In this document: positions 1-64,000 of the stretch, in pieces
How positions within the stretch are numbered: the stretch's first letter is position 1
Layout: the number at the start of each line of letters is the position of its first letter
Source of the DNA: Desulfomonilia bacterium
Lineage (GTDB): Bacteria; Desulfobacterota; Desulfomonilia; UBA1062
Length of the DNA stretch: 64,000 nucleotides
Reading direction: 5' to 3'
NCBI GenBank assembly: GCA_050014195.1
Contig: JBEKDT010000002.1
Location: 160,001-224,000, forward strand
The notes under the pieces: model-generated
What the model was told of the DNA's origin: nothing
The model's input: the letters and a program-made list of their open reading frames with translations, nothing else
The model's database searches: none
Position numbers and translations under genes: made by a program

Positions 1-344
1 TCGATCTCTTGTTGGAGGGTCTTGCCCATTTCTCCGCCCTCGGAGAACCCGGAGCTCTCGATGACGATCCGCTTGATCCCTCTCTCACCGCACTGCTTAA
101 CGAAACCCGGTACCACCTTGGCCGGGGCAATTACAATGGCAAGGTCCACATCGCCTGGGATATCCGTAACATCGGTGTACCCGGGGCATCCATACACTTC
201 TTCTCCCTTGCGGTTTACTGCATAGACAGCACCTTGAAACGGTGAGAAATCATGGAGAGATCTGCAGATTGTTGCCCCGAGATTGAATGGTGAATTGGAT
301 GCCCCGATCACTACAACAGACGAGGGATTAAAAAACCTATTCAT
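1..344 (-). CDS. CoA-binding domain protein / NDP-forming acyl-CoA synthetase alpha-type (runs off the left edge; absent from the ORF track)
   Basis: Manual translation from ATG at 344: MNRFFNPSSVVVIGASNSPFNLG...DIPGDVDLAIVIAPA...IESSGFSE. AGGAGG RBS upstream. Similar to the 2307-3797 product. Confidence 0.85.
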   Translation of the reverse strand, partial: MNRFFNPSSVVVIGASNSPFNLGATICRSLHDFSPFQGAVYAVNRKGEEVYGCPGYTDVTDIPGDVDLAIVIAPAKVVPGFVKQCGERGIKRIVIESSGFSEGGEMGKTLQQEI

Positions 345-388
345 GGATGCGCCTCCTGTGGTTGTTTATGAGTTATGACCTTATACAG

Positions 389-406
389 ATTATTTGATCA
401 GATAAT
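389..406. promoter_or_regulatory. Candidate PadR operator (ATTATTT-GATC-AGATAAT)
   Basis: Near-perfect 18-bp palindrome upstream of the CoA-ligase gene; a second copy lies at 951-968. Confidence 0.55.
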
Positions 407-414
407 TTAAGCTG

Positions 415-933
415 TTATGGTTCTCCTTTTCTCCTTTTTAGTTCAATTGTATACCTTTCTTTAAGCATCTGAATCATATCCACGATAGTGGAATAGATGA
501 ACCTCCCGTCATCATCACTTAGATCCTCAACCTCGGGGCGTATCTGTTCGAGGTCCTCAAGCTGCTCATCTAACGAGCTGATCTCCCGCTCGAACTGCTT
601 GAACATCTCATCCCGCTGCAAGAAGCGAAAGAAAAAGGCCCTGGTGAGGAAATCCAGCTGATAGTCGATAGGTACCGGTGGATCAGAAAGAGATTGATAA
701 AATTTTTTCCTGCCCCTTTCGGTTAAGGAATAGACATGCATGTTGGGCTTACCCGTTTGAATAACCACATCCTTTTGTACAAGCCCCCCTGCCTCGAGCT
801 TTCGCAGCGCCGGATAAATCTGGTTAAGACTTAAGTTGTAGGCCATCATGAGCTTGCCCGTGATGTTCTTGATCTTATATCCGCTCTTTGGGCCGGACAT
901 GAGCAAGCCAAGGATTACTTGATCGGTATCCAT
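415..933 (-). CDS. PadR family transcriptional regulator
   Basis: ILGLL...SGYKI...QIYPALRKLE..GLV...YSLTERG winged helix plus C-terminal helical domain; start placed at MDTDQ. Confidence 0.9.
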   Translation of the reverse strand: MDTDQVILGLLMSGPKSGYKIKNITGKLMMAYNLSLNQIYPALRKLEAGGLVQKDVVIQTGKPNMHVYSLTERGRKKFYQSLSDPPVPIDYQLDFLTRAFFFRFLQRDEMFKQFEREISSLDEQLEDLEQIRPEVEDLSDDDGRFIYSTIVDMIQMLKERYTIELKRRKGEP

Positions 934-950
934 GCATGGCACCTGATGCT

Positions 951-968
951 ATTTTCTCTGAAGATAAT
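951..968. promoter_or_regulatory. Candidate PadR operator (ATTTTCT-CTGA-AGATAAT)
   Basis: One mismatch to ATTATCT-N4-AGATAAT; directly upstream of padR. Confidence 0.5.
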
Positions 969-1152
969 TTCTGCCACCATATTGTATAATAAAACATCAT
1001 AGTCTTAATCAGTTGTCAACACATTCTCTGTCAGTATGAGATCGGATTGTAAGACTATCTCAATTATCAGAAAGGTATTATGCTTTCCCCGAACATGACG
1101 AAAAGAATATTATCAACGAAGACTCCGCATCTGTGAGACTTCTCCATAGAAG

Positions 1153-1186
1153 ACCGGGCAGCAAAGTGCTGCCCGGTTTCGTTTTT
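1153..1186. terminator. Intrinsic terminator hairpin
   Basis: ACCGGGCAGCA-AAG-TGCTGCCCGGT 11-bp stem with a T-rich tail on the + strand; also lies downstream of ltaE on the - strand. Confidence 0.7.
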
Positions 1187-1238
1187 ATGTCAATCTTTTC
1201 GAGGTATAAAATTTAATCTTGTCCAAGGGAATAGTCCC

Positions 1239-2285
1239 TTATGAGATTCGCTGCGCCAGAGTTGTTATATCCCTGATGAATTCGTGAATATCCTCATCTG
1301 TGGTGTCCCACGAGCACATGAGCCTCACCCCACCCTCGCCGATAAAGGTGTAGAAGCGCCACCCCATCTCATGGAGACCGTCTATAACAGATGAACGCAT
1401 CTTCACAAAGACCGAGTTGGCTTCAACCGGGAACATAATCTCTATTCCTCGGATTTGTTTAAGCTCTTCGTGAAGGAGTCGGGCACAGCGGTTTGCATGC
1501 TCGGCATTTTTTAGCCAGATCTCATCACGTAAGAGCCCAATCCACGGGGCTGAGAGAAACCGCATTTTACTGGCAAGCTGGCCTGCCTGTTTGCACCGGT
1601 AATCGAATTCCCGGGCAAGCTCCTTTTCAAAAAAAATGACGGCCTCCCCTGCGGCAATCCCATTCTTTACCCCTCCGAAGCAGAGCACATCCACACCTGC
1701 TTTCCAGGTGATCTCCTTCGGTGCAACCTTCAAGGTAGCCAGGGCATTGGCAAGCCGCGCGCCGTCCATGTGGAGACGCAATCCCAGGCTTGATGCAAGC
1801 CCACCCAGGGCTTTAAGCTGATCCGCCGTATACACGGTGCCCACCTCGGTGGCCTGGGTGATGCTGATGACCTTCGGTTTGGGATAATGGATGTCGGTTC
1901 TCTTCAGGGCGACCTCTTCCACTTCTTTGGGTGATAACTTGCCATTATCTCCTCCTGCCAGGAGGATCTTGGTGCCGTTTGAAAAGAATTCAGGCGCCCC
2001 GCACTCATCGGTCTCGATATGTGCATGCCTTTGACAGATGATACTATGGTACGACTGGCAGAGCGATGCAAGGGCAAGCGAGTTGGCTGCGGTTCCGTTG
2101 AAAACGAAGAACACATCGCAATCTGTCTCAAAAAAATCTCTAATCAAGTTGCAGGCCTGTGCAGTATATTCATCCTCACCATAGGGAATACAGTGACCTG
2201 TATTCGCTCGCGCAAGGGTTTCAAAGGCCTCAGGACAGATACCCGAGTAATTGTCACTCGCAAACTGCCGTCTCATTTTCCTCAT
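1239..2285 (-). CDS. ltaE: Low-specificity L-threonine aldolase
   Basis: FASDN, GTAAN, DECGAPEF, HMDGARLANA, GGVKNG (PLP lysine), QLASKMRF motifs. Confidence 0.92.
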   Translation of the reverse strand: MRKMRRQFASDNYSGICPEAFETLARANTGHCIPYGEDEYTAQACNLIRDFFETDCDVFFVFNGTAANSLALASLCQSYHSIICQRHAHIETDECGAPEFFSNGTKILLAGGDNGKLSPKEVEEVALKRTDIHYPKPKVISITQATEVGTVYTADQLKALGGLASSLGLRLHMDGARLANALATLKVAPKEITWKAGVDVLCFGGVKNGIAAGEAVIFFEKELAREFDYRCKQAGQLASKMRFLSAPWIGLLRDEIWLKNAEHANRCARLLHEELKQIRGIEIMFPVEANSVFVKMRSSVIDGLHEMGWRFYTFIGEGGVRLMCSWDTTDEDIHEFIRDITTLAQRIS

Positions 2286-2306
2286 GGATCTTCCCCTTAC
2301 CTTCTT

Positions 2307-3797
2307 TCAGTTTGCGGCCAGGGAGCTCCTGTACTCAGAATATTTTGAAACATGGCTCAGGGCCCTGAAGGCATACCCGAGATCGCTGAACACCGGGATG
2401 CCTTTCTCGAGAAAGACCTGCCTGGCTTCCCTGATGAGATCCGTTATATCGAGTGAATCCAGGCCCTGCTTGAACTCAGGCATCACAAGAATCACGGGTT
2501 TGCCGGTGGAGTCCGCAGCATCTCTCATGGCATTGCTGAGCTCCTGATACGGGGTAATCTGCTTCATCGAGTCTATTCCCAATCCCATGGCAACGGCCTT
2601 GTAGTGGTGCACAAGCTGGATGAGTACCTGGACATCCACCCGAGGGTCGCTGCCGGACTGGAGGAACACATGCCGGTATGCATCCGGGCCCACCAAGGGG
2701 TTTGCGGCGTCAATCGGGTTTCTTGCACTGGATCCGGGCCTGGGAAGCACTTCCAGGATCTTCTCGCTCAAGGAATCATCGAATGTGGGCAGATTGACCC
2801 CGAACCGTTCGGCCATATCACCGGCGCTTACACCTAAGGCTCCGCCGCCTCCGGCGACACTGATGCCCTGGTATTTCATTATGGGAAGCATGGAAAATGC
2901 AAGACACGTCTGGGCAAGCTCCCACAGATCCACCACTTGAATGGCCCCGGCCTGGCGCAGTGCAGATTCCCAGATTACCTTACTGCCCCCCATGGATGCC
3001 GTATGGCTGGCAACAGCCCTGCCTCCTGCTTCTGACAGGCCGCCTTTATTGATGATTACGGGCTTCGTGGCTGCCACCTGTTTGAGGACCCTGAGGAACT
3101 CCCTGCCGTCCTTTACACCCTCCATGTACATGGCAATGACTCTTGTCTCGGGGTCCTTACCGAAGTACTCCAGGAGCTCTGTCTCTCTCAAGTCTGCCCC
3201 GTTGCCGAAGCTGACGACTTTTGAAAATCTCACCCCCATCCACTTGCCGATATGGGCAAAATCTATGGACATGCCTCCGCTCTGGGATATAAAGGCGACA
3301 TGCCCGCTTTCACGGGAGAGGTCCGGGCCTGGCAGCAGAGTCAGGCCGCTTGCCGGGCAATAGATGCCGAAACAGTTAGGCCCGATCACCCTGATCCCTT
3401 TGGAAGCAATCTCCTTAATCTCTTGTTCCAGGCCGGCACCCTCCGGAGTGCCGGCCTCAGAAAAGCCTGCAGAAAGGATCTCGGCGCCTGCAATACCCAT
3501 GATCCTGCAATTTTCCAAGGTCAGCGGAACATGCCCCGCTGGCACGGCGATAATTGCGAAGTCGACCTGTCCCGGTATCTCATCGAGACTCCGGTAGATC
3601 TTGGAGCCATTGATCTGGCCGCCATTCGGATTAACCGGATAGAGCTCGCCTGCAAAACCTATGGCGTTAAGGGCGCTCAGGATGCCGCTGCCAAAACCTG
3701 TGCCCTTGGGAGATACCCCGATGATGGCCACGCCTCTGGGATGGAAGATGCGATCAAACGCTTCATTGTTGTCTGCTTGTTCAATAGTACTTTTCAT
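2307..3797 (-). CDS. NDP-forming acyl-CoA synthetase alpha-type (CoA-binding and ligase domains, no ATP-grasp)
   Basis: GPNCFG, SQSGG, SFGN, ASHTASM (phospho-His), NPID motifs; GAGGGG RBS. Confidence 0.88.
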   Translation of the reverse strand: MKSTIEQADNNEAFDRIFHPRGVAIIGVSPKGTGFGSGILSALNAIGFAGELYPVNPNGGQINGSKIYRSLDEIPGQVDFAIIAVPAGHVPLTLENCRIMGIAGAEILSAGFSEAGTPEGAGLEQEIKEIASKGIRVIGPNCFGIYCPASGLTLLPGPDLSRESGHVAFISQSGGMSIDFAHIGKWMGVRFSKVVSFGNGADLRETELLEYFGKDPETRVIAMYMEGVKDGREFLRVLKQVAATKPVIINKGGLSEAGGRAVASHTASMGGSKVIWESALRQAGAIQVVDLWELAQTCLAFSMLPIMKYQGISVAGGGGALGVSAGDMAERFGVNLPTFDDSLSEKILEVLPRPGSSARNPIDAANPLVGPDAYRHVFLQSGSDPRVDVQVLIQLVHHYKAVAMGLGIDSMKQITPYQELSNAMRDAADSTGKPVILVMPEFKQGLDSLDITDLIREARQVFLEKGIPVFSDLGYAFRALSHVSKYSEYRSSLAAN

Positions 3798-3963
3798 GGT
3801 GACCCCTCGCTTAGACATGATGACTCATGGACCTCTCAATATCATTCTTTCTGTTTCCCGGGAATTTGTCAATCCTGACAGGATGGAACAAGGATATCTT
3901 TACAGGTCAGTCCGGCAACATTATACTAGTCACGGTACACTCATGAAAGAGCGGTAGGGGGCT

Positions 3964-4899
3964 ATGCCCAAAGAAAACACCCATCTTCATTTTGCATATG
4001 GTCTGCTTGAAGAGTTCCGGGGGCAGGACATCCTGAAGGATGTCTCTGAACATATCCGGCAGTATCTTTTGGGCTCCATCATCCCGGATACATGCTATTA
4101 TGGCGTCAGCGCTTCTCTTAGGCGCATCTCCGAGACATTTCACGGCAAGGACGGAAACCCTACCAACACCACCATCGTGCAGGTGCTCGACCATACACAG
4201 GACCTGAAGGATCTAGCTTTCATATGTGGGTATATCTCACATTGTGCCCTGGACATCACCTTTCACCCGGTCATCTACTATCTCTCGGGTAATTACTATG
4301 ATAAATCCCCTGAAAAGAGGACCCATGCCGTCTACCTTCACCGACACCTTGAAACCTGCCTCGATATCGACATTCAGAACACCATGCAGCTTCACAGGCT
4401 CATCAGGACAGTATATCTGAAAGGACTCATCTTTGAAGATATCATCTCACATGAATTCCAGGTATCAATAAAGGGCATAAGAAATTCTCTGAGAAGACAG
4501 ATCGTCTATAACATGCTGTTCACGAGCATGGCGGCTTATCGCCTTGCCAAGGTATGCTCACGTGTCGGTCTGTTCAAAGATTCCTCACAACTCGGACTCT
4601 TCTATGGGGATGCAGAACAGGGTGAGCGTTTGCCATCCGTGATCGAAGTAGCCGATCTCGTGGACGGCCATGAACGGTCCACGACGCTTAGCAATCTTTT
4701 TCAAGATGCCCGTACATTAGCCAAGGCCATGATAGAAGCTGCGTTCGGCTATTGGAATAAAAGATTAAGCCTTGCCGAAATGCTCCAGGTCATACCAGGC
4801 TTGAGTCTTGACACGGGCAAGCTCGGAATAAGCGCTTCAAGTGTTCACTACACCAGGGAAGGTGTTATGAATGTAATGGGGCAATCTTCGATATTATGA
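3964..4899 (+). CDS. Zinc-dependent phospholipase C family protein
   Basis: MP...TH N-terminus, GSIIPD, GYISHCALDITFHP, H..LE motifs. Confidence 0.75.
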   Translation: MPKENTHLHFAYGLLEEFRGQDILKDVSEHIRQYLLGSIIPDTCYYGVSASLRRISETFHGKDGNPTNTTIVQVLDHTQDLKDLAFICGYISHCALDITFHPVIYYLSGNYYDKSPEKRTHAVYLHRHLETCLDIDIQNTMQLHRLIRTVYLKGLIFEDIISHEFQVSIKGIRNSLRRQIVYNMLFTSMAAYRLAKVCSRVGLFKDSSQLGLFYGDAEQGERLPSVIEVADLVDGHERSTTLSNLFQDARTLAKAMIEAAFGYWNKRLSLAEMLQVIPGLSLDTGKLGISASSVHYTREGVMNVMGQSSIL

Positions 4900-4927
4900 A
4901 ATTCGCTGATTCTCCGAAAGGTTTTCC

Positions 4928-5134
4928 ATGGCGTTTGTGCGGATGAAAGGTGTTGAAGGTCTGGTATATGTCCCAGAGGATAATGGGGGCTCGAAGAAAC
5001 ATTCATGTGATGACTGTTATTACTGCCAATGGTGCAGCGATAACAGATGTGAGCTGTGCCTCGAAACGAAACCCTGCAACAAGACCAAATGCCCTACAGG
5101 GATTATTTCACTTAAGGATGTCAAACGGGGTTAA
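4928..5134 (+). CDS. Small cysteine-rich hypothetical protein
   Basis: 68 aa with CDDCYYCQWCSDNRCELC plus 2 further Cys; directly follows the PLC-like gene. Confidence 0.65.
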   Translation: MAFVRMKGVEGLVYVPEDNGGSKKHSCDDCYYCQWCSDNRCELCLETKPCNKTKCPTGIISLKDVKRG

Positions 5135-5174
5135 ATCATCTAAAATCAGTTATCTTATCCCGCTATTTCCAACA

Positions 5175-5711
5175 TTAGATATTCGCCGCCATTGTCGCGG
5201 TTGATGGAACATCACTCAAGTGCTCTCCATAATGGGTAAACTTGATAGTTTTATCCGGGGCAACAATAAAAACAGCGGGAAGCTGTGTCTCTTTACCTTC
5301 GAATTTCCCGTGCTTGTACCCCTGAAGGGTTGCCTTGATAGCCATAATCAGACCTGCCGGATGCATATATCTGAGGATACTGCCAGGCTCCACATGATAC
5401 AGCTTAAAAAGATCACCCTTTGGATCGCAAATGATGGTAAACGGCCAGTCTTCTTTCTTGGTGGCTGATGCGACCGTTTCGGGAGAGCTTTGAATGATGA
5501 CAAAAAGCACTGCCTTTTTTTGTTCAATGAGATTGATCTCGCGCTTCAGATTTGCCATATCGATCTGGCAGATAGGACAACCAAGGTAACGGAGAAAGAC
5601 CAGAACCGCCGGGTTACCGTTCATTGCTTCATAAAAACCTCTCTCACCTTCCCATGGTGTTTTGAATAGAAAGTCAGGGGCCTTGTCGCCGACTTTAAGT
5701 TTTGCATTCAT
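5175..5711 (-). CDS. Peroxiredoxin-like AhpC/TSA family protein
   Basis: GDKAPDF, FLRYLGCPIC (CxxC), QLPAVFIV; AGGAGG RBS. Confidence 0.85.
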   Translation of the reverse strand: MNAKLKVGDKAPDFLFKTPWEGERGFYEAMNGNPAVLVFLRYLGCPICQIDMANLKREINLIEQKKAVLFVIIQSSPETVASATKKEDWPFTIICDPKGDLFKLYHVEPGSILRYMHPAGLIMAIKATLQGYKHGKFEGKETQLPAVFIVAPDKTIKFTHYGEHLSDVPSTATMAANI

Positions 5712-5771
5712 CTTAATATCCTCCTGGTATCTTCTCTCCGTATCAGCCCTTATGGTACCTGCAGGTAACTC

Positions 5772-6809
5772 TCAAACGAAGACCCCTACCATCCTTTTCT
5801 CGATGGTCTCGGCCTCCCTCACGATCCGATCGAACAGTTCCTTGACCGAAGGTTCATCGTGAATCAGGCCGGTACACTGGCCCACCGGCAGCACGCCCTT
5901 CTGAAGATTGCCTTCTTCGGTTGCCAGCTGGAAGGCCTTGGAGGCATTAGCCAGGTAGGCAAGCTGCTTTGCGTTCTTCCATCCGGACAGCAATACGCCG
6001 ATGAACAGCTTGATGAATGGAAGGCGGAGCGTCTTCGCAATATCCTGCGCATTGATGAATGCCGCGGGCAGGTTCAATCCGCGCCGTTTGACACGCTCGG
6101 CCGTATCGGTCTTGAGGACGCGGCACCACAGCCCATCGATACGCTTCGAGTAGAGGGTGTCCGTGACATCCATCTTAATGGATAGGTCTTTGTAATTCTG
6201 GTGAAGGGGACTTTCCTTGGTCGTCATCAGCCTGGTTCCCATTGCGATTCCTTCTGCGCCCAGGGCAATCGCTGCTGCGAGACCCCTCCCGTCAGCAATC
6301 CCTCCGGCCGCCACCACGGGGATAGTAAGGGCATCGACAAGGCTTGGTATGAGGCAGAACGTGGTGACGAATTCACCATGGGCCGCAGCCTCATTGCCCG
6401 TGGCGATCACTGCATCGCACCCGTATTCCTGGGCACGCTTGGCATGGCGGGCACTTACCACGGTGGCCATAACCTTGCCCCCGTATTTATGGGCCTCCTG
6501 CACGATCCAGTCTCCTTTGCCAAGGGCAAAGTTGATCACCGGGACCTGCTCTTCCAAAAGGACCTTTGCAGATTCCTTGGCGCCAGGAAACAGCAGTGAT
6601 GCATTGGCCCCGAAAGGCCTGTCTGTGAGCTTGCGGATTTGCCTTATTGATTCTCTGGTCGTATCCTTGTCAAGGGGGCCTGTGGCGAGAATCCCCAGAC
6701 CGCCTGCATTTGAAACCGCAGCCACCATCTTGGGCACGCTGATCCAGCTCATCCCGGACAGCAAAATGGGGTACTGAGTCCCCAACATCTCGGTAATCCT
6801 GGTTTTCAT
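5772..6809 (-). CDS. Nitronate monooxygenase / FabK-like flavin oxidoreductase
   Basis: AVSNAGGLG, AAGGIADGRG, MGTR, GQ..GLI motifs. Confidence 0.88.
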   Translation of the reverse strand: MKTRITEMLGTQYPILLSGMSWISVPKMVAAVSNAGGLGILATGPLDKDTTRESIRQIRKLTDRPFGANASLLFPGAKESAKVLLEEQVPVINFALGKGDWIVQEAHKYGGKVMATVVSARHAKRAQEYGCDAVIATGNEAAAHGEFVTTFCLIPSLVDALTIPVVAAGGIADGRGLAAAIALGAEGIAMGTRLMTTKESPLHQNYKDLSIKMDVTDTLYSKRIDGLWCRVLKTDTAERVKRRGLNLPAAFINAQDIAKTLRLPFIKLFIGVLLSGWKNAKQLAYLANASKAFQLATEEGNLQKGVLPVGQCTGLIHDEPSVKELFDRIVREAETIEKRMVGVFV

Positions 6810-6858
6810 ACTACTCCTCCTGGAAGCTCGGTTCGGTTATTGACAAACCAAGTGAACA

Positions 6859-7995
6859 TTAAAATCCTTCCATGCGCGCGATGATCTCGCACATGACTTC
6901 ATCCGCACCTGCGCCGATGGACATGATGCGGGAATCCCTGAAATAGCGTGAGATCAGCGTCTCATTCATGAATCCCATGCCCCCGAACATCTGCAGGCAT
7001 CCGCTTGCCACCTCGGAGATCAGCTGCCCGGCATAGAGCTTTCCCATGGATATCTCTCGGGTGACATCAAGCCCTTTCATCTTCATGCGGACGATATGGT
7101 AGGATAATTGTTTCAGGCATTCATTCTTCATGAGCCACCCGGCCAGCCGGTGCCGCAGCACCTGTTTTGTAATGAGGGGTTTGCCGAAGACAATCCGCTG
7201 CCTCAAATACTGAACCGTCATATCGATCATGTCGCGAACGCACACATAGGTCCCCGGCAAGACTGCAAACCGCTCATGCTGGAACTGCTGCATCTGATAA
7301 ATAAACCCCTCCCCTTCAAAGCCTATCAGGTTCTCGGCAGGCACCGTGACGTTGTCGAAAAAGAGCTCAGCCGTATCGCTGCTCCTCAGGCCCACCTTGT
7401 CGAGTTTCTTGCTCACGGAAAAGCCTGGGAGATTTGTCGGCACTACAAAAAGACTGAACGAATGATACCCCTGATCATCCCCTGAACGCGCGAGCAAGGT
7501 CAGGAAGTCTGCCTGGGTGCCGTTGGTTATAAATGTTTTAGAGCCATTGATTATATAGCTGTCACCATGCTTTACGGCCCGTGTCCTGATGGCAAAGACA
7601 TCGGAGCCGGCATCGGGCTCTGTGACTGCAATAGCCGATACCATGTCGCCCGCGATAGCCGCTTTCAAATATGTCTCTTTCAGGTACTCGCTCCCATGAG
7701 CAGCAATGACAGGTGTAGCCATATTCGTCTGGACGGCAATGGCCGTGGATACACCCATTCCGTGGATATGCCCGATCTCCTCGAGCAGGACGGTCTCATA
7801 CCAGTAGTCAAGACCCAAGCCCCCGTACCGTGTATCATAACGGATACCTAAAAATCCGAGGTCCCCCATCTTTTTGAACAGGTCATGGAGCGGAGCAGTC
7901 TTTTCCTCCCATTCATCCATGGAGGGATTAATTTCCTTGTCCACGAATTTCTTTATAGAAGCCCGAAAAGCCTCGTGTGTCTCGTCAAAATACAT
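6859..7995 (-). CDS. Acyl-CoA dehydrogenase, AtuD (citronellyl-CoA dehydrogenase)-like
   Basis: VTEPDAGSD, GSKTFITNG, QFQHER, SIGAGADEVM; adjacent to atuA. Confidence 0.88.
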   Translation of the reverse strand: MYFDETHEAFRASIKKFVDKEINPSMDEWEEKTAPLHDLFKKMGDLGFLGIRYDTRYGGLGLDYWYETVLLEEIGHIHGMGVSTAIAVQTNMATPVIAAHGSEYLKETYLKAAIAGDMVSAIAVTEPDAGSDVFAIRTRAVKHGDSYIINGSKTFITNGTQADFLTLLARSGDDQGYHSFSLFVVPTNLPGFSVSKKLDKVGLRSSDTAELFFDNVTVPAENLIGFEGEGFIYQMQQFQHERFAVLPGTYVCVRDMIDMTVQYLRQRIVFGKPLITKQVLRHRLAGWLMKNECLKQLSYHIVRMKMKGLDVTREISMGKLYAGQLISEVASGCLQMFGGMGFMNETLISRYFRDSRIMSIGAGADEVMCEIIARMEGF

Positions 7996-8120
7996 CCCGA
8001 CCTCCCCTTTTTCTTAAGCGCCGTATCCGGAGTGAACCCCTTCATCCAGCCACATGGGTAGAGTTGCGAGTATAGCGTGCAATCTCTTAAGCATTAATCC
8101 CTTACCGGTTGCTGCACCTG

Positions 8121-9899
8121 TCAGACAGGTACTATGGATTCCGGCATCTCCACAAGGCGTGCCCGCAGATATTCGCCCAGGGTCTTTGCCTGGGGGTCCA
8201 TACGGAAAGAAGCCGCTGCGCCCTCCCCCAGGATACCCTTGATATAGAAGTTCACGGCCAGCAGATTGGGCAGCTCATAACGGTCGATCTCATAGTCCTT
8301 CAAGTCCAGGAGCATACTTTTAAGCCTTTCTGTGGTCAGAAATTTCTGAAGGAAGGCATATGCATGGAGCGTCTTTGCCCATACACCGAGATTTGCATTG
8401 CCCCCCTTATCGCCCGAGCGGGTTGCAAACACCCGTCCGAACGGTACACGGGTAGTCTTGCCGCCGGGTGCAGCAGGCACATCTATCGTAAGGGGCTTTG
8501 GTGCGACAAACCCTTTCACAGACTTCACGCACTCCACAATGAATTCCTTGTCCTGAACCACTACCTTCTGGTGAATCCGGCTGCTGGAAACAAGTGCCGG
8601 CCAGTACACGATTGCGGGCGTCCCCTTGGCAGGGGGGGCTGTACCGGTAAAGCCGGGGATATTGGCAAGGGCAAGCTCCACGATCTTGGACGAGATCTTG
8701 TCCACCTTTTTCTGGTCCGGGTCGATAACGGTGATGCGCAGATATGCGAAGGCCTCCTCATTTGTATCAGGGTCATCCTTGTTGGACCGGATAAGCTGGA
8801 TCTCGGCCTTCTGGAACTGCCCTTTCCCTCCGAGGGCATCGAAGAGCGCCTCTTCAAGGATGCGGGCCTTCTTATCGATGTCCAGTCCGGTAAGGATCAC
8901 GGTCATGGAGTTTCGATAGCCGCCCAAGGTGTTGATGCAGACCTTTGCCGTGGCGGTTGGTGGTTCCCCCTTGACACCCTCCACTTTTACGCGGTCAGAA
9001 CCTTGCTGGGAGACCCTTATGGTGTCGAAGCGGGCAACCATGTCCGGGGTCAGATAGCGTGGATCGCTGATCTCATAGAGGAGCTGCGCCTTGACCGTAT
9101 CCACCGAGACAAGTCCCCCGGTTCCCGGATGCTTGGTGATGACAAAGGAGCCGTCACAAAAGATTTCCGCAATGGGGAAACCCACCTTTTTGAAGTCCGG
9201 GACCTCATCGATGAATGAATAGTTGCCGCCGGTGGCCTGGGCCCCGCACTCGATGATATGCCCGGCCGTAGTCGCCCCTGCCAGCCTGTCCCACTCATCC
9301 TGCTTCCATCCGTGCCACCAGGCAGCAGGGCCGACTACGAGAGAGGCGTCCGCTATTCGGCCGCCCACCACAATATCAGCCCCCTCTTCCAGGGCCTTCA
9401 CGATTCCCCAGCACCCCAGATAGGCATTTGCGGATATGACAATGGCCTTGGAATCTTTCAGGGCGATCCCCTTGTCCAGGTGGGTTAAATCCTCACCGGA
9501 TGCCTGGAGCTCTGCAAGGCGAGGCATGAGGTCATCCCCCTCGATATAGGCGATTTTCGGGTGCAGGCCCAGCCCGCCGGCGATGCGCGTCAGCTCTGCG
9601 GCAAGCCCCTTGGGATTCAGTCCGCCTGCGTTCGATACCACACGGATCTTTTTATCGAGGCATTCACCCATGATCTGTTCCATCTGCCTCAAAAAGGTCG
9701 AGGCGTAGCCGCCATTTACGTCCTTCATCTTAGTCCTGAAGAGGATAGCCATGGTCAGCTCTGCAAGATAATCACCCGTGAGAAAATCAATAGGCCCACC
9801 CTGCACCATCTCTTTTGCAGCGCTCAGGCGGTCGCCGAAGAATCCGCTGCAGTTGGCGATGGTGACCTTGTCCCTGTTTTTGCGATCATTGACACCCAT
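8121..9899 (-). CDS. atuA: Acyclic terpene utilization AtuA family protein
   Basis: NCSGFFGDR, DYLAELTM, GHIIECGAQATGGN, RSGDKGGNANLG, DPQAKTLGE motifs. Confidence 0.9.
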   Translation of the reverse strand: MGVNDRKNRDKVTIANCSGFFGDRLSAAKEMVQGGPIDFLTGDYLAELTMAILFRTKMKDVNGGYASTFLRQMEQIMGECLDKKIRVVSNAGGLNPKGLAAELTRIAGGLGLHPKIAYIEGDDLMPRLAELQASGEDLTHLDKGIALKDSKAIVISANAYLGCWGIVKALEEGADIVVGGRIADASLVVGPAAWWHGWKQDEWDRLAGATTAGHIIECGAQATGGNYSFIDEVPDFKKVGFPIAEIFCDGSFVITKHPGTGGLVSVDTVKAQLLYEISDPRYLTPDMVARFDTIRVSQQGSDRVKVEGVKGEPPTATAKVCINTLGGYRNSMTVILTGLDIDKKARILEEALFDALGGKGQFQKAEIQLIRSNKDDPDTNEEAFAYLRITVIDPDQKKVDKISSKIVELALANIPGFTGTAPPAKGTPAIVYWPALVSSSRIHQKVVVQDKEFIVECVKSVKGFVAPKPLTIDVPAAPGGKTTRVPFGRVFATRSGDKGGNANLGVWAKTLHAYAFLQKFLTTERLKSMLLDLKDYEIDRYELPNLLAVNFYIKGILGEGAAASFRMDPQAKTLGEYLRARLVEMPESIVPV

Positions 9900-9967
9900 G
9901 CGCATCCTCCTTTGTCCTCTAACATCCGTTCAATGTGCTGTGCATTTCTTTTGATGAATCTACTACT

Positions 9968-10067
9968 CCCTCTCCCTTGACGGGAGAGGGTTGGGGTGAG
10001 GGTGATAAAGGCTGAAACAACATGTTCAACCCCCCTCCCCTTAATCCCCTCCCACCAGGGGAGGGGA
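9968..10067. repeat. Paired palindromic intergenic repeat (CCCTCTCCC-Nx-GGGAGAGGG family)
   Basis: Two inverted units, CCCTCTCCCTTGACGGGAGAGGGTTGGGGTGAGGG and CCCCTCCCCTTAATCCCCTCCCACCAGGGGAGGGG; related copy at 14585-14695. Confidence 0.8.
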
Positions 10068-10095
10068 TATCAGTCTTTTTTCGAATACATAAATT

Positions 10096-10866
10096 TTATC
10101 TCCCTTTAAAGACTGGCTGCCGCTTCTCGATGAACGCCGTAATGCCTTCCAGGGCGTCCTCGGTGGAGGCCACCTCGGCGATCTTTCCGGACAGGTAGTC
10201 CAGGGCCTCTTCCAGCTTCATGCCTTCAGCTGCATGGAAGGCCTCCTTGCCGATCTTCATGCCGATGGGGCTCTTGGCTGTGAGGCTTTTCAAGACTGCG
10301 TCAATTGCACTGTCCAGCTCTCCTGCAGGCACTACCCTGGTGATCAGACCCAGGGCAAGTGCATCGGATGCCTTGATCCTCTCTGCCAGCAGGATCATCT
10401 CCATGGCCTTCTTCCTCGGTACGTTCCGGAATATAAGGGCACCTATCATCATGGGCCACAGGCCCACATTGACCTCGGGCGTGCCGAACTGCGAGTCGTC
10501 GCCGGCAATGACGATGTCGCAGGCGAGCATGAAACCCATCCCTCCTGCCAGGCAGTATCCCTTCACCCGGGCAACAGTGGGCTTCGGGAATGATGCGAGT
10601 CGCTTCAGGAGCTGTGCATACTTTGCAAACACCTTCTTGCCTTCTGTGGACAGGCTGTCACCCAGCTGTGCACCCGTGCAGAAGGCCTTGTCCCCTGCCC
10701 CGGTGACCAGCACGGCTTTGACATCCGCATCTTTTTCAGCGCTGTCCAGATATTCCAGAAACAGATGTATGGCCTCGGGAGTAATGGCGTTTCTCTGCTG
10801 CTCCCGGTTAATCGTGATATGGGCTACATTGTTTTCCACACGGTAGAGAAGGTGTTCATCCGGCAT
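10096..10866 (-). CDS. Enoyl-CoA hydratase/isomerase
   Basis: AFCTGAQL, AGGMG, FGTPEV, EGITAFIEKR; start at MPDEH overlaps the upstream BCCP gene. Confidence 0.9.
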   Translation of the reverse strand: MPDEHLLYRVENNVAHITINREQQRNAITPEAIHLFLEYLDSAEKDADVKAVLVTGAGDKAFCTGAQLGDSLSTEGKKVFAKYAQLLKRLASFPKPTVARVKGYCLAGGMGFMLACDIVIAGDDSQFGTPEVNVGLWPMMIGALIFRNVPRKKAMEMILLAERIKASDALALGLITRVVPAGELDSAIDAVLKSLTAKSPIGMKIGKEAFHAAEGMKLEEALDYLSGKIAEVASTEDALEGITAFIEKRQPVFKGR

Positions 10867-11380
10867 CTTTTTTCTCCTCTTCCTTCTCGATATCCACCAG
10901 GATCTGTCCGGGCATGACCTTTTCTCCCTCTGCAACATTGATCTTGAGCACACGACCCTTGAACGGTGCCTGGAGGGTTGTCTCCATCTTCATGGCAGAG
11001 ACCACCACAACACCCTGGCCTTTCTCCACCTCATTGCCCTCAGCCACCATGATGCGCACCACAACAGAGGGCATGGGCGGGGTGACCTCCTGGGGCAGCT
11101 CCTTGAGGCCCCTTCTGCGTGGGCCCGCCTGGGCAAGGGCATCGGCATCCTGGACCAGATAAGTGATGCCCCCCACATTGATGAGCTTTCCTTCTTGATT
11201 ATCTGTCAGGTAGGCGTTTACACCGGCACCGTCCACATCGAGGTGTATCTGGTTTGCCGAGATAACACGGTAATGGGCAATCAGGCTGCGGCCGCTGATA
11301 GTGGCAGTTATTGTCCCTTCATCAGTGAAATCGGCTTGAACAGGTATGTCCTGCCCGGCTATTCGTAAGGTATAGTTCAT
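10856..11380 (-). CDS. Biotin carboxyl carrier subunit (BT-like domain plus biotinyl domain)
   Basis: AMKME biotin attachment motif. Confidence 0.9.
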   Translation of the reverse strand: MNYTLRIAGQDIPVQADFTDEGTITATISGRSLIAHYRVISANQIHLDVDGAGVNAYLTDNQEGKLINVGGITYLVQDADALAQAGPRRRGLKELPQEVTPPMPSVVVRIMVAEGNEVEKGQGVVVVSAMKMETTLQAPFKGRVLKINVAEGEKVMPGQILVDIEKEEEKKDAG

Positions 11381-11411
11381 CTCATGTCTCCGTTCTTACC
11401 CGCGTATACAC

Positions 11412-12905
11412 TTATGGCCTGAAATTACCCAGGGTCAGCCATGGAGAAAAGGCCTCGGCATCAGACTGGGCAACAGCAGTGGGTCTCCTGCGGTTCGCTA
11501 CGGCATCCACCACATATGCCAGGGCCACAAGATCAATGCCTTGTATTAAGGGCTGCCATTGAGCAAAATGCGCTTCAATGAAGTCGGTGTATGTTTCACC
11601 CTTGATGAAGGCCTCGTTCGAGAGGATGTCCACAAGGAACGGAATCGGAGTCAGGACACCGAGAATCACATAGTCCTTCAGCGCCCTGATCATCCGCCTT
11701 ATGCAATCCTGTCTATTTTGGGCATGGACAATGAGCTTTGAAAGGATGGGGTCATACTCCACCGGCACGGTGAATCCTGAATAGATGCCGCTGTCGTTCC
11801 TGATGCCCGGTCCCCGCGGCTCCTTGACGAAATGGATCTTTCCCGATGAAGGCAGGAAAGCGCTCAAGGGGTCTTCGGCATAGATGCGGCACTCGATGGC
11901 GTGTCCTCGACCCACGATATCAGCCTGTGAAAGCATCAGTTGGTTGCCCGCTGCGATCTCGATCTGCTGCCTCACCAGGTCGATGCCCGTGATCATCTCG
12001 GTGATTGGGTGTTCCACCTGGAGGCGGGTGTTCACCTCGAGGAAATAGAAGCTGCCGTCCTGGTCGAGCAGGAACTCCACGGTTCCTGCATTCACGTATC
12101 CGGCGGCCTTGGCTGCAGCGACTGCAGCCTTGCCCATTTTATCCCTGAGCGTAGGTGTTAGGGCAGGTGACGGTGTCTCCTCGATGATCTTCTGGTGCCT
12201 CCTCTGGATGGAGCATTCCCGCTCCAGCAGGTGAATCACGTTGCCGTGGCTGTCCGCCAGGACCTGGAACTCAACATGGCGGGGCTTGTCGATATACTTC
12301 TCCAGATAGATGTCTCCGTTGCCGAAGGCGCTCTTTGCCTCCCTGGCCGCAGAGACGCATGCATCGGAAAAATCGCCCGGTTGCCGGACGACGCGCATGC
12401 CCTTTCCCCCTCCTCCTGCAGCTGCCTTGATGAGTACCGGGTAGCCGATCTGGCCAGCTTCACGGGCCAGAACATGAGGATCCGTCTCGGGCTGCATCAT
12501 GCCCGGGATGACGGGCACACCGCTCTTGATCATGGTACGCCTGGCATGGGTCTTGTCCCCGAGATCACGGATAGCCTGGGCAGGGGGCCCGATAAAAACC
12601 ACACCTTCCTGCTCGCACCTCTGAGCGAACAGAGGGTTTTCCGCTAAGAACCCGTAGCCCGGATGGATGGCATGGGCCCCGGTCTGTTTGGCCGCTGCAA
12701 TGATCTTGTCCATGTTGAGGTAGCTCTCCACAGGTTCCGAAGGTCCAAGACATACGGCCTGGTCGGCCTCCAGGACATGCAGGGCATCCCGGTCGGCCTC
12801 AGAATAGACGGCCACCGTCTTGATGCCCATTTCGCGGCATGTTGCAATGATCCGCACAGCGATCTCGCCCCGGTTGGCTATGAGTATCTTGTCGAACATT
12901 GTCAT
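11412..12905 (-). CDS. Biotin carboxylase subunit of an acyl-CoA carboxylase (MCC/GCC type)
   Basis: IANRGEIA, HPGYGFLAEN, GGGGKGMR, ERECSIQRRHQK, NTRLQVEHP. Confidence 0.93.
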   Translation of the reverse strand: MTMFDKILIANRGEIAVRIIATCREMGIKTVAVYSEADRDALHVLEADQAVCLGPSEPVESYLNMDKIIAAAKQTGAHAIHPGYGFLAENPLFAQRCEQEGVVFIGPPAQAIRDLGDKTHARRTMIKSGVPVIPGMMQPETDPHVLAREAGQIGYPVLIKAAAGGGGKGMRVVRQPGDFSDACVSAAREAKSAFGNGDIYLEKYIDKPRHVEFQVLADSHGNVIHLLERECSIQRRHQKIIEETPSPALTPTLRDKMGKAAVAAAKAAGYVNAGTVEFLLDQDGSFYFLEVNTRLQVEHPITEMITGIDLVRQQIEIAAGNQLMLSQADIVGRGHAIECRIYAEDPLSAFLPSSGKIHFVKEPRGPGIRNDSGIYSGFTVPVEYDPILSKLIVHAQNRQDCIRRMIRALKDYVILGVLTPIPFLVDILSNEAFIKGETYTDFIEAHFAQWQPLIQGIDLVALAYVVDAVANRRRPTAVAQSDAEAFSPWLTLGNFRP

Positions 12906-12918
12906 CTTATGTATCTCC

Positions 12919-14535
12919 CTACATCCTGAATATCCCAAACCCCATTACATCGTCCCTGATGGGGGCGTTCAATGCGGCGGATATGGCAAGCCCCAGGACA
13001 TTGCGGGTGTCCGCCGGGTCGAGGACACCGTCATCCCACAGGTTCGATGTGCTGTAGTAGGCATCACCCTGCATCTTGGCGGCATCCACAATGGGCTTCC
13101 GGATAGCCTCTTCTTCCTCGGCAGTCATTGGCGGCAGGCCTGCCTTGGCGTTCTGATCGTTCTTCAGGGTGATGAGCACACCGGCTGCCTGCTCGCCGCC
13201 CATAACCCCGATCTGGGCATTGGGCCACATCCACAGGAACCGGGGCGAATAGGCCCTGCCGCACATCCCGTAGTTGCCCGCCCCGAAGGACGCCCCCACA
13301 ATGACCGTAAATTTAGGTACAGTGCAGGTGGAGACGGCATTGACCATCTTGTGCCCGTCCTTGGTGATGCCGAGCCGCTCATACTGCCTACCGATGATGT
13401 AACCGTTGATGTTCTGCAGGAAGAGCAGAGGAATACCTCGCCTGTCGCAGAGCTGGATGAACTGGGTGGCCTTGAGCGAGCTGTCGGAAAACAGGATGCC
13501 GTTGTTCCCCAGGATCCCCACGGGGTATCCATGTATGTATGCAAAGCCACATACGAGTGTGGGCCCATAGAGCTCCTTGAACTCAAGGAACTCGCTTCCG
13601 TCCACCATGCGTGCAATGATCTCGCGGCAGTCGTAGGGCACCTTCAGGTCCCTGCTCACGATCCCGTAGATCTCTTTAGCGTCGTAGATCGGAGGTTTGG
13701 GCTCGCGCATGGTAAGCCGTGCCTTCTCGCCCTTGGGCAAGGCACTGACGATCTTCCTGACGATGGAGATGGCATGGGCATCATCCTCGGCAAGATAATC
13801 CGAGACTCCTGACTCGATGCAGTGCACCTCTGCACCGCCGAGCTGATCGGCGGTCACCTCCTCGCCGGTGGCGGCCTTGACCAGCGGCGGCCCGCCCAGA
13901 AATATGGCGCCTGTGCCCTTGACATGGACTACCTCGTCGGACATGGCAGGGACATAAGCACCGCCTGCCGTACAGAGGCCCATGACCGCCGTTATCTGCG
14001 GGATGCCCATCTTGGAGATGACAGCCTGGTTGTAGAATATCCTGCCGCCGTCATCGACGTCCGGGAAGATCTCGGACTGGAGCGGCAGATATGCACCGGC
14101 CGAGTCCAGCAGGCTGACCATGGGAAGTCGGTTTTCCATGCAGATGGTCTGGCAGCGAAGGTTCTTCTTGACCCCCATCGGGTAGACGGCCCCGCCCTTG
14201 ATCATGGCATCGCTGGCAACCACAAATACTTCATGGCCTTCGACTATGCCGATACCTGACACAAGACCTGCGGCATGGACCCTGCCGTCATACATGCCCC
14301 TGGCTGCTAAAGGCGCGATCTCCAAGAACGGTGTATTCTTGTCAAGGAGCAAGTCGAGCTTGGTGCGTACAGGCAGTTTTCCCTGGGCCTTCAAACGGTC
14401 GATGTCCTTCTGGGGCCGCTCCTCCCTGGCCTTTTTCAGTTCAGCCTTGAGGTCAGCCACAAGGGCTTCCATGGCCTCAAAGTTGTTCCTGTACCCATCG
14501 GACTTTGTATCGATCCTGGTTTCTATGACATCCAT
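12919..14535 (-). CDS. Carboxyltransferase subunit, methylcrotonyl-/geranyl-CoA carboxylase beta type
   Basis: DSAGAYLP, CTAGGAYVP, SFGAGNYGMCGRAY, WDDG motifs. Confidence 0.92.
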   Translation of the reverse strand: MDVIETRIDTKSDGYRNNFEAMEALVADLKAELKKAREERPQKDIDRLKAQGKLPVRTKLDLLLDKNTPFLEIAPLAARGMYDGRVHAAGLVSGIGIVEGHEVFVVASDAMIKGGAVYPMGVKKNLRCQTICMENRLPMVSLLDSAGAYLPLQSEIFPDVDDGGRIFYNQAVISKMGIPQITAVMGLCTAGGAYVPAMSDEVVHVKGTGAIFLGGPPLVKAATGEEVTADQLGGAEVHCIESGVSDYLAEDDAHAISIVRKIVSALPKGEKARLTMREPKPPIYDAKEIYGIVSRDLKVPYDCREIIARMVDGSEFLEFKELYGPTLVCGFAYIHGYPVGILGNNGILFSDSSLKATQFIQLCDRRGIPLLFLQNINGYIIGRQYERLGITKDGHKMVNAVSTCTVPKFTVIVGASFGAGNYGMCGRAYSPRFLWMWPNAQIGVMGGEQAAGVLITLKNDQNAKAGLPPMTAEEEEAIRKPIVDAAKMQGDAYYSTSNLWDDGVLDPADTRNVLGLAISAALNAPIRDDVMGFGIFRM

Positions 14536-14584
14536 CGTTTTCTCACCTCATCTTGCTTACTCGATTTATCCCAAAATACTTTCG

Positions 14585-14695
14585 CCCCCCTCACCCTATC
14601 CCTCTCCCGCCAGGGGAGAGGGAACTTAACACCCTCATGTCTGGTTAAATATCCCCTCTCCACCTTTTTAGGGGGAGAGGGCCAGGGTGAGGAGG
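14585..14695. repeat. Paired palindromic intergenic repeat (CCCTCTCCC-Nx-GGGAGAGGG family)
   Basis: CCCCCCTCACCCTATCCCTCTCCCGCCAGGGGAGAGGG followed by an inverted unit CCCCTCTCC..GGGGGAGAGGGCCAGGGTGAGG. Confidence 0.8.
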
Positions 14696-14773
14696 TACAT
14701 TCTTATTCCCAGCAAAATTGTTACACATTCCTTGCATGTAAACCATCCGGCCTAGTAAATGGGTTAATCCAAA

Positions 14774-15934
14774 TTATGCCTGCACGTACCTGTCCAGCTC
14801 TGTTCGGGAGATCAATGCCCGCTGCATCTCGGATGTTCCTTCACAGATCTCACCGAACTTGGCGTCGCGGTAGAGTCTTTCCATATCGCTGCCTGCAAGA
14901 TATCCATGGCCTGCCAAGATCTGCATCCCCCAGTTAGCGATTTTCGTTACAGCCTCACTGGAAAAGAGCTTGGCACAGGCAGCCAGTTCCTCTGCCCCGT
15001 GTTCGGAGGTATTGAGCGACCAGGCAGCACGCAGGCCGAGCATCCTCCCCAGGTCATTGTTGGTGAACATGTCAGCCAGTTTGAATCCTACATCCTGGTA
15101 CATGCCTATGCGTCTGCCAAAGGCGATCCTGGTCTTGGCATGGTTTGTAGATACTTCCATGCAGGCCATTCCGATACCGACACACAGGGCAGCAATCCCA
15201 ACAGCACCCATAGTCAATATCTTATTTATCTGTCCATAGCCCTTCCCAGGAACACCTCCCAGTATCCCTGCTGCAGCACAGTTCTCCATGGAGACCGAAG
15301 CAATAGGGGCACCCCGCAGACCTAGAGTCTCGATGGGGGCGGCTACTTTTAATCCTTCAGCACCTTTCTCCATGATGAAAATGCTCATACCCTGCTCGGC
15401 TCCGGCATCTTTGTCATTGTATGCAAGAACCAGCAGCACGTCCGCTATGGGGGCATTCACCACGAAATTTTTCATCCCGCTGATAACCCACGTATCACCA
15501 TTTCTTCGCGCCACGGCAGCGATTGCCGCCATGTCGGATCCCGCCTGCTCCTCGGAGTATGCAAAAGCCCCCACCTTCTCTGCCTTGAGGATGGCTGGGA
15601 CATATCGCTGTTTCTGCTCAGGGGTGCCAAGCAGCTTCAATGTAGCGGCGCACAGAAATGCGCTTGCGCGTGCGCTGAGAAACGTTGCCGGACATGCCTT
15701 TGCAATCTCCTCACCGGCAATATAGTGCGCGATAAGGTCCAGGCTGTCGTCTGCATAGCCTGCCTCCAGCCAGCCGGCATTTGCGAGGAGCTTCAGGTTT
15801 TCCTTCATGTATGTGCATGCTTCATTACGCGAGCTTTGGTCGAGCATCTTGGCCCTGGGCGCGATCTGTGCCCGGCAGAAGGCAGCCAGGTCCTGCTGCA
15901 ACTTTATTTCCTGCAAAGAAAGCTGGTAATCCAT
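14774..15934 (-). CDS. Acyl-CoA dehydrogenase family protein
   Basis: SEEQAGSD, ERLYRDAK..EICEGTSEMQ. Confidence 0.88.
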   Translation of the reverse strand: MDYQLSLQEIKLQQDLAAFCRAQIAPRAKMLDQSSRNEACTYMKENLKLLANAGWLEAGYADDSLDLIAHYIAGEEIAKACPATFLSARASAFLCAATLKLLGTPEQKQRYVPAILKAEKVGAFAYSEEQAGSDMAAIAAVARRNGDTWVISGMKNFVVNAPIADVLLVLAYNDKDAGAEQGMSIFIMEKGAEGLKVAAPIETLGLRGAPIASVSMENCAAAGILGGVPGKGYGQINKILTMGAVGIAALCVGIGMACMEVSTNHAKTRIAFGRRIGMYQDVGFKLADMFTNNDLGRMLGLRAAWSLNTSEHGAEELAACAKLFSSEAVTKIANWGMQILAGHGYLAGSDMERLYRDAKFGEICEGTSEMQRALISRTELDRYVQA

Positions 15935-15954
15935 TGTCCACCCCCTTTAAGGAA

Positions 15955-17103
15955 TTACATCATCATGATCCGAGACACGATCATGCGCATGATATCCGAA
16001 GTGCCGCCGCCTATGGCTGCAAGCTTGGAATCACGAAAATTTCTTTCTACCGGATATTCATGCATGAAGCCATACCCACCGAAAATCTGCACAGCATCCG
16101 ATGCCATCTCGAAGCCCCTGTCGCCGGCATAGACCTTGCTGACTGCCGCCTGAAGCGGGTTGAGCATCTGGCCCCTGTCCTTGGCAGAGGCGACCCGGTA
16201 AATAGCGAGCCTGGATGCCTCCACAAAGACTTTCATGTCCGCGACCCGGTGCTGAATGGCCTGGAAGCTCCTGATGGGCCGGTTAAATTGCTGCCGCTCA
16301 TTGGCATACCGGGCACACAGATCCAGGTTATAGAGCGCCGCACCCAGCATGGGCGAGAGCAGCGTGCAGCGGTCCCACTCCACCCCGGATAGGGCAATGA
16401 TCCAGCCCTTCCCTTCGCCGGCCAGCACATTCTCGGCCGGGACTTCACAGTCTTCAAAGAAAACCTCGGAAGTCGCTGAGCATTTGCACCCCATCTTATG
16501 AAAAGGCTTGCTTGTGGACAGCCCCGGAGTCCCTTTTTCTATGATGAAGGCCGTAATGCCTTCATGTTTTTTTGCCCGATCCACATTGGCAAACACTACA
16601 AAGACATCAGAGACGGGTGCGTTGGTAATGAAGGTCTTTGACCCGTTGAGGATATAGCGGTCTCCCTTTTTGGTCGCTGTGGTCCGGATGGATGCGGCAT
16701 CCGATCCTGCACCCGGCTCGGTCAGGCCCATACATCCGATCCACTCACCTTGTGCAAGTTTGGGGACGTACTTTTTTTTCTGCTCTTCGGTACCGAAATG
16801 AAAGATGTTATGCGCACACAGATAGGTATGGGCCCCCCAGGCAAGCAGGCTTCCGCCGTCAACACCCGCATGCCCCAATGCCTCTCCGGCCAGGCAGCAG
16901 GTGACGATGTCGGCCCCTGACCCTCCAAGCTCCTCGGGAAAAGGCAGCCCCAGTATCCCGAATTCCGCAAGCTTGCTCCAGATCTCGAAACTGAACTCTC
17001 CCTTGAGATCCGCCTCTTCGCAGAGAGGTGCTATCTCGTCCTTGGCATAGCGGAAGACGGAATCCCTGAACATCTTCTGTTCTTGAGTAAGATTAAATTC
17101 CAT
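15955..17103 (-). CDS. Acyl-CoA dehydrogenase family protein
   Basis: LTEPGAGSD, GSKTFITNAP, QIFGGYGF, RDSK..IGGGTSD; start at MEFNL. Confidence 0.9.
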   Translation of the reverse strand: MEFNLTQEQKMFRDSVFRYAKDEIAPLCEEADLKGEFSFEIWSKLAEFGILGLPFPEELGGSGADIVTCCLAGEALGHAGVDGGSLLAWGAHTYLCAHNIFHFGTEEQKKKYVPKLAQGEWIGCMGLTEPGAGSDAASIRTTATKKGDRYILNGSKTFITNAPVSDVFVVFANVDRAKKHEGITAFIIEKGTPGLSTSKPFHKMGCKCSATSEVFFEDCEVPAENVLAGEGKGWIIALSGVEWDRCTLLSPMLGAALYNLDLCARYANERQQFNRPIRSFQAIQHRVADMKVFVEASRLAIYRVASAKDRGQMLNPLQAAVSKVYAGDRGFEMASDAVQIFGGYGFMHEYPVERNFRDSKLAAIGGGTSDIMRMIVSRIMMM

Positions 17104-17145
17104 AGGAGAACCCCTTTGATATTTATACTTAAAGTTAAAATTACT

Positions 17146-17309
17146 ACTATCAGTAATATTTAAACCACCGGTTAACTGCAATGTCAAGGCTATAACATAC
17201 CTGCACAGGCTATTTTGTCTGTTTTGTATAGGATCGGCCTGCAATTTTCTTGACATTCTCCATTGCCGATGTTTTATCTTTAACTGTTAGTAGTTTTTTT
17301 ACCTTTGGT
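17146..17309. promoter_or_regulatory. Divergent promoter region with two tandem candidate TetR operator pairs
   Basis: ACTATCAGT-N9-ACCACCGGT (17146-17172) and ACTGTTAGT-N9-ACCTTTGGT (17283-17309); TTGACA at 17250-17255 (+) and 17182-17187 (-). Confidence 0.55.
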
Positions 17310-17344
17310 TTTATCAGCATGATTATAAAGGAAAGAGGTAGCGG

Positions 17345-18010
17345 ATGCACAGACATCGAGAGGTGATACAGAAAAGGAAAAAGAGAGAAAAGGACCAGCG
17401 CATCCAGGGGATTCTCTCTGCAGCTAAACAGGTCTTCTTCTCAAAAGGCTACCAGAGAACCACCATGGATGAAGTCGCCTTTGAGGCTGAGGTCAGCAAA
17501 CCCACAATATATCAGTACTTCAGGACAAAAGACGAGCTCTATTCGGCACTCATGCTTCCCTTTCTTGAAGAATTCGGCTCCCACTTTGAGCGCATTGGCA
17601 AGAAGCTCGATGCAAATCGCTATACTACAGGCAAAACCCTTGTGAAAGATTTTTTCAGGGCCTTCCTCAAGAGCTATGAGGCCGCCCCTGATTCCCTCAG
17701 GGTGGCCAATACATTTTTTCAGCATGCAGATCTCATCAATGCACTCAATCAGGACACACGTGACGCCATCAGCAATAAAGGTCGGTATGATTTCGAGCTG
17801 GCCAGGGGGATATTGGAAACGGCCATCGACAAAGGTCTTATCAAAAAAATCAACCCCTATGCCCTTTCCGACATTATCTGGGGTCTGCTGCTTGGGATTA
17901 CTCAGGTCATGGACATGAAGGCAACGAAACATGCAGATGCAAGTAAATACCTTAAGACAACACTTGCAGAGGCAGAGAAGCTCATCTCAGATGCTATTGT
18001 CCTCAAATAG
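17345..18010 (+). CDS. TetR/AcrR family regulator
   Basis: GYQRTTMDEVA..AEVSKPTIYQYFRTKDEL helix-turn-helix; divergent from the catabolic operon. Confidence 0.93.
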   Translation: MHRHREVIQKRKKREKDQRIQGILSAAKQVFFSKGYQRTTMDEVAFEAEVSKPTIYQYFRTKDELYSALMLPFLEEFGSHFERIGKKLDANRYTTGKTLVKDFFRAFLKSYEAAPDSLRVANTFFQHADLINALNQDTRDAISNKGRYDFELARGILETAIDKGLIKKINPYALSDIIWGLLLGITQVMDMKATKHADASKYLKTTLAEAEKLISDAIVLK

Positions 18011-18130
18011 GTGATGGTGGGTTATGCTTCATGCCCCATCCTTGACGGGGTCTACGGAAATATTGTTTAGGGTTTGAACACTCACCCCAACTCGATTTGC
18101 ATCCTTCAATCACTATTCACCAATCACCGG

Positions 18131-19576
18131 CTACGGTTCAAACTTGGCATCAGGGCATTCGGTGCAGATTGGAGGTATCGGGCTCATGGCAACATGCTCC
18201 TCAATGACCCGCATGGTTTTCCATTTACCCTGGAGGAAACGGCCGAAAAAGGCAAACCCCAGTACGATTACATAGATCGTGACGATGGTCCACCCTGCCA
18301 TCAACCCATACCCCAGGGCCACTATGGACACGTAGGTGGGGATGACGAGCACAAAGGCCGAGACCAGCACGATCATGTACATTACGAAGCGCGTGTCGCC
18401 CGCGCCCTTGATGGCTGAGGCGAAGATGACATTCATCGTGTCGAACACGGAATAGAAGGCCACGAATCTGAGCAGTATGATGGTGAGGCGCTCGATATCG
18501 GCATATTCCCCTGCATGGGTCTGGGCTGCAAAGGGTGCCACAAAGACATGCGGCACCGTTACGAACAGTACAGCAATAGTGCACATATAGATAAAGGTCA
18601 TGCCGAATCCGGAATAAACACTCCTGGCAGCGAGGTCGGGCCTGTTTTTACCAAGGTACTGCCCCACGAGCACTGAGACTGCGATGCCGAAACCGATCAT
18701 GGGCATGAATGCCAGCGTGTTGATGTTGAAGGCGATATTTGTTGCCGCAAGGCTCACCGTCCCGAGGCGTCCTAATATAAGAACGAAAGCCGTAAACCCG
18801 GCCATATCGAGGAAAAACTGTACCCCGGCCGGGACCCCGAACTTCAGCAGGCGCACGAAGAGTTCTCTGTCGGGTCTCCAGCCTGACAGGGTATGATATA
18901 TGCTGTCATACGAGGGGCGTAAAATGAGCGCAACATATGCAAAGAAGGAAAAGAACGCTGAGATGACCGTGGCAATGGCCGCACCCTTCATCCCCATCTC
19001 GGCAAATCCCCATTTCCCGAAGATGAGCACATAATCAAGCACAATAGTGACAAGGGTGGAAAGCACATCCACCAACATGATCGGCCAGGTCTTTCCTCTG
19101 CCCGAAAAGAACCCGGCCAGGGAAGCCGATGCGATCACCGGGCCCCCCCCGATGCAGAGATACTGAAAATAGACTACCTCATTTTCACGAACCGCAGGAT
19201 CATGCCCCACAAAGGTGAAGATGGGTCCGGCAAGGGGGATCAAGCCCAGGATGAAGACTCCGCCGGCCAGCGACATGTATATACCTTGCCACAGTGCCGG
19301 GCCGATCCTGTGTGGCATACCGGCACCATGATACTGAGCCACGAATGTACTCACATAACTGGCAGTTCCAATGAAGAAACTCATGACCGTATAGTTCAAA
19401 ATACCTGCAGGCATGGCGGCTGCAATGGCCTCGGGCGAGTACCAGGCGAGGAACATCCGGTCCACGAAGTGCTGGATGGACCATGACCCGGTGCTGAGCA
19501 CGAGCGGGAAGGCCAAGACAAGCACCTCGCGTATTCCCGCTTGGCCGGACCATCTTTCTTTGAAAAATCCCCCCAT
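18131..19576 (-). CDS. MATE family efflux transporter
   Basis: About 12 hydrophobic segments, DRMF, GMKGAAIAT, GAGDT; start placed at MGGFF. Confidence 0.9.
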   Translation of the reverse strand: MGGFFKERWSGQAGIREVLVLAFPLVLSTGSWSIQHFVDRMFLAWYSPEAIAAAMPAGILNYTVMSFFIGTASYVSTFVAQYHGAGMPHRIGPALWQGIYMSLAGGVFILGLIPLAGPIFTFVGHDPAVRENEVVYFQYLCIGGGPVIASASLAGFFSGRGKTWPIMLVDVLSTLVTIVLDYVLIFGKWGFAEMGMKGAAIATVISAFFSFFAYVALILRPSYDSIYHTLSGWRPDRELFVRLLKFGVPAGVQFFLDMAGFTAFVLILGRLGTVSLAATNIAFNINTLAFMPMIGFGIAVSVLVGQYLGKNRPDLAARSVYSGFGMTFIYMCTIAVLFVTVPHVFVAPFAAQTHAGEYADIERLTIILLRFVAFYSVFDTMNVIFASAIKGAGDTRFVMYMIVLVSAFVLVIPTYVSIVALGYGLMAGWTIVTIYVIVLGFAFFGRFLQGKWKTMRVIEEHVAMSPIPPICTECPDAKFEP

Positions 19577-19770
19577 ATGAGCCCCTGTCTTAAAAATGTC
19601 GGCTTGAAGTCCAACGTCATAGCACGATGATCGTCTCAATGAAAACAGCCTTGCATCGATTGGGTCTTGATTCGTGCCATTCAATCAACTACAAAAGAAA
19701 CGTTTTTCCATGCATGCCCATCAATACTATCGGGCTGTCATGAAAAATGAACCCCTTTAGGAGGTTGATC

Positions 19771-20004
19771 ATGTCCGTGAGTTTTGAACAGGTGGAAAAG
19801 GCGCTCGAAAAGACCCGCACCGTTTTGAAGGGTGACGGTGGTGATGTAGAGCTTGTGGATGTCACTACAGACGGTATTGTCCAGGTGCGGCTTAAGGGCG
19901 CATGTAACGGATGCCCCATGGCAACCATGACGCTGAAATCCCTCATCGAGCGTGTACTCAAAAAAGAGGTGCCCGAGGTCAAGGAAGTGAAGGCTGTTGC
20001 TTAG
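19771..20004 (+). CDS. NifU/Nfu-domain Fe-S carrier
   Basis: DGGDVELV...LKGACNGCP motif; AGGAGG RBS. Confidence 0.92.
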   Translation: MSVSFEQVEKALEKTRTVLKGDGGDVELVDVTTDGIVQVRLKGACNGCPMATMTLKSLIERVLKKEVPEVKEVKAVA

Positions 20005-20050
20005 TTACAAGTGATCAGTGACTTGCAAGTGACTAGTGAATAAGGAACTG

Positions 20051-21052
20051 ATGAATTACAACAGCTTCCCCAGAACCGGATCCATCCGGGCCCTTACGGT
20101 TCCCCTTCCCGGCTTCCCCGATCTTATCTGTTCCAACATGTTTGTGCTGGGGAATGGGCCTGTAACCCTTATCGACACTGCCCCGAAATTTCCGGGTTCG
20201 CTTTATACCCTGGAGAAGCAGTTGAATGAAACAGGCCTCACCTGGAAAGACGTGGAGCGTATCATCATCACCCACGGCCATATCGACCACTTCGGCCTTG
20301 TGGGCCAGGTCCGCAGCGCATCCGGTCATGACATCCCCTGTTACATCCATGAAGACGACCTATGGAGGCTCGCAGGCGATTATATCAGAAACGGCATGTG
20401 GAGTGAGGAAGCCGAAGGTTTCTATGCAAAGGTAGGCATGCCTGCACAGACAGTAGAGCGGATGAAGCGACGCTCTCTCTTTTTTAAAAACCTCTGCGAT
20501 CCTGTGGATGATGCAATCCCCATGAAGGATGGTGATATCTTCAGCGGAGACGGTTTCGAGCTTTCGGTCATCCACACCCCCGGTCATTCACCGGGATGCT
20601 GCTGCCTGCACGAAAGGCACAGCCGCATCCTGTTCAGCGGTGATCACCTCCTCAAACATATCACCCCCAACCCTTTCCACGAGGTGAGCCGTTCCCGCCT
20701 GAAAGACCCCTCTTACAAGAGCCTCCAGGCATATATGGAATCGCTTAAGAGGCTTGAAAATCTCGATGTAAGCTATGTCTTCCCTGCACATGGAGAGTAT
20801 ATCAACCACATGGGGACACTCATCGAGGGATATCGGAAGCATCACGAGCAGCGAACTGAAGAAATATGGCACGTCTTGAATAAGCAAGTAAGTTCAATCT
20901 ATGGAATCATGCCCGATGTATTTCCGGGCGTCGAGGAATCCGAGGCATTCCTTGCCGTCTCCGAGATCCTTGTCCACCTGGAAATGCTCATTGATGAAGG
21001 CAGGGCTGAGCTTGTTGATGAGGGACAACCTGCACTCTTCCGCGCCATCTGA
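20051..21052 (+). CDS. MBL-fold metallo-hydrolase
   Basis: THGHIDHFG, TPGHSPG, FSGDH, PAHG. Confidence 0.9.
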   Translation: MNYNSFPRTGSIRALTVPLPGFPDLICSNMFVLGNGPVTLIDTAPKFPGSLYTLEKQLNETGLTWKDVERIIITHGHIDHFGLVGQVRSASGHDIPCYIHEDDLWRLAGDYIRNGMWSEEAEGFYAKVGMPAQTVERMKRRSLFFKNLCDPVDDAIPMKDGDIFSGDGFELSVIHTPGHSPGCCCLHERHSRILFSGDHLLKHITPNPFHEVSRSRLKDPSYKSLQAYMESLKRLENLDVSYVFPAHGEYINHMGTLIEGYRKHHEQRTEEIWHVLNKQVSSIYGIMPDVFPGVEESEAFLAVSEILVHLEMLIDEGRAELVDEGQPALFRAI

Positions 21053-21159
21053 ACCTTTCAAAAAGATTTCAATTATAGTAAAGATCCATTCCAAGCCTTG
21101 ATGTAACTGGGAAAATGATCAATATATGTTTCTAAAGGAGGGCGCTGGAAGTATTTGCT

Positions 21160-21771
21160 ATGCTTACAATTCCCGAACAAACTCATAATATCATAGAAGG
21201 CTGGATTCAACCCCGCAGCCGGGTGTTGGACCTGGGCTGTGGAGACGGCACGCTGCTGAACGACCTCATTGAGAAGAAGCAGGTGGACGGCATCGGCGTA
21301 GAGATTTCACAGGATATGATCGTGAAGTGCCTGGGTAAAGGCATCAGCGTCTACCAGGCGGACATCGACCGAGGGCTTTCCCAATGGGACGAACTCAGCT
21401 TTGACTACGTTGTCCTGAACGCCACCCTGCAGGTGATCCACCGGCCCGTGAGCGTGATCAACGAAATGCTCAGGGTGGGCAGGTGCGCCGTTATCTCGGT
21501 GTCCAACTTCGGCTATTGGGAGAACAGGGTAAGGATTCTCCTTAAGGGCTGCATCACCAACGAGATGAGGCTCACCGGCAGTTGGCATGATACACCGGTG
21601 ATTCGGTTCGTCTGTCTTTCCGAGTTCAGAAGTTTCCTTTATGACATGGGTGTTGAAGTGCTTGATGCCAGGTTCTTCCTGCCCTTTGACATCGCGGTAA
21701 TGAAAACCAGGACACCCCTGGATAACCTCCTTGTAAAAGAGGCTATCTTCATGCTGGGACGTGGTAAATAA
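21160..21771 (+). CDS. metW: Methionine biosynthesis protein MetW
   Basis: RVLDLGCGDG, DIDRGL, EMLRVG, NFGYW, W.DTP.I; adjacent to metX. Confidence 0.88.
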   Translation: MLTIPEQTHNIIEGWIQPRSRVLDLGCGDGTLLNDLIEKKQVDGIGVEISQDMIVKCLGKGISVYQADIDRGLSQWDELSFDYVVLNATLQVIHRPVSVINEMLRVGRCAVISVSNFGYWENRVRILLKGCITNEMRLTGSWHDTPVIRFVCLSEFRSFLYDMGVEVLDARFFLPFDIAVMKTRTPLDNLLVKEAIFMLGRGK

Positions 21772-21773
21772 GC

Positions 21774-22907
21774 GTGGAGAACATTGTAGAGACCAGCATT
21801 CTGCACATCGACAGGCCCTTCAGGTTGGAGTCCGGCGAAATGCTTCCAGGCCTGGATATCGCATACGAGGCCTATGGAAAGCTTAATGAGGCAAGAGATA
21901 ATGCCATCCTCATCGAGCATGCCCTTTCAGGAAACTCCCATGCTGCATTCTATCACAAGGGAGAGACAAAACCGGGGTGGTGGGATGTCATGATCGGTCC
22001 GGGCAAGGCCTTTGATACGGACAAATACTTCGTGATCTGCTCCAATGTCATCAGCGGCTGCAATGGCACCACCGGCCCTTCCTCAGTCAACCCGGCTACG
22101 GGCATGCCCTATGCGCTGACATTCCCGCCGGTCACCATGCGTGATATGGTGGAGGTGCAGCGGCTTCTTCTCGGACATCTCGGCATTGAACGTCTCAAGA
22201 GTATCGTGGGAGGCTCCATGGGCGGAATGCAGACCATGCAGTTCTTTTGCGACTACCCCTCTATCTTTGACTCATTTATCTGCATAGCATCAACCATGCG
22301 GCATTCCGCACAACAGATCGCCTTTAATGAAGTGGGCAGAAGGGCTATCATGGCGGACCCGAGGTGGAACGGGGGGAACTATTATAATGAGGTCCCGCCG
22401 GAGGGCGGGCTTTCAGTGGCACGGATGATCGGCCACATTACCTATATTTCGGAGAAGATGATGCAGGAAAAGTTCGGCAGACTCCGTAAGGGTAAAGATT
22501 CTAAAGCTGTTTTCAGACCTTCTTTCGAGGTGGAGCACTACCTGGACTATCAGGGCATTTCCTTTGTCCGTAGGTTCGATGCAAACAGCTACCTTTACAT
22601 TACCTCAGCCATCGACAACTTTGATCTTGTCTCCTCCATCAGCGGCACCACACGGTTCAGGGGGGATAATCGTGCCCGGGGAAAGGGTCTGGACACATTG
22701 AGGAAAAAGAAAGGCCTCGTTATCTCATTTACCTCGGACTGGCTCTATCCATCTCAGCAGGCTCAAGACATTGTTCGATTCTTCTCCGGGTTGAACGTGC
22801 GGGTTTCATATACCGAGATTGAAACCGACCACGGCCATGACGCTTTTCTTACAGACTACGTGCAAGTTTCCGTAATGGTTAAAAGTTTTCTAGACTCACT
22901 GAGCTAA
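21774..22907 (+). CDS. metX: Homoserine O-acetyltransferase
   Basis: HALSG, GWWD, GGSMGG, RFDANSY, SDWLYP, HGHDAFL. Confidence 0.93.
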   Translation: MENIVETSILHIDRPFRLESGEMLPGLDIAYEAYGKLNEARDNAILIEHALSGNSHAAFYHKGETKPGWWDVMIGPGKAFDTDKYFVICSNVISGCNGTTGPSSVNPATGMPYALTFPPVTMRDMVEVQRLLLGHLGIERLKSIVGGSMGGMQTMQFFCDYPSIFDSFICIASTMRHSAQQIAFNEVGRRAIMADPRWNGGNYYNEVPPEGGLSVARMIGHITYISEKMMQEKFGRLRKGKDSKAVFRPSFEVEHYLDYQGISFVRRFDANSYLYITSAIDNFDLVSSISGTTRFRGDNRARGKGLDTLRKKKGLVISFTSDWLYPSQQAQDIVRFFSGLNVRVSYTEIETDHGHDAFLTDYVQVSVMVKSFLDSLS

Positions 22908-23053
22908 TCCCATAAGATCTTTAATATCATCTCAAGTTACCCCCCTAAAAATAACGATAATTCCGTTAAGAGACCATTTCGGGGGATCACTGTACACTCG
23001 ATGAAGGATAGAGCGATGTTGCCGACCAAAGAAAAAATGAGAGAACTATAGGG

Positions 23054-26000
23054 ATGATCTATTCCTTCCTCACACATCAAATAGACTACCTTGCCTTCAT
23101 AACTGCCTTTTCACTGATGACCACCGGGATTGTGTTTCTCTTCCTTTCCATTGAGCACAAAGGCAGGCTGCCTTGGATATGGCCGGCTATGTTCGGACTG
23201 CTCCAGAGCATATACTGTCTCCTGACCATGCTTTCACTGAGCCTTCCCGACACGATTGTGTTACAGGCGGCTCAACCGGTAATTTATATACTCTCTTTCC
23301 TTGCCCTGGCCGAGTTCTCCCGCCGCTCCATGAGAATCCAGGCAGGCCATAATCCTGGAATATTGATATATATAGCACTACTCATTCCGGTCATGGTATC
23401 CGGAATATTCTCTTTGAGCTGTTTTGAGGCAGCCTGTTACCTCGCTTTTGCACTGCCCTCAGGCTTCCTGGCGGCCCTCATTCTCTGGAAGGAAAGGAGT
23501 ACAGGGCTGGAAACCCCGGCCGGGAAACGGCTTGGTCTGGCGAGCATATGCCTGCTCACCTATACCCTTATTATAATCATCATCGGGTCGGATACAGGCT
23601 TCTCCTTTGTCACTTTATTCATACCGGATGCCTATAATGGCATCTTAACATTTATTCTCCACCTTGGTCTTGCCATATCCTCGTTTGTCATGTTCATAGC
23701 ATTCACCCTATTCTTCTCATCGCTGAGCGAGAATTCTGAACAAACAGAAAAACATCTGCCGGTCACGAAATGGTTTGTATGGGCAATTGGATTTGTTTTG
23801 GTTGCAGGTTGGTTATTCACTGAGTGGACAGGCACACTTGAAGATAATACCCAGCGCAAAATTATCCTTACCCAGGCACGCATAGCTTCAAAGGCCATTG
23901 ACATACCCGCTCTGTTAACGCTTACCGGCAGTTCCGAGGACCTCGCCATACCTGGATACATACATATAAAATCACATCTCATGGGTATTCACAGCGCCAA
24001 TCCTTTGTATCGTTTTGTCTATCTCATGGGGAGGAAAGGCAAGAAAGTCTTTTTCTACGCAGACTCAGAGCTTCCTGATTCGAAAGACTATTCCCCTCCG
24101 GGCCAGCCCTATGAAGAATCCAAGGATGAATTCTTGCAGACATTCGATCCGGGTAATGAGATCACGGAAGGTCCCTTGAGTGATGAATGGGGAACCTGGA
24201 TAAGCACCTCCATACCGGTCAAAGATCCACAATCGGGCAAAGTCCTCGCCGTTCTTGGGATTGATGTCAACGCATCGACCTGGATGAGAAAAATCTATGC
24301 AGCCAGGAGGCAGCCCATCCTTGCGACAATGATCATAACACTGCTTGTGTTGGCCTTTGCCATAGATCGCAGGAGATCAAGGCTCTACCATCTCAAGGTC
24401 GTTCAGTCCGAGCAAAGGTTGCGCTATGCCATGGACGCAATGAGCGAAGGTGTATGGGACTGGGACATAAGGACAGGCAAGATCGATTACAACAAGCATT
24501 GGGTGGCAACGCTGGGTTATTCCTTTGAAGAGATCCCCTTGCTCGGTGATATCCGGAAAAGCATCATCCATCCCGATGACCTTCCCGTTGTAACGGAGTC
24601 CCTTGAAGCATACCTTCTGGGGAGAACACCCATTTACGAATGTGAGGCCCGCCTGAAAACAGCGACGGGTGAATACCGGTACATCCTGGACCGGGGCAAG
24701 GTAGTGGAAAAGGATGCTGAAGGGGCGCCTATCCGGATGGTCGGGACCTTTACGGACATCACGTTGCGCAAAAAGATTGAACAGGACCGCAGGAGGAGCG
24801 AGGAGCAGTATCGGCAGCTGGTGGAAAACGCCAGTGATGTAATTGTTGAGACCGATGCTTCGGGATATATCCAATTCATCAATCCTGCCTGCGAGAGACT
24901 CATAGGTTACACAACCGATGAATGTGTGGGAAAACACTACCTGGATTTTATCCGGTCCGATTTCCATAAAGAATTTGCCAGGGCAACAGGCCGTCAGTTC
25001 GTGAAAAAAACCCCAAGTATTTATTTCGAGGCTGCCCTTATAAGAAAAGACGGGGGCGAGGTCTGGATCGGGCAGAATATAAAGCTTCTCCGCGATGGCG
25101 ATACCCCCTTGGGGTTCCATGCAGTAGCCCGCGATATCACGGAAATAAGACGGGCAGAGGATGCCTTAAGAAAAAGCGAGGAACAGTATCGCCAGCTCGT
25201 GGAAAATGCCAGCGACATAATCTATGAGACCGATGCCTCGGGGTACTTCCGGTACCTCAATCCTGCGGCTGAGAAGAACTGCGGATACTCCATCAACGAG
25301 TTCATCGGCAAACACTATATGGATTTTATCCCGAAGCGATATCACAATGAACTTGCAAGGCTGGTGGGCCGGCAGTTTGTAAAAAAGATCCCGACCATAT
25401 CCCATGAAATCCCCATGATCACCAAGGACGGCCGCGAGGTCTGGCTCTGGCAGAGTGTGAGTCTTATCTTTGATAATGATACAGATACCGTCACAGGTTT
25501 CCGTGTTGTTGCCCGTGACATCACCGAGAAGAAACAGGCCGAGGATGCCCTCAAGGAGAGTGAAGAACGCCTCCATGCGGTGTTCGACCACGTCCAGGCC
25601 GGAATCATCCTGATAGATCCAGCAACACATACCATAATAAGCACGAACAAGATGGCAGCGGATCTGTGCGGCACAACCCCTGAACAGATGACAGGACGTA
25701 TATGCCATGATCAAATCTGCCCTGCCGTTAAAGGAGAATGCCCCATTACCGACCTCGAGCAGACTGTTGATAATGATGAACGTACATTGCTGACCCTTGA
25801 TGGAAGGAGGATCCCCATCCTCAAGACCGTGATAAATGTCTCCATCGGAGGGAAGGCATATCTGCTGGAGAGCTTCATCGATATCACGGCCAGGAAACGG
25901 GCAGAAGAGGCCTTGCTCCAATCCAAGGAGGAACTGGAAAAAACCAACAAGCTTCTGGAACAGGCCAATCTTCTCGGTATCGAGATGACTATCAAGGCCG

Positions 26001-28033
26001 AGACGGCAAACAAAGCCAAAAGCGAGTTTCTGGCCAACATGAGCCATGAGATCCGCACCCCGATGAACGGCATCCTCGGTATGAGTGAACTCCTGCTGGG
26101 AACCGACCTTAATGCCAAGCAGGTCCAGTATGCCGATATCATCAGGAAAAGCGGTGATGCACTCATTAACCTCATCAACGATATCCTGGACTTCTCAAAA
26201 ATTGAGGCTGACAAGCTCGACCTTGAAGTCATTGACTTTGACCTGCGTGTGACAATTGAGGACCTGGCCGATTTGCTGTCAGTCCGCGCTGCTGAGAAAG
26301 ACATAGAGCTCTCCTGTCTCATCGAGCCCGAAGTGCCGACCCGCCTGCGCGGTGACCCCGGCAGGCTTCGCCAGATCATCATGAACCTCTCGGGGAATGC
26401 ATTGAAGTTTACCGACCAGGGTGAAGTGGCAATAATGGTTGGCCTGATCGAAGAAAGAGATGAATCCGTATCACTCAAATTTTCCATTTCCGATACCGGT
26501 ATCGGCATCCCTTCCGACAAGATCCCCATTCTATTCAGCGCCTTTACCCAGGTGGATACGTCGACCACGCGCAAGTACGGCGGGACAGGCCTCGGTCTTG
26601 CCATTTCCAAACGGCTCGTTGAGATGATGGGCGGCACAATTTCAGTTGAGAGCACTGCGGGGCTGGGCGCTACCTTCACCTTCACGGCAATGTTCATGAA
26701 GCAGCCGTGGGTAGCCCCGGCGTGGCCGAAAATGCTTGAGGGGATATCAGGCCAGCATGTACTCATTGTTGACGACAATGCCACCAACAGGGCTGTCCTG
26801 TCACTCCTCTGCGACACCTGGGGTGTGCGTTATGAAGAGGCATCGGGTGGAGAGGAAGCCCTTATACTGCTCAAAGGGGCCCATCAAAAGGGCGATCCAT
26901 TCCGTGTGGCTATCTTAGATGCCATCCTGAAGGGCATGAGCGGGGAAGAACTCGGCCGCAACATAAGGAAAGACCCGCTCATCAAGGACACGTCTCTCGT
27001 AATGCTCTCTTCTCTTGCCCAAAGAGGCGAGGCATCAAGATTGAAAGAAGCCGGATTCGATGCCTATCTCACCAAGCCGGTTAAACAATCACAACTATTT
27101 GACTGCCTAACAACGGTCCTGGGCATACAGAATGAAAGCGTGCAACAAGGCAGCCCCTGGCCGCTCGTAACACGCCATAGTATAAGCGAGGAAAAACGCC
27201 GGAGGGTGCGCATACTCCTGGTGGAGGATAACCATACGAACCAGCTGGTGGCCATGGGCATCCTGGAGAACCTGGGATATCAAACGTCTGTCGCTCACAA
27301 TGGGATTGAGGCCATAAAGGCCCTGGAAACCTCGCACTATGACCTTGTTTTCATGGACTGCCAGATGCCCGGCATGGATGGCTTCGAGACGACCTCCATC
27401 ATCCGCGATTCTCATTCCGGTGTTATGAACCACTCTGTCCCCATTATTGCCATGACTGCGCATGCCATGAAAGGCGATCGCGAAAAGTGCCTGGCAGCCG
27501 GTATGGATGATTACCTCTCAAAACCCATCCGTTCCTCAGACATCGCCGATATGCTCAAGAAATGGCTGGGCAGTCTTGACGCAAAATCATCAGACAGGGA
27601 GCAGAAAAATCTTGTTCTTCCTGTTCCAGGCAGGCCTTCGCCTGTGATAGAACTTGAGTCTGCCCTCAATGCAGAGCCTGTCTTTGATACTGCAGATCTC
27701 CTAGACAGGTTTGATGGTGATGAAGAACTGGTGCGAACAGTACTCAGCGCCTTCTTCCAAGACATTCCGAACACTGTCTCTCAATTAAGAGTTGCGCTTG
27801 AGAAGGCGGATACTCCTGGAATAGGGCTGCATGCGCATACCATCAAGGGAGCATCGGGTAATGCAGGGGGGGTGGCAATGCAAGAAATTGCATTCAAGAT
27901 CGAGACGGCAGGCAAGGCTGGTGACATGGGGGCTGCCGCCATTTTGATGCCGGAGCTTCTTCGTCAATTTGATCTTTTCAAGATTGCTGCCGAAAAGAGC
28001 GGATGGATTGGAAAGGAAGAACAACGCCAATGA
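23054..28033 (+). CDS. Membrane hybrid sensor histidine kinase (TM, Cache-like, 4 PAS, HisKA/HATPase, 2 REC, Hpt)
   Basis: FLANMSHEIRTPMNG, GGTGLGL, MDCQMP, AHTIKGAS. Confidence 0.93.
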   Translation: MIYSFLTHQIDYLAFITAFSLMTTGIVFLFLSIEHKGRLPWIWPAMFGLLQSIYCLLTMLSLSLPDTIVLQAAQPVIYILSFLALAEFSRRSMRIQAGHNPGILIYIALLIPVMVSGIFSLSCFEAACYLAFALPSGFLAALILWKERSTGLETPAGKRLGLASICLLTYTLIIIIIGSDTGFSFVTLFIPDAYNGILTFILHLGLAISSFVMFIAFTLFFSSLSENSEQTEKHLPVTKWFVWAIGFVLVAGWLFTEWTGTLEDNTQRKIILTQARIASKAIDIPALLTLTGSSEDLAIPGYIHIKSHLMGIHSANPLYRFVYLMGRKGKKVFFYADSELPDSKDYSPPGQPYEESKDEFLQTFDPGNEITEGPLSDEWGTWISTSIPVKDPQSGKVLAVLGIDVNASTWMRKIYAARRQPILATMIITLLVLAFAIDRRRSRLYHLKVVQSEQRLRYAMDAMSEGVWDWDIRTGKIDYNKHWVATLGYSFEEIPLLGDIRKSIIHPDDLPVVTESLEAYLLGRTPIYECEARLKTATGEYRYILDRGKVVEKDAEGAPIRMVGTFTDITLRKKIEQDRRRSEEQYRQLVENASDVIVETDASGYIQFINPACERLIGYTTDECVGKHYLDFIRSDFHKEFARATGRQFVKKTPSIYFEAALIRKDGGEVWIGQNIKLLRDGDTPLGFHAVARDITEIRRAEDALRKSEEQYRQLVENASDIIYETDASGYFRYLNPAAEKNCGYSINEFIGKHYMDFIPKRYHNELARLVGRQFVKKIPTISHEIPMITKDGREVWLWQSVSLIFDNDTDTVTGFRVVARDITEKKQAEDALKESEERLHAVFDHVQAGIILIDPATHTIISTNKMAADLCGTTPEQMTGRICHDQICPAVKGECPITDLEQTVDNDERTLLTLDGRRIPILKTVINVSIGGKAYLLESFIDITARKRAEEALLQSKEELEKTNKLLEQANLLGIEMTIKAETANKAKSEFLANMSHEIRTPMNGILGMSELLLGTDLNAKQVQYADIIRKSGDALINLINDILDFSKIEADKLDLEVIDFDLRVTIEDLADLLSVRAAEKDIELSCLIEPEVPTRLRGDPGRLRQIIMNLSGNALKFTDQGEVAIMVGLIEERDESVSLKFSISDTGIGIPSDKIPILFSAFTQVDTSTTRKYGGTGLGLAISKRLVEMMGGTISVESTAGLGATFTFTAMFMKQPWVAPAWPKMLEGISGQHVLIVDDNATNRAVLSLLCDTWGVRYEEASGGEEALILLKGAHQKGDPFRVAILDAILKGMSGEELGRNIRKDPLIKDTSLVMLSSLAQRGEASRLKEAGFDAYLTKPVKQSQLFDCLTTVLGIQNESVQQGSPWPLVTRHSISEEKRRRVRILLVEDNHTNQLVAMGILENLGYQTSVAHNGIEAIKALETSHYDLVFMDCQMPGMDGFETTSIIRDSHSGVMNHSVPIIAMTAHAMKGDREKCLAAGMDDYLSKPIRSSDIADMLKKWLGSLDAKSSDREQKNLVLPVPGRPSPVIELESALNAEPVFDTADLLDRFDGDEELVRTVLSAFFQDIPNTVSQLRVALEKADTPGIGLHAHTIKGASGNAGGVAMQEIAFKIETAGKAGDMGAAAILMPELLRQFDLFKIAAEKSGWIGKEEQRQ

Positions 28034-28437
28034 AAGCACTCATTGTTGAAGATGAATTGACGAGCAGGATCATCCTGCAAAAGATCTTATCGCCCTATGG
28101 AGAAGTGCACCTGTGCCTGGATGGTAACGAGGCGATCGATGCCTTCAGCTCCGCCATCGATCAGGGCGCGCCATTCGACCTGATCTGCATGGACTTCATA
28201 ATGCCTAAATTAGATGGACACACCGCGTTAACCCGTATAAGGGAAATCGAGAAAGAAAAAGGCGGCTATCTTGGGAAAAGGGTGATGGTCATCATGACCA
28301 CGGGGTTAAGCAATATTGAAACAGAGTATGCCGACATTACGGCAATGTGTGAAGCTATCCTCCATAAACCGATCCGAAAGTACTTACTTATCGAGACCAT
28401 TGAGAAGCTCGGTTTTTCACAAAACAGCAACAGTTGA
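28030..28437 (+). CDS. Single-domain response regulator
   Basis: LIVEDE, MDFIMP, KP; ATG overlaps the end of the kinase gene. Confidence 0.9.
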   Translation: MKALIVEDELTSRIILQKILSPYGEVHLCLDGNEAIDAFSSAIDQGAPFDLICMDFIMPKLDGHTALTRIREIEKEKGGYLGKRVMVIMTTGLSNIETEYADITAMCEAILHKPIRKYLLIETIEKLGFSQNSNS

Positions 28438-28471
28438 ACCCGATTGATTGCACGTGTACAATCATGAGGTC

Positions 28472-29461
28472 ATGAATCATATCCTCATCCCTGTCGGGCA
28501 TCATCCGGGTAGACATTGCGCCAGCACTGCGATCTGCAACATGGTCAATTTTCACGGCATCGGCTTCAGCGAGGCCATGTGCTTCGGAATAGGCGCGGGG
28601 CTTGGGATCTGGTACCTGAGCTACCCGGGTATACAGCCCAGCAGGATGATCCACGTACGCTCGGCAGACATCGAGGCCCAGTTCTTCAACCGGATGGGCA
28701 TCCCCTTTTCCTGGCAGCAATACAAAGACCCCCTTCAGGCTGAAAAGGCACTGTGCAGGAGCCTGGATAACGGCCTGCCATCCATCGTTCAGACCGACAT
28801 CTACCATCTCCCCTACTATAACTCCAGCACACACTTTCCGGGCCATGACATCACGATATGGGGATATGACTCATCCGGAGGTGAATTCCTCATCACGGAT
28901 ACTGAACGTGAGGTGCTCCTGTCAGTCCCATTTGAAAACATGCGCAAGGCGCTTTATGCAAAGGGCGGATTTTTCACCATGGAGGGTAATCAGTTTGCCC
29001 CGGAAAGACTGATCATGCCTTCAGACATGCCGGATGTGATCCGCAGGGCCGTTGCCCATAACAGCCGCGTGATCCTCTCGGATGGCTATGACTTCCAAGG
29101 CATTATAGGCCTTGGAAAATGGATGAGAGAACTTGTTGACTGGCCGCAGTATCCCGACCGGCAGTGGACGGCCCGCTTTGCCTACCAAGTCATTGAGCGG
29201 CGCGGCACCGGCGGTGGGGGCTTTCGCCTCATGTATGCGGACTTTCTCCAGGAAGCCCACGCCTATGTTCCTGAGATCTCATCCCGGGGCCTTTCCATGA
29301 ACATGCGCGAGATAGGCCATGCCTGGACCGAGCTGGCTCTCAGTCTCAAGCATGTATCCGAACAGACCATGCCCGATTTCAGCGCCGTTCTCGAACAGCT
29401 GAAGAAGGTCCGTAAGCTGGAAGCTGCGTATCACCGTGAGGCAATTGAGCTGAGTGAATAG
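28472..29461 (+). CDS. BtrH N-terminal / DUF4872 papain-like protein
   Basis: HCAS, SEAMCFGIGAGL, LPYY..HFPGH, ERRGTGGGGFR. Confidence 0.8.
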   Translation: MNHILIPVGHHPGRHCASTAICNMVNFHGIGFSEAMCFGIGAGLGIWYLSYPGIQPSRMIHVRSADIEAQFFNRMGIPFSWQQYKDPLQAEKALCRSLDNGLPSIVQTDIYHLPYYNSSTHFPGHDITIWGYDSSGGEFLITDTEREVLLSVPFENMRKALYAKGGFFTMEGNQFAPERLIMPSDMPDVIRRAVAHNSRVILSDGYDFQGIIGLGKWMRELVDWPQYPDRQWTARFAYQVIERRGTGGGGFRLMYADFLQEAHAYVPEISSRGLSMNMREIGHAWTELALSLKHVSEQTMPDFSAVLEQLKKVRKLEAAYHREAIELSE

Positions 29462-29569
29462 TGACTAGTGAATAGGTAGGGAAGATTCATTGGTGCCGCT
29501 AGAGCGCGACAATGGATATTTTATGGAAAAAGGTTTTAATTCGTGTATACCGACTCCTGAATCCTGCTT

Positions 29570-29634
29570 AAAAAAAAGGGACGTTTCCCTTCTCTGAGCG
29601 GATCGTATCCTGCTCAGCGAAGATGAAACGCCCT
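29570..29634 (-). terminator. Long-stem intrinsic terminator of hup
   Basis: On the - strand an interrupted stem of about 25 bp (AGGGCGTTTC..CTGAGC..GCTCAG..GAAACGTCCCT) followed by a T-run. Confidence 0.75.
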
Positions 29635-29654
29635 CTTCTTACTGGCTTATTGAG

Positions 29655-29936
29655 TTACCTGCCCTTGTTGACTGTTTCCTTCAGGGCCTTGCCTGCCTTG
29701 AAACGAGGAACCTTACTTGCCTTGATCTTGATCTTCTTCTGTGTGCGCGGGTTGATCCCTTCGCGTGCCGCCCTCTTGGCAACCTCGAATGTACCGAATC
29801 CCACCAAGGTAACCTTCTCGCCCTTCTTCAGAGCGGCCTTGATAGCGTCGAGAATGGCATCCACCACTGTTGCCGATGCTACCTTTGACTTGCCTGTCTT
29901 CTTTGCAATTGCATCAACCAATTCCGACTTCGTCAT
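29655..29936 (-). CDS. hup: DNA-binding protein HU
   Basis: MTKSELV, GFGTF, RAAREGINPRT, PRFKAGKALK. Confidence 0.95.
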   Translation of the reverse strand: MTKSELVDAIAKKTGKSKVASATVVDAILDAIKAALKKGEKVTLVGFGTFEVAKRAAREGINPRTQKKIKIKASKVPRFKAGKALKETVNKGR

Positions 29937-30086
29937 ACTTCATCCCCCTCTAAAATAAGTATTTTCCTGCTTCCATGACCGGGTACCGGCCTGAAAGCAA
30001 GTGTTTATCCCTTTCTTCGGCAACAAGGTTCTGAAACATTAATTTCTTTCATAAGTTATCATCATGACCTTTGCCCAATAGCCTAA

Positions 30087-30161
30087 GTCATTGCAAGGAT
30101 GCATCGAGGAAGAATGCCTGCGAAGCAATCAGAGGGATTGCTTCCCTACGCTCGCAATGAC
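30087..30161. repeat. GTCATTGC...GCAATGAC palindromic element (REP/RPE-like)
   Basis: Outer inverted repeat GTCATTGC/GCAATGAC and inner GAAGCAATC/GATTGCTTC. Confidence 0.7.
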
Positions 30162-30184
30162 ATGCACTTACAAATCTTAAGTTA

Positions 30185-31030
30185 CTACCGTTTCAGCTCC
30201 ATATTATCGATGAGTCTAGTGTTCCCTACCCTCACGGCAAGTGCCATAACAGCTTTCGTGTCGATATGGCTCATGCATTCCAGGGTGTCCGGGTGTACGA
30301 TCTCCACATAGTCAATGGCCGCATCGGGAGTAGATGAAATCATGTCCAGGGCCATCTGCCTGATCTTTGAAGCATCGCTCTCGCCCTTCTTCACAAGATC
30401 CTTAGCCATGATCAGCGCCTTGCTGAGCACAAGGGCGTTTAAGCGCTGTTCAGGGCTTAAGTACTTGTTCCGCGAGCTCATGGCCAGGCCGTCTTCTTCC
30501 CGGACTGTGGGATGGGCAATGACCTTCACGCTCATATTGAGGTCATCCACCATGCGCCTGATTACGGTTAGCTGCTGGTAGTCTTTCTCACCAAAGACAG
30601 CGACATTGGGTTCGATGATGTTGAAAAGCTTTGCCACCACGGTGGTCACACCCCTGAAATGGGTAGGCCGGGCGGCCCCACAGAGCCCATTGGTGATACC
30701 CTCTACGTTTACATAGGTGGCATAGCCTTTGGGGTACATCAGGGCTGCATCGGGGAAAAAGATGCATTCAACTCCGACTCCTTCTGAAAGCTGCCTGTCA
30801 CGCTCGAAATCGCGGGGATACTTGGCAAGGTCTTCCGTGGGCCCGAACTGGGTGGGATTTACAAAGATGCTGATGACAAGATGGTCGGCCAGGGTCTTGC
30901 CCACACGCATGAGGTCAAGGTGGCCCTTGTGCAGGTAGCCCATGGTGGGCACGAGGCAGATGGTCTCTCCACGCTGCTTGACGGCCTTCACATAGGCCTT
31001 CATGTCGTGGATCGTGGTGATGACTTCCAT
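30185..31030 (-). CDS. panC: Pantoate--beta-alanine ligase
   Basis: PTMGYLHKGH, FVNPTQF, FGEKDYQQ, AMSSRN, RLIDN. Confidence 0.96.
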   Translation of the reverse strand: MEVITTIHDMKAYVKAVKQRGETICLVPTMGYLHKGHLDLMRVGKTLADHLVISIFVNPTQFGPTEDLAKYPRDFERDRQLSEGVGVECIFFPDAALMYPKGYATYVNVEGITNGLCGAARPTHFRGVTTVVAKLFNIIEPNVAVFGEKDYQQLTVIRRMVDDLNMSVKVIAHPTVREEDGLAMSSRNKYLSPEQRLNALVLSKALIMAKDLVKKGESDASKIRQMALDMISSTPDAAIDYVEIVHPDTLECMSHIDTKAVMALAVRVGNTRLIDNMELKR

Positions 31031-31043
31031 CACTCCTAATCTC

Positions 31044-31847
31044 CTAGCTCTTGAAACAGTGCTCTTCATCCGGGTAAGCCCTACTCCTCACCTCTTTGGC
31101 ATAGGTGTTCACAGCGTCCTTGATGGTATCAAACAGAAAAGCGTAACGCTTGACGAACTTGGGTTTGAACTCTTTATTCATGCCCAGCAGGTCCTGGATC
31201 ACCAGTACCTGGCCATCGCAATCGGGACCCGCGCCGATGCCGATGGTGGGTATGGAAAGCGCCTCGCTCACCTCCTTGGCCACGGCAGCGGGAACACATT
31301 CGAGTACGAGAGAAAACACCCCTGCATCCTGAAGCAGGAGCGCGTTTTCCTTCAAGAGCTTGGCCGCTTCCTCCCCCCTGCCTTGTACTTTATAGCCGCC
31401 GAAGGCATGGATGGACTGGGGAGTGAGCCCCAGATGGCCCATCACAGGGATATCGGCACGTACAATAGCCTTTACCTGTTCGATGACCCGCTGGGCGCCT
31501 TCGAGCTTCACGGCCTGGGCGCCGGCCTCCTGGAGAAACCGGCCTGCATTGCGCACGGCATCCGGGACACTGGTCTGGTAGGAGAGGAAAGGCATATCTG
31601 CAATCACGAGGGCCTTGGGCTTTACACGGGTTACGCTTACGACGTATTGAAGCATCATTTCCATGGTGACACCGAGCGTGTTGTCAAGGCCTGCCATAAC
31701 ATTGCCTGCAGAATCGCCCACCAGGATGATGTCGATATCGGCTTCGTCAACGATGCGGGTCATTGTCGCATCGTAGGAGGTGACCATGACGATGGGCTGC
31801 TTGCCTTTTTTGTTGAGGATATCCAGAACCGAGACAGACTTCTTCAT
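31044..31847 (-). CDS. panB: 3-methyl-2-oxobutanoate hydroxymethyltransferase
   Basis: LVGDS, DMPF, KLEG, GHLGLTPQ, IGIGAG. Confidence 0.96.
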   Translation of the reverse strand: MKKSVSVLDILNKKGKQPIVMVTSYDATMTRIVDEADIDIILVGDSAGNVMAGLDNTLGVTMEMMLQYVVSVTRVKPKALVIADMPFLSYQTSVPDAVRNAGRFLQEAGAQAVKLEGAQRVIEQVKAIVRADIPVMGHLGLTPQSIHAFGGYKVQGRGEEAAKLLKENALLLQDAGVFSLVLECVPAAVAKEVSEALSIPTIGIGAGPDCDGQVLVIQDLLGMNKEFKPKFVKRYAFLFDTIKDAVNTYAKEVRSRAYPDEEHCFKS

Positions 31848-32040
31848 TCCTCACCTCCCTCGAAACCATTGGTACACTTGATTCTGTAAACGATCAAGGG
31901 AATTTTCAAGAATATGCCATGAAAATGAAACAGAGGCATTTTCTTGAAAGGGCCTGCGAATTGGGCTAAAACACAAATGCTCGCAGGGATAAATATTGAT
32001 GCTATTTCATAAAAACAAAAAAGATTTTAAAGGTAATACT

Positions 32041-33402
32041 ATGAACAGGATGCGTTCTTTTTTTTCGATCTTTCTCCTGATTCTCTTTTCTCTCCATGTT
32101 TTTATGGCCCAAGCGTATGCTGCAGAAAATCAAGTTCAGCAAAAGCCGGTGCTTGGAATAATCACGGGAAAGTCCACCAGTCAGAACACCCCATCGCAAA
32201 ACCTCCTTGCCTCAGGAAAAATTACAAGCAACAAGATCGACTTGGTAACACAAAAGTTTGCCGAAGTTCTGGGGGACTGGGTGGCCGACAAGATTTTTCT
32301 CGACATCACCTGGCTTAAGATCTTCTACTGCCTGATTTTGTTTCTGGGTGTTCTCATCCTCGATCGCATCATCAAGTATATCCTCAGCAGACAGATCCAT
32401 AAGAAATTTGCTGCACGCATGCGCATGCAGACGCTTGCATCCTTGATCGATGCCCAGCGCGGTCCGCTATCCCTGTTCATCCTTTCGTATGGTGCCCTAT
32501 GGTCCTTCTCCCCCATCCTGTCGCAATTCAAGTCTGTCAAGGACCTGCAGTATATTCCTATCGTTGTCGGCAAGGCCGCTGATATCGCCTGCTACTTTGC
32601 CATCCTGTGGTATCTCTACCGCCTTGGTTTCTTTTTGGAGAATTACCTCAAAGACAAGGCTGATAAATCCGAAAAAGGCCTTGGCGACATGCTGCTGCCG
32701 TTTCTCGGCAAGACTTTAGGTATTCTGATCATCTTTATCGGATTTGCCGTCATACTCCATCGACTCACCGGCATGAACTTCGGCCTCATGATCGCATCTT
32801 TGGGTATCGGCGGCGCAGCCATCGCCTTTGCAGCCAAAGAGTCAATAGGCAACTTCTTAGGCTCGCTCACCATCATCTTTGACAAGCCCTTTACCCTAGG
32901 AGACCGGATCGTCATCGATAATTACGATGGAGTCGTGGAACAGTTAGGGTTCAGGAGCACGCGGATCAGGACAATGGAAGGCAGCCTCGTGAGCATCCCG
33001 AATGAAAAAGTCATCACCTGTGCCCTGGAGAACATCGGGCAGAAACCCTATATTCGCTGGCTTAACAACTTCACCCTTGCCTCTGATACACCTCCCGCCA
33101 AGGTGGAGCAGGCCGTTGCAATCATCAAGGGCATCCTGGACAACCATGAAGGCATGAACCCCGACTTTCCGCCACGGGTTTACTTCAACGGCTTCAATGG
33201 TACAAGCCTCAACATCCTCGTGCTGACGTGGTACCACCCTGCCGAGTACTGGCAATACATGGATTGGCTCCAGCAGACCTGCTTCAAGATCTTAAACGCC
33301 TTTGAGGCTGAGGGCATTGAATTCGCCTACCCAATGCAAACCGTCAACCAGGCAGGGGATAAGAAGAAAGAGCTTGAGATTAAAGTAATCAGTGATCAGT
33401 GA
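32041..33402 (+). CDS. mscS: Small-conductance mechanosensitive channel family protein
   Basis: LGIGGAAIAFAAKE, DKPFTLGD, GFRSTRIRT, GIEFAYP; signal-like N-terminus. Confidence 0.88.
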   Translation: MNRMRSFFSIFLLILFSLHVFMAQAYAAENQVQQKPVLGIITGKSTSQNTPSQNLLASGKITSNKIDLVTQKFAEVLGDWVADKIFLDITWLKIFYCLILFLGVLILDRIIKYILSRQIHKKFAARMRMQTLASLIDAQRGPLSLFILSYGALWSFSPILSQFKSVKDLQYIPIVVGKAADIACYFAILWYLYRLGFFLENYLKDKADKSEKGLGDMLLPFLGKTLGILIIFIGFAVILHRLTGMNFGLMIASLGIGGAAIAFAAKESIGNFLGSLTIIFDKPFTLGDRIVIDNYDGVVEQLGFRSTRIRTMEGSLVSIPNEKVITCALENIGQKPYIRWLNNFTLASDTPPAKVEQAVAIIKGILDNHEGMNPDFPPRVYFNGFNGTSLNILVLTWYHPAEYWQYMDWLQQTCFKILNAFEAEGIEFAYPMQTVNQAGDKKKELEIKVISDQ

Positions 33403-33409
33403 TCACAGA

Positions 33410-34105
33410 TCACTGACTGTCAAGGTTCCCAAGCCAGCTCAGCGTCTTCCCGAGGATGCTGGCGTAGACCTGTTCATCGGTGACACTGGAGGCGACTTGC
33501 ATCTTGAAGGAATGATCCCCTCCTTCGATAACCTCAAGGGTCCAGGGTGCCTTGATCCGGCTGAGCACATCCTTTAGGATGGTAATATCGCAGAAAGGGT
33601 CGTGGCTCCCTTCAAAGAAGAGCATGGGGACATCAATCCTGTGGAGATGGGCATCCCGCAGGATATCCTTCTTGCCGGGCGGGTGGAGGGGATATCCGAG
33701 GAGGATTAATCCGCTGACATCAAAGAGTCCGGCCGCTACAGCCTGGCTGGCTATTCTGCCGCCAAGGGACTTGCCTGCTACCACAACCCTCTCCGGTTGA
33801 TACGCGGGGTGGTTCTTGAAAAACTGGTACACACTCAGCCACGTGGCCATAAGCACATCGTCACTGTCCGGGTTTCTCCGGGCTCTATCCCGGTAGGGGA
33901 AGTTGAACCTCACGCACAGATACCCTGCCTGCTCCAGGACATGGGCCATATGGACGAGCAGCGGGTTGAACATGTCGTTACCTGCACCATGGGCAAGGAT
34001 CACTGCAGTTTTGCGTGATGCATCATAGTTCTGTGGAAAAGAAACCAGTGTAGATATCTTTCCACCATGCTCTGCAGGGATGAACACGTATTCATCGGCA
34101 GCCAA
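33410..34105 (-). CDS. Alpha/beta hydrolase (KANL3/Tex30-like)
   Basis: AHGAG, GKSLGGR, GYPLHPPG, GGDHSF; TTG start with AAGGAG RBS. Confidence 0.88.
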   Translation of the reverse strand: MAADEYVFIPAEHGGKISTLVSFPQNYDASRKTAVILAHGAGNDMFNPLLVHMAHVLEQAGYLCVRFNFPYRDRARRNPDSDDVLMATWLSVYQFFKNHPAYQPERVVVAGKSLGGRIASQAVAAGLFDVSGLILLGYPLHPPGKKDILRDAHLHRIDVPMLFFEGSHDPFCDITILKDVLSRIKAPWTLEVIEGGDHSFKMQVASSVTDEQVYASILGKTLSWLGNLDSQ

Positions 34106-34314
34106 AATCGTCTCCTTCTCAATACGGACTGTTCTACATTATTATAAAAAATCCCTCGGAACCCATACCAGATGATATGATACCCTTTTCAATCATATAA
34201 TGATACCCGATGTCAAAACATCAGATGGTATTTGTGTGTCAATCAGGCTTTTGGCTTGAAATCATGAGAGAGATGCATATTGTCTTTTCCCATGAGATAC
34301 CCTAGATAACTCAC

Positions 34315-35415
34315 GTGGCCACCACAAAACTTAAGCGTGCTATGGCATATGTGCCCCTTGCCGCAGCTTTGATCATCGTGATGGTGGTGTTTATGATGGA
34401 AATACCTAAGAACGATCCTGAAGCATCAATGGTGCCGGCTGGAGAAGGCATGAGTATCTGGGATATCGCACGAAACAAGATCCACCACGGCAACGGCTAC
34501 TTTATAAATCCATTCACCCCCTTCGAGATGCGGCGCAGAAGCATGCTCGATGTACTGAGATGGAAATTCTTTTCAGACAATCAGTTCAAGCAGTATTACA
34601 AAGATGAGAAGGTCGAGCCTGTCCGCATCGACTGGCAACCTATCAAATCGAATACCTCCTTGAGCATCACCTATATCAACCATGCAAGCGTGCTCATCAA
34701 GGAAGGCACCACCTCTCTGCTCGTTGACCCGGTGCTGTTCGGCATGTTCTGGCCCATCAAGGATTTCAGCCCCCTTGCCTTTTCTCCGGATCAGATGCCG
34801 AAAATCGATGCCGTACTCATCACGCATGGACATTACGACCATCTCGACCTGAAATCCTTAAAGACGTTCAATGGTAACTCCCTCTTCTTGTGCCCCCTTG
34901 GATACGGCGACCTTCTCAAAGAAAACGGATCAAGAAGGGTCAAAGAGCTTGACTGGCTCGACAGCATAACAGTGGGCCCTTTTGAGATCACATTCCTGCC
35001 GTGCAACCACTGGACCATGCGCAATCCCATAATCGGGCCCAACACGGCCCTGTGGGGGTCGTATCTCGTCAAATCCTCATCGGGCAGAACCATCTATATC
35101 ACGGGAGACACTGCCTACTTCGACCGGTTTGCAGAGATTGGGCAGCGTTATAAGATAGACCTGGCAATCTTCAACCTCGGGGCATACGAGCCGCGATGGT
35201 TCATGAAGTATTCCCATATCAACCCCCGGGAGACGGTACAGGCATTCAAGGAACTCGGCGCAAAGAAGCTTATGGTCGTTCACTGGGGTACCTTCAGGCT
35301 GGGTGATGAGCCGGTATACCAGCCCCCTCTGGACATCAGGAAGGAAATGGAAAAGTCAGGGCTGTATGACAGACTCTTTGAGTTGAAGCACGGCCAGACA
35401 TTGTTCCTTGATTGA
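34315..35415 (+). CDS. MBL-fold hydrolase, NAPE-PLD/RomA-like
   Basis: THGHYDHLD, LWGS, GDT, GAYEPRWFM..HINP, HWGTF; N-terminal membrane anchor. Confidence 0.87.
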   Translation: MATTKLKRAMAYVPLAAALIIVMVVFMMEIPKNDPEASMVPAGEGMSIWDIARNKIHHGNGYFINPFTPFEMRRRSMLDVLRWKFFSDNQFKQYYKDEKVEPVRIDWQPIKSNTSLSITYINHASVLIKEGTTSLLVDPVLFGMFWPIKDFSPLAFSPDQMPKIDAVLITHGHYDHLDLKSLKTFNGNSLFLCPLGYGDLLKENGSRRVKELDWLDSITVGPFEITFLPCNHWTMRNPIIGPNTALWGSYLVKSSSGRTIYITGDTAYFDRFAEIGQRYKIDLAIFNLGAYEPRWFMKYSHINPRETVQAFKELGAKKLMVVHWGTFRLGDEPVYQPPLDIRKEMEKSGLYDRLFELKHGQTLFLD

Positions 35416-35514
35416 TTGCACGTCGTCCATCACCTCTCACCCCTGGTGATCATAAACAGCCTGCCCCGTCCTCTTGACAACCCGGGTATGGAGTTTATGA
35501 AATGGAATAAAGGC

Positions 35515-36504
35515 ATGGAAAATAATAACGCTGCAGATTGGAAAGGAAGAAAAGTCGTTATCGTGGGTGCCGGTGCGGTGGGGTCGACCTTTGCCTACGC
35601 CCTTGCCCAGAGCGGTATAGCAGACGATATCGCGATAATCGACCATAACCGGGAACTGGTGAGGGGCCAGGTCCTCGATCTGGCCAATGGCGTGCCTTTC
35701 TTCCCCACGGTACATATCCATGAAGGATTGCCGGATGATTACCGCGATGCCCAAGTGGTCGTTATAACTGCAGGCTCCAAGCAGCAACAGGGGGAATCAC
35801 GTTTGAACCTCCTTAAGAGAAACATCACCATCATTGAGCGGATCGCTTATGATATCGCCCGGAATGGCTCGCAGGCCGTCATTGTCGTGGTGAGCAATCC
35901 TGTGGATATTTTGTCATATGCCGCCCTGAAGAAGTCGGGGTTGCCGCGGGGACGCGTCATAGGCTCCGGCACCGTCCTTGACAGCTCCAGGTTGCGGTAC
36001 ATGCTTCACCAGTACTGCGGGATAGATGTACATAACGTCCACGCATATATCCTGGGTGAACATGGCGACAGCGAGTTTGCAGCATGGTCTATGACCCATA
36101 TGGCCGGCATCCCCATCGATCAATATTGCCAAATCTGCAACAAGTGCGACGATTGGAAAGAAGGACGGAAGAAAATAATGGACGACGTCAGGAATTCCGC
36201 TTACCACATTATAGATTATAAAGGTTCAACATATTTTGCCATAGGACTGGCCCTGGTTCAGATCGTATCTGCAATTGTCCGGAACCAGCACAGTGTCTTG
36301 ACCGTATCCACTATGCTGGGGGGAGAATATGGGGTTGAGGATGTCTGTCTGAGCATCCCCTGCATCGTCACCCGGCAGGGTGTTGAGAAGATCATAGAAG
36401 GACATCTGTCCGAGGATGAACTGCAGTCTCTTCATCTCTCGGCACACATCCTGAAGGACACGCTTGCCGGTCTTCACACGGATGAATCCCCTCATGTTCA
36501 CTGA
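35515..36504 (+). CDS. ldh: L-lactate dehydrogenase
   Basis: GAGAVG, SNPVD, GSGTVLDSSR, GEHGDS, KGSTYFAI; start uncertain. Confidence 0.9.
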   Translation: MENNNAADWKGRKVVIVGAGAVGSTFAYALAQSGIADDIAIIDHNRELVRGQVLDLANGVPFFPTVHIHEGLPDDYRDAQVVVITAGSKQQQGESRLNLLKRNITIIERIAYDIARNGSQAVIVVVSNPVDILSYAALKKSGLPRGRVIGSGTVLDSSRLRYMLHQYCGIDVHNVHAYILGEHGDSEFAAWSMTHMAGIPIDQYCQICNKCDDWKEGRKKIMDDVRNSAYHIIDYKGSTYFAIGLALVQIVSAIVRNQHSVLTVSTMLGGEYGVEDVCLSIPCIVTRQGVEKIIEGHLSEDELQSLHLSAHILKDTLAGLHTDESPHVH

Positions 36505-37701
36505 TCACCTCTTGGCCTTTTTGAACGCCCTTTCCAGGTCCTCGATGATGTCTTCGACATCTTCCAGTCCCACAGCCAGGCGGAACAGGGTGTCGGTGAT
36601 GCCGAGTTCATAGCGCTTCTCACGGGTATAGTCGTAATACGTTATGGTGGCCGGATGGGTGATGAGTGTCTCCGCACCACCGAAACTCGGACCGATATAG
36701 ATCATCTCGAGGGAGTCCATGAAACGGTTGGCATCATCAAGGTCACCCTTCGTGATAAAGGTAACCACGCACCCGCCGCCCGTCATCTGCTCCTTGGCGA
36801 TTGCATAGTGCTGGTGGCTTTCCAGAAACGGATAGTACACCCGCTCAACGTCGGGGTGGCTTTCAAGAAATTTGGCCACTTCAAGGGCTGTTTCGTTCTG
36901 CAGCTTCACCCGCATGGGGAATGTCTTAATTCCCCGCAGCAGGAGATAGCAGCAGTGGGCGTCGATAAGGCCGCCCATGGACTTATGGAGGCTTCGGATA
37001 GGGGTGATGAGCTCGGTACTCCCCAGTACGACACCAGCCAGGATATCGTTGTGCCCTGACAGGTACTTGGTTCCGCTGTAGGTGACAAGATCGATGCCGA
37101 ACTCCAGGGGCCTCTGGTTGATAGGCGTGGCTATGGTGCTGTCGATGAGAGTCATAATATGATGTTTATCAGCAATCTTCTTGAGTAAAACAAGGTCAAA
37201 GACATTGAGGTACGGGTTCGTGGGAGACTCGGAGAAGATAAACTTGGTGTTCTTTCTAATTGCGCCCTCCAGGGCATCATAGTCGCCGAAGGGTACTATG
37301 GTGCAATCCACACCGAATCTCTGCAGGTAGATATTACAGAATTCAAGGGTCTTCTTGTAGCTGTCATCCGTAATGACAATGTGATCTCCGGTGCTGACCA
37401 GGGAAAGGATCGTGGTGGTGATGGCCATCATGCCGGATGAGAAGACCACGCAGTCTTCGGCCCCTTCAAGGTCCGCAATGCGCCGCTGGGCTATGACCTC
37501 GGTAGGGTTGCCATACCTGCCGTACTCGAACCTCTCCTTTTTTTCCTTTGTGTATTCTCTGATGTCCTTGCTGTTCTTGAATGTGAATGTGGAGGTCTGA
37601 AATATCGGCGTGGTCAGGGAATCGGCATATTTATCCCGAGGCTCACCCGCGTGGATCGCCCGGGATGCCATGCCGGATTTTTTCTTTCTTTTTTCGTTCA
37701 T
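36505..37701 (-). CDS. metB: Cys/Met metabolism PLP enzyme (cystathionine gamma-synthase-like)
   Basis: YGRYGNPT, SSGM, ESPTNP, SGTKYLSGHND, RLAVGLE; metX is nearby. Confidence 0.8.
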   Translation of the reverse strand: MNEKRKKKSGMASRAIHAGEPRDKYADSLTTPIFQTSTFTFKNSKDIREYTKEKKERFEYGRYGNPTEVIAQRRIADLEGAEDCVVFSSGMMAITTTILSLVSTGDHIVITDDSYKKTLEFCNIYLQRFGVDCTIVPFGDYDALEGAIRKNTKFIFSESPTNPYLNVFDLVLLKKIADKHHIMTLIDSTIATPINQRPLEFGIDLVTYSGTKYLSGHNDILAGVVLGSTELITPIRSLHKSMGGLIDAHCCYLLLRGIKTFPMRVKLQNETALEVAKFLESHPDVERVYYPFLESHQHYAIAKEQMTGGGCVVTFITKGDLDDANRFMDSLEMIYIGPSFGGAETLITHPATITYYDYTREKRYELGITDTLFRLAVGLEDVEDIIEDLERAFKKAKR

Positions 37702-37846
37702 GACTTCTCCTTTTCCGCACATCCCTAATAAAATAATTAGTGTTTATGCTAATATACGCCCTGTTTACTGTCAAGGCAAAAGCTGCCCTGAAACGGCCCG
37801 GTTCTCCTTGTCATGATCGAAACGGATGTGGTAACAGCCCTGGGCT

Positions 37847-38488
37847 ATGAACGACGTCATAGATGCGGTCATACAATATGCACGGAACCACTTCGAGGAT
37901 GCAAAATACAGCCACGACTGGGAGCATACTGAACGGGTTTACAAGCTGTGCATGCACATCGGCGCCATTGAAGGGGCGGACCTTGATGTACTTGCAATAT
38001 CCGCCTTTCTGCATGATATCGGCAGGACTCACCAGGACAAGGCCAAGGGAAGCATCTGTCATGCCGAGAAGGGTGCCGATATGGCCCGTGAGATGTTGGA
38101 AAAGTACCCGATCCCTCACGAGAAGAAGGAGAATATCATCCACTGCGTCCTGACCCACCGGTACCGGAACAGCCATGTACCCGAGACTATTGAGGCCAAG
38201 GTCCTTTTTGATGCCGACAAGCTCGATGCCATAGGCGCGGTGGGAATAGCCCGGGCATACCTTTTTGCCGGCGAGGTGGGGGCCGTACTGCACAACCCCC
38301 ATGCAATACCTGAGCAGACCAAGCCCTACAGTAAGGATGACACAGGCTATCGGGAATACAGGGTGAAACTCAGTCGGATTAAGGATAAAATGCTCACGTC
38401 GGAAGGCAAGCGCATGGCGCAAGAACGCCATGCCTTCATGGAAGATTTCTTCGAGCGCTTCCTTAAGGAGCATGAGGGGCTGCTGTGA
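37847..38488 (+). CDS. HD-domain phosphohydrolase
   Basis: HDWEH, LHDIG, HRYR, DADKLDAIGAVGIAR. Confidence 0.9.
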   Translation: MNDVIDAVIQYARNHFEDAKYSHDWEHTERVYKLCMHIGAIEGADLDVLAISAFLHDIGRTHQDKAKGSICHAEKGADMAREMLEKYPIPHEKKENIIHCVLTHRYRNSHVPETIEAKVLFDADKLDAIGAVGIARAYLFAGEVGAVLHNPHAIPEQTKPYSKDDTGYREYRVKLSRIKDKMLTSEGKRMAQERHAFMEDFFERFLKEHEGLL

Positions 38489-38534
38489 TGACTCAAACAT
38501 ATAAAAAGTTTATCGAATAACTTAGGAAAACGTC

Positions 38535-38885
38535 ATGCACGAGCTCCCTGTCATGCAGAGCATCCTTACGATTGTACTCAAACATGCAGCCATGCATCGT
38601 ATGAAGAAGATTCATGCTATTAATCTGTCCGTGGGTACATTGAGCGACCTTGAAGCCGAATGGATGCAGCGCTATTTTGATCATTTAAGCGCCGGGACGG
38701 TTGCCGAAGGGGCCAGGCTCAAGATCGAGTGGGTGCCTGCCGTGCTCTCATGCGAGGCATGCGGGGAGCACTTTGAGATCGACAAGACCAAGCTGGGCGG
38801 CATCACCTGCCCTGCATGCGGGCAAAAGAAGTTTTCACTAGTGTCCGGCAAGGAATACCATATCAAGGACATGGAGGCCGAATGA
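38535..38885 (+). CDS. hypA: Nickel metallochaperone HypA
   Basis: MHE N-terminus; two CxxC motifs (CEAC, CPAC). Confidence 0.93.
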   Translation: MHELPVMQSILTIVLKHAAMHRMKKIHAINLSVGTLSDLEAEWMQRYFDHLSAGTVAEGARLKIEWVPAVLSCEACGEHFEIDKTKLGGITCPACGQKKFSLVSGKEYHIKDMEAE

Positions 38886-39553
38886 TGAGCGAGATCCGCC
38901 TGATCGAGATCAAAGAAGAGATCCTCTCTGACAATAAAAAAGATGCCGACACCTTGAGAAAGAAGCTGAAAGATCAGAAGACCTTTCTCCTCAATCTCAT
39001 GTCCTCGCCGGGCGCCGGTAAGACGACCCTGATACTTAAGACCATCGAGCACCTCAAGACCAGATTCCGGATAGGCGTGCTTGAGGCGGACATCGACTCC
39101 ATGGTGGATGCCGAGAAGGTAGCAGCCGCAGGCATCCCTGCCGTGCAGATCAGGACCGGCGGTTTCTGCCACCTGGACGCCACTATGGTGATGAAGGGAC
39201 TCAATGCATTCGACCTTTCAAGCCTTGATCTTGTCATCATCGAGAATGTGGGCAATCTCGTATGTCCGGCCGAGTTCGACACCGGCGCAGTGAAGAACGC
39301 CATGATCTTAAGCGTGCCCGAGGGCGATGACAAACCCTTGAAATACCCACTCATGTTCAGCATCTGTGATGTGCTGCTGGTAAACAAGATCGATTACTTA
39401 AGCATTTCCGACTTCGACATGAAGGCCCTCCATGAGCGGGCCCGCACGCTGAACCCCGGCATTACGATCATCGAAACCTCGGGAAAGACCGGGGCCGGGA
39501 TTGATGCATGGGCGCAGTGGCTGGCCAAGGAGACACATACTTTCATCACCTAA
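38882..39553 (+). CDS. hypB: Nickel incorporation GTPase HypB
   Basis: SSPGAGKT, CHLDA, ENVGNLVCPA, EGDDKPLKYP, NKID. Confidence 0.95.
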   Translation: MMSEIRLIEIKEEILSDNKKDADTLRKKLKDQKTFLLNLMSSPGAGKTTLILKTIEHLKTRFRIGVLEADIDSMVDAEKVAAAGIPAVQIRTGGFCHLDATMVMKGLNAFDLSSLDLVIIENVGNLVCPAEFDTGAVKNAMILSVPEGDDKPLKYPLMFSICDVLLVNKIDYLSISDFDMKALHERARTLNPGITIIETSGKTGAGIDAWAQWLAKETHTFIT

Positions 39554-39560
39554 GGTCTTT

Positions 39561-39701
39561 CGAAGGAACGCCTTGAGGGGCGATCTTACGAAGGATATCG
39601 TGGCTTAAAGCCGCTCATATATTATGCAGCATATTACGGAGATGTAGGAGCGCCTTCAGGCGCGACCCGTTCGGGATATCGCGGCTAAAGCCGCTCCTAC
39701 A
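39561..39701. repeat. GTAG-type REP doublets (one intact at 39643-39701, one degenerate at 39561-39621)
   Basis: TGTAGGAGCGCCTTCAGGCGCGA...TCGCGGCTAAAGCCGCTCCTACA inverted pair, preceded by a decayed tandem copy. Confidence 0.8.
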
Positions 39702-39762
39702 ATCTGCTTGATCTTGGACCGCCCTGTATGGGTATATAGGGCACAAAAATTGCGAGTGCACT

Positions 39763-40986
39763 ATGATCAGAATCAATGAAAACTACCTGAAGCTCAGACC
39801 GTCATATCTGTTTTCCGAAATATCCCGCCGCGTGGAGGCTTTCCAGGAGGCTTACCCCGGCAAAGATATCATCCGGCTCGGTATCGGCGATGTCACCCGG
39901 GCCCTGCCGAAATCATGTATTAATGCCTTTCACCTTGCCGTGGAGGAAATGGCATCAGACAGCACCTTCAAGGGCTATGGTCCTGAGCAGGGGTATGCTT
40001 TTCTCAGAGAAAAGATCGCCCGGTATGATTATCAGTCCAGAGGGGCCGAGATACATGCAGACGAGATATTCGTCAGCGACGGCGCCAAGAGCGATACGGC
40101 CAACATCCAGGAGATCTTTTCAGGTGATATACTCATCGCAATCCCCGATCCGGTCTACCCTGTCTACCTCGACACCAATGTCATGGCAGGCCGGACAGGC
40201 GACCTTGGAGATGGGAGATATAAGAAAATCATCTACCTTGACAGCACTGCGGAAAACGGCTTTGTGCCCGGTCTTCCGAAAGAGAAGGTGGATCTCATCT
40301 ACCTGTGCTTTCCCAATAACCCGACAGGCGCCGTCATTACAAAAGATATGCTGAAGCAATGGGTGGATTATGCACGGCACAACAAGGCTCTGATCCTCTA
40401 TGACGCCGCCTATGAGGCATTCATCAAGGATGAGTCGCTCCCCCGGTCCATCTATGAGCTGGAAGGCGCCAGGGAGGTGGCCATCGAGTTCAGGAGCTTC
40501 TCCAAGACTGCAGGATTCACCGGGACAAGGTGTGCCTACACGGTTGTGCCCAAATCCTGCATGGCCTACGACAGTGCCGGTGGAACACATTTCCTGCATT
40601 CCTTTTGGAACAGGCGGCAGGCCACAAAGTTCAACGGCGTCTCCTACCCTGTGCAAAAGGCTGCTGAGGCGGTCTATTCAGAAGAAGGCAGGGCCCAGGT
40701 AAAAGAACTCATCGGCTACTACATGAACAATGCCTCCCTTATCAGGGCACGTATGCAGCCGCTTGGATACACATGCACGGGAGGAGAGAACTCGCCCTAT
40801 ATCTGGGTGAAGACTCTCATGGACTCCTGGGATTTCTTTGACATGCTCCTGAACAAGGCAGGAGTCGTGTGCACCCCGGGCTCCGGTTTCGGCAGGTGCG
40901 GACAGGGCTATATCCGCATCAGTGCCTTCAACAGCCATGAAAACGTAGAAAGGGCGATAGAGAATATAGAGCAGGTTTTGAAATAA
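39763..40986 (+). CDS. dapL: LL-diaminopimelate aminotransferase
   Basis: [40 protein letters not shown]. Confidence 0.95.
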
Positions 40987-40994
40987 AATCTTTC

Positions 40995-43900
40995 TCAGCT
41001 CATTATACGCAGGATAGCATCTGCCAGCTCGGATCTTGAAAACGGTTTGAGCATGTATTCATGGATACCCGTCCTTTGTTCCTGCAGTTCCTGCAGCGCC
41101 CCTTCAGAACCGGAACACACAATAACAGGGAAGTCTTTTCGGATCTCATGCACACGAGTTGCCAGCTCATGACCCTTCATCAGCGGCATTACCTGGTCGG
41201 TTATCAACAGGGAGAACTTATCCGGATCACTCCTGAAAAGGCTTAAGGCCTCCTGGGGATCAGTGGTTGCAGTAACGCGGTATCCAATATGAACGAGGAG
41301 CTGATGGATACTGCGCAATTCCGCATTGTTGTCATCGACCAAAAGGATATGTTTCTCGTTGTGTCCGTTCATATTCAGACTTGATATAAGAGTCTGATTC
41401 CCGGAATCAAGATACAGCGGGAAGAAGATCTCGAATGTTGCCCCCTTTCCAACCTCGCTGTGAAGGAGTATCGAGCCTCCGGCATTCTTTACCACCTCAT
41501 GCACCACGGCGAGACCAAGCCCGGTGCCTTTGCCCGACTTCCTGGTGGTAAAGAACGGGTCGAATATCTTGTCTTTTATTTCCGGGCTGATCCCATATCC
41601 GGTGTCACGAACAGTGAGTTTAACGTATCTCCCCGGGGTGAGATCATTGACAAAGGCTTGAGAGGCTTTTGCGATCTTTGTTTCCTTGAGTGTGACACTG
41701 AGAGACCCTTTGTCGGACTTCATGGCCTGCATCGCATTGGTGCAGAGATTGAGAATCAGCTGATATATCTGGGTCGGTTCTGCCTGTACAAGACTTTTTT
41801 GGGTGGTTATCGATTGCCTGAATTTGACATCAGGAGGGAGAGACCGAATGAAGAAGGCCAGGGCATCCTTGACAACAGGACCAACAACAACGGGTTTAGA
41901 GAGAGATTCTTTTGTGGCGCCGAACAACTTGATCTGCTTGACCAGGTTTTTCCCGAGCTGTGCTGCATCGATTATCTGATCAAGGTACTCCCGCTCCTGT
42001 GTCCCTTTAAGAAGTGTATCCGATATGAGCTCTGAATTAATAAGAATAGGCTGAAGCACATTATTGAAATCGTGGGCTATTCCACCTGCCAATTTACCCA
42101 GCGCCTCTATTTTCTGTGCTTGGATGAGTTGAGTCTCGAGTCTATTCTTTTCTTCTTCCGCCCGCTTGCGTTCGGTTATGTCCTTCACCGTGTGAATGAC
42201 TCTAATGATTTCTCCTTTGTCGTTAACTACCGGGTCCACAGAGGCAAGGAACCACAGGTCTCTTGTTTCATCATGATGTTCAACCTCCTCATGTCTTTTT
42301 GTCTTCAACGTCTTTGCCAGAGGACATCCATCAATGGGCCCATCCGTATTGTGCATCAGGGAGAAGCAGTGGTTATTGGTAATCTTATCGAGGGGCAGGT
42401 CGAAGAAAGAAGCAGCAGCGGCATTCACCCGGTAAATCTTAAAATCCTCATCAAGGATCATCACATGATCTTTAATGGAGTCAAAGGTGACCTGCCAGTC
42501 GCGTGCGGCTTTTCTTAGCTCTTCATCCAGATGCTTTCGCTCGGTAATGTCAAAGAGGGTCGACCGGCTCAAGACATACTTGCCTTCATTGTCTTTAACG
42601 GCAGTTGCGTTCAGGAGCACCGGCATGATGGTACCGTCTTTGCGTATCATCTCGAATTCGAGATTGTTGATCCATCCTTGCTCTTTGAAACGGGGAAAAC
42701 TATCCATAAAGGTCTGTAGGCTTTCAGTGGTGAGGATGTCTAAAAACCTCATCTTTCGGACGATTTCTTCTCTCGTGTACCCGAGCCATTTAAGCTCGGT
42801 GTCGTTTATCCGGACAAAGAAACCGTCTTTGTCCAGTGAGTGATAGCCGCACGGTGCACTGTTATAAAGATCGTGAATCTCTGCAGAGGATTGCTGAATG
42901 GCCTCCTCCGAACGTTTGCGCTCGGTCACATCATTCAGTACGTAGACCAGAAAGGCTATTTCGCCGACATCATCAAACACGGGATAGAGAGACAGGTCCC
43001 AATAAGAAACCCCCCACTCCGGATGATCGGGAAAGACAAACGGCCTTGCAAAGACATTATACGGCTCTTTCGTTTCAATAACCCATTGAAACTTTTCTTT
43101 CAGTTCATCCGATGGGTAATATTCGAAGTGGTTATGGCCGGGGAATTCCGATACATCTCGATGACATACCTTGGCATATGCATCATTCACACGAATGAAG
43201 TTGAAATCCCTATCAAGAAATACCATACAGGTGGATGAATGTTTGAAGAATGTCTCTAATTCTCTCGTTTTTTCTGAGAGAATATTTTCCGTCCGCATGC
43301 GCTCGGTGATCTCGGCCTCTAATGCTTGAATGGCATTGACCAGCTTTTCTGTTCTTTCTTGTACTTTCAACTCAAGCTCGTCGTGCGCCATACGAAGCGC
43401 CTCTTCCGCCTTCGCATGCGCTACGCGCAACCTGATCGCTGTTATTCCATACGCAAGGTCATAGGCCAGTTCAGTAAGTAATTTCACCTCATCTTCCGAG
43501 AATGTATCCGGTTCTCTTGAATATATGGTTATTGCACCGAAGGCCTTGCTGCCTTCCATAAGAGGAAGGACTATTGAAGATGCATACCCTCGCTTTCTTG
43601 CCTCTTCACGCCAGGGCTTGAAGAGGGGGTCGGTCAGCATATTCCTGCACGTACTTACTTTCCCTGTTCTGATAGCCGTGCCCGTGGGCCCCCGGCCGCG
43701 TTCGGTATCCGCCCAGGTGATGTTCAATCTTTTGAGATATCCTTCATCAAAACCGGCATGTGCTACTACCCGGACGGTTTTGCCTTCATCCTCTTCGGCA
43801 TACCCTATCCACACCATGGCATGACCGCAGTCTTTCACTATAACCCTGCATACTTCCTGCAGGTACTCTGATTCGTCTGTTGCATGCATCATGGCCTGAT

Positions 43901-44375
43901 TACTATTACTGAGTGCCCTGAGTGTCCTGTTGAGCCTGCTGAGTTCCTCTTCCCTTCTCTTATTTCCGGTGATATCGCGTATGATGATCTGAACAGCAGG
44001 CTCGCCCTGGAAGTCGATCATGCCGCCAACGGACTCAACATATATTACCCGACCGTCAAGACTCAGCATCCTGGTTTCCTGCAAGGGGAGTCTCTGTCCT
44101 GCAAGTCCCTGTCGCATCCGGGACTCCATTACGTCTTGTTCGTCCGGATGAATCAGTTCGAGAACGGTCTTTGCCTGAAGTTGTTTGAGAGTTTCTGCGC
44201 CGTAGAGCTTCAGTGCAACCGAATTTGCGTATAAGAATTTTCCGTTACGGTGCACGATGACGCCGTCAGGAAACGATTCAACTAAAGACCGGTAACGCGC
44301 CTCGCTTGAGCTCAATTCCTCTTCAGCCCTCTTGCGTTCTGTATCGATGCCGGTCTTCTTTAGTTTTTCAACCAT
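40995..44375 (-). CDS. Cytoplasmic PAS/GAF hybrid sensor histidine kinase
   Basis: PAS, GAF (GRGPTG), further PAS domains, [22 protein letters not shown] receiver. Confidence 0.92.
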
Positions 44376-44609
44376 TGGTTCCCCCAAAGGTGAGCCTCAA
44401 CGATCGAATTCATTGTTGTCAAAGGGATAAGAATCCGTCTTCGATACTTGTAAGGGAATGAAATATTTTTCATATTTATATGTACAAACATAGTGATGAT
44501 AATGCACAAACTACCCAAATGCAACAAAACATAAAAACTGAATCACTGATCATCATTTACGGCTTATTGCTTGACATCAGGGGCCTATCATGGCTTATTT
44601 CTATCAGGT

Positions 44610-45338
44610 ATGATCACCTTCAAGAAGGTCAACAAGTGGTTCGGCGAACTCCATGTCCTCAATGACGTGGATTTTCACGTGGATGCAGGTGAGGTAGTGG
44701 TTATCTGCGGTCCCAGCGGATCGGGCAAGAGTACCCTGATCAGATGCATCAACAAGCTCGAGCCCATTCAACAAGGCGAGATCTATGTAGACAATATGCC
44801 CATCCATGACCCGAAGATCAATCTGCGGCGAGTAAGGGAAGAGATCGGTTTCGTGTTCCAGCAGTTCAACCTCTACCCGCACATGACCGTTCTTAAGAAT
44901 ATCACACTGGCTCCCATCCATGTGCGCAAGCAGAAAAAGGAGGAGGCCGAAGCTTATGCCCACATGCTGCTTGAAAAGGTCGATATAGCAGAGAAGGCCA
45001 ATTCCTACCCCGACCAGCTTTCCGGTGGTCAGCAGCAGCGGGTTGCCATTGCCCGTGGATTAGCTATGCGCCCCAAAATCATGCTCTTTGATGAGCCTAC
45101 TTCTGCCCTGGACCCCGAGATGATCAACGAGGTGCTCGATGTCATGAAGACACTCGCCCGTGAGGGAATGACCATGATCGTGGTCACGCATGAGATGGGG
45201 TTCGCCCGCGAGGTAGCTCACCGGGTGGTCTTTATGGACGAAGGCCAGCTCATCGAAAGCGCGCCGCCCGACAAGTTCTTTAGTGAGGCACGGCACGAGC
45301 GCACAAAACTATTCTTAAGCAAGATCTTGACCCACTAG
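44610..45338 (+). CDS. Polar amino acid ABC transporter ATP-binding protein (GlnQ-like)
   Basis: [34 protein letters not shown]. Confidence 0.95.
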
Positions 45339-45387
45339 GGGTCTCTACGCATTCTATATAAGAGACATCCTAATAAAGGAGGAGGAT

Positions 45388-46239
45388 ATGAAGAGGATAT
45401 TTACAGGGGTACTCGTCACACTGGTTTTCATGGTACTTGCAGGTCCCACACTTTGTTATGCCGGTACCACCTATGACAAAGTCAAGAAAGACGGAGTTGT
45501 CCGCGTGGGCATGATGTACAACAGCATCCCCGCAGCATACTTCAATGACAAGAATGAGTGGGTGGGCTTTGATGTGGACATAGCCGAAGAGGTGGTCAAA
45601 AGGATCGGCGCTTCAATGGGCAAACAGCTCAAGGTGGAACGGGTCAAGGTGAACAATATCTCGAGGATCTCCATGCTCACGTCAAACATGATCGACATGT
45701 CCGTTGCCAACATGACCCATAAACGCGAGCGCGATAAGACCATCGACTTTTCCATCACCTATTTCTTCGACGGCCAGAAGATCCTTGCCAAAAAAGGTAA
45801 ATTCAAGAGCCTCAAGGATTTCAAGGGCAAGAAGCTCGCATCACAGCAGGGCACCACGAGTGAGAAGAACGCTGTAGCCCTCCTAAAGAGACTCGGCGAC
45901 CCGAATGCGGAGAAGGACGTCATCAGCTTCCAGGATGAACCTTCCTGCTTCCTTGCCCTCCAGCAGGGCAAGGTGGCCGGCTGGACAACCGACAGCACTA
46001 TCCTGTTGGGCTATGCGGCAAAGGACCCCGGCAAGTATGAGCTTGTGGGTGAATTCTTCAGCAGTGAGCCATACGGCATCGGCATGCCGCAGGACGATAG
46101 TGCATGGCGCGGCGCCATCAACTTCGCCCTCCAGGATATGTGGGCTGACGGGACCTACAAGAAGATCTACGACAAATGGTACGGCCCCACCACACCCTAC
46201 TTCTTCCCTTTGACCGAAAAAATCGAGATGTGGCCGTGA
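45388..46239 (+). CDS. Polar amino acid ABC transporter substrate-binding protein
   Basis: Signal peptide, GFDVD, R...IDFS..YF, EPYGIG; AAGGAGG RBS. Confidence 0.92.
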   Translation: MKRIFTGVLVTLVFMVLAGPTLCYAGTTYDKVKKDGVVRVGMMYNSIPAAYFNDKNEWVGFDVDIAEEVVKRIGASMGKQLKVERVKVNNISRISMLTSNMIDMSVANMTHKRERDKTIDFSITYFFDGQKILAKKGKFKSLKDFKGKKLASQQGTTSEKNAVALLKRLGDPNAEKDVISFQDEPSCFLALQQGKVAGWTTDSTILLGYAAKDPGKYELVGEFFSSEPYGIGMPQDDSAWRGAINFALQDMWADGTYKKIYDKWYGPTTPYFFPLTEKIEMWP

Positions 46240-46265
46240 TGGGAGAAAGATAACCGCTATGAACG

Positions 46266-46301
46266 AATCTGCGGTCCGGTCATCCGGACCGCAGATTTTT
46301 T
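46266..46301 (+). terminator. Intra-operon terminator/stabilising hairpin after the substrate-binding gene
   Basis: AATCTGCGGTCCGG-TCAT-CCGGACCGCAGATT followed by a T-run. Confidence 0.8.
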
Positions 46302-46349
46302 AGAGTCTGTTAAAAATCGTCGCTATCGCTGGTGAGAACATAAACTTTT

Positions 46350-48152
46350 ATGAGAGACTCAACCAAGAACCTGCTCCAGCAGATATGTGTTGTATGCGCC
46401 ATCATTGTCGCTGTCTTCCTTCTCTTCAAACATGCACACTTCGATTATAAGTTCTACTGGGCTGTTCTGTGGGAGGTAAACCCCACCTATAAGGAGATCT
46501 TCGGCCTTTGGCTGCTCAAGGGCTTGTTGCTCACGATTGAGATATCTTTGATCAGTACGGGCATCGCCCTGGTCATGGGCACAATCTTCGGCATAGCAAG
46601 GCTCTCGCGATTCACGCCTACCTATGCCATTGCTACGGCTTATGTCGAGTTCTTCAGAAATACGCCCTTGCTCGTCCAACTCTTTTTCTGGTACTTTGCC
46701 TTCCCCCTGGTCCTCCCCGAGAGCCTGAACACGTACCTCAACGCGCATAACTACGAATTCTGGGCCGCCACATGCGGGCTTGGAATCTACACCGGCGCTT
46801 TTGTGGCCGAAGTTGTACGGGCCGGTATTCAGGCCATTCCCCATGGGCACATAGAGGCAGCCGTGTCCTCAGGGCTCACCGGCGCGCAGATGCTGCGTCA
46901 TGTCATCCTGCCCCAGGCATTCCGCATTATCATCCCTCCGCTCGGCAGTGAATTCCTCAATAATATGAAAAACTCGTCCCTTGCCATGACCATCGGCGTA
47001 GGCGAACTATGCTGGAATTCCCAGCAGATCCAGTCTTTCACCTTCCGTGGGTTCGAGGCCACAACCGCTGCATCGCTCATCTATCTGACCGTTTCGCTCT
47101 CCATCTCGCTCATCATGAACAGCATCAACCACCACCTGGCCATCGGCCAGGCAAAGCGGCTCAATACGGTAGACCGTTTCTTCGCCCTTGTCCTCCGCCC
47201 CGTATTCCTGCTCGGAAGGGCGATATCCTCCATTATTACGGCATTGAAGCGACTACTTAGATTTGGAGAGTTTGCCCCGGTACACGAAGAAGCGATTTAC
47301 GCCTCCATCTGGGAGCGATTAGCCGGAAAGATATGGCAGGTGCTCATCTTATCCGCAAGGGTCCTGTTCGTCTTTCTGTTCATCGGTCTTATCTGTCTCT
47401 TGGGTCTTATCGTCTATAAATACAATTGGCACGTGATCTCCTCCAACATCGTATCACTCCTCATCTGGACCTTCCCCCACGGCGGGCCGGGCGAGATCTT
47501 CTATGGTCTCGGCGGGCTTGCCCTGAGTGTGATTCTGGCTTTTATTGCTCTTCTTGTGAGTTTTTTCATCGGGCTGTTCATTGGGCTCGGCAGGCTTTCA
47601 AAAAACCCGCTTGTCTCCACTCCGAGCGTTCTTTATATCGAGGTCATCCGGGGCAACCCCCTCATTATGGTCATCTTCTGGGTCTACTTCTTCTCGCATT
47701 TTGTCACGGGCTTTCAGATGGACGTATTCTGGAGCGCTACAATAGCCTTTACCATCTTCTCAGGGGCCTACCTGGCCGAGATCGTACGTGCAGGTGTGAG
47801 TGCCATTCCCAATGGTCAGATTGAGGCGGCTACGGCATCGGGTCTTTCCTATTTCCGGGCCATGCGGCATGTGGTGCTGCCCCAAGCCCTCAAGATCATG
47901 ATCCCTGCCTTTGTGGGACAGTTCATCTCCCTGTTCAAGGACACCTCGCTTGCCTATATTGTCGGGGTGTTTGAGCTCACCACTGTTGCCCAGACGCTCA
48001 ACAACCGCCTCATGATCTACCCCTTCGAGATCTACACCACCATTGCCGTGCTTTACTTCATATGCTGCTACAGTATGTCACGTTTTGCCCGCAGGCTCGA
48101 GATTAGGTATACGCCCACCAAGAAAGACTACCGTTCCATGAGCATGGCCTGA
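46350..48152 (+). CDS. Amino acid ABC transporter permease with two fused transmembrane domains
   Basis: Two copies of R(N/G)(T/N)PL, AEVVRAG/AEIVRAG, EAA..G, LPQA, K.(S/T)SLA. Confidence 0.9.
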   Translation: MRDSTKNLLQQICVVCAIIVAVFLLFKHAHFDYKFYWAVLWEVNPTYKEIFGLWLLKGLLLTIEISLISTGIALVMGTIFGIARLSRFTPTYAIATAYVEFFRNTPLLVQLFFWYFAFPLVLPESLNTYLNAHNYEFWAATCGLGIYTGAFVAEVVRAGIQAIPHGHIEAAVSSGLTGAQMLRHVILPQAFRIIIPPLGSEFLNNMKNSSLAMTIGVGELCWNSQQIQSFTFRGFEATTAASLIYLTVSLSISLIMNSINHHLAIGQAKRLNTVDRFFALVLRPVFLLGRAISSIITALKRLLRFGEFAPVHEEAIYASIWERLAGKIWQVLILSARVLFVFLFIGLICLLGLIVYKYNWHVISSNIVSLLIWTFPHGGPGEIFYGLGGLALSVILAFIALLVSFFIGLFIGLGRLSKNPLVSTPSVLYIEVIRGNPLIMVIFWVYFFSHFVTGFQMDVFWSATIAFTIFSGAYLAEIVRAGVSAIPNGQIEAATASGLSYFRAMRHVVLPQALKIMIPAFVGQFISLFKDTSLAYIVGVFELTTVAQTLNNRLMIYPFEIYTTIAVLYFICCYSMSRFARRLEIRYTPTKKDYRSMSMA

Positions 48153-48196
48153 TACAAGGGCATAAAGAGGTCTCATCAGGCTTGTTACAGTTTATG

Positions 48197-48370
48197 TGAC
48201 ACAATGTCATGCCGGTGGGCGGATTTTCATTCTTATTTGTCATTTTGTCACAACAAAATCCCGGTAGAAGTGTTCACTTGTCAAAATGACATTTCGCCTT
48301 CAAATATTATCTCATTTATAATCCTAATTTCAATTAGTTACAACGGTTCATCTCGTGGCATGAACATTGC
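48197..48370 (+). promoter_or_regulatory. Sigma-54 promoter (48356-48370) with upstream TGTCA/TGACA enhancer-like boxes
   Basis: TGGCATGAACATTGC matches TGGCAC-N5-TTGC with correct GG/GC spacing; boxes at 48197-48209, 48238-48250 and 48279-48291. Confidence 0.7.
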
Positions 48371-48410
48371 CTTCTCATTCATCAGAGAAATAAAACAAAG
48401 GAGAACGAGA

Positions 48411-48587
48411 ATGATATCACTCTGGATCGTAATTGGTTGCTTGTTCATGACGGGAATCGGGATCAGGTTCATGTACCGCGTGTTGGGGCTCACCCCGGCC
48501 GAAGCAACTGCCGTTTTCGTGCTCATCGTGACGCTGGTGGGTGTTAATTCGGGCCCTGTCAGGCAGATGATCGCACAGCTCTTCTAA
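48411..48587 (+). CDS. Small two-TM membrane protein (58 aa)
   Basis: AAGGAG RBS, ATG at 48411, two hydrophobic segments. Confidence 0.75.
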   Translation: MISLWIVIGCLFMTGIGIRFMYRVLGLTPAEATAVFVLIVTLVGVNSGPVRQMIAQLF

Positions 48588-48611
48588 CAAAGGCATACTG
48601 GAGAAGAAGAC

Positions 48612-48851
48612 GTGAAAAAGGCAATAAAAGACAGGTTACCGAGGAAGCTATCCGGCAGGATAGCCAGGATCAGCGCACTCAGTTTTGTGCTGGTTATCAT
48701 GACATTCCTCGGCCTGTATGTGGGTATGTATGTCGACCAGATCACCCACATGGCGCCCAATTTCACGATGCTTGGACTTATAATTGGTATCGTTATAGGG
48801 TTTAAGGGTTTTGTCGAAGAGGTACTGGTAGAAAGGAGAAAGGAATCATGA
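48612..48851 (+). CDS. AtpZ/AtpI (ATPase gene 1)-like small membrane protein
   Basis: GLYVGMYVD...P.FTMLGLIIGIVIGF hairpin pattern. Confidence 0.7.
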   Translation: MKKAIKDRLPRKLSGRIARISALSFVLVIMTFLGLYVGMYVDQITHMAPNFTMLGLIIGIVIGFKGFVEEVLVERRKES

Positions 48852-48955
48852 CATTCGTATTCATTGGTATCGGCGCTGTTTCCTTCATTGCCATCACTGT
48901 ACGTTTTGCATCGAAAGTGAGCACGAAAGAGCCCGAAGCATCCCGTGTGAAGTAA
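48848..48955 (+). CDS. 35-aa single-TM microprotein (absent from the ORF track)
   Basis: MTFVFIGIGAVSFIAITVRFASKVSTKEPEASRVK*; ATGA overlap with the previous stop; purine-rich RBS. Confidence 0.65.
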   Translation: MTFVFIGIGAVSFIAITVRFASKVSTKEPEASRVK

Positions 48956-48990
48956 ATCCTCTTCCCGGACAAAAGTTTTAAAGAAGTTCC

Positions 48991-49022
48991 AAGGGAGGCC
49001 TTTTCTTGAGGCCTCCCTTTTT
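48991..49022 (+). terminator. Intrinsic terminator
   Basis: AAGGGAGGCCT-N7-AGGCCTCCCTT followed by Ts. Confidence 0.85.
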
Positions 49023-49130
49023 ATGTCTTTTCATCCTTTGGACATACGTCAACCAAAAATGAAATTTATTTGACGGCACGGCCCTGCTTCGCTTAGGCTT
49101 TTGTTACTATCATTGCTTCAGGAGGGTTCC

Positions 49131-49706
49131 ATGATATCACGGATAGATCACGTGTCGCTGGCAGTCAGAGATATTGATGCAGCGTTGCGCTTCTTCACCG
49201 ATCTCCTGGGCGCCGTACCCGGCGCTTCAGGCAAAGACCCGGGTATGAAGTATTACTGGCAGATCCTCTCTTTAGGCGACCTGAGCAGGATTGAGCTCAT
49301 CACCCCCACCGGAGAAGGGAGCTTCCTGGACAACTTCCTTAAAGACAAGAAGGGCGGCGTGCATCACATCACCCTGCAGACCCCCGACATACAAAAGGCA
49401 AAAGAGGCGCTTGAAGAGCATAACATCCCCTTTTTCGGGTTCACCAACTACGCGGAGATATGGAAGGAGATCTTCATTCACCCGAAGCACGCCTTCGGCG
49501 TGCTTGTGCAGCTCGCTGAGTTCAATGCGGACGACTGGATTTCACCGTCCCTCAGGATGCCTAAGGACACTAAATGGACCATCAAGAAAGACGATGACGG
49601 TGTTCAACTCAAGTTCGCGCACCCGGGAGGCGGCGCGGCAAGTATTGTGTTGAACAAGGAGGATGCCGGGCGGCTCCTCGATGAATTAAAAGAGGCCATT
49701 AAATAA
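49131..49706 (+). CDS. VOC family protein (methylmalonyl-CoA epimerase-like)
   Basis: IDHVSLAV, IELI.P, GGVHHI, FIHPK..FGVLVQL.E; C-terminal extension. Confidence 0.82.
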   Translation: MISRIDHVSLAVRDIDAALRFFTDLLGAVPGASGKDPGMKYYWQILSLGDLSRIELITPTGEGSFLDNFLKDKKGGVHHITLQTPDIQKAKEALEEHNIPFFGFTNYAEIWKEIFIHPKHAFGVLVQLAEFNADDWISPSLRMPKDTKWTIKKDDDGVQLKFAHPGGGAASIVLNKEDAGRLLDELKEAIK

Positions 49707-49710
49707 GACC

Positions 49711-51105
49711 ATGAATGTCCTGATCCATGTGGACAATGCCATAAGAATCTTTGAGGCCGATCTGCCATTAGAGGCAGTGCAGGCCATAGAGGCGGACCTG
49801 ACGCTGCCAAATCCCAAGTGGGAGCAGGTGGAGACCTACAGCCGCAGCCGCAGGCGAAATTTCCAGCCCGAATTCATCAGGTATTATAAAAGGAAGAGTG
49901 GTGTGCTCCTCATGCCCAGGGGCTACATCCACACCCTCCGCTCCCGTCTGAAGGACGCCCCCTGCACCATCGTGGACAAGACCCGCTTATTGCCGAGCGT
50001 TCATTTTTCATTCAAAACGCAATTGCATCCCTATCAGATCTCAGCGGTCAAAGATGTCATCGGCAGGAGATTCGGTGTGCTGGAGGCACCGCCAGGTGCA
50101 GGCAAGACCGTCATGGCCCTAGCCGTCATTGCCCAGAGAAAACAGCCCGCACTGGTGATCGTCCACACCAAGGAGCTCATGTACCAGTGGCACAAGCGCT
50201 CGTACGAATTCCTCGGCATCCCTTTGGACGAGATAGGACTTATCGGCGATGGGAACAGCCAGATAGGCGACAGGCTCACCATTGCCATCATCAACTCGCT
50301 CTATAAAGTAATCGATGATGTCAAGCCTGTCATCGGCCACCTCGTGGTGGACGAGTGCCACCACACACCTGCCCGCACATTCACCGAGGCGGTGAGCCTC
50401 TTCGACAGCACCTTCATGCTGGGGCTTTCTGCCACACCGTATAGGAGGGACAAGCTCACCAAGATCATCTACTTCTATCTAGGCGACCGGGCGCACCAGA
50501 TCCATTCCCACGAACTCCAGGCCATAGAGAAGATCATGCGGGCCAAGCTCATATTGCGACATACCAACTGCGCCTACTACTTCGATGCGGACGAGTACCA
50601 GTACATGATCTCGGCCCTGGTGAACGATGGGAAAAGGAACAAGCTCATCGTGGAAGACGTGGTGAACCGGGTCTTTACACCTGAAAGCGGGATTGCGCTC
50701 GTCATCTCGGACCGGGTTGCCCACTGTGAGGATCTCTTCAATGCCATTACCGGCCGCGGGGTCAAGGCATGCCTGCTCACCGGCTCGGTGCAGGTCAAGG
50801 AGCGGGCCCGGATAGTAGAAGAACTTAACAGAAACCAGGCACAGGTCCTGGTCGCAACAGCCCAGCTCATCGGTGAAGGGTTCGACCTCAAGCAACTATC
50901 CTCGATTTTCCTGGCTACACCGATTAAATTCACCGGCAGGGTCAAGCAGTATATCGGCCGGATCCTCAGGGTGACCGAGGGCAAGGAAGACGCGTTTATC
51001 TTTGACTACCTCGACACCAACGGCATGCTCAAGAACAGCTTCGCCTCCCGCATGTCGGCATACTACGATTTGGGTGTGAAGCTGGATTCTGTTAAAGACT
51101 ACTAG
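49711..51105 (+). CDS. Superfamily 2 DEAD/DEAH helicase (XPB/ResIII-like)
   Basis: PGAGKT, DECH, SATP.R.D, EGFD, QYIGRILR. Confidence 0.9.
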   Translation: MNVLIHVDNAIRIFEADLPLEAVQAIEADLTLPNPKWEQVETYSRSRRRNFQPEFIRYYKRKSGVLLMPRGYIHTLRSRLKDAPCTIVDKTRLLPSVHFSFKTQLHPYQISAVKDVIGRRFGVLEAPPGAGKTVMALAVIAQRKQPALVIVHTKELMYQWHKRSYEFLGIPLDEIGLIGDGNSQIGDRLTIAIINSLYKVIDDVKPVIGHLVVDECHHTPARTFTEAVSLFDSTFMLGLSATPYRRDKLTKIIYFYLGDRAHQIHSHELQAIEKIMRAKLILRHTNCAYYFDADEYQYMISALVNDGKRNKLIVEDVVNRVFTPESGIALVISDRVAHCEDLFNAITGRGVKACLLTGSVQVKERARIVEELNRNQAQVLVATAQLIGEGFDLKQLSSIFLATPIKFTGRVKQYIGRILRVTEGKEDAFIFDYLDTNGMLKNSFASRMSAYYDLGVKLDSVKDY

Positions 51106-51184
51106 TGAACAATAATCCATAGCGATATTCACATGATGGAGCAATAATTGAATATACGGTTTTCATTTCATGCAAACTACTTTT

Positions 51185-52198
51185 TTACCGGAACTCGGTT
51201 TCGGTCAACCTTTCCAGGGCACCCTGGCAGGATGATCCTACACCCGCAGTACAGGAGAAGCAGTGATTGCCGATGACGATTGCCCGGGTCTTCAATCTCT
51301 CAAAATCAAAATCATCGATGTGGTTCGGCGTTTTGCCTTCCACCGGCAAGTCCAGCATCTGGTTGAAATCACAATCATACAATCGCCCGTCCCACCCTAC
51401 TGAAACGGTGTTCCGGCACATCAAACAATGAATAGTCGAAGGATTGAATGATGTGTGAAGAACATTCATATAGTCTTCAAAGTTCTCCGACCGGATGAGG
51501 TACTCCAGATACCTGCCTACAGGCGAGTTGACCAGGCAATAGAGGGTATTGAAGACAACCCCATGCTCTCCTTTCAGCCGGGTCTTGTATTCATGTTCCA
51601 GTGCCTGCTGCGCCCCAGGCAGAAAGGCACCAACCGGATTATAGACAAGGTTCAGGATCAAGCCGCTTCCGGGTATGCCATACCCCCTTTCATTCAGCAG
51701 CCGCATGACCTCGATGATGCATCTGAAAACGCCGCCGCCCCTCTGCCTGTTGACCCTATCTTCATGGTAGTCGGGAAGGGAAGCAATGATTTCGACCCTG
51801 TGGTCCGCATAGAGATCAATGAAGTTTTTATATTGTTCGTCGCGGAGGATTACAAGGTTGGTGCGGACCATCAACCGCCGATTCAACGTGGCAGCTTCCC
51901 GGATAAACCAGGGAAGCTCCGGATTCATCTCCGGTGCGCCGCCCGTGATATCTATGGTACCGATCCGATGGGTACGCAGCACTTCCAGGCATTTTTCAAA
52001 CACCCTGCGTCCCATGATTTCCGATCGCTCCGGACCGGCCTGGACATGGCAGTGCCTGCATGAGAGGTTGCAGCGCTTACTCACATTCATCTGGAGTATT
52101 TCAATCGATTCAGATCTCAGCGGAGTGCTGATCCTTTTATGAAACGGGATCCTTACAGGGTTATTATTGAGGATCTCCATTTGCTCCAAAGAAGTCAT
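51185..52198 (-). CDS. arsS: Arsenosugar biosynthesis radical SAM protein ArsS family (Cys form)
   Basis: CNLSCRHCHVQAGP, DITGGAPE, LMCR...DCDFNQML, HCFSCTAGVGSSCQG. Confidence 0.88.
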   Translation of the reverse strand: MTSLEQMEILNNNPVRIPFHKRISTPLRSESIEILQMNVSKRCNLSCRHCHVQAGPERSEIMGRRVFEKCLEVLRTHRIGTIDITGGAPEMNPELPWFIREAATLNRRLMVRTNLVILRDEQYKNFIDLYADHRVEIIASLPDYHEDRVNRQRGGGVFRCIIEVMRLLNERGYGIPGSGLILNLVYNPVGAFLPGAQQALEHEYKTRLKGEHGVVFNTLYCLVNSPVGRYLEYLIRSENFEDYMNVLHTSFNPSTIHCLMCRNTVSVGWDGRLYDCDFNQMLDLPVEGKTPNHIDDFDFERLKTRAIVIGNHCFSCTAGVGSSCQGALERLTETEFR

Positions 52199-52199
52199 A

Positions 52200-52535
52200 T
52201 TACATTTCCTTCTTCTTGATAATCTTTCGCATCTGCGTGGAATGAGCCAGGACATCACCCGCTGTCATTGCAGCTCCGACATGTACTGCCTCCATCATCT
52301 CATCACTGGAAACGCTCAGCGAAAGGCATTTATTCGTGTAGGCATCAATGCAGTACGGGCAGTGACGCACAGTAGCCACCGTAAGGGCTATTAATGCCTT
52401 TTCCCGCTCGGTGAGCACGCCGGGTCCTGTTACCTCGGCGTAATATTCAAAGAACTTTTTGCCCTGCTCGGGGGCATACTCCGTTATGTTCGGAAAATCT
52501 TCGAGGTCTTTGGTTTCATAGTAAGGTCTGGACAT
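52200..52535 (-). CDS. ArsS-associated peroxidase-like CMD/AhpD protein
   Basis: LTEREKALIAL...CPYCIDAY...EAVHV; directly upstream of arsS. Confidence 0.88.
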   Translation of the reverse strand: MSRPYYETKDLEDFPNITEYAPEQGKKFFEYYAEVTGPGVLTEREKALIALTVATVRHCPYCIDAYTNKCLSLSVSSDEMMEAVHVGAAMTAGDVLAHSTQMRKIIKKKEM

Positions 52536-52939
52536 AGCAAATCTCCTTTAATATAAAATTACTTCTGCATGTTAAACACCTGTATCACGTGTTTGGCATC
52601 CTTCTTTAAGAAATTTATTTTATAATAGAGTCTCCTCAAGAATAAAACCAGTCTCTTACCTCATCTTGTGGGTTTTGCCACGTTGTCACATTATAGGCAT
52701 AACCGCACTGCTCGCACTAACTTATCGATTTCCAAAGCACACACGGGCGCATCACAAACACTAAGCTGCATACATCACACCAAGGGATTGATGCATGCTC
52801 ATATGCAAAGATCCCCCTATAAAAATCTTCCGCATAAAATCTTCATAGTTCTTTCTTCTTGACTTTCAACCCCGTTGACTTAACGTATATATAACTTAAA
52901 CTAAAGTAGGTTTTTATTAAATGAAAAGAGGCATGAGCC

Positions 52940-54316
52940 GTGAACCTTGACCCCTTGTTCCTCTCCCGCATCCAATTCGCGGTCACTGTTTCCTTTCACA
53001 TCATCTTCCCGTCTCTGACCATTGGACTCTCTCTATGGCTGGCAATGCTCCAGGGCATGTCTCAGGCTACCGGTAATGCCCTGTATCAAAGGCTCTTCGA
53101 TCTCTGGCTTAAGATCTTTACCATACTGTTCGCCATGGGCGTTGTCTCCGGCCTCGTGATGGCGTTCCAGTTCGGCGCCAATTGGAGTGTGATGTCTGTT
53201 AAGACAGGGCCTGTCCTGGGCCCGCTACTCGGTTATGAGGCCTTCACGGCATTCATGCTGGAGGCGACCTTCCTGGGTGTGGTCCTGTACGCACGCAACC
53301 GCGTGCCGCCATGGTTCTATTTCTTTTCCTGCTGCATGATCGCCCTCGGTTCGACCTTGTCGTCCTTCTGGATTCTCTGCAACAACAGCTGGATGCAGGT
53401 GCCGGTGGGTTATGAGATAATAAACGGAAAGATAACCCCGGTTGACTGGAGGGCCATCGTGCTCGGCCCTGTATTCCTGATCCGCTGGCTGCACATGCTG
53501 CTTGCATCTCTCCTGACCACCGGCATGTGCATCCTTGCTGCAGGCGCCTGGTATGTGCTCCGCAATATCCATCGCGCAGAGGCGCGGATCATGCTGGACT
53601 GGGGCCTGGGTTTGGCAGCAGTGCTGATGATCTTTCAGTTCTATCTCGGGGATATAAGCGGCAAGCACATGTATAAGTATCAGCCAGCTAAATTCGCTGC
53701 CATCGAGGCGCGGTGGCAGCATGAGCAGCCGGGTACGGAAGTATGGTTTGCAATCCCCGACGAGAAAAACAAGAGAAATCTCTTTGCCGTCACAACACCC
53801 TATGCAGGCAGTTGGATCGCAACAGGAAGCTGGACCGCGCCTGTTTCCGGACTGAGTGATTTTCCGGAAGAAGACTGGCCGCCCATTCTTATCCCGTTCT
53901 TTTCATTCCGCATCATGGTAGGCCTTGGGTTGTTGATGCTGGCCATCGGCTCGTTCGGCATATTGCTCCGCTTGCAGGGTCGACTGGAGACAACGCGCTG
54001 GTTCCTTTGGAGTGCGATTCTTGCCTTTCCAAGCGGCTTTATTGCCGTCATCATCGGCTGGTTCACTGCCGAAGTCGGCCGTCAGCCCTGGGTGGTATAC
54101 GGGCTCCTGCGTACAGCACAGACCGTGACACCGACACTGACCGGGGCGAATGTGCTCGCAACCCTTGTAGGCTATGTGGTGGTTTATACATTGATCTCCT
54201 CTTTCGGGACCTACTATATCTATGGCGTGCTGCGCAAAGGGCCTTCCAAGGGCGGACCTGAGACGACCGGAGCCTCCGGGACTGTAACCCCCGGCACTCT
54301 TGAGGCAAAGGAGTAA
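52940..54316 (+). CDS. cydA: Cytochrome bd quinol oxidase subunit I
   Basis: SRIQFA..FHIIFP, FQFG.NW, AFMLEA, QPAKFAAIE, EVGRQPW. Confidence 0.95.
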   Translation: MNLDPLFLSRIQFAVTVSFHIIFPSLTIGLSLWLAMLQGMSQATGNALYQRLFDLWLKIFTILFAMGVVSGLVMAFQFGANWSVMSVKTGPVLGPLLGYEAFTAFMLEATFLGVVLYARNRVPPWFYFFSCCMIALGSTLSSFWILCNNSWMQVPVGYEIINGKITPVDWRAIVLGPVFLIRWLHMLLASLLTTGMCILAAGAWYVLRNIHRAEARIMLDWGLGLAAVLMIFQFYLGDISGKHMYKYQPAKFAAIEARWQHEQPGTEVWFAIPDEKNKRNLFAVTTPYAGSWIATGSWTAPVSGLSDFPEEDWPPILIPFFSFRIMVGLGLLMLAIGSFGILLRLQGRLETTRWFLWSAILAFPSGFIAVIIGWFTAEVGRQPWVVYGLLRTAQTVTPTLTGANVLATLVGYVVVYTLISSFGTYYIYGVLRKGPSKGGPETTGASGTVTPGTLEAKE

Positions 54317-54321
54317 GCCCG

Positions 54322-55302
54322 ATGGATGTTACTTGGCTTCCCTTATTCTGGGCAGGCCTGATCGCCTTTGCCATGTTCGTTTATGTTGTCCTTGACGGCT
54401 ACGACCTCGGTATCGGCATTTTGTCCGGTACTACCCGCAATGAGGCTTATCGGGACGCCATGGTGAATGCCGTCTCTCCATTCTGGGACGGGAACGAAGT
54501 CTGGCTGGTCCTTATCGGGGCAAGTCTATTCGGTGCATTCCCCATGGTATATGCAATCTTTCTCCCCGCCTTCTACCTGCCCATAGCGTTGATGCTGCTC
54601 GCCTTGATCTTCCGGGGTGTTGCCATCGAGTTCCGTTATCATGCAAAACAAATGCGCCGGCTCTGGGACTCGGGATTCTTCCTCGGGTCTCTCATTGCGA
54701 GCTTTGTTCAAGGTGCGGCCATCGGCAGGATGGTGCAGGAACTGCCGGTAGCAGGCGGACAATATGCCGGGAGTGCCTTCGAGTGGCTGACACCGTTCTC
54801 CGTGCTCTGTGGAATCGGCCTGGCAATAGGCTATACGCTCCTCGGAGCCGCATGGCTGGTTTTGAAGACGGACGGCGCCTTGCGCGACTGGGCCTATCGC
54901 CGGTTAGGACGGCTGCTTGCAGGTGTCCTTATGATTCTCCTTATTGTCGCCGTGTTCGCACTTACTACGCATCTGCAGGTAAGGGACCGCTGGCTTCAGC
55001 ACTTGTGGCTGGTCATCTTTCCGTTGATCATCTTCCTGGCCTCCATCGGCTTATGGCTCGGGGTCCGCAGACGGAGCGACAGGGTTCCCTACGCCATGGC
55101 CGTTCTCATCTTTCTTGCCGCCTTTTTGTCGCTGGCAGGCAGCTTCTGGCCCTATATGATCCCGTTTACCGTAACGATCGAGACGGCGGCGGCACCGGTG
55201 CAGTCTCTCAGGTTCCTTTTCTACGGGGCGGGTATCATTGTCTTCCCCGTTGTTCTTATCTATACCGGCGTGGTTTATTGGGTTCTGAGGGGAAAGGTTT
55301 AG
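54322..55302 (+). CDS. cydB: Cytochrome bd quinol oxidase subunit II
   Basis: LDGYDLG, PFWDGNEVW, RGVAIEFR. Confidence 0.95.
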   Translation: MDVTWLPLFWAGLIAFAMFVYVVLDGYDLGIGILSGTTRNEAYRDAMVNAVSPFWDGNEVWLVLIGASLFGAFPMVYAIFLPAFYLPIALMLLALIFRGVAIEFRYHAKQMRRLWDSGFFLGSLIASFVQGAAIGRMVQELPVAGGQYAGSAFEWLTPFSVLCGIGLAIGYTLLGAAWLVLKTDGALRDWAYRRLGRLLAGVLMILLIVAVFALTTHLQVRDRWLQHLWLVIFPLIIFLASIGLWLGVRRRSDRVPYAMAVLIFLAAFLSLAGSFWPYMIPFTVTIETAAAPVQSLRFLFYGAGIIVFPVVLIYTGVVYWVLRGKV

Positions 55303-55314
55303 AAGGCTAGAGAA

Positions 55315-56460
55315 TTGCTCTCATACCCACCTCTTCTTCTCATTGCCGGGGCCAAAGGCGCAGTAGGTTCAACGGTAGCGGCTGCTATTTCAGCGATGAA
55401 AAAGGACCCGGATACAGTCCTCCCCTGGCTGACCACGGCACCTTTGTGTAATCACCTTGGTCCCTTCGGGGGTATGGAATTCTCCGGATGGGATGCTTCC
55501 CCCGAATCAATCAATCAGGCCATCGAATACCACAAGGTCCTCCCAAATAAATCCCTCCTTTATGAAGAGTATCTGGGCAAGATCCGGATTCATCAGGCCC
55601 CTTCGGGCGAACTGCCCCTTCATGCGCAGGTTGAACAGTTGATAGGGGATATTGAGGGTTTCAAGGCACTCTATCCCAAGACCCATCCGGTCCTGATCAA
55701 CCTTCTGCCGGCATGCAGGACGATCGATCTTTCGGGATTGGACCGGCTGGATCGGCTGTATTCGCATACGGATTCAACAAAATTCCCCGATCTGGCCTAT
55801 GCCCTTGCTGCAATCTTAACCGGTATCCCGGTCGTGAATTTCACATCCAATGCCCTCGAGCTGCCCGTGATCGTCGAAGAGGCGCTTAAGGCGGGCGTCC
55901 CTGTGTGCGGCCGTGACGGGAAGACCGGTCAGACCTACCTGAAGGTAGTGCTCGCTTCGGCCCTGAAGGCCCGCAGCCTTCAGGTTGACGGATGGTACAG
56001 TTTGAATATACTCGGCAACGAAGACGGCAGGAATCTTGCCGATCCCACGAAGGCATCAGGCAAAGTGGCCAACAAAACCGGGTTGCTGGAAGAGGTTCTC
56101 GGATATAAGGTTGGCAGGCAATATGGAACTGATTCCCATAAGGTCGTTATCGACTATTATCCACCCAGAGGTGATTGCAAAGAGGCGTGGGATGTCATCG
56201 ACTTTGCAGGCCTCTTCGGCCTGCCCATGAGCCTCAGGCTGAACCTGCAGGCGCGCGACTCCATCCTGGCAGCCCCCCTTGTCATCGACCTGGCCCGCTG
56301 GATGGCCGCCCTGCATGCTGCAGGCCGTTCAGGCCTGGTTCCGGAGTTGGGCTTCTATTTTAAGAAACCCCTGGGCCCCAATCCACCGGTGACCTTCCAG
56401 GATCAACTCGCAGCGCTTGATCGATTGGAAGTTGTTTGCAAGGGGCATATAAATAGTTGA
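55315..56460 (+). CDS. ino1: Myo-inositol-1-phosphate synthase family protein
   Basis: GRDGKTGQT, NILGNEDG, D.KEAWD, RDSILAAPLVIDLAR, FYFKKP. Confidence 0.82.
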   Translation: MLSYPPLLLIAGAKGAVGSTVAAAISAMKKDPDTVLPWLTTAPLCNHLGPFGGMEFSGWDASPESINQAIEYHKVLPNKSLLYEEYLGKIRIHQAPSGELPLHAQVEQLIGDIEGFKALYPKTHPVLINLLPACRTIDLSGLDRLDRLYSHTDSTKFPDLAYALAAILTGIPVVNFTSNALELPVIVEEALKAGVPVCGRDGKTGQTYLKVVLASALKARSLQVDGWYSLNILGNEDGRNLADPTKASGKVANKTGLLEEVLGYKVGRQYGTDSHKVVIDYYPPRGDCKEAWDVIDFAGLFGLPMSLRLNLQARDSILAAPLVIDLARWMAALHAAGRSGLVPELGFYFKKPLGPNPPVTFQDQLAALDRLEVVCKGHINS

Positions 56461-56485
56461 GCATCCTGGTAAGGGAGTATGCATC

Positions 56486-57376
56486 ATGAAGTTCGGGTAC
56501 AGCACCAATGCCTTTGTGAATTATTCCTTGTTCGATGCGGTAAACATGATTGCCGAGCTTGGGTTCGGCGGGGTCGAAATCATGGCCGACCGCCCCCATC
56601 TCTACCCGCAGGACTGGGGACACGAAGGCCTTATCCGGCTCAAAGACCTGATCCTCCAAAAGGGCCTTCGGATCACCAACCTGAACAGCTTCACCCTGTT
56701 CGCCGTGGGAGATACCTACCTTCCATCGTGGATAGAGCCCGTGAAAGAGAGACGGGATATCCGTATCCGCCATACCCTTGATTGCCTGAAACTCGCATCC
56801 TTTCTCGGGTGTGATAACATCTCCGTTCCCCCCGGCGGGCCCTTGCACGGAATTGCACGTCAGGAAGCCTTGTCCTTGTTCTATGATGGTCTCGATAAGG
56901 TCGTTCCCCTGGCCCAAGAGCTTCGGGTCAAGGTCCTTGTGGAACCCGAGCCGGACCTGCTCATGGAAAACACCCAGCAGTTCAAGGAGTTCATCCGGGA
57001 GGTCCGCTCGACCTTTGTGGGGCTCAACTTCGACATCGGCCATTTCTTCTGTGCCGGGGAAGAGCCTGGTAAAGCCTTTCAGGAGCTCCTGCCGTGGATC
57101 GGCCATGTCCATATCGAGGATATTGCGGAAAACCGGCGCCACCACCATCTTATCCCCGGGCTGGGGGCCATCGATTTTCAGCGTGTCCTTACAACTATAC
57201 GGCAAACCGGCTACCAGGGGGATATCAGCCTTGAGCTCTACACCTATGCGGACAGGCCTGTTGATGCCGGCCGGAAAAGCCTGACCTTTCTCCTGCCCCT
57301 CTTTCAGGAAGCAGGGTTTGATGTTGACATGCTGTTACGCAGAGTTACGAACCAAACAGGAGAAGAAGGAGGATGA
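56486..57376 (+). CDS. Sugar phosphate isomerase/epimerase (xylose isomerase-like TIM barrel)
   Basis: FGYSTNAF, EPEP, DIGH, HVHIED, H.HL.PG.G, ELY. Confidence 0.88.
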   Translation: MKFGYSTNAFVNYSLFDAVNMIAELGFGGVEIMADRPHLYPQDWGHEGLIRLKDLILQKGLRITNLNSFTLFAVGDTYLPSWIEPVKERRDIRIRHTLDCLKLASFLGCDNISVPPGGPLHGIARQEALSLFYDGLDKVVPLAQELRVKVLVEPEPDLLMENTQQFKEFIREVRSTFVGLNFDIGHFFCAGEEPGKAFQELLPWIGHVHIEDIAENRRHHHLIPGLGAIDFQRVLTTIRQTGYQGDISLELYTYADRPVDAGRKSLTFLLPLFQEAGFDVDMLLRRVTNQTGEEGG

Positions 57377-57380
57377 CTCT

Positions 57381-58175
57381 TTGAATTATTCGATGCCCCC
57401 CAATCAGGATTCAAAACATTCTCTGAAGAAACCCGGGGAAGACACCTACTTCGGTTTCCGCAAGGTCCCTGTCCGGGAGAAGGCCGGATACGTACTCCGG
57501 CACTTCAACACCATAGCCCTCAAGTACGATTTCATGAACACCATCTTAAGCCTCGGACTTCACTACCTCTGGAAACGTTTGTCCGTAAAGGCCTTGGTGT
57601 TGAAGCCGGGGGACTTGGTGATCGATGTATGCGGTGGCACTGCAGACCTCTCTATCCTTGCCGCAAGGGCTGTGGGCGGCAGAGGCCGGGTCGTTCTCTA
57701 TGACATCAACCGGGCCATGATGGAAGGGGGAAGGCCCAAGGTTGCAAGGACCTTACTTGCAAAGAGAATCCTTTATGTCCAGGGGGATGCGGAATGCATG
57801 TGTTTTCTTGAAGGCAGTTTCGATGCGGCAATGGTGGGCTTCGGGATCAGGAACCTGACCAATATGGAGAAGGGGCTTGCGGAGATGTACCGGGTACTCA
57901 AACCCGGGGGCAAGATGATGTGCCTTGAGTTCTCCCTTCCCACATCTTCATGGTTCCGCCTCCTCTATGATTTCTATTCTTTTCACCTCATGCCCCTTGC
58001 CGGGCGACTCCTGGCCGGTACTCGCGAGGCATATCTCTACCTCCCCGAATCAATCCGCAAGTTCCCGCAGCCGGATGTATTTGCCGCTATGCTCAAAGGT
58101 ACCGGGTTTTCCGCAGTGGAGTACCAAAGGCTTACCAACGGGATTGCAGTCATTTATACCGGGGTAAAGGCATGA
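57381..58175 (+). CDS. ubiE: UbiE/MenG family quinone C-methyltransferase
   Basis: TYFGF, YDFMN..LS.GLH..WK, DVCGGTAD, GFGIRN, RVLKPGG, YLPESIRKFP; TTG start after GGAGG. Confidence 0.85.
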   Translation: MNYSMPPNQDSKHSLKKPGEDTYFGFRKVPVREKAGYVLRHFNTIALKYDFMNTILSLGLHYLWKRLSVKALVLKPGDLVIDVCGGTADLSILAARAVGGRGRVVLYDINRAMMEGGRPKVARTLLAKRILYVQGDAECMCFLEGSFDAAMVGFGIRNLTNMEKGLAEMYRVLKPGGKMMCLEFSLPTSSWFRLLYDFYSFHLMPLAGRLLAGTREAYLYLPESIRKFPQPDVFAAMLKGTGFSAVEYQRLTNGIAVIYTGVKA

Positions 58176-58768
58176 AGCTGAACTGGGCGGAGCGCCTGGC
58201 GGTCAATAACCCCATAAGGCCTCTGCAACAGCGCCTTGAGATCGGCTGGATGAAGAAAAATATCCGTCTCAACCCTAACGCCCTTGTCTTGGAGGTAGGG
58301 TGCGGCAGGGGGGCAGGGTCTTATCTTATCAAGAAGATGTTTGATCCTGCCTTTGTCCATGCCATGGATCTTGATATTCGGATGATCCGAAAGGCGCATG
58401 ACTATCTCTCCCCTGAAAAAAGGAATGGGATTTCTTTTTTTGTCGGCGACGTGGTCCGGCTGCCCTACCGAGACAGCACCATGGATGCCGTGTTCGGGTT
58501 CGGGGTCCTCCACCATGTCCCGGACTGGCAAGAGGCCTTGGCCGAGATCGTAAGGGTATTGAAGGTCGGCGGGACCTACTTCTTCGAGGAGCTCTACCCA
58601 ACGCTTTACCAGAACATTATCACCAGGCACATCCTCCTCCATCCCACTGAGAACCGTTTCCGCAGTCAAGACCTGAAAGAGGCCCTGAAAAATGCGGGCC
58701 TGGAGCTGAAAAATTATTTAGAGATCCCGAAGCTGGAAATCTTCGGGTATGCGACCAAACAGGCGTAG
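58172..58768 (+). CDS. Class I SAM-dependent methyltransferase
   Basis: LEVGCGRG, FGVLHHVPDW, RVLK.GG; ATGA overlap with the ubiE-like gene. Confidence 0.9.
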   Translation: MKLNWAERLAVNNPIRPLQQRLEIGWMKKNIRLNPNALVLEVGCGRGAGSYLIKKMFDPAFVHAMDLDIRMIRKAHDYLSPEKRNGISFFVGDVVRLPYRDSTMDAVFGFGVLHHVPDWQEALAEIVRVLKVGGTYFFEELYPTLYQNIITRHILLHPTENRFRSQDLKEALKNAGLELKNYLEIPKLEIFGYATKQA

Positions 58769-58965
58769 ACTACGAGAAATTATCGGAACGGATATCAGGA
58801 GAATATCCATATATCTCTCCCAAAAACTTTTACTTTTCAGTCCTCTTTGTAACCGGTCATTTATAGAAGAAATCTACAGTTGATAGTAGGCAGTTGAGAC
58901 CGGTGATTTATCGCAGGAATCTCCACTTTTCCATGATAAATATATCTCAATGATTTCTTATTAAT

Positions 58966-60912
58966 TCATTGATGTAAGTTGTTGATAAAGTCGGGACCCT
59001 TCTTAAGAACATCGGAAGATTTTTTGTTTGCTAGCAATTTTATCAATTTTTGTTGAGCATCCCAATAATTTGGATCTGTAATTAATACTTTTCTATATTG
59101 CTCAACTGCCTTATCAATTTTGCCTTGTGATAAAAGTGCGTTTCCGAGATTATAATGTGCTTCCGATAAATTTGGCTTAATCTGAAGTGCATTATTAAAG
59201 TAATGAATTGCTTCGTTAACTCTACCTTGAGATTCTAAACAAATACCCATGTTTACATTCGCAGATGCATTTTCAGATTTTATCTCCAGGACCTTAGAGA
59301 ACATCTTGATTGCTCCATCAAATCTTTTCTGATGCATGTATGCAACACCAAGACTATTATAAGCATCTTCATAAGTCGGATCAATTAATATAGCCTTGGT
59401 ATAATAACTAACTGCTTTTGATATATCACCTTTCATTATAAATATTTCACCCATTATTAGATTTATATATTTATCATTGGGAGCTACTTTCAAGGCCTCA
59501 TTACAATGTTTTGCTGCGCCGTCAAGATCACCTTCACCAATTAGGGTCTTTGCAAGCCAAAGGTGGGCTACATCATTATTAACAGTCACCTTGATGCAAT
59601 GCTCAAAAAGAGTATCACTATTTTTCCAATACCCCACTTGTATCCACGAATATATCATAAGAATAGAAAGGCTTGCCCCTGCTAATGTAAACAAGTAGTA
59701 TTTTTGAAGTCGCCATTTTTCGAGTAATTCAGGTACACCCCAGGCAACCATGATAAATATACCAATAAAAGGGACATAGGCCCATCGATCAGCCATAGCC
59801 GGCCAAATGCCCGACTGGTATAATCCACTTACTGGTATAAGGGTACCAGCATACCAAAGCCACCCTACGAGAAGATAAGGATGTCTTCGGGAGGTTACAA
59901 TAACTATAGCACTGATAAATACAATCAAGAGAAAGGCTCCGAAACTCTGCCAAAATGGAATAGATTGTGGGAAGGGATAATATACCGCCAGGTTATGTGG
60001 CCAGATCGCCTTCCCTATGTATGCAATATATGAAACTAGGGCATTACCAATCCTTAAACCTATTGGGATTTGTTCATATGATATAATATTAACATATATT
60101 GATAGTTTAAGCGATAATGTGGAGACATAGACGGAGAGAAAAGATAAAAGAATTAAAGGGATTTTATCAAGGATTACCCGTGATTTCAGTAAGTCACCAA
60201 GACTACTTATGACAGATTTATGAGATTGGATAGAACTCCCAGATCCTATATGACTAAACGAGAGACGATCAAGAGGCCAATAGTCAAGTAATAGTAATAC
60301 AAAGGGTAATGTTATGAGCATGGGTTTTGCGAGAAGTCCCATGATAAAACTGATAACTACTAGTAGATATCGAATAAGGGATGGACGCTTTGTATAATTG
60401 AAGTAGGTAAGCATGACTATAAACCAAAAACAGGTGCTTAAGAGATTCTTCCTCTCTGCAATCCATGCTACAGTATCCACATTGATTGGATGGAGTGCAA
60501 AGAGCGCTGCTACAAAGGCACTCTTCCATTGAGATCCTGTCATAACTCTAAGTACTAAAAACAAGAGTAAAGTATTTATGATGTGGAGAAAAAGGTTAGT
60601 AAGATGATGCTTGCCTGCATCCAGCCCCCACAGTTGTATATCAAGCATGTGTGAAATCAATGTGAGAGGATGCCAGTAGTTTTTTTCTTCGCCAGAAAGA
60701 CTGAATGCCCACTTGATATTTTCTAGAGTAATCCCTGAAATAATGTGCTCATTTTCTGTAACATAAAAATTGTCATCAACGCTAACAAAGTCGTTATTCT
60801 TGGTTTGCAAGTATACGGAGCAGGTTAATATTATAAGAAATATAGAGATAATAATAGCGTGTTTTTCAAAAATATCATATTTTTGTTTTATGTCTTTGTT
60901 AAGGTAATTCAT
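58966..60912 (-). CDS. TMTC-like (GT-C-fold) membrane protein with C-terminal TPRs
   Basis: DD motif (SVDDNFY), WHPLT, HP..V..VAWIAERK, ADRWAY, multiple TPRs; AT-rich. Confidence 0.85.
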   Translation of the reverse strand: MNYLNKDIKQKYDIFEKHAIIISIFLIILTCSVYLQTKNNDFVSVDDNFYVTENEHIISGITLENIKWAFSLSGEEKNYWHPLTLISHMLDIQLWGLDAGKHHLTNLFLHIINTLLLFLVLRVMTGSQWKSAFVAALFALHPINVDTVAWIAERKNLLSTCFWFIVMLTYFNYTKRPSLIRYLLVVISFIMGLLAKPMLITLPFVLLLLDYWPLDRLSFSHIGSGSSIQSHKSVISSLGDLLKSRVILDKIPLILLSFLSVYVSTLSLKLSIYVNIISYEQIPIGLRIGNALVSYIAYIGKAIWPHNLAVYYPFPQSIPFWQSFGAFLLIVFISAIVIVTSRRHPYLLVGWLWYAGTLIPVSGLYQSGIWPAMADRWAYVPFIGIFIMVAWGVPELLEKWRLQKYYLFTLAGASLSILMIYSWIQVGYWKNSDTLFEHCIKVTVNNDVAHLWLAKTLIGEGDLDGAAKHCNEALKVAPNDKYINLIMGEIFIMKGDISKAVSYYTKAILIDPTYEDAYNSLGVAYMHQKRFDGAIKMFSKVLEIKSENASANVNMGICLESQGRVNEAIHYFNNALQIKPNLSEAHYNLGNALLSQGKIDKAVEQYRKVLITDPNYWDAQQKLIKLLANKKSSDVLKKGPDFINNLHQ

Positions 60913-61393
60913 TGCGTTAACTTACTATCAGCAAATCCATTATTGACAGAAAAGAAATTTATCTAAATCCTACAGATTATAGTAACCCTTTTCATTAAGT
61001 TATCTTCCTCCTAAGTTAGAGATATCCAATAAATAAGTCAAGTCTCCGATTTTATGTAAATTAGCATCTCCGATATAGCGCTACGCTACTAGAAGATCTT
61101 CCATCTACATGGTCATACCCGTTCATCTTCAATAGAAAAAATACATAGGAGAAAACATAGATTATGCCAGAGGCAACGAACTGATTTGGATTTTTCAAAA
61201 TCATAGATTTCGTGCCATGAGCAACGTTCTGGTATGAAGAGATAGGCTGCGTAGCTTTCAACTCAAGATCATCAGTTTTCAGACATCATAAAACCGAGAT
61301 GAAATCATATCTTTTATTATTTCTTTTGGTTATCATATGATTAAGGGGGTGTGCCATGCCCTACCATAAACATAGGCAAGGGAAGATGTGTGT

Positions 61394-62194
61394 ATGATGT
61401 TCTTCATGAGGAGGCTCAAAAACAGGGTCATTGCGAAGGTGATTACCGGTCTCCCGGCTTTGGCTAAAGGATTCATCGAAGCATATAAGCCATGGGAATC
61501 TGAGGACATCCCGTGGACTCTTGTGGAGAAGCCTTTGGTACAGAGTACTGTTGCCATCGTCACTACTGCGGGTGTGCATCGTAAAGACCAAAAACCCTTC
61601 AACATGCATGATAAAAACGGTGACCCTTCTTTTCGGGAGATCGACGGCAATACCCCGCTGCGAGATCTCATGATCACCCATGACTATTATGACCACACCG
61701 ATGCCGAAAAAGACTTGAACATCGTCTTCCCCATAGAACGTCTGCAGGAATTCGCTTCAGAGGGTATTATTGGAAAAGTAGCGGATGCGCATTACACATT
61801 CATGGGTCACATCATGGGGCCGCACATCTACACGCTCATGGAGATGAGTACCCCGGAGGTGGCTGCCAGATTAAAGAAGAAGGAAGTGGACTATGTTTTG
61901 TTGACACCGGGTTGAGCTATCTGCAATCAGTCCGTGGGATTGATTCAGCGGGGTATCGAGGCTGCCGGTATACCCACCATCGGGATCTCCATTGTCAGGC
62001 AGTATACGCAAAAGGTTAAACCGCCCAGGACGATCTTCCTCAAGTGGCCCTTCGGGCACCCGCTGGGTGAGCCGAATCACATTGATCAACAACGTGCCGT
62101 TCTGCGTAAGGCATTTGAAGCCCTGATGGAAATTAAAACACCCGGAACAATTATTGATGTACCTTGGCGATGGAAAAGGGAAAGCTATGGGTAG
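61394..62194 (+). CDS. Selenoprotein of the glycine/sarcosine/betaine/proline reductase selenoprotein B (GrdB/PrdB-like) family; UGA at 61913-61915 read as Sec
   Basis: Track ORFs 61388-61915 and 61934-62194 are in the same frame, joined by TGA-GCT-ATC-TGC, giving LTPG-U-AIC-NQSVGLIQR..EAAGIPT; also TTAGVH, GDPSFR, D.N..FP..RL and P.GHPLG motifs. Confidence 0.88.
61916..61948 (+). promoter_or_regulatory. Bacterial SECIS element
   Basis: Stem AATCAGTCC/GGATTGATT with loop GTG, extended by CTG/CAG; the loop starts 18 nt after the UGA and begins with G. Confidence 0.75.
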
Positions 62195-62307
62195 CCGAAA
62201 TGAAACTCCGCGCAGCAAGCTTAAGCGGTTTATAAGGAGTATTTTCCTTTTTCTCCTCTCCTGAATCCACAATTCGTCAGGACAGACGAATTGGATGTAC
62301 TTTACGT

Positions 62308-62339
62308 TCACCCTTCAGGGTGAGGGACATGGATGTCCC
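62308..62339. other. Tandem hairpins between convergent genes
   Basis: TCACCCT-TC-AGGGTGA and GGGACAT-GG-ATGTCCC; followed by a remnant resembling the CTCCCACCAGG repeat. Confidence 0.45.
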
Positions 62340-62455
62340 GAATCACTCCCACCAGGAGAGGAAGATTTTGTACAAACCCCTGTATTGGTTTTTTCATCCG
62401 ATCATAGGATCCCGGGATAGAACACGTGCTCTCTTTCCTTCTGGATTGTAACGGC

Positions 62456-63169
62456 TCATTCCTTTTCAAGGGGAAAGGTCAAGGTTGCCCCATACCACCC
62501 TATGACCGCCACAATGGGGACCAGCGAAAGGATCAAAAAGAAATAGACAATACCCTCCGTGGCCAAGGAGGTGAAGACATCGGGAAACAAGACCCGCCAG
62601 AGAAAGACAATGATGGAGACTGCCATGAGGATGCCGGATAAGAATATCTTGATCCTGACCGGCCTCATGGATTTTGCCTGATAATTGAGCCACCAAGTGA
62701 AATAGCCGGTCAGGACAGCCGGAACGGAAAAAAGGATGCCGGCTCCCAGACAGTGGAATGCTGTTGTCTCAAAAGATTTCACATCGGTGAGGAGATAAAG
62801 AAGGCTGAAGAGTGCCGGCGAGATCATGAATACGATCGGGAAGTGCACCAGCATGGGGTGCGGGTGGCGGCGAAGAAAGGGAAACCGCTCCAACACTATT
62901 TCTAATGGATTGGGTAAAGACCTTAACGCCTTATCTTTCTTCCTGAAGGTCCCAACAAGGTAAAATTTATCCAGGACCTCCGGGCCATGGGGCGCGGCCT
63001 CGATATCTGTGGTAAGGTCGCAGCCGGCATGGTGGCGTTTCATGTGAAGCCCTGCCTTCCACAGCTTGCTCGCACTGACGTCGATCACCCTGCCCTTGTG
63101 GGCTATGTACACAGGCTGTCCATCTTTACCGTTGAATGCCGAGAGAGATTCCAGGTCGAATTCCTTCAT
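62456..63169 (-). CDS. Cytochrome b5-like heme domain fused to a DUF2231 membrane domain
   Basis: FNGKDG..YIA..G.V.DVS, HHAG.DLT, APHG; then HPMLVHFPI and about 4 TM segments. Confidence 0.87.
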   Translation of the reverse strand: MKEFDLESLSAFNGKDGQPVYIAHKGRVIDVSASKLWKAGLHMKRHHAGCDLTTDIEAAPHGPEVLDKFYLVGTFRKKDKALRSLPNPLEIVLERFPFLRRHPHPMLVHFPIVFMISPALFSLLYLLTDVKSFETTAFHCLGAGILFSVPAVLTGYFTWWLNYQAKSMRPVRIKIFLSGILMAVSIIVFLWRVLFPDVFTSLATEGIVYFFLILSLVPIVAVIGWYGATLTFPLEKE

Positions 63170-63228
63170 ATCGTCCTTTCATGATAGGGCAAACGGATAA
63201 TCCCAAGCCGACAGTTCCCTTTCGTTAT

Positions 63229-64000
63229 TCATAAGACCACCCAGCTCAGCAGTGTTACCATGAGCATGGACAATGGATAATAGCTTGCCCGGTTGAAAAG
63301 GCGCACGGCCTCTCCTGAATCTTCGGCCCGATAAAGACGGTAGCCGGGGAGAAGAAGCAAATAAAAAGCAGAAAACAATGCACCCAGGATATAGAGATAA
63401 TTTAAGTGCCTCGGCGAAAGCCAGAACATGGCCAGACTCATGGCCGCAGTGATCACAAGAGAAAAGAAGATAATATGAGTGGCTCGCTGGGCACCGAAGC
63501 GTACAGGGATAGTCCTGGCATGTATCTTTCTGTCAATATCCAGATCGGACAGATCGTTGGGCACATTCTGCCCCCCGATCTCCCAGAAAAAAAGCCAGAG
63601 GAATATCGTTACCACAATATGCGTCGAAGGATTCGGATTTACGGCAAACACAGCAGCAACGGGCCCTGATGTCTTAACTAATCCGCTGATGACACTCCGC
63701 ATATGGGTGATTTTCAGGAGATAGCAATAGATCACCTCCAGGAAAGCGGCCGAGAGAAAAATGACAGGGCAAACAGGGTTAAGGAGGAAGGCCCCTACCA
63801 GTGCCAGCACTGCCCAGGCAGAAGTCCAGAACAATGCTTCCTTGTAACTCAGCATCCCCTGAGCCAGGGGATGGCGTACGAAGACACTATCCAGGTCCGG
63901 TCTTGATTCGCTTGGTGTGCTTGAACACATAATCTCCTGGTCAACACGGTAATCGATGAGGTCATTGAGCGCATACACTGCCGTGTAACCCGAGAAGGCG
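63229..64000 (-). CDS. UbiA family prenyltransferase (5' end lies beyond the window)
   Basis: Frame open to the edge (AFSGYTAVYALNDLIDYRVD); Asp-rich motifs NDLID..D and NDLSD..D...TIP; RHPL. Confidence 0.88.
   Translation of the reverse strand, partial: AFSGYTAVYALNDLIDYRVDQEIMCSSTPSESRPDLDSVFVRHPLAQGMLSYKEALFWTSAWAVLALVGAFLLNPVCPVIFLSAAFLEVIYCYLLKITHMRSVISGLVKTSGPVAAVFAVNPNPSTHIVVTIFLWLFFWEIGGQNVPNDLSDLDIDRKIHARTIPVRFGAQRATHIIFFSLVITAAMSLAMFWLSPRHLNYLYILGALFSAFYLLLLPGYRLYRAEDSGEAVRLFNRASYYPLSMLMVTLLSWVVL

Follow-up and report, generated by a model that had tools for sequence, protein, structure and literature searches.

A sugar-phosphate cyclase, prenyltransferase and methyltransferase cluster beside cytochrome bd genes in a Desulfomonilia bacterium: a candidate route to a quinol-type lipid

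Genes running from a MIPS-like sugar-phosphate cyclase to a UbiA-superfamily prenyltransferase adjoin the cytochrome bd genes of a Desulfomonilia bacterium in the window, which is the whole stretch of DNA analysed (64,000 nucleotides; contig JBEKDT010000002.1, positions 160,001 to 224,000). We give about an even chance to the explanation that they form one cluster on the cytochrome bd operon and make a membrane lipid of quinol type, prenylated and methylated, that serves O2 reduction and takes its ring from a sugar phosphate instead of chorismate. If true, a respiratory cofactor would be made without oxygen by a new route, its quinone ring drawn from sugar phosphate and not from the usual aromatic precursors; the operon of an oxygen-reducing enzyme in a peat-dwelling anaerobe is the candidate setting. 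An earlier interpretation made from the letters alone (the sequence-only reading), which proposed an unusual prenylated ring compound or electron carrier here, is as a whole partly supported.

Table 1. Features of the cytochrome bd-linked region (positions in the window)
Feature	Position	Strand	Description and best family matches
cydA	52940-54316	+	PF01654, 486.7 bits; cytochrome bd quinol oxidase subunit I; heads the plus-strand run
cydB	54322-55302	+	PF02322, 284.7 bits; cytochrome bd subunit II; cydA 5 nt upstream
Type-1 MIPS-like NAD-dependent sugar-phosphate cyclase, 381 aa	55315-56460	+	PF01658, 101.3 bits; PF07994, 74.7 bits
Xylose-isomerase-like TIM-barrel enzyme (TIM)	56486-57376	+	PF01261, 136.4 bits
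UbiE/MenG-family quinol C-methyltransferase (UbiE)	57381-58175 (start probable)	+	PF01209, 239.6 bits
Small class I SAM methyltransferase (MT), 198 aa	58172-58768	+	PF08241, 76.3 bits; candidate O-methyltransferase
TPR-repeat gene, AT-rich	58966-60912	-	TPR families; within the insertion
Cytochrome b5 domain fused to DUF2231 four-helix membrane domain (cytb5-DUF2231)	62456-63169	-	PF09990, 59.5 bits; PF00173, 24.2 bits
Cluster-type UbiA-superfamily prenyltransferase (UbiA)	63229-64000, continuing past the window end	-	PF01040, 107 bits

Open reading frames and Pfam matches give a tightly packed plus-strand run from cydA to MT, with gaps of 5, 12 and 25 nt between its first four genes and an ATGA at 58172-58175 in which the UbiE stop overlaps the MT start. 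The cydB product also passes TIGR00203 (149 bits, cut-off 117.3). UbiE most likely starts at TTG 57381 or ATG 57393, 4 or 16 nt past the TIM stop, and the ORF-finder call at 57318 was set aside in favour of these. A promoter-like site lies ahead of cydA at 52875-52902 (pattern match only). The terminator scan returned 12 sites against 11.9 in shuffles, which is no excess, so that it is the gene spacing that suggests co-transcription of the run.

The cytb5-DUF2231 and UbiA genes lie on the minus strand and converge on this run across 3.7 kb (58769-62455), in which the TPR gene has 31-41% GC, compared with 52-58% in the flanks; the complete UbiA gene (G000:C2:223229-224242, 337 aa) extends outside the window. 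The order MIPS-like, TIM, UbiE, (MT), cytb5, UbiA is found without the insertion at three related loci (L017, L019, L089). At L017 and L019 the MT is followed directly by the convergent cytb5-DUF2231 and UbiA genes, with no counterpart of the TPR gene between them. The 3.7 kb are thus an insertion into a conserved cluster to which all six biosynthetic genes belong, and the TPR gene is part of the insertion and outside the pathway. Both the packing described in the sequence-only reading (gaps of 25 nt or less, one ATGA overlap) and its picture of two genes converging across an AT-rich insertion agree with these coordinates, strands, GC values and insertion-free relatives. The inserted region also holds, on the plus strand, a PrdB-like selenoprotein gene with an in-frame TGA.

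When aligned to A. fulgidus MIPS (1u1i), the MIPS-like protein retains the equivalents of D225, N255, D261, K274, K278, K306, D332 and K367, which we take to be the catalytic positions of that enzyme. Type-1 MIPS-like proteins form a deep clade of their own in the tree (100/99 support), apart from canonical housekeeping MIPS. Within the phylum sample of 301 genomes none of their orthologues scores below 418 bits and no other match above 188, and one genome (G134) holds both a type-1 and a housekeeping-clade MIPS. In 74 of 80 loci the TIM gene comes directly after the MIPS-like one; in the remaining six the sequence stops less than 460 nt past the MIPS-like gene. Judged by this gene order, the TIM-barrel enzyme is an obligate partner of the cyclase. 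It falls under every NCBIfam equivalog cut-off (IolO 57 vs. 300, EboE 24.4 vs. 250). Its predicted structure (pLDDT 88.6) is nearest to the folds of UlaE, MJ1311, Art22, IolE, IolI and AsbF, and would fit a dehydratase, an epimerase or an isomerase alike.

In two other families (L119 in G194, L155 in G245), a TIM orthologue of 55-57% identity adjoins a dehydroquinate-synthase-like (DHQS-like) cyclase, which scores 551.7 bits on PRK06203 (cut-off 333). Its assignment as AroB was rejected at 224 bits, below the cut-off of 305. As the neighbourhoods indicate, the cyclase has been displaced there by another cyclase family beside the same TIM orthologue. With MIPS-like and DHQS-like cyclases interchangeable, the cyclase product would be a pathway intermediate rather than inositol itself.

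The UbiA protein has both Asp-rich motifs, which are invariant. Only the generic NCBIfam model TIGR01475 ('ubiA_other') matches it, with 90 bits vs. a cut-off of 180.8; it stays under every curated cut-off and shows no equivalog match to MqnP, MenA or UbiA, nor any match to EboC. Three assignments were rejected: MqnP (52 vs. 420 bits on the MqnP models), 4-hydroxybenzoate UbiA (below all 4-hydroxybenzoate prenyltransferase cut-offs) and MenA (no grouping with MenA, score below cut-off). Orthologues in futalosine-positive genomes coexist with MqnP, and four genomes (G020, G092, G134, G136) carry the cluster-type UbiA alongside a separate MqnP-like gene (275-325 bits, MqnP_DT model). On these scores the cluster UbiA is a separate paralogue from MqnP. 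Its nearest solved relatives, at E of only about 1e-3, are AfUbiA and the ether-forming archaeal DGGGP synthase.

UbiE, the sole strong PF01209 match in the host genome, exceeds the cut-offs of TIGR01934 (238 bits, 158.35) and NF001244 (216.8, 216), and its top NCBIfam model is MpqE, at 273.6 bits under a cut-off of 335. By its model scores it is a canonical UbiE/MenG-family member. The sequence-only reading had named two outcomes that would count against it, a failure of the genes to co-occur in other genomes and a grouping of UbiA and UbiE with canonical futalosine-pathway MqnP/MenG while ino1 and TIM assort independently. Neither was seen in full; on the second, UbiA groups with neither MqnP nor MenA, and UbiE does belong to the canonical family. 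Copies of at least 54% identity cluster with UbiA holders, and in G241 a UbiE of this type lies beside UbiA while a 39%-identity copy lies beside the mqn genes. In four futalosine-positive genomes (G020, G060, G092, G134), the cluster UbiE is the only UbiE and must also, or only, serve as MenG, so that UbiE may also take part in menaquinone synthesis.

The MT reaches 35.4 bits on the UbiG model (cut-off 102.95), and its orthologues adjoin UbiE or UbiA in 11 of 80 MIPS-like loci and 8 of 20 UbiA loci; at L119 a true UbiG (261.4 bits on the same model) occupies the equivalent position. The N-domain of cytb5-DUF2231 resembles M. burtonii cytochrome b5 6vz6 (Z 13.6, rmsd 1.3, 50% identity). The b5 haem-ligand histidines are invariant, as are H42, H46, H61 and the RRHPHP...H motif, and the gene adjoins a UbiA orthologue in 7 of 80 MIPS-like loci and 10 of 20 UbiA loci.

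Co-occurrence in other genomes, on which the sequence-only reading had staked itself, is found beyond the adjoining MIPS-like and TIM genes. TIM orthologues are present in 33 and UbiA orthologues in 35 of the 301 phylum genomes, and the two share 20 genomes in 10 families where about 3.8 would be expected. UbiE, MT, cytb5-DUF2231 and UbiA recur next to MIPS-like/TIM in several families, with UbiE in reach in only 20 and UbiA in 9 of the 80 MIPS-like loci. With this query no UbiA orthologue was seen in 4 of the 12 type-1 MIPS-like holders. Conversely, 15 of the 35 UbiA-orthologue genomes have neither a TIM orthologue nor a type-1 MIPS-like gene, family f35 among them, with UbiE-MT-cytb5-UbiA beside ACIII; the tailoring module can thus evidently use another ring source.

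An oxidase context (cytochrome bd, cbb3 oxidase or ACIII-like genes) also recurs in several families. It comprises cydA in five MIPS loci and two UbiA loci, CcoN in seven MIPS loci plus L119, L107 and L108, and ActB-like ACIII genes in L107-L110, L089 and L080. Locus L038 brings together a cbb3 oxidase, MIPS-like, TIM, a UbiB-like kinase, UbiE, MT and UbiA; L119 also has a UbiA orthologue, a UbiB-like kinase and cydAB, and L155 has a polyprenyl synthetase. The host genome has no UbiB-like kinase.

In the proposed pathway, the type-1 MIPS-like enzyme would convert a hexose phosphate, with NAD+, to inositol or inosose phosphate. The TIM barrel, presumably a metal-dependent enolising enzyme of the IolE/AsbF/sugar-epimerase fold, might then eliminate phosphate and/or water toward a polyhydroxybenzene. 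The cluster-type UbiA would attach a polyprenyl chain, UbiE would C-methylate the ring and the small methyltransferase would O-methylate it, and the membrane-bound cytb5-DUF2231 could carry electrons in or out where the ring is oxidised or aromatised. The product would pass electrons to cytochrome bd (to ACIII or cbb3 oxidase in other lineages) for O2 reduction, possibly as O2 scavenging.

Late ubiquinone biosynthesis (UbiA, UbiG, UbiE, UbiB) shares with the cluster a UbiA with intact Asp motifs and a UbiE above family cut-offs, and with related loci a true UbiG and UbiB-like kinases. It differs in that the examined clusters lack UbiC, UbiD/UbiX and the hydroxylases (UbiH/I/F or UbiU/V/T), the cluster UbiA fails the 4-hydroxybenzoate prenyltransferase models, and a cyclase and TIM stand where ring supply and ring hydroxylation are needed. 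The late futalosine steps (MqnP, MenG) likewise involve a UbiA-family and a UbiE-family gene, but the cluster UbiA scores far below the MqnP cut-off and occurs in genomes that have real MqnP-like genes as well. The methyl-plastoquinone pathway of Nitrospirota, compared on MpqE alone, supplies the top model for UbiE, at a score below its cut-off.

The futalosine pathway is described as the one mostly used in this phylum. The host genome (G000, 100% complete by marker genes) lacks MqnA/D and MqnE/C, and nothing in it passes the cut-offs for MenB or MenD. The men/mqn check proposed with the sequence-only reading thus came out in its favour, which lends weak support, since 111 of the 301 sampled phylum genomes also lack recognisable futalosine or Men head-group genes. 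Among the 12 type-1 holders, five have MqnA/D, one has a MenB-like gene and six have neither; across the 301 genomes, phylogenetic profiles gave no sign that the cluster replaces menaquinone synthesis. A MenA-like prenyltransferase elsewhere in the host (contig C1; TIGR00751, 109.5 bits, cut-off 102.15) means that UbiE could simply finish menaquinone from salvaged DHNA.

An unlikely alternative is that genes of two unrelated functions are simply neighbours. UbiE would be MenG, its place by cydAB explained by the use of menaquinol in bd oxidase; naphthoate would be prenylated by the C1 MenA-like enzyme, with DHNA obtained by salvage or through an unrecognised pathway; and the MIPS-like and TIM enzymes would serve the synthesis of a solute or lipid head group of inositol type, unconnected with quinones. 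The family scores of UbiE, its status as sole copy in the four futalosine-positive genomes, the MenA-like gene, the 60 of 80 MIPS-TIM loci without UbiE in the fetched DNA and the profile without exclusion between the MIPS-TIM pair and the futalosine pathway all favour it. Left unexplained would be a TIM orthologue that stays by a DHQS-like cyclase in loci that also carry UbiG, UbiA, a UbiB-like kinase or polyprenyl synthase, and a second, non-MqnP UbiA with cytb5-DUF2231 and MT following UbiE and MIPS-TIM in several families. The position of the type-1 proteins outside the housekeeping clade, the presence of both kinds in G134 and a TIM-UbiA co-occurrence about five times that expected also argue against this alternative.

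An ebo-type secondary-metabolite cluster, in which a cyclitol becomes a prenylated aromatic compound for signalling or protection (thallusin-like or a different meroterpenoid) and the oxidase position is incidental or regulatory, appears quite improbable. A 2026 preprint connects ebo with thallusin, with a cyclitol converted to an aromatic scaffold that is prenylated by a UbiA-type enzyme, and proposes Ino1 with two isomerase/dehydratases as a replacement for EboD; the earlier statement that ebo-type clusters lack an assigned product is therefore dated. As described there, a cyclase (DHQS-like EboD or MIPS) and xylose-isomerase-type TIM barrels lead to the cyclitol, also in the actinobacterial Ino1-Ino2-Ino3 variant. 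The ring module here is homologous in logic to these Ino1/Ino2/Ino3 versus EboD alternatives, with MIPS-like and DHQS-like cyclases again alternating by one TIM orthologue. Moreover, a sister MIPS-like clade and a 46%-identity TIM occur in a real ebo-like cluster (L154) that also includes UbiA, a second TIM and a type I phosphodiesterase. The proposed link to ebo consequently stands for the ring-forming module and falls for UbiA and TIM, which fail the Ebo models. EboA, EboB (TatD) and EboF (phosphodiesterase) are missing from the window, as had been remarked for EboA and TatD, and from L001. The cluster differs further in its partners (UbiE, an O-methyltransferase or UbiG, cytb5-DUF2231, UbiB-like kinase, polyprenyl synthase) and in its setting among respiratory oxidases in Desulfobacterota; of these partners, UbiE, UbiG, the UbiB-like kinase and the polyprenyl synthase favour a quinone, as does the repeated bd, cbb3 and ACIII placement across families. 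It is also very unlikely that the ring is never aromatised and that UbiA joins a polyprenyl or phytanyl chain to a methylated cyclitol phosphate through an ether or C-glycoside-like bond, giving a membrane or carrier lipid. The distant AfUbiA and DGGGP synthase relatives, the generic 'ubiA_other' match, which includes such enzymes, and a TIM fold suiting epimerases as much as dehydratases are consistent with that. Against it, UbiE-family enzymes and the true UbiG of L119 act on quinol or phenol rings, and a haem b5 membrane redox partner in an oxidase context would be unexpected for a structural lipid.

The genome of this Desulfomonilia bacterium (4.2 Mb in 29 contigs, 100% complete by marker genes) carries next to cydAB a compact gene cluster which, at about an even chance, provides a cyclitol route to a prenylated quinol tied to O2-reducing respiration. 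The tightly packed run cydA-cydB-ino1-TIM-ubiE-MT described in the sequence-only reading was recovered from open reading frames and Pfam matches, as were ubiA and the gene for a fused cytochrome b5-DUF2231 membrane protein, which converge on the run from the other strand across an AT-rich insertion. The genes for CydAB subunits I and II are adjacent and co-oriented, 5 nt apart, and the spacings along the plus-strand run are 5, 12 and 25 nt. UbiE most likely starts at TTG 57381 or ATG 57393, 4 or 16 nt past the stop of the TIM barrel gene, and an ATGA overlap joins it to the methyltransferase (MT). Homologues of UbiA with a length of about 312 aa suggest a later start for this gene. A scan gave 12 terminator-like sites vs. 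11.9 in shuffled sequences, and operon ends are not indicated by it. The stretch occurs in 24 DNA sequencing runs, from peat and wetland metagenomes, and in 0 RNA runs; the organism recurs in these habitats, where the oxic-anoxic interface makes the handling of O2 by anaerobes ecologically important.

Features of the cluster and of the insertion within it (bit scores are for the models named)
Feature	Coordinates	Strand	Evidence
cydA	52940-54316	+	PF01654, 486.7 bits
cydB	54322-55302	+	PF02322, 284.7 bits; TIGR00203, 149 (cut-off 117.3)
MIPS-like cyclase	55315-56460	+	PF01658, 101.3; PF07994, 74.7
TIM barrel, xylose-isomerase type	56486-57376	+	PF01261, 136.4
UbiE	to 58175	+	PF01209, 239.6
MT, 198 aa	58172-58768	+	PF08241, 76.3
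TPR-repeat gene, 648 aa	58966-60912	-	31-41% GC; flanks 52-58%
PrdB/GrdB-family selenoprotein gene	61388-62197	+	in-frame TGA; absent from the gene list of the sequence-only reading
cytb5-DUF2231	62456-63169	-	
UbiA, 337 aa, exits the window	C2:223229-224242 (full gene)	-	PF01040, 107 bits

The window's proteins were mapped by tblastn onto 80 genomic loci, the best among 567 confirmed ones that encode MIPS-like relatives, the closest public one (L015) being 94% identical. In 74 of the 80, the TIM barrel gene comes directly after the MIPS-like one, and the remaining six loci stop less than 460 nt past the MIPS-like gene. UbiE is present in 20 of these loci, MT in 11, UbiA in 9, cytb5-DUF2231 in 7 and cydA in 5. 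In a sample of 301 genomes of the phylum, UbiA orthologues (43-64% identity) occur in 35 and TIM orthologues in 33. The two are found together in 20 genomes of 10 families vs. about 3.8 expected if they were independent, a figure that overstates the association because related genomes are not independent. The co-occurrence and synteny on which the sequence-only reading had made its proposal depend are therefore observed. The context of UbiA was retrieved for 20 of the 35 genomes, most of those known from MIPS-like clusters and several close kin being left aside; UbiA adjoins cytb5-DUF2231 in 10 of these loci, MT in 8, UbiE in 6, and TIM and cydAB in 2 each. At two loci (L116, L117) its neighbours are transketolase, transaldolase or G6PD. 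At another locus (L112, G041:C4, 11022-13830, family f42) a TIM orthologue (51%) lies upstream of UbiE with no cyclase alongside, and on its other side is the gene for a 501-aa protein that ends in an MTHFR domain.

Both MIPS domains, PF01658 and PF07994, score above their cut-offs in the MIPS-like protein. Alignment to A. fulgidus MIPS (1u1i) shows that the equivalents of D225, N255, D261, K274, K278, K306, D332 and K367, which we take to be the catalytic residues of MIPS, are retained. Since these positions are kept, NAD-dependent oxidation and aldol cyclisation probably are as well, as far as can be judged from the alignment. In a maximum-likelihood tree of 28 sequences, the protein turned out to lie outside the clade of housekeeping and characterised MIPS. 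The tree has three clades, each with 100/99 support: type 1, which includes the window's protein and has a stem of 2.11 substitutions per site, type 2, and canonical MIPS (439-480 aa). Low scores are seen with TIGR03450 (35.4 vs. 638) and with the best PDB match (156 bits only, residues 106-353). Of the 301 evenly sampled phylum genomes, 12, the host included, have a full-length type-1 orthologue, with 56-66% identity and a score of 418 bits or more; the next matches in these 301 genomes come from open frames about 400-560 aa long and reach at most 188 bits. One genome (G134) has both a type-1 protein and a canonical MIPS.

The TIM barrel is the constant partner, and the cyclase is replaceable. 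In G194 (locus L119) a TIM orthologue (55%) is followed by a DHQS-like cyclase with PF01761 and PF24621, which scores 551.7 bits with PRK06203 (cut-off 333) and fails AroB (224, cut-off 305). After it come a true UbiG (TIGR01983, 261.4 vs. a cut-off of 102.95) at the place equivalent to that of the MT, a UbiA orthologue and a UbiB-like kinase. Upstream, in divergent orientation, is cydAB, and CcoN is found within 17 kb. In G245 (L155) a TIM orthologue (57%) and a DHQS-like cyclase 51% identical to that of G194 precede a polyprenyl synthetase. At four loci (L149, L150, L152, L153) a type-2 MIPS-like gene has two TIM paralogues (36-47% identity) downstream of it. A fold search with the predicted TIM model (pLDDT 88.6) returned only the generic xylose-isomerase-like family. 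The nearest folds, within one order of magnitude in E-value, mix epimerases (UlaE, tagatose epimerases), isomerases (Art22, IolI) and dehydratases (IolE, AsbF), so that a reaction type cannot be assigned to the barrel from them.

A sugar-phosphate cyclase (DHQS-like or Ino1), a TIM partner and UbiA are common to the ebo clusters and the window's cluster. According to the ebo/thallusin literature, a cyclitol is there converted to an aromatic scaffold that is prenylated by EboC, and EboD is a mannose-6-phosphate cyclase. The window's TIM barrel fails the EboE model NF035939 (24.4 bits vs. 250), and no EboC-named model is among the matches of UbiA at E up to 1e-3 in NCBIfam, which may lack such a model. 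The Pfam results for all open reading frames between 52.9 kb and a point 20 kb beyond the cluster contain none of EboA, EboB (TatD hydrolase) and EboF (phosphodiesterase), in agreement with the earlier remark that no EboA or TatD partner is visible. An Ino1-type ebo-like cluster does occur in a Desulfobacterota genome (L154, G200:C213, 2809-9327), where type-2 MIPS-like, squalene-hopene-cyclase-C-like, TIM, UbiA, type I phosphodiesterase and second TIM barrel genes are found.

UbiA belongs to its superfamily by Pfam family and by two Asp-rich motifs, both invariant in 25 orthologues (N93-D94-x2-D97-x3-D101 and N226...D230-x2-D233-x3-D237). It reaches 90 bits with the generic TIGR01475 (cut-off 180.8), and falls below the MqnP models (51.8 vs. 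420, 39.4 vs. 375 and 35.2 vs. 430), the 4-hydroxybenzoate models (PRK12888, 52.8 vs. 364; TIGR01474, 40.2 vs. 275) and the MenA models (at most 21 bits); the closest solved structures give E of about 1e-3. UbiE, for its part, is above the family cut-offs (TIGR01934, 238 vs. 158.35; NF001244, 216.8 vs. 216), with MpqE as the best model (273.6 bits, cut-off 335). By these curated-model scores, and for UbiA also by its coexistence with MqnP-like paralogues, the canonical grouping that the sequence-only reading had named as adverse to its proposal is not seen for UbiA and holds for UbiE. The clade of this UbiA is large and mis-named, being automatically annotated as '4-hydroxybenzoate polyprenyltransferase'. 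A separate MqnP-like gene (TIGR01475, 210-317 bits) is present in the futalosine-positive genomes G020, G092, G134 and G136, and the first three of them have the cluster-type UbiA in addition. UbiE copies of at least 54% identity occur in about 38 of the 301 genomes, 25 of which have UbiA; typical copies are at 37-42%. In G241 the high-identity UbiE adjoins UbiA, and a 39% copy lies on the same contig 3.3 kb from an MqnA/D-family match. The window's MT fails the UbiG model TIGR01983 (35.4 vs. 102.95). The N-domain of cytb5-DUF2231 resembles archaeal cytochrome b5 (6vz6; Z 13.6, rmsd 1.3, 50% identity), and the C-part forms a bundle of four membrane helices in which the motif RRHPHP...H is invariant. 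For DUF2231 a fold search gave generic four-helix bundles only, with Z of 9-12, a range that is uninformative for helical bundles, and a search of the ESM Atlas with the fused protein gave its own family only. A CtaB/CtaA-like pair for haem O/A was also considered for UbiA and cytb5-DUF2231 and rejected, since the CtaB model scores 29 vs. 210 and neither haem O nor haem A is known to be used by bd or cbb3 oxidases.

Genes of O2-reducing respiration recur around the cluster. cydAB lies beside the MIPS-like cluster at five loci of the window's own lineage. At seven others (L023, L026, L031, L034, L038, L056, L080) a cbb3-type oxidase (CcoN with FixO/cytochrome c) and a P-type ATPase are located upstream of the MIPS-like gene, and NrfD and cytochrome c genes are found among this group. 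ActB-like molybdopterin/FeS proteins of about 990 aa flank the cluster at L107-L110, L089 and L080, with NrfD-type partners where checked. UbiB-like kinases (TIGR01982, 429.6 vs. 487.55) are seen at L034, L038, L043 and L119. In four genomes of family f35 (G191, G266, G243, G161; L107-L110) UbiE-MT-cytb5-DUF2231-UbiA or UbiA-cytb5 abuts an operon resembling alternative complex III (ACIII), which is followed by CcoN at L107 and L108. No match to MqnA/D, MenB-like, TIM or type-1 MIPS-like proteins was obtained in these four genomes.

The men and mqn pathways, proposed earlier as a check on the host, are not recognisable there by MqnA/D, MqnE/C, MenB or MenD: the genome gives no PF02621 (MqnA/D) match, no MqnE/C match above 48 bits, no MenB (best 131.6 vs. 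342.7, all 32 candidates scored) and no MenD (82.4 vs. 244.2). The search for an ABC1 kinase was negative as well, and the cluster UbiE is the single real one in the genome. The UbiA family has two members, the cluster UbiA and a MenA-like prenyltransferase (C1:52109-53053, minus strand; L106, 8109-9053), which scores 109.5 vs. 102.15 with TIGR00751 and 218 vs. 239 with its best model, PRK05951. A MenA-like gene without head-group genes means either that DHNA is salvaged or that there is an unrecognised naphthoate route. As weak evidence, the inventory is what would be expected if the host depended on an unrecognised route to the head group. Among the 301 genomes, MqnA/D is found in 161 and MenB-like in 37, 8 being on both lists and 111 on neither; for MenB eight candidates per genome were scored, and misses are possible. 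Five of the 12 type-1 holders have MqnA/D, one has MenB-like and six have neither. Replacement of menaquinone by the type-1 cluster is thus not supported by phylogenetic profile, since 111 of 301 genomes lack both markers anyway. A UbiE-like gene (E up to 1e-35) is present in 245 of the 301. Taken with the 111, this count points either to many unrecognised head-group routes in the phylum or to markers that miss divergent forms. A 2026 survey reports genomes with neither menaquinone pathway, and genomes without both are reportedly listed in the supplementary tables of PMC13386864, which may be relevant to the proposal.

Several observations count against the cyclitol-quinol reading: the MenA-like gene of the host; the dual use of UbiE, which must also serve menaquinone in the futalosine-positive genomes G020, G060, G092 and G134, where the cluster copy is the only one; 15 UbiA-holding genomes without a TIM or cyclase module, those of f35 included; and four type-1 holders without a UbiA match. 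That late steps of menaquinone synthesis are juxtaposed with unrelated inositol genes would accommodate the first two and the canonical UbiE scores; set beside it are the UbiA scores below MqnP and MenA and the sharing of genomes by TIM and UbiA, and we consider it unlikely. An ebo-like cluster for a signal metabolite has on its side the three shared gene types, and it faces the missing EboA, EboB and EboF and the respiratory neighbours; it appears improbable. Slightly more improbable still is a non-aromatic prenyl-cyclitol lipid; UbiE and the true UbiG of L119, enzymes that act on quinol or phenol rings, count against it.

For the cyclitol-quinol reading, a more specific form is suggested by the UbiG/UbiE/UbiA/UbiB set beside cyclase and TIM, no UbiC, UbiD/X or hydroxylase being present in the clusters examined: a methoxy-benzoquinone, similar to demethoxy-ubiquinone or ubiquinone in type, would be made independently of O2 and without any hydroxylase, a speculation that we regard as rather doubtful. 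Inosose or deoxy-inosose can dehydrate to polyhydroxybenzenes, and UbiE natively acts on 2-methoxy-6-polyprenyl-benzoquinol. A MIPS-like or DHQS-like cyclase and a TIM dehydratase would convert a hexose phosphate to hydroxyquinol or tetrahydroxybenzene, the ring oxygens coming from the sugar itself. Prenylation by UbiA and methylation by UbiE and an O-methyltransferase, which in some lineages is UbiG, would then lead directly to a quinol without UbiC, UbiD/X, UbiH/I/F or UbiU/V/T. The ring of high-potential benzoquinones has to be hydroxylated three times, so that their history is bound up with O2 or UbiU/V/T, and all known head groups of isoprenoid quinones derive, to our knowledge, from chorismate or tyrosine-derived aromatics. 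A sugar-phosphate ring, already oxygenated, would be one more, mechanistically different origin of a respiratory cofactor. Strict anaerobes would gain a higher-potential quinone for O2 reduction linked to bd, cbb3 and ACIII, beside or instead of menaquinone, and the use of quinol oxidases in some relatives of sulfate reducers with neither menaquinone head-group pathway would be explained. The large UbiA clade, DUF2231 and the deep MIPS-like clade would acquire a function, and the cyclitol-to-aromatic logic of ebo/thallusin would be extended from signalling to core bioenergetics. Two known kinds, ebo-type cyclitol-to-aromatic chemistry and the tailoring of quinones by UbiA/UbiE, would be combined in the cluster, and both their arrangement and their context are new. 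A full-text literature search found no paper on this cluster, on DUF2231 with cytochrome b5 or on a cyclitol-derived respiratory quinone. An unusual quinoid was reportedly described from Desulfomonile tiedjei by Louie and Mohn in 1999.

The 3.7 kb that separate MT from cytb5-DUF2231 represent an insertion into a conserved convergent cluster, since relatives are compact here: in L017 only 7 nt separate the two stops, and L019 and L089 are just as compact. Where the window has its TPR gene, two further loci (L018, L021) show gaps of 4-5 kb without a TPR match, and the junction looks like an insertion hot spot. Within the insertion, an open reading frame at 61388-61915 ends at TGA and matches D-proline reductase PrdB (TIGR04483, 126.8 bits, positions 19-147); when TGA is read as Sec (PGUAICNQ), the frame runs on to 62197. 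A 146-aa frame at 61871-62311 on the minus strand is probably spurious, because it overlaps the selenoprotein gene and has no family. Divergently upstream of cydA (51185-52535, minus strand) are genes for a DUF3641-containing radical SAM protein of 357 aa and for a CMD/AhpD-like protein of only 111 aa, and farther upstream a ResIII/DEAD helicase gene (49711-51105) is kept in L016-L018 and L021.
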